A stretch of DNA of 7,865 bases from a virus (Duplodnaviria; Heunggongvirae; Uroviricota; Caudoviricetes): the IMG/VR virus record IMGVR_UViG_2602041549_000002; one strand, given 5' to 3'. A model generated the notes under the pieces. That model saw nothing but the letters and a program-made list of their open reading frames with translations. It searched no databases and had not been told where the DNA came from. The position numbers were made by a program, and so were the translations under genes. Each line of letters starts with the position of its first letter. Positions within the stretch are counted from its first letter, which is position 1. This document shows positions 1 to 7,865 of the stretch, piece by piece.

Positions 1-24
1 AATAATCGCGGTGACTCTACTCAT
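1..24 (-). CDS. Rz: Rz spanin, N-terminal 8 codons only; gene continues beyond the window start
   Basis: ATG at 24..22 overlaps the R stop codon (ATGA). Translation MSRVTAII matches the start of lambda Rz as I recall it. Too short in window to confirm independently. Confidence 0.6.
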
Positions 25-497
25 CCCTCAATCTCTCTGACCGTTCCGCCCGCTTCTTTGAATTTTGCAATCAGGCTGTCAGCCTTATGCTCGAACTGAC
101 CATAACCAGCGCCCGGCAGTGAAGCCCAGATATTGCTGCAACGATCGATAGCCTGACGGATATCACCGCGATCAATCATCGGTAAAGCGCCACGCTCTTT
201 AATCTGCTGTAGTGCAACAGCGTCCTGGCTTTTCGGAGAGAAGTCTTTCAGCCCAAGCTGCTTGCGGTAGGCATCCCACCAACGGGAAAGAAGCTGGTAG
301 CGTCCGGCTGCTGTTGATTTGAGTTTTGGGTTTAGCGTGACAAGTTTGCGAGGGTGATCGGAGTAATCAGTGAATAGCTCTCCGCCAACAATGACGTCAT
401 AACCATGATTTCTGGTTTTCTGACGTCCGTTATCAGTCCCCTCTGACCACGCCAGCATATCGAGGAACGCCTTACGTTGATTATTGATTTCCACCAT
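21..497 (-). CDS. R: Endolysin R (lambda-type lytic transglycosylase)
   Basis: 158 aa [27 protein letters not shown]..., recognised as near-identical to lambda R, with the catalytic Glu in the WSEGTD context. Start overlaps the S stop; stop overlaps the Rz start. Confidence 0.95.
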
Positions 498-804
498 CTT
501 CTACTCCGGCTTTTTTAGCAGCGAAGCGTTTGATAAGCGAACCAATCGAGTCAGTACCGATGTAGCCGATGAACACGCTCGTTATATAAGCGAGATTGCT
601 ACTTAGTCCGGCGAAGTCGAGAAGGTCACGAATGAACCAGGCGATAATGGCGCACATCGTTGCGTCGATTACTGTTTTTGTAAACGCACCGCCATTATAT
701 CTGCCGCGAAGGTACGCCATTGCAAACGCAAGGATTGCCCCGATGCCTTGTTCCTTTGCCGCGAGAATGGCGGCTAACAGGTCATGTTTTTCTGGCATCT
801 TCAT
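481..804 (-). CDS. S: Holin S, class I, with dual start (S107 antiholin at Met1, S105 holin at Met3)
   Basis: 107 aa ORF beginning [10 protein letters not shown]..., near-identical to lambda S. The Met-Lys-Met dual-start motif is present (ATG at 804..802 and 798..796). Confidence 0.95.
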
Positions 805-1225
805 GTCTTACCCCCAATAAGGGGATTTGCTCTATTTGATTAGGAATAAGGTCGGTTACTGATAGAACAAATCCAGGCTACTGTGTTTAGTAATCAGATT
901 TGTTCGTGACCGATATGCACGGGCAAAACGGCATGAGGTTGTTAGCGCAGCCTCTTGCCACCCGCTTTCACGAAGGTCATGTGTAGAAGGCCGCAGCGTA
1001 ACTATCACTGATGAATTCAGGATAGCCAGTGGCTACGGCTCAGTTTGGGTTGTGCTGTTGCTGGGCGGCGATGACGCCTGTACGCATTTGGTGATCCGGT
1101 TCTGCTTCCGGCATTCGCTTAATTCAGCACAAAAGGAAGAGCGCTAGCCTACCTCTATCGATTAACGGGCTTGTGGGGCAGTATCGCCGATTCACCTAAC
1201 GCTCTTCCCTTTGTGATTGTAACGC

Positions 1226-1253
1226 AAAAAGCCCCGAGCTATTAACTCAGGGC
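1226..1253 (-). terminator. Intrinsic terminator downstream of pR' (tR'-equivalent); also hairpin plus T-run on the plus strand, so possibly bidirectional
   Basis: Minus-strand RNA GCCCUGAG-UUAAUAG-CUCGGGGC (8 bp stem with one G-U pair, 7 nt loop) followed by UUUUU. It lies about 55-60 nt downstream of the predicted pR' start. Confidence 0.6.
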
Positions 1254-1289
1254 TTTATTTAACGAGTGCATTTATCCATCGTTGAGTCA

Positions 1290-1318
1290 AATTTACCCAA
1301 CTTTATTCAAAAAGTCAA
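1290..1318 (-). promoter_or_regulatory. Late promoter pR' with overlapping Q-utilisation (qut) region
   Basis: Minus strand reads TTGACT (1318..1313), 17 bp spacer, TAAATT (1295..1290), then ..CAACGATGG.. in the initial transcribed region. This matches lambda pR' and its pause-inducing element as I recall them, and sits immediately downstream of Q. Confidence 0.8.
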
Positions 1319-1360
1319 TATTATGCCGTTAATATGTTGCCATCCGTGGCAATCATGCTG

Positions 1361-1984
1361 CTAACGTGTGACCGTATTCAAAATGCTGTCTGCGATTGAC
1401 TCTTCTTTGTGGCATTGCACCACCAGAGCGTCATACAGCGGCTTAACAGTGCGTGACCAGGTGGGTTGGGTAAGATTTGGGATTAGCATCGTCACAGCGC
1501 GATATGCGGCGCTTGCTGGCATCCTTGAATAGCCGACACCTTTGCATCTTCCGCACTCTTTCTCAACAACTCTCCCCCACTGCTCTGTTTTTGCTATATC
1601 AACTGCCCGACCTGTACCGTGGCAATCTCTGCATCTTGCGCCCGGCGTCGCGGCACTACGGCAATAATCCGCATAAGCGAATGTTGCGAGCACTTGCAGT
1701 ACCTTTGCCTTAGTATTTCCTTCGAGCTTTGCCACACCACGGTATTTCCCCGATACCTTGTGTGCAAATTGCATCAGATAGTTGATAGCCTTTTGTTTGT
1801 CGTTCTGGCTGAGTTCGTGCTTACCACAGAATGCAGCCATTCCGAATCCGGCTTGTGATTGCGCCATCCCCATAGCAGCCATCACATCAGTACCGGAAAG
1901 AGAGTCAGAAGCCGTGGCCCGTGGTGAGTCACTCATCATCGGGCTTTTTGGCGAATGAAATTTAGCTACGCTTTCGAGTCTCAT
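1361..1984 (-). CDS. Q: Late gene antiterminator Q (lambda type)
   Basis: 207 aa [30 protein letters not shown]...; recognised as near-identical to lambda Q, including the Cys-rich zinc-binding region (CRDCHGTGR...CGRCKGVG). Start overlaps the ninI stop (ATGA). Confidence 0.95.
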
Positions 1985-2646
1985 GCGCCTTCTCCCTGTA
2001 CCTGAATCAATGTGAGGTTTCCGCAGAACACTGCGCCGGTATCGATATACATCTGGTTGGCAAACTTGAGTGGTTTCACTGCTGGCGTATGACCAAAGAT
2101 GAACGTGTCCGCGCCTTTGATTTCTTTCACGATCCCGTCTTGTGAGTTGCTGATTCGTTCGCGGTTCCAGATTACCTGCTGATGATCAACTGGCTTTCCA
2201 AACTCGTATTCGTCACAAGGATAATCGGCGTGGCAGATGACATATTTTTTACCTTTGCTCACCAGTTCAATGATTAACGGAAGTTCATCTGCTTTATGGG
2301 CAAGAGCTTTAGCCAGAATTTCTTTGTCGTAATCGAGATTAAAGAACCAGCCACCGCCATTAAGCAGCCAGTGATTGACGTTTCCACGCTCTGATAAGCC
2401 ATCAATCATCATTTGCTCATGGTTTCCACGTACAGCTATGAACCAGGGGAATGTGATTAATTCCAGGCATTCAACGTTCTCTGTACCGCGATCGACCAAA
2501 TCGCCAACCGAGATAAGCAGGTCTTTTTTGGTGTCGAATCCTATCGCCTCCAGTTTTTTCATCAGGTTCGTGTAGCATCCGTGCAGATCGCCAACTACCC
2601 AAATATTTCGGTATTTGCTGCCATCAATTCTTTCGTAATAGCGCAT
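1981..2646 (-). CDS. ninI: Ser/Thr protein phosphatase (lambda PPase, orf221/NinI)
   Basis: Calcineurin-like metallophosphatase motifs GDLHG, GDLVDRG and GNHE. Near-identical to lambda orf221 from [24 protein letters not shown] place the true start at the ATG at 2646..2644, not at the upstream ATG of the 246 aa ORF. Confidence 0.9.
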
Positions 2647-2830
2647 CTCTTTCACTCCATCCGCGATGAACCATGAGAACGTCGTTGACGATGGCGTGCA
2701 TTTTCCCGTCTTTATCATCAACGTATTTTCTGACCGTACCGCGACTACATTTCAGTCTGCGTGCTACTTCTGTCTGGTTTCCGTATGCTTCAACGAGCAT
2801 GTCTGGAATGGTTTTTACTGAGAACGTCAT
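2624..2830 (-). CDS. ninH: NinH (small DNA-binding protein of the nin region)
   Basis: 68 aa [40 protein letters not shown]..., matching lambda NinH with a helix-turn-helix-like segment. Overlaps the ninI start by 23 nt, as in lambda. Confidence 0.9.
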
Positions 2831-3438
2831 GCGGCCTCACTTCTGCTATTTCGCAGGTCTTTGAGTTTCTGTTGGTACTCTGCCTTGATCGCCTTGCACT
2901 CTTCGATAGTCCAGCGATGGCGGTTATGGTTTGATTCGATTTCGTCTACTGCTTCCTGCCCGATGCGATTAATCAGTTCGACGCGATACGGAACGAGATT
3001 TCCGCTTTTGTGCTGGTTGCACACCACGCATTGCTTGTGAATATTGCGTTCATCAAATCGGAGTTGAGGTGCCGCAGCAGTTGTCCGGTAATGTCCGGCA
3101 TCCCACTGAGCAGACGTGAGCGTTCCGCACGAGATACATGGTAAGTCGCGGTCTCTTTCTCTGATGAAGGCGTTTACGGCTTGTTGGGCTTGTTTAATCC
3201 AGTAACTGCGGGGCTTTAAGGCGAGTTTTCGAATCTTAAGTTTATCTTTCTGTTTCTGCTCCTCTCGTCGTCGTTTCTTCTCTGCTGCTTTTTCCGCTTT
3301 TTCGCGTTCTTTACTTCGTCGTTCGAGTGCTATCTTGGTTCCACACTCTGGAGAGCACCACCACTGATTAGCGAATGCAGGGTGAAACCATTCCCGACAT
3401 TCATCGTTTTTACATCGTCTTCGCGCTGGTTTAGCCAT
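2827..3438 (-). CDS. ninG: NinG / Rap (recombination-associated, Holliday-junction endonuclease-like)
   Basis: 203 aa [36 protein letters not shown]..., near-identical to lambda NinG. ATGA overlap with ninH. Confidence 0.9.
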
Positions 3439-3607
3439 CGTCTTCTTCCTCGTACATTGAGCTATTCGGATCGCTCATCAGTTCTGCGCAGCAATCGGAG
3501 CACACGTGAACTTCCAGCACATGCAGCTTCTGACCGCAGTTAGCGCACGTTAAAGCTCGCTCGACGCTTTCTTTCTGGTATTGGATGGATTGGGATGGGC
3601 TAAGCAT
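3431..3607 (-). CDS. ninF: NinF (small Cys-rich nin protein)
   Basis: 58 codons from the ATG at 3607..3605 ([36 protein letters not shown]...). The C-terminal two thirds match lambda NinF as I recall it; the N-terminus differs because of the upstream insertion. Confidence 0.85.
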
Positions 3608-4007
3608 GGCTTTCACCATTAAAAAGTCGTTTGTAAGCATCAATGTCTCGTTTTGCTTCACCGAGCTTTCGTCTTAACTCCATGTTTTCTGATTCAAACT
3701 TTTCCATGTCTTGTTGGTATCGATCGCGGTGTTCTTTCCATGCTTTTCGATACGCCTTCATGTATGTCGTTTTGGCCTTTCTCTTTGCCTGACGAACAGC
3801 GTGATGGTTTTCTACAAACCACTCAGGGTCGTTAAATGCTGCTCTGGCGCATGTAGACAAATAATTTGCGGCCTCCCTGTTTAGCCAACAAATACTGATA
3901 AATGGCAACTTGATAAGCACCATTTTTCGTTGAGACTCTTTCTCGCCAAACATGTGCCATTTTTTGATGCTAAGGCCAAATCCAGGTTGAATTAAAAGCA
4001 TTGTCAT
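3600..4007 (-). CDS. Hypothetical protein, about 135 aa, inserted between ninE and ninF (the ninX position of P22-like nin regions); function unknown
   Basis: Uninterrupted minus-strand reading frame filling the approximately 400 bp that lambda lacks at this junction. The ATG at 4007..4005 overlaps the ninE stop (ATGA), and the stop at 3602..3600 lies just inside the ninF start region. Predicted protein [42 protein letters not shown]... has a hydrophobic segment and a highly charged helical C-terminus ([54 protein letters not shown]). I did not recognise a family. Confidence 0.5.
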
Positions 4008-4180
4008 TTCCTCGCACGATGTCTTAGCCACCGGATATCCCACAGGTGAGCCGTGTAGTTGAAGGTTTTTACGTCAGATTCTTTTGGGATTGGCTTGCGT
4101 TTATTTCTGGAGCGTTTCGTTGGAAGGTATTTGCAGTTTTCGCAGATGATGTCGGTGAAACTTCGTCGCTGTCGTCTCAT
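4004..4180 (-). CDS. ninE: NinE
   Basis: 58 codons from the ATG at 4180..4178: [58 protein letters not shown], matching lambda NinE. ATGA overlap with the upstream methyltransferase stop. Confidence 0.85.
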
Positions 4181-4704
4181 GTCGCCCTCCTGACGCCCTG
4201 CCCGATCGCCATCAATGCCGCTTTGGATACGGTAGTAAACATCCGTCGAGGACTGATGAACGGTCGCCAAATCAGCAGCATGGAGCCTTTGCTGTTTCCC
4301 TTCTTCTCCAACCCTGTCGATGGTTCGATAAAATTAATCCGTCCATCAGTGATAATGCGAACTTCGTCGACACTCTCCAGAGCCTTGCTGAACCATCCGA
4401 CTGACATATCCTCTGGCACAAGCATAACTACCGTCTGTCGCTGTTGTATGCACTGCTCAGCGGCTTTTTCCACCCACGGCCTGATATTGCTGTACGGTGG
4501 GTTATTCCAGATTGCACCGTGGCTTATCCACTCAGAATTTAGCGCGTCGTCGGCCTCAGTTAACCAGTGAGCGCACAGAGCATTTTTGTCGCTCGCTGCC
4601 GAATCCAGCCAGAATCCAAACTCAATATCCAGTGCATCAAAAAGCCAAAGCGGCGTTTGCCAGCAGTCCTTGTCGTGTGCTGGCGTATTTGATTTGATAG
4701 TCAT
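4177..4704 (-). CDS. Phage-type DNA N6-adenine methyltransferase (small Dam-family orphan MTase)
   Basis: 175 codons from the ATG at 4704..4702 ([26 protein letters not shown]...). Contains the catalytic NPPY motif ([11 protein letters not shown]) typical of N6-adenine methyltransferases. Occupies the position of lambda ninC/ninD. ATGA overlaps with ninB upstream and ninE downstream. Confidence 0.85.
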
Positions 4705-5141
4705 GCAGCCCGATCTCCCCATCTCGCTTTCCACTCCAGAGCCAGTCTCGCTTCGTCTGACCACTTAACGCCACGCTCTGTACCGAATGCCTGTATAAGC
4801 TCTAATAGCTCCGCAAATTCGCCTACACGCATCCTGCTGGTTGACTGGCCTATTACCACAAAGCCATTCCCGGCAAGGTTAGGAACAACATCCTGCTGCT
4901 TTAATGCTGCGGTAAACACACACTTCCAGCTTTCTGCATCCAGCCAGCGACCATGCCATTCAACCTGACGAGAGACGTCACCTAAGCAGGCCCATAGCTT
5001 CCTGTTTTGGTCTAAGCTGCGGTTGCGTTCCTGAATGGTTACTACGATTGGTTTGGTTGGGTCTGGAAGGATTTGCTGTACTGCGTGAATAGCGTTTTGC
5101 TGATGTGCCGGAGATCGAATTTCAAAGGTTAGTTTTTTCAT
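4701..5141 (-). CDS. ninB: NinB (Orf-family recombination mediator of the nin region)
   Basis: 146 aa ORF MKKLTFEIRSPAHQQNAIHAVQQILPDPTKPIVVTIQERNRSLDQNRKLW..., recognised as lambda NinB. Good Shine-Dalgarno (GAGGGAAG) upstream of the ATG at 5141. Confidence 0.9.
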   Translation of the reverse strand: MKKLTFEIRSPAHQQNAIHAVQQILPDPTKPIVVTIQERNRSLDQNRKLWACLGDVSRQVEWHGRWLDAESWKCVFTAALKQQDVVPNLAGNGFVVIGQSTSRMRVGEFAELLELIQAFGTERGVKWSDEARLALEWKARWGDRAA

Positions 5142-5334
5142 GACTTCCCTCTCTAACAGATTTCAGGTTATTCCACTCCGTTACCGCACTGCGATAATTC
5201 GCGGCCGCCACAGCGGCGTGGTTAGCGCAGTAGATTTGGCACCCGTTCTCCATGTCGAATATTGTCGGTAATTTTCCGCATTTACATTTTTTGGCACGCG
5301 GTGCGTCTGAACACATTCCGTTAACGGTGTCCAT
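5122..5334 (-). CDS. Small Cys-rich hypothetical protein (possible zinc-ribbon), 70 aa
   Basis: ORF MDTVNGMCSDAPRAKKCKCGKLPTIFDMENGCQIYCANH... with five cysteines (C8, C17, C19, C32, C36). Strong Shine-Dalgarno GAGGGGG about 6 nt upstream of the ATG at 5334. Its 3' end overlaps the ninB start by 20 nt. Not present at this position in lambda, where ren/tR2 lie upstream of ninB. Confidence 0.5.
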   Translation of the reverse strand: MDTVNGMCSDAPRAKKCKCGKLPTIFDMENGCQIYCANHAAVAAANYRSAVTEWNNLKSVREGSHEKTNL

Positions 5335-5361
5335 CAGGATCCCCCTCGTTCTTAATCCAAT

Positions 5362-5390
5362 AAAAAAGGGGTACTGTGTAAATAGCCCCT
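5362..5390 (-). terminator. Candidate intrinsic terminator between the replication gene and the nin operon (tR2-like position)
   Basis: Minus-strand RNA ...AGGGG-CUAUUUACACAGUA-CCCCU followed by UUUUUUAUU. The stem is short (about 5 bp) with a long loop, so the prediction is weak; position is analogous to lambda tR2 upstream of the nin genes. Confidence 0.3.
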
Positions 5391-5419
5391 GTTATTAGCT
5401 CAGTGATGTAGATGGTCAT

Positions 5420-7300
5420 TTAATACTCCGTCACGTTTTCCTGTCGCCACGCCTCGTCATATTCCGATTTCGGCATATTGGCGATGTAGCTATAAGGCGA
5501 TCCTGATTCAAGTTGCAGGAACTGGTGCGATTGCTCGTCAAGGAACAACGGGACACCACCTTCCCAACCTTCGCCGTTACGTTGTTTTTCAAGCATCAAA
5601 ACAGATGCCGGAGATGCCAGTAGCTGTTCGTCCTTCTCTGACATCTTTTCACCACTCTGAACTCTCTGTAACGCTCTCTCGCGAGCCTTGTTACGCCAGA
5701 TGATAAAAAGGTTGTCTGTCAGGTCTGTTATCGCTCCAGAGCCTTTTACGTCCATTTTCCCGGTTGGTTTTTCTTCGCTATCTCCTTTTCTGGAGTGAGT
5801 AACGAGAATGACGTGGGAGTTTGTTTTGTTTTTGAAATCGCAAATCGAGTCAACAAATGCTTTCTGCCCGTTATAGTCATCGTCACCTATGCCGCATTTC
5901 ATCAGGCTGTCGATGATGAATAACTGGATGCCGTATCGGCGGCGAGCGTAGTCGAATATTTCGATCAGCCTGTCGGCTTTCGCCGTTCCAGTCAGGCCAA
6001 ACACCCAAAGTCTTTCGTCATAAAATTTAAATGCAGAGTCAATTTCCAGCACTGGCGGCATCTTGCAGCACGTCGCCTGACGGGTAAGGCGCTTAAGGAG
6101 AATACCAGGCTTCAGCTCAAGTGACGCGATGCACGTCTTCACACCCTGACGCATTGCCTCAAGTGCCATATGCCCGACAACCTCCGTTTTTCCGTGACCG
6201 TTCACACCATTGACCAGCGTCAACTCGGCCTCACGAAACTGGAATTTATCTGCCAGAGATTCCCACGGTGGATTAAACAGATACTGCTGCTTGCCGTAGA
6301 AAGCGTTGATAGTGTCCTGGTAAAACTCTCGCGCGCTGTAGAGTTCTTCAGGATCAAAGTAGGATGCCGTGCCGATGTACTGCCAGATTTCATCCTCGGT
6401 AACACCGTTCATCAGGCATTCGTTGATGTCTTTGTACGGCAGAGTAACAAGACGGCAACGATGTTCACCGAGTCGGCTTGCGATTTCCCTTGCGGCTTCA
6501 CGACCAACATCATCAACGTCCATCGAGATGAATATTTCCTCAAACCTGTCGAGGTTGTGGTACTCAAACTCAATCCACTGTTGCTTAGCGCCTTTCCCTC
6601 CACCAAACGGCACGGATAACGCCGAGATGCCGTATTGCGCATAGCTCATACAATCAATTTCGCCTTCGCAAAGTACAACCGCCCTCACGCCAGCGTCCAG
6701 AGCCTGCCATCCGAACAGACAAGGTTCGCAATCACCTTCTGCCATAATGACTTTCTTCCCGTCCGGGCGCTCAGCGCTGATTCGCTTGACCTGCAACAAC
6801 TCACCATCGCGTTTGTACGGAAGCACCAGTGCATCAAGTTCTCGTTCTCCATTCCACACCTTGCCGCTGACAACCTCGTAGCGCTTTACGACTTCTGGCG
6901 ATATGCCACGCGATTGCAGGTACTCAAGATGGGATTCTGTTCTGGTAACGTAGCGGGCGATTTTCTTGCGATCAGGTCTGGAGAATTTTTTCTCACGTTT
7001 GGCATCGAAATGGTGATCGTCATCCTTGATACCGAGAAATGCTTTCGCTTCCTGCATAGCCTGATGCAGGTTAATTCCACGACATGCCATCCACAAATCA
7101 AGCATGTCACCGCCGTCTCCCTCAGCGAAATCAGCCCATTTTTTCTTGCCGCTAAGGTTGACCTTAAGGCTGTTTCCCTTGTCACCGTTGACGTTACCGG
7201 CAACCCACTCATGCCCCTCTTTCTTGCCGTTTGGCAACAGGTGCGGAGCCACCCTGTCAACCTGCGCCCAAAGCAGGTCGCTGAGTTCACTTGGCCTCAT
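5420..7300 (-). CDS. Bifunctional DNA primase-helicase (Toprim/DnaG-like primase fused to DnaB/SF4-like P-loop helicase; T7 gp4-like architecture)
   Basis: 626 aa ORF. Toprim acidic motif VVLCEGEIDCMSY. Walker A GVNGHGKTE, Walker B LFIIDSL, then HVILVTHSRK and KGSGAITDLTDNLFIIWR resembling DnaB-family H3/H4 motifs. Shine-Dalgarno GAGGGA upstream of the ATG at 7300. Replaces lambda O/P. Confidence 0.85.
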   Translation of the reverse strand: MRPSELSDLLWAQVDRVAPHLLPNGKKEGHEWVAGNVNGDKGNSLKVNLSGKKKWADFAEGDGGDMLDLWMACRGINLHQAMQEAKAFLGIKDDDHHFDAKREKKFSRPDRKKIARYVTRTESHLEYLQSRGISPEVVKRYEVVSGKVWNGERELDALVLPYKRDGELLQVKRISAERPDGKKVIMAEGDCEPCLFGWQALDAGVRAVVLCEGEIDCMSYAQYGISALSVPFGGGKGAKQQWIEFEYHNLDRFEEIFISMDVDDVGREAAREIASRLGEHRCRLVTLPYKDINECLMNGVTEDEIWQYIGTASYFDPEELYSAREFYQDTINAFYGKQQYLFNPPWESLADKFQFREAELTLVNGVNGHGKTEVVGHMALEAMRQGVKTCIASLELKPGILLKRLTRQATCCKMPPVLEIDSAFKFYDERLWVFGLTGTAKADRLIEIFDYARRRYGIQLFIIDSLMKCGIGDDDYNGQKAFVDSICDFKNKTNSHVILVTHSRKGDSEEKPTGKMDVKGSGAITDLTDNLFIIWRNKARERALQRVQSGEKMSEKDEQLLASPASVLMLEKQRNGEGWEGGVPLFLDEQSHQFLQLESGSPYSYIANMPKSEYDEAWRQENVTEY

Positions 7301-7404
7301 GATTCCCTCAGATTGAGATTTTTAAACCAGAAATCGACAAACGAAATACTTAACCAGCCGTGGTTATAACCAGCGACCAGTAGCGATTTGATTTTTGATT
7401 TCAT
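7297..7404 (-). CDS. Possible 35-codon micro-ORF bridging the two replication genes (not in the supplied ORF track)
   Basis: ATG at 7404..7402, 3 nt after the upstream gene stop and preceded by AGGTGA. Encodes MKSKIKSLLVAGYNHGWLSISFVDFWFKNLNLRES; its TGA overlaps the primase-helicase ATG (ATGA). Could equally be non-coding leader sequence. Confidence 0.2.
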   Translation of the reverse strand: MKSKIKSLLVAGYNHGWLSISFVDFWFKNLNLRES

Positions 7405-7407
7405 GGT

Positions 7408-7865
7408 TCACCTGTCGAAAAACACGTAGCCAGTTTTCGATACGGTGATTGCGGATGATGGTTTGGATTGTGGTTGAATGGTTTCTGGCTTCTCGTCGTT
7501 CCAGCGCTGACCGTTCAGGTAGCTCGATGGTAACAACCTGTCGAATCCGAACTGCTTACCATTCCTGCATGCGATGTCTTCTGCCAGCATCGTGGCAAAC
7601 TCGCTTGCCGTACCCTTGGTAGTTTTACGCCATTCCCTGAACTGTGTTCTGAATGCCGAAGCTGCGTTTTTCTTCCCGGCTTTCCGCATGCCTGCACACC
7701 AGAATATTTCCTCGAATGCCTTGTCGGTTTCTTCGTGACGGTCAGGTGATTTTTCACACTCTGTTCGGACATGTTCGAACATAATGTTTTTAGGTTCATT
7801 GACTGGTTCAAAAGAGTGATAGGTTCTGGGGGCAGCTCCTGCCCCACCCCCCCGGGCAGCTCCTG
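7408..7865 (-). CDS. Replication protein, C-terminal part only (probable replication initiator or helicase-loader partner; N-terminus lies beyond the window end)
   Basis: The frame is open from the window edge with no in-frame stop upstream of the listed ATG at 7782. The C-terminal region ...FEEIFWCAGMRKAGKKNAASAFRTQFREW...LLPSSYLNGQRWNDE resembles, from memory, the conserved C-terminal domain found on phage replication initiator / replisome-organiser proteins. Located immediately upstream of the primase-helicase. Confidence 0.5.
   Translation of the reverse strand, partial: GAARGGGAGAAPRTYHSFEPVNEPKNIMFEHVRTECEKSPDRHEETDKAFEEIFWCAGMRKAGKKNAASAFRTQFREWRKTTKGTASEFATMLAEDIACRNGKQFGFDRLLPSSYLNGQRWNDEKPETIQPQSKPSSAITVSKTGYVFFDR
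7830..7865. repeat. GC-rich direct repeat (GGGCAGCTCCTG x2, 24 bp period) at the window edge; possible iteron-like element
   Basis: Exact 12-mer GGGCAGCTCCTG at 7830..7841 and 7854..7865, separated by a C-rich spacer CCCCACCCCCCC. Lies inside the open reading frame of the replication protein, where it would encode a Gly/Ala/Pro-rich linker. Confidence 0.3.

Follow-up and report, generated by a model that had tools for sequence, protein, structure and literature searches.

The late promoters of phages 21, phi80, 82 and P22 make short RNAs that are regulated by antitermination (PMC7547250). The antiterminators lambda Q and P22 gp23 are interchangeable (PMC8022706). In Stx phages, the pR'-tR' transcript gives rise to StxS, an sRNA of 74 nt, and RNase E cuts the longer terminated RNA (PMC7547250). 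Two lambda RNAs are of particular interest here, both of which bind Hfq: the 6S RNA and LPR2, a ~63-nt sRNA of the late operon that is mainly lytic. StxS is reported to have no sequence similarity to either of them in the preprint that describes LPR2. This preprint names no nuclease and leaves the structure, processing and conservation of this RNA undiscussed (bioRxiv 10.1101/2024.10.31.621285).

In the current work we compare these systems with the late-control region of a virus of the class Caudoviricetes (IMG/VR record IMGVR_UViG_2602041549_000002). The whole stretch of DNA that was analyzed, 7,865 nt in length, is referred to below as the window. An earlier, sequence-only reading of this stretch had proposed that the segment next to pR' is replaced in comparison with lambda.

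Gene content of the window

The window holds a lambdoid late-control region in reverse-complement orientation, with its genes on the minus strand. Q, a lambda-type late antiterminator of 207 aa (1361..1984, minus strand; Pfam PF03589 Antiterm, E = 1.3e-57), is 97-99% identical to the Q sequences of lambda and of prophage loci. The first gene of the late operon is S, a holin/antiholin of 107 aa (481..804, minus strand; Pfam PF05106, E = 2.4e-30) that is 99-100% identical to lambda-family S. The 158-aa ORF at 21..497 (minus strand) was taken as R on the strength of its alignment with the lysin/endolysin that related records annotate. The Q-S interval is 556 bp of non-coding DNA.

Further genes on the minus strand encode NinB, a Dam methylase (4177..4764), NinG and a Ser/Thr phosphatase. 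A single 626-aa primase-helicase with Toprim and DnaB-like parts (5420..7300, minus strand) is found instead of lambda O/P. The Toprim/DnaB-like replication module and the Dam methylase are ordinary lambdoid mosaicism. The closest phage record to the window is Shigella phage Sf101 (88% coverage, 98.2% identity). The Q-S interval itself has end-to-end matches only in ~16 prophages of E. coli; the records of the phage collection searched cover at most 82% of it.

Late promoter, short leader and terminator

The Q-S region of the window was aligned pairwise with lambda 44470-45210 using MAFFT. The two sequences are nearly identical over the end of Q, over pR' and on to 1261, which covers the initial ~24 nt of the transcript. 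The pR' late promoter (1290..1318, minus strand) lies downstream of Q, the stop codon of which at 1361 is 43 bp ahead of the -35 element. It includes the -35 element TTGACT (1318..1313), a 17-bp spacer and the -10 element TAAATT (1295..1290); it scores 9/12 matches in a promoter scan and aligns column for column with lambda pR'. The Q-binding element (QBE) sits in the spacer. Two differences from lambda in the spacer are common to P22, HK97, mEp235 and Emek, and the whole spacer is identical to those of mEp235, HK97 and P22. In the mEp235 record, pR' and qut are annotated with “2bp mismatch”.

The transcription start was set at A1283 by alignment with lambda +1 (44587). The segment 1261..1283 (minus strand) thus comprises the start, the pause-inducing AACGAT (+1..+6) and a 5' leader hairpin (+1..+23), assigned by alignment and folding. 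We take AACGAT to be the -10-like sigma70-dependent pause signal known from lambda pR'.

After ...CTCGTT, lambda has 135 extra bases, followed by a stretch of only loose similarity down to ~1135. Identity to lambda of ~97% is found again from 1127 (CTGAATTAAGCG...) to S, and the untranslated region upstream of S (805..1127, minus strand) corresponds, also at ~97% identity, to lambda 44863-45185. The alignment thus bears out what had been read from the letters: a lambda-like Q and pR' with its -35, -10 and pause elements, a divergence after the pause element, and a return of lambda-like sequence near 1130 that continues to S. The interval is not colinear with lambda throughout.

A candidate intrinsic terminator tR' of the P22/HK97 type is located at 1226..1256 (minus strand). 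It has a 13-bp stem with an 8-bp G+C-rich core, a 3-nt loop and a U5 tract. Folded alone, the hairpin 1256..1228 (+28..+56) reaches -19.1 kcal/mol, and UUUUU follows at 1230..1226. The whole leader from A1283 folds with -23.3 kcal/mol (z = -4.0; none of 200 shuffles was as good). The predicted unmodified transcript is ~57-58 nt from A1283, compared with 194 nt for the lambda 6S RNA, so the earlier estimate of 55-60 nt to a hairpin with a U tract was accurate. According to this fold, the terminator would end the unmodified transcript at ~58 nt. A generic terminator scanner reported no site in the scanned region of the window, the U5 hairpin included. In our reading the scanner missed it since the stem is lengthened by three A-U pairs at the expense of part of the U tract; the tract has only five U and is followed by GCGUU. 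The Emek record annotates the leader hairpin as a rho-independent terminator found with MFOLD, an annotation that is itself a fold prediction only.

The terminator is not related in sequence to that of lambda. When the 46-nt terminator segment was compared with the lambda 6S body and tR' by local alignment, 356 of 1000 shuffles scored as well. Therefore we regard it as a non-homologous substitution relative to lambda rather than an internal deletion. The swapped leader and terminator account for only 1261..~1221 of the diverged interval.

Distribution of the short-leader allele

The block 1300..1213 of the window is 93-98% identical over 88 bp to P22, HK97, HK022, mEp235, HK544, Emek and others. 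It was found in 117 phage records (Escherichia, Salmonella, Klebsiella). When six sequences were aligned, the window agreed with P22/HK97-type phages at all diagnostic sites where it departs from lambda. These sites comprise two positions of the QBE, the variants of the pause region and the stretch that reaches from the terminator hairpin to the U tract. The latter stretch reads alike in the window, Emek, mEp235 and HK97. The late regions of P22, HK97, HK022, mEp235 and Emek thus agree with the window in QBE, pause variants, terminator and a predicted RNA of ~58 nt. Of 5426 complete E. coli genomes, 332 have the short leader and 422 have the lambda 6S body; therefore both are common alleles.

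The window has a lambda-type Q, the promoter with QBE and pause element, and a terminator homologous to that of P22/HK97, and we assign its leader to the P22/HK97 subtype of lambda-type Q late leaders. It is not a lambda 6S RNA, i.e., a 194-nt RNA with the 6S body and tR': 135 nt are missing and the rest is non-homologous. As judged by sequence comparison, the block of pR', QBE, pause element, leader and terminator is the standard, already known allele of P22/HK97-type phages. The notion of a swapped terminator module is thus correct as far as lambda tR' is concerned, but the module, which other lambdoid phages share, is not unusual.

The lambda pR'-6S-tR' region and the window have a Q of the same family and are alike in the promoter, the position of the QBE, the pause element and the 5' hairpin of the leader, and they have the same sequence from the 3' flank of the long hairpin described below to S. 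By analogy, the logic would be the same as well: constitutive initiation, termination and Q-dependent read-through. Only lambda has the 135-nt 6S body and orf-64; the leader of the window has 58 nt versus 194 nt, and its terminator is unrelated. The lambda orf-64 (44621-44815), which starts inside 6S, lies almost wholly in the segment that has no counterpart in the P22/HK97-type allele. Thus orf-64 is not a conserved part of lambda-type Q late regions.

The long hairpin between the terminator and S

The similarity to P22/HK97-type phages ends at TTTTTGCGTT. After it these phages have unrelated sequence without a long hairpin, whereas the window has a long hairpin followed by the lambda-type region upstream of S. 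The replaced interval was recognized correctly as regards the diverged leader and terminator, but it consists of two modules, the second of which, an 88-nt hairpin at 1128..1215 (minus strand), had been missed. This hairpin has a perfect 20-bp closing stem, CACAAAGGGAAGAGCGTTAG / CTAGCGCTCTTCCTTTTGTG, and a 48-nt interior that includes a 23-nt loop, CCACAAGCCCGUUAAUCGAUAGA. It begins at +68 from the pR' start, folds with -38 kcal/mol (z = -4.4) and is followed by UUUUGUG.

Lambda has a 76-nt hairpin at 44787-44862 (+201..+276), in the same position and with the same 3' flank, CTGAATTAAGCG. The probe used for LPR2 in northern blots maps to lambda 44816-44850, within this hairpin. The arms of the two hairpins differ by compensatory changes, and the interiors are unrelated. 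The two hairpins share the position directly after tR', the downstream flank, and the length and register of the closing stem. In contrast to that of lambda, the window interior is 12 nt longer, and the window stem is perfect, without the bulged A and the U-U mismatch.

The window hairpin has the features of the LPR2 family: a stem of ~20 bp, arms of the form CACAA..AAGAGC / GCTCTT..TTGTG, the sense of the late operon and a position directly after tR'. Its interior is not homologous to that of lambda LPR2 and instead matches copies in phage-plasmids. On these sequence features, the window hairpin is a new interior class of the LPR2-type hairpin.

A second promoter-like site (1216..1245, minus strand; TTAATA, 18 bp, TACAAT; 9/12 matches) overlaps the terminator. 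Transcription from it would begin ~6 nt into the 5' arm of the long hairpin. By chance alone, the scanned region should contain about one site of this quality.

A family of hairpins with conserved arms

The family was searched for with an arm-core pattern that fixes 10 of the 19 stem pairs; thus only 9 pairs carry information on covariation. Exact patterns, loosened, were used to reach diverged arms. The arm-core pattern was found in more than 119 IMG/VR loci, which is a lower bound. Matches occur in prophages of Serratia, Rahnella, Klebsiella, Pantoea, Kluyvera, Sodalis, Erwinia, Enterobacter, Citrobacter and other Enterobacterales.

The matches listed contain 134 elements of 68-106 nt in 130 loci. 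Among them the arms are almost invariant (CACAACAGGTAAGAGCATTG ... CAGTGCTCTTTCCGTTGTG), and the interiors, 29-62 nt in length, form ~29-42 unrelated classes, the number varying with the cut-off used for clustering. These matches include 47 distinct arm pairs, in which 8 of the 9 unconstrained stem pairs have double-sided changes. The arms have 35 compensatory cells, a value reached by none of 500 shuffles, and the signal collapses in slid registers. One stem pair is most commonly U-G (27 of 47 rows), which favors RNA pairing on this strand.

The genomic positions were also compared among the matches listed. Elements are co-oriented with neighboring genes in 84 of 102 cases. Terminator-like hairpins with a T run, of many different sequences, precede 62 of 132 copies within ~20 nt. 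Other copies adjoin small G+C hairpins or tRNA genes on the same strand, and about a dozen loci have two copies. No motif common to the interiors was found among these matches (k-mer counts are not above those of shuffles), the interiors as a group are not unusually structured, and no whole tRNA is enclosed by the conserved arms.

Two observations concern the flanks of the family members in IMG/VR loci. A small 5-bp G+C stem with a purine-rich loop of 6-7 nt often abuts the hairpin where no terminator precedes it; small G+C stems occur in the 45 nt upstream of many members, e.g., CCTCGGAAGAGACGAGG, GCCTGGAAAGACAGGC and GCTCCACGAAACGGAGC, and their shape recalls boxB-type hairpins. Within the first 25 nt downstream of the members, the flank GTGAATGCNCAGGCTGATGNGN recurs in ~20 loci and looks like a further small conserved hairpin.

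The exact lambda hairpin also occurs in species-representative assemblies of unrelated bacteria, e.g., Pseudomonas, Psychrobacter, Algoriphagus, Tardiphaga, Oceanobacillus and Shewanella. The 76-nt match was checked in loci L133, L134, L138, L140, L143, L147, L148, L150, L151, L154, L156 and L159, and L163, L164, L167, L170, L172, L180, L188, L189 and L192 are suspected on the same grounds. Contigs in L133, L159 and L170 (the last suspected only) are ~48.4-48.5 kb, and the lambda genome is 48.5 kb. We read the lambda hairpin in these assemblies, on the 76-nt match only, as contamination with lambda DNA. Matches outside Enterobacterales were rejected as family members, being either such contamination or chance matches with weak arms.

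Known RNA families were considered as well. No Rfam 15 family matches the window region 780..1400 (none reaches its threshold at E <= 10), and an Rfam scan of 15 loci holding family members gave tRNAs only. The matches to isrJ, NsiR1 and the rimP leader at E <= 10 are insignificant and are driven by the generic shape of a terminator. None of the prophage sRNA families AgvB, AsxR, STnc100, IsrK and others was found at the Rfam gathering score in 780..1400. The anti-sRNAs AgvB and AsxR have a different architecture: they are convergent primary transcripts, in which the 3' terminator region is conserved and the 5' end varies (PMC4104026). PasD/STnc100 is encoded near Q and holin genes (2026 preprint), but the STnc100 model has no match in the window or in the loci scanned. 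As far as the literature searched and Rfam 15 go, this large covarying family with unrelated interiors has not been described.

Window-type interiors in phage-plasmids

The interior of the window hairpin is nearly invariant in 16 E. coli prophages. Hairpins of the window type, with an overall identity of ~83%, were also found in 86 phage-plasmids. These are ~110 kb in size, and judging from size and gene content we take them to be putatively SSU5-like. There it directly follows tRNA-Thr in an Asn-Tyr-Thr-...-Ser tRNA array, and a second, diverged cassette comes after it. For example, the E. coli plasmid pCP53-113k (locus L007) has a window-type hairpin at 1501-1589 and the second cassette 52 nt later, at 1641-1719. 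The second cassette has GATC for GAGC in both arms, i.e., a compensatory change. None of the hairpin cassettes of the phage-plasmids is annotated.

The Klebsiella phage-plasmids pJN2-26 and vB_Kpn_1825-KPC53 have the ~50-nt window interior next to and upstream of tRNA-Asn, where its closing stem is an unrelated one of 7 bp, GACACCG/CGGTGTC (L197 and L198, ~395-460). Thus the cargo moves independently of the 20-bp arms. The inner 5-bp helix of the window-type interior covaries in three ways: CUGCC/GGUAG, CUGAC/GUCAG and CAGCC/GGCUG. Together with the different arms, this covariation indicates that the interior behaves as a conserved RNA itself and the arms as an exchangeable frame. A tRNA identity of the hairpin was considered in view of the copies within tRNA arrays, but we rejected it: ARAGORN detected no tRNA anywhere in the window, and neither the window hairpin nor its copies in L007 and other loci match the tRNA model of Rfam.

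Proposed mechanism

We consider it probable that the late leader of this virus consists of two modules, a P22/HK97-type switch and a processing hairpin of the LPR2 family, and, as a part of the same explanation and with the same confidence, that the short-leader cassette was acquired by the usual mosaic recombination among lambdoid phages. From sequence identity, folds, covariation and genomic positions we infer termination, read-through with Q, cleavage by RNase III and any action in trans.

Module 1 (1318..1221) would be a late control cassette of the P22/HK97 type. Its mechanism (constitutive pR', pause, termination, read-through) is proposed because of homology. Transcription from pR' would be constitutive, and RNA polymerase would pause at about +16/17 under the influence of the -10-like AACGAT. 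Without Q, it would terminate at the hairpin with U5, leaving the ~58-nt leader RNA. Q loaded at the pause would allow read-through into S-R-Rz and the structural genes. Module 1 would thus do the job of lambda pR'-6S-tR'.

Module 2 (1215..1128) would be transcribed by read-through only. Its conserved 20-bp stem may serve as a double-strand processing site, most likely for RNase III, and would be cut near its base. Such a cut would detach the leader from the lysis mRNA and set free a small RNA of ~75 nt, with the interior as its functional, exchangeable part. A processing site fits the helix of ~20 bp, its location directly after tR' or a tRNA, and the size of the lambda product, which falls ~13 nt short of the full hairpin. 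In particular, a 63-nt LPR2 from the 76-nt hairpin is consistent with cuts in both arms ~7 bp from the base, at the bulged A and the U-U mismatch. Daniels et al. (Virology, 1988; cited in PMC7547250) reportedly deal, according to their title, with RNase III processing sites in lambda late RNA; the citing texts searched give no coordinates of these sites.

RNase III stems around the 16S and 23S rRNA and the intercistronic sites of T7 are processing helices in long transcripts. By analogy, they and the window hairpin would have in common a helix of ~20 bp flanking an RNA to be released. In the hairpin family, however, the enclosed RNA has only 29-62 nt and differs between phages, and the cleavage is a prediction. 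More tentatively, and with slightly less than even confidence, we suggest that the family is a widespread scaffold of Enterobacterales phages and phage-plasmids, in which a conserved, covarying stem of ~20 bp, located right behind the late terminator or between tRNA genes, would be cut by RNase III and release one of dozens of unrelated 30-60-nt cargos, and recombination in the arms would exchange the cargos. If the scaffold is read in this way, lambda LPR2 is its sole member seen experimentally.

Alternative explanations

The most likely alternative is that the ~58-nt leader is a trans-acting, Hfq-dependent sRNA in lysogens, similar to StxS, and that this role explains its conservation. We find this possible but unlikely. 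StxS and the window leader are both short products of a Q-regulated late promoter, and StxS persists in lysogens; the phages encoding StxS have a Q type different from that of the window. A constitutive pR' would suit such a role, the terminated product in Stx phages is a functional sRNA (PMC7547250), and lambda 6S binds Hfq. In phages of Escherichia, Salmonella and Klebsiella, the leader is conserved at 93-98%. It consists of a 5' hairpin, the short AAAUAAA in single-stranded form and a terminator hairpin that ends in a U tail. However, this tail is short, the only resemblance in Rfam is to isrJ and is not significant (E = 0.55), and the conservation can be explained by the promoter, QBE, pause element and terminator packed in ~100 bp.

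Somewhat less likely is an action of the arms at the DNA level, as a recombination boundary or as the inverted repeats of a mobile element, with the RNA structure being incidental. Inverted repeats in DNA would covary too, which counts against the RNA-level reading. Recombination in the arms would yield near-identical 20-bp arms around unrelated interiors, and the same interior occurs with entirely different arms in the Klebsiella phage-plasmids. Against this explanation, U-G is the commonest state of one pair, the orientation is biased toward the transcribed strand, no target-site duplication is present in the flanks examined, and lambda makes an RNA from the hairpin. The DNA-level and RNA roles of the arms are compatible, and a recombination boundary may explain the exchange of cargo.

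The sequence-only reading had also suggested that the terminator hairpin could stop convergent transcription from the lysis side. We regard such a bidirectional action of the hairpin 1256..1228 as improbable. The arrangement is suggestive, with AAAUAAA before the stem and a U run after it, so that the plus strand reads as a hairpin followed by TTTATTT. However, this T run is interrupted, and the plus-strand hairpin reaches only -13.5 kcal/mol (z = -1.96; 8 of 200 shuffles are as good); it is weaker because two G-U pairs become C-A mismatches. Furthermore, all ORFs of the window that were assigned to families are on the minus strand, and the promoter scan gave no plus-strand promoter-like site in 700..1500.

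Still less likely is the hairpin 1215..1128 as a second terminator in tandem rather than a processing or sRNA element. UUUUGUG does follow the 20-bp stem in the window, and reports from the 1980s describe terminators in tandem downstream of lambda pR'. However, in lambda and in most arm variants the 3' arm ends in ..CCGTTGTG with no U run, interiors of 29-62 nt would be very large loops that are atypical of intrinsic terminators, a discrete RNA of ~63 nt comes from inside the lambda hairpin, and some copies of the family are located between tRNA genes.

Finally, we reject on the above shuffle test (356/1000), as very improbable, a short leader that is the lambda 6S region after an internal 135-bp deletion with a diverged tR': the lengths agree (194 - 135 = 59 nt) and MAFFT sets the window hairpin opposite the 3' half of lambda tR', but the similarity to 6S/tR' does not go beyond TCGGG..TTTTT, and the 93-98% identity to P22/HK97, with the diagnostic QBE and pause differences, therefore points to the whole cassette being a different allele.

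Implications

We thus retain the two-module explanation, a P22/HK97-type switch followed by an LPR2-family hairpin. The short allele means that a lambda-type Q switch can do without the 6S body and without orf-64. Lambda represents only one of the two late-leader alleles that are common, which cautions against its use as the “normal” reference. If the interpretation of the hairpin family as a processing scaffold is true, the arms would provide a sequence signature for phage sRNAs that are made only in lytic growth. It would also give LPR2 an evolutionary context and link the late-leader RNAs of lambdoid phages to the tRNA arrays of phage-plasmids.

Follow-up and report, generated by a model that had tools for sequence, protein, structure and literature searches.

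Which protein takes over the replicative role in a lambda-type prophage when the gene in the lambda P position does not belong to the lambda-P family? This question is raised by the 7,865-nucleotide stretch of Caudoviricetes DNA analysed here (the window), in which that position is occupied by a gene for a protein of 626 residues. An earlier description made from the letters alone (the sequence-only reading) had taken this protein to be a Toprim primase core fused to a C-terminal SF4-like helicase, preceded by a separate replication protein and standing instead of lambda O and P. As argued below, the product of the gene is very probably a primase-helicase of the T7 gp4 / Twinkle family that replicates a lambdoid (P22-like/Sf101-like) prophage by the mechanism that we propose. 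The features of the region are listed in Table 1.

Table 1. Features of the replication region, with positions counted from the first letter of the window.
Feature	Position	Strand	Basis or remark
Primase-helicase CDS, complete, 626 aa	5420..7300	-	ATG start; ORF list, Pfam, PHROG 239, phmmer, Foldseek
Predicted DnaG-type zinc-binding-domain (ZBD) fold without metal ligands, residues 1-93	7022..7300	-	G35, N38, D57, E60 at the C, H, C, C ligand places
N-terminal subdomain of RNA-polymerase (primase) domain (RPD), residues ~104-200	6701..6991	-	TIGR01391 stretch and conservation
Toprim catalytic subdomain, residues 209-296	6413..6676	-	E212-G-E214-x-D216; D261-x-D263; D291
SF4 RecA-like helicase domain, residues 355-594	5519..6238	-	Pfam AAA_25/DnaB_C, T7 gp4 alignment, conservation
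C-terminal tail, residues 595-626, ending ...SEYDEAWRQENVTEY	5423..5518	-	Low model confidence
35-codon gene (MKSKIKSLLVAGYNHGWLSISFVDFWFKNLNLRES), equivalent to ES18 gp60 / phrog_21848	7297..7404	-	Stop overlaps the primase-helicase ATG (ATGA)
O-type replication initiator, 3' part (C-terminal domain)	7408..7865	-	Frame open to the window edge; phrog_33384, phrog_270 'replication initiation protein'
Origin iterons inside the initiator gene	7830..7865		Complete 21 nt copy GGGCAGCTCCTGCCCCACCCC at 7830-7850; first 12 nt of a second at 7854-7865, cut by the window edge

The open reading frame, Pfam and PHROG 239 agree with the sequence-only reading on both halves of the protein, the Toprim core around CEGEIDCMSY (residues 211-220) and the C-terminal SF4 helicase. 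Pfam places Toprim_2 at residues 209-296 (E 3e-12), AAA_25 at residues 357-507 and, with a score under its cut-off, DnaB_C at residues 355-594, while PHROG 239, named 'DNA primase/helicase', matches with an E of 4e-171. In a phmmer search of the PDB, T7 gp4 aligns over residues 191-539 (E ~1e-23) and Twinkle matches with an E of 2e-14. The full-length AF2 model, of moderate confidence (pLDDT 71.8), has human Twinkle, T7 gp4 and Aquifex DnaG as its top Foldseek matches, the structural alignments to Twinkle and T7 gp4 being near full-length. Both this model and the Pfam and NCBIfam coordinates give a single polypeptide with the order ZBD, RPD/Toprim, linker and helicase. No SF3 family (D5_N / AAA+ viral) was reported for the protein, whose helicase part is of the SF4 DnaB_C/AAA_25 kind; it thus differs from the P4 alpha and D5-type primase-helicases, which carry an SF3 helicase. 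This evidence supports the assignment to the T7 gp4 / Twinkle family, as a Toprim primase fused to an SF4 helicase.

Conservation of the catalytic residues was assessed in a MAFFT alignment of 94 relatives with 35-55% identity to the protein. The Toprim residues E212, E214, D216, D261, D263 and D291 are kept in 86-94 of them, and those that align with E157, D207/D209 and D237 of T7 gp4 in the phmmer alignment (E212/E214, D261/D263 and D291) in 92-94, so that the primase core read from the letters holds up at its acidic positions. Ahead of the Toprim domain, residues 26-143 match profile positions 27-155 of TIGR01391 dnaG (NCBIfam), P161, K172, K182, K183, P193 and L195-W198 are kept in at least 80% of the 94 relatives, and DnaG-like motifs II and III, assigned by eye, can be recognised (LPYKRDGELLQVKRI; GKKVIMAEGDCEPCLFGW). 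Since the acidic residues persist in such distant relatives beside recognisable motifs II and III, selection on catalysis is indicated. The helicase half is also complete: the Walker A, Walker B and H3/H4-like motifs claimed at the outset were all found and are kept among the relatives. Walker A (GVNGHGKT, with K371) spans residues 365-372 and Walker B (LFIIDSL, with D464) residues 460-466, accompanied by H1a E395, H3 H502/K505, an H4 loop at 517-527 and a DnaB-like KQRNG with R574. K371, E395, D464, H502 and K505 are kept in 90-92 of the 94 relatives and R574 in 84. The T7 gp4 helicase alignment reaches residue 539; R574 is a candidate arginine finger, assigned by eye from the DnaB and T7 motifs.

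The N-terminal domain is the part of the protein that departs from the expected pattern. The sequence-only reading had remarked that the Cys4 zinc ribbon is missing, and indeed the first 100 residues hold a single Cys (C73), none of the four zinc ligands and no canonical ribbon. The ligand columns of the B. stearothermophilus DnaG ZBD (C40/H43/C61/C64) align by hhalign to G35/N38/D57/E60, and no Cys/His majority is seen at these four columns among 103 aligned sequences (the query and its best-scoring full-length relatives). The region is widespread, retrieving on its own 2,738 cluster representatives at E<=0.001. Whether it forms a zinc-independent template-recognition domain had been raised as a question, and in the AF2 model it takes a DnaG-type ZBD fold without the ligands. 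Profile support for this homology is weak (Pfam E 0.063, hhalign probability 64%); a PDB profile search found no DnaG ZBD match to the N-terminus and a Pfam scan of residues 1-204 found no family. Mainly on the strength of the predicted structure, the domain can be described as a probable DnaG ZBD fold devoid of metal ligands.

The loss of the ligands bears on how far the primase may be active, since the ZBD of T7 gp4 is required for template-directed priming. Human Twinkle, which lacks ligands and has no primase activity (PMC4417153), points the same way, so that priming by the present protein could be weakened or altered. At the extreme, the protein might be a helicase only, its primase vestigial as in metazoan Twinkle and its N-terminal half serving in structure or loading, with the host DnaG making primers. 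All four ligands are lost across the family, human Twinkle is one of the top structural matches, and a precedent for the division of labour exists in the P22 gp12 helicase, which uses host DnaG according to Wickner (1984), as cited in PMC8022706. What makes this alternative improbable is the state of the catalytic centre. In human Twinkle most metal-coordinating residues are gone from the RPD as well as from the ZBD (PMC4417153), whereas here the Toprim acids are intact to the extent given above and motifs II and III can still be read. As a family feature, zinc ligands are typical but not universal, as metazoan Twinkle is an accepted member and also lacks them (PMC4417153). We would tentatively go further, giving the proposal slightly less than even weight: a very large family of gp4-like proteins in bacteria and prophages may have an ancestral zinc-free DnaG ZBD in which C/H/C/C is replaced by a conserved G...D, together with an intact primase site, and the small, translationally coupled protein described below may serve it in Enterobacterales as a minimal factor for loading or for coupling the initiator to the helicase.

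A replicative role also requires that the gene be seen in its context. A separate replication protein does precede the primase-helicase as had been stated, but only its 3' part lies in the window (7408 to beyond 7865). The claim that lambda O and P are both replaced is correct for P and not for O, as an O-type initiator with iterons in its own gene is retained. The iteron pattern has one match in the window and none in 200 shuffles, and Stx2a_F451 has three tandem copies of the same iterons at the homologous place. An A+T-richer stretch, read by eye at ~7770-7820, adjoins them. The last 73 bases of the window match the F451/HTH_36 type of initiator, unlike Sf101, mEp043 and ES18, where the initiator bears a lambda-O-type N-terminal domain. 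The initiators of F451 and Sf101 have in common only their C-terminal ~125 residues, beside the helicase gene; their N-terminal DNA-binding domains differ (HTH_36 in F451 vs Phage_rep_O in Sf101), and so do the iterons. This C-terminal domain is not similar to lambda O (E 0.77); it had been considered as a diverged lambda O C-terminus, a view that was given up.

Between the initiator and the primase-helicase lies the 35-codon gene, matched by phrog_21848 with an E of 4e-26. It is annotated in ES18, is kept open in F451 with synonymous changes, and shows 42-100% identity across 27 genome loci, abutting the primase-helicase start every time. In Enterobacterales loci, down to ~52% identity, this gene and the initiator C-terminal domain stand directly upstream of the primase-helicase. 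A strict coupling of the C-terminal domain to the helicase was rejected: three loci (L021, L024, L026) have the small gene and no match to the domain, and in three others (L012, L031, L032) the domain is reduced to its last 20-41 residues. Co-inheritance of the domain could reflect no more than physical linkage. The 35-residue protein may, by prediction, take part in helicase recruitment.

It is highly improbable that the gene in the P position encodes a lambda-P-like loader or adaptor delivering host DnaB. Its place, and the GenBank records of phi24B and Min27 that name it 'P', would suggest such a function; the label is merely positional, and the domain content already contradicts it, with no lambda-P family match in Pfam or PHROGs and a full SF4 motor comprising Walker A/B, H3, H4 and KQRNG. 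Just as improbable is an accessory function, such as an anti-phage or superinfection-exclusion ATPase-nuclease in which Toprim would act as the nuclease: Toprim domains do occur also in nucleases and defence systems, e.g., OLD-family proteins, but the best matches, specific and full-length, are to primase-helicases, the place of the gene in the early-right operon is fixed, directly after the iteron-bearing initiator, and the annotated replication regions of Sf101, F451 and ES18 contain no further helicase or loader.

The replicative reading can be put together as follows. The O-type initiator would bind the 21 nt iterons in its own gene and melt the adjoining A+T-richer DNA. Its C-terminal domain, inherited with the helicase gene, would recruit the primase-helicase, possibly with help from the 35-residue protein. 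The primase-helicase would then form a ring on the ssDNA by itself, dispensing with a loader of the lambda-P or DnaC type; a scan of 10 window ORFs gave no protein of either type, nor do the annotations of the replication regions of Sf101 and F451 include one. Once loaded, the SF4 domain would drive 5'->3' unwinding through NTP hydrolysis and the Toprim domain would make RNA primers for extension by the host DNA polymerase III, while the metal-free ZBD fold presumably still helps in holding or handing over the template. The sequence-only reading had expected less dependence on host DnaB and DnaG, and independence from both can reasonably be predicted from such an enzyme. Biochemical or genetic data on this primase-helicase or its close relatives were not found in the searchable literature, nor was anything specific on phi24B or ES18 primase-helicase experiments, on the intein mentioned below or on zinc-less prophage ZBDs.

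The C-terminal tail had been likened to the partner-binding tails of phage helicases, and in T7 gp4 the polymerase is bound by an acidic tail whose last residue is aromatic. The window protein has a moderately acidic tail (...SEYDEAWRQENVTEY) with Tyr as its last residue and pLDDT <50 at residues 598-611 and 622-626 of the AF2 model. The likeness survives as a compositional trend only: acidic tails that end in an aromatic residue recur in 14/94 relatives, whereas 2.3% of internal 12-residue windows taken from these proteins fit that description. Tails differ completely among the 35-55% relatives and the sequence is kept only within Enterobacterales, so that, as far as sequence goes, the tail was not accepted as a conserved peptide for partner binding.

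The combination of lambda-type genes with a primase-helicase, singled out by the sequence-only reading, is not unusual when set beside other lambdoid prophages. The neighbouring NinB, Dam, NinE, NinG and Q are lambda-type (Pfam), and NinH, a NinI-like phosphatase and the endolysin could be named through matching records of Sf101 and relatives. Nucleotide identity is 97-99% to Sf101, mEp043, Stx2a phages, phi24B and Min27 and 88% to ES18, and the primase-helicase gene is found in 296 of 5,426 complete E. coli genomes. Its counterparts are Sf101 gp45, the 'P' of phi24B and Min27, and ES18 gp61, which is annotated 'putative primase/helicase; similar to phage T7 gene 4'. The pairing of initiator and primase-helicase recurs in F451, Sf101 and ES18, where the latter gene lies between cII/initiator and ninB, and the full order of initiator, 35-codon gene, primase-helicase and nin genes is identical in ES18 (gp59-gp60-gp61), Sf101 (gp44-gp45) and Eru5 phages. 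In some phages the P-loop is interrupted by an intein; the F451 allele, which is of this kind, has 968 aa, whereas the window allele is intein-free.

The module has also been typed. Eru5 is defined by two replication genes beside cI, an HTH (HTH_36) protein and a primase, with Stx2a_F403 (AP012529) as type phage (Fagerlund et al. 2022, PMC8951638). The primase-helicase and the C-terminal part of the initiator match AP012529 at 97%, the initiator N-terminus and cI lying outside the window. Eru1-3 were rejected as the matching type, since the proteins that they encode (DEAD-box helicase, Toprim and DUF1367; AAA ATPase; DnaB; Llarena 2021) are unlike those of the window. Judged by these matches, the replication module appears to be Eru5-type, which does not imply a Stx-phage location: the Q-to-holin interval (805-1360) has only one ORF, of 50 aa, so stx genes do not fit there. 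The replication gene is an ordinary one, already catalogued and typed and common in lambda-like prophages, and there is little new in the module as such.

The cassette is common in prophages of E. coli, Shigella and Salmonella, Stx2a phages among them, for which links have been drawn between the type of replication module and both the stability of lysogens and virulence typing (PMC8044961, PMC8951638). If the module can indeed do without host DnaB and DnaG, as predicted, this would matter for replication-targeted strategies against Stx phages. Two points could merit a small follow-up, the zinc-free DnaG-type ZBD beside an intact primase centre and the 35-residue protein coupled to the primase-helicase. 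Should zinc-free enzymes prime efficiently, they would exemplify DnaG-type template recognition without metal, and the family would offer a natural system for asking what zinc contributes.

Set against known systems, the window protein matches T7 gp4 (PDB 1q57, 5ikn, 6n7i) in plan, both being one polypeptide running from ZBD through RNA-polymerase/Toprim and linker to SF4 helicase (Foldseek E ~5e-19). The E, DxD and D of Toprim can be aligned between the two, as can H1, H1a, H2, H3 and H4 of the helicase. Twinkle, the mitochondrial and plastid primase-helicase (PDB 7t8b, 7t8c, 8e2l), is likewise a homologue; the plant enzyme is an active primase with a functional zinc finger (PMC10557236, PMC5737085), which the window protein lacks. 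With lambda O/P and P22 gp18/gp12 the module has in common its genome position and its layout, iterons inside the initiator's own gene followed by one gene for helicase function. The difference is in that second gene: in lambda it encodes P, which loads host DnaB, and in P22 gp12, a DnaB-type helicase working with host DnaG (PMC8022706), whereas here its product joins helicase and primase in one protein. The module is thus a further instance of lambdoid replication-cassette exchange, alongside O with P and an O-like initiator with a DnaB-like helicase, in which an O-like initiator is joined to a primase-helicase.

The sequence-only reading had described a fused Toprim primase and SF4-like helicase set among lambda-type late, lysis and nin genes, and its description of the sequence is correct, since the ORF, its domains, its motif and the neighbouring genes were all found. 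The full protein matches phrog_239, 'DNA primase/helicase', in PHROGs (E 4e-171), while Pfam places Toprim_2 at residues 209-296 (E 3e-12; CEGEIDCMSY lies at 211-220), AAA_25 at residues 357-507 and, slightly below the cut-off, DnaB_C at residues 355-594. In sequence searches, residues 191-539 match T7 gp4 (E about 1e-23) and the protein matches Twinkle (E 2e-14). An AlphaFold2 model built with 31 homologues as input (pLDDT 71.8) has human Twinkle as its top Foldseek match (E 5e-20, about 610 columns aligned), followed by T7 gp4 and then Aquifex DnaG.

Features of the replication module and its surroundings, in window coordinates
Feature	Position	Strand	Remarks
Q-to-holin interval	805-1360		about 556 bases, one 50 aa ORF
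70 aa Cys-containing ORF	5122-5334	-	phrog_6308; just downstream of primase-helicase, overlaps ninB start
Downstream mosaic joint	5419/5420		HK544 and IME10 homology stops one base past primase-helicase stop codon
Primase-helicase ORF	5420..7300	-	626 codons
H4 to KQRNG region	5519-5690		residues about 538-594
Intein insertion point of Stx2a_F451	about 6185-6187		codon T372; window allele intein-free
35-codon gene (MKSKIKSLLVAGYNHGWLSISFVDFWFKNLNLRES)	7297-7404	-	stop overlaps primase-helicase ATG (ATGA)
Initiator frame	7408 to beyond 7865		open up to window edge
Upstream mosaic joint	about 7792		within initiator gene, iterons on one side, C-terminal domain on the other; Sf101, mEp043 and ES18 homology stops
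F451-type iterons	7830-7865		one full 21 nt copy and 12 nt of a second, cut by window edge

The primase-helicase is an ordinary replication gene that has been catalogued before. Comparison with other lambdoid replication modules gave 97-99% nucleotide identity to Sf101 gp45, mEp043, several Stx2a phages, phi24B and Min27, the last two of which label the gene 'P' in their records, and 88% to ES18, whose record gives gp61 the description 'putative primase/helicase; similar to phage T7 gene 4' and marks gp59 as O-like, with the origin inside the gene. The window as a whole is 98% identical to Sf101 across 88% of its length. The gene is present at >=95% identity in 296 of 5,426 complete E. coli genomes, and a single 90% protein cluster holds 5,632 member sequences. 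The module of phage Stx2a_F403, 97% identical to the window, has been classified as replication type Eru5, consisting of an HTH_36 protein and a primase (Fagerlund et al. 2022; PMC8951638).

Both active sites can be read against T7 gp4. Toprim residue E157 corresponds to E212 (with E214), D207/D209 to D261/D263 and D237 to D291, and Walker A, H1a, Walker B, H3 and H4 of the helicase are all shared. Among 94 full-length relatives at 35-55% identity, collected by an exhaustive search with residues 1-200, E212, D261 and D291 are each kept in 94/94, and the helicase residues K371, E395, D464, H502 and R574, the last within a DnaB-style KQRNG motif, in 92, 91, 90, 92 and 84, respectively. This near-invariance points to purifying selection on both active sites, which argues for a predicted functional primase and a predicted functional helicase. 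By eye, H4 and KQRNG are separated by a helical stretch of ~25 residues (RERALQRVQSGEKMSEKDEQLLASPAS, 540-566); in T7 gp4 the two motifs lie much closer together, and the HMMER alignment to T7 gp4 ends at residue 539.

As claimed, a separate replication protein precedes the primase-helicase, and its frame matches the replication-initiator families phrog_33384 and phrog_270. The proposal that the module stands instead of lambda O and P holds for P and fails for O: these family matches, together with iterons inside the initiator's own gene, indicate that an O-type initiator is kept, the replacement being confined to the P function. The complete Stx2a_F451 initiator has 258 aa with HTH_36 at its N-terminus, whereas that of Sf101 has 286 aa and a lambda-type Phage_rep_O domain, the two being alike only in the C-terminal ~125 residues. 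The iterons differ as well, yet occupy the same place within the gene: F451 has GGGCAGCTCCTGCCCCACCCC in three copies (L001 7444-7509), and Sf101 has a TGTC..GTTTTGGTGACA repeat in two (L002 6442-6483). Compared with lambda O, the initiator C-terminal domain shows no similarity.

The two mosaic joints delimit a travelling unit formed by the initiator C-terminal domain, the small 35-codon gene and the primase-helicase. The small gene equals ES18 gp60 (phrog_21848), lacks annotation in the Sf101 and F451 records, and is conserved as a protein at 27 genome loci in several Enterobacterales genera, always abutting the primase-helicase start (consensus MKS+IKSLLIAGYNHGLLSxxFVRYWFxKLxLRxx; core G-Y/H-N-H/Y-G). 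Across 79 genome loci, the initiator C-terminal domain is found immediately upstream of the primase-helicase gene in Enterobacterales until primase-helicase identity falls to about 52%, and is undetectable in Legionella and alphaproteobacterial relatives; three loci (L021, L024, L026) have no match to it, and at three others (L012, L031, L032) it is reduced to the last 20-41 residues. In the lambda model, the C-terminal half of the initiator is specific for the helicase partner, and the co-inheritance seen here, as linkage evidence with exceptions, would fit that model. Among GTDB species-representative genomes, the best primase-helicase match (99%) is not in Escherichia but in Shimwellia pseudoproteus DSM 3038 (NZ_WBXP01000045.1), where the small gene is 97% and the initiator C-terminal domain 96% identical; near-identity of all three parts suggests that the module has recently moved between genera.

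A replication pathway can be proposed in which the initiator would bind its own iterons and open the adjoining A+T-richer DNA, and its C-terminal domain would recruit the gp4-like ring helicase, which could load without P or a DnaC-type loader. The helicase would then travel 5'->3' while the Toprim domain primes. Primers would presumably be extended by a host polymerase, because the replication regions of Sf101, F451 and ES18 carry no annotated DNA polymerase and lambdoid phages in general are not known to encode one. That the module would not depend on host DnaB and DnaG is a plausible prediction. A literature search found no experimental paper on this replication module.

Outside the primase-helicase, the window is a typical lambdoid early-right/late region lying entirely on the (-) strand, with Pfam support for NinB, Dam methylase, NinE, NinG and Q; NinH, a NinI-like phosphatase, holin and endolysin were named after matching Sf101 and related records. 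In Stx phages, the stx genes are located between Q and holin, an interval that here has no room for them despite the Stx2a-phage-type replication module. In F451, the gene at the position of the phrog_6308 ORF, immediately preceding ninB, carries the annotation 'Lar-like restriction alleviation protein'. The F451 primase-helicase allele (L001 4005-6911) reaches 968 aa because its Walker A loop is interrupted between K371 and T372 (GHGK/A...HN/TEVV) by a 342-residue intein (Hint and LAGLIDADG homing endonuclease); several more Stx phage matches likewise fall in two pieces with a gap of ~1 kb.

The acidic/aromatic C-terminal tail (...SEYDEAWRQENVTEY), proposed to resemble partner-binding tails, recurs in composition only. 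Its sequence is conserved in close relatives and not at 35-55% identity, while an acidic last dodecamer with a terminal aromatic occurs in 14/94 relatives versus 2.3% of the 12-residue windows taken from inside these proteins (p about 4e-8 in a binomial test, an optimistic value because the sequences are related and C-termini are compositionally distinct). A putative partner-binding tail is possible.

The N-terminus has a DnaG-type zinc-binding domain (ZBD) fold whose metal site was lost early in a large family (2,738 cluster representatives of the region at E<=0.001). The Cys4 zinc ribbon is absent, as had been noted, C73 being the sole Cys among the first 100 residues. Positions 27-155 of the NCBIfam dnaG model align to residues 26-143, Pfam Zn_ribbon_DnaG matches weakly (E 0.063) in the same register, and residues 1-100, modelled separately with 51 diverse homologues, reach pLDDT 90.8. 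When the sequences of 1d0q and 2au3, taken from the PDB, were aligned to the family profile, the DnaG ligand columns C/H/C/C (C40, H43, C61 and C64) fell on G35, N38, D57 and E60. In 103 aligned sequences (the query and 102 relatives), G occupies position 35 in 99 and D position 57 in 98, positions 38 and 60 are variable, and no ligand column has a Cys/His majority. The dnaG register, the high-pLDDT model and these substitutions together indicate a ZBD fold without a metal site and not a different domain. Metazoan Twinkle has likewise lost the ZBD ligands; most of its primase metal-binding residues are missing too, and it is devoid of primase activity (PMC4417153), whereas the catalytic centre of the phage primase-helicase is intact.
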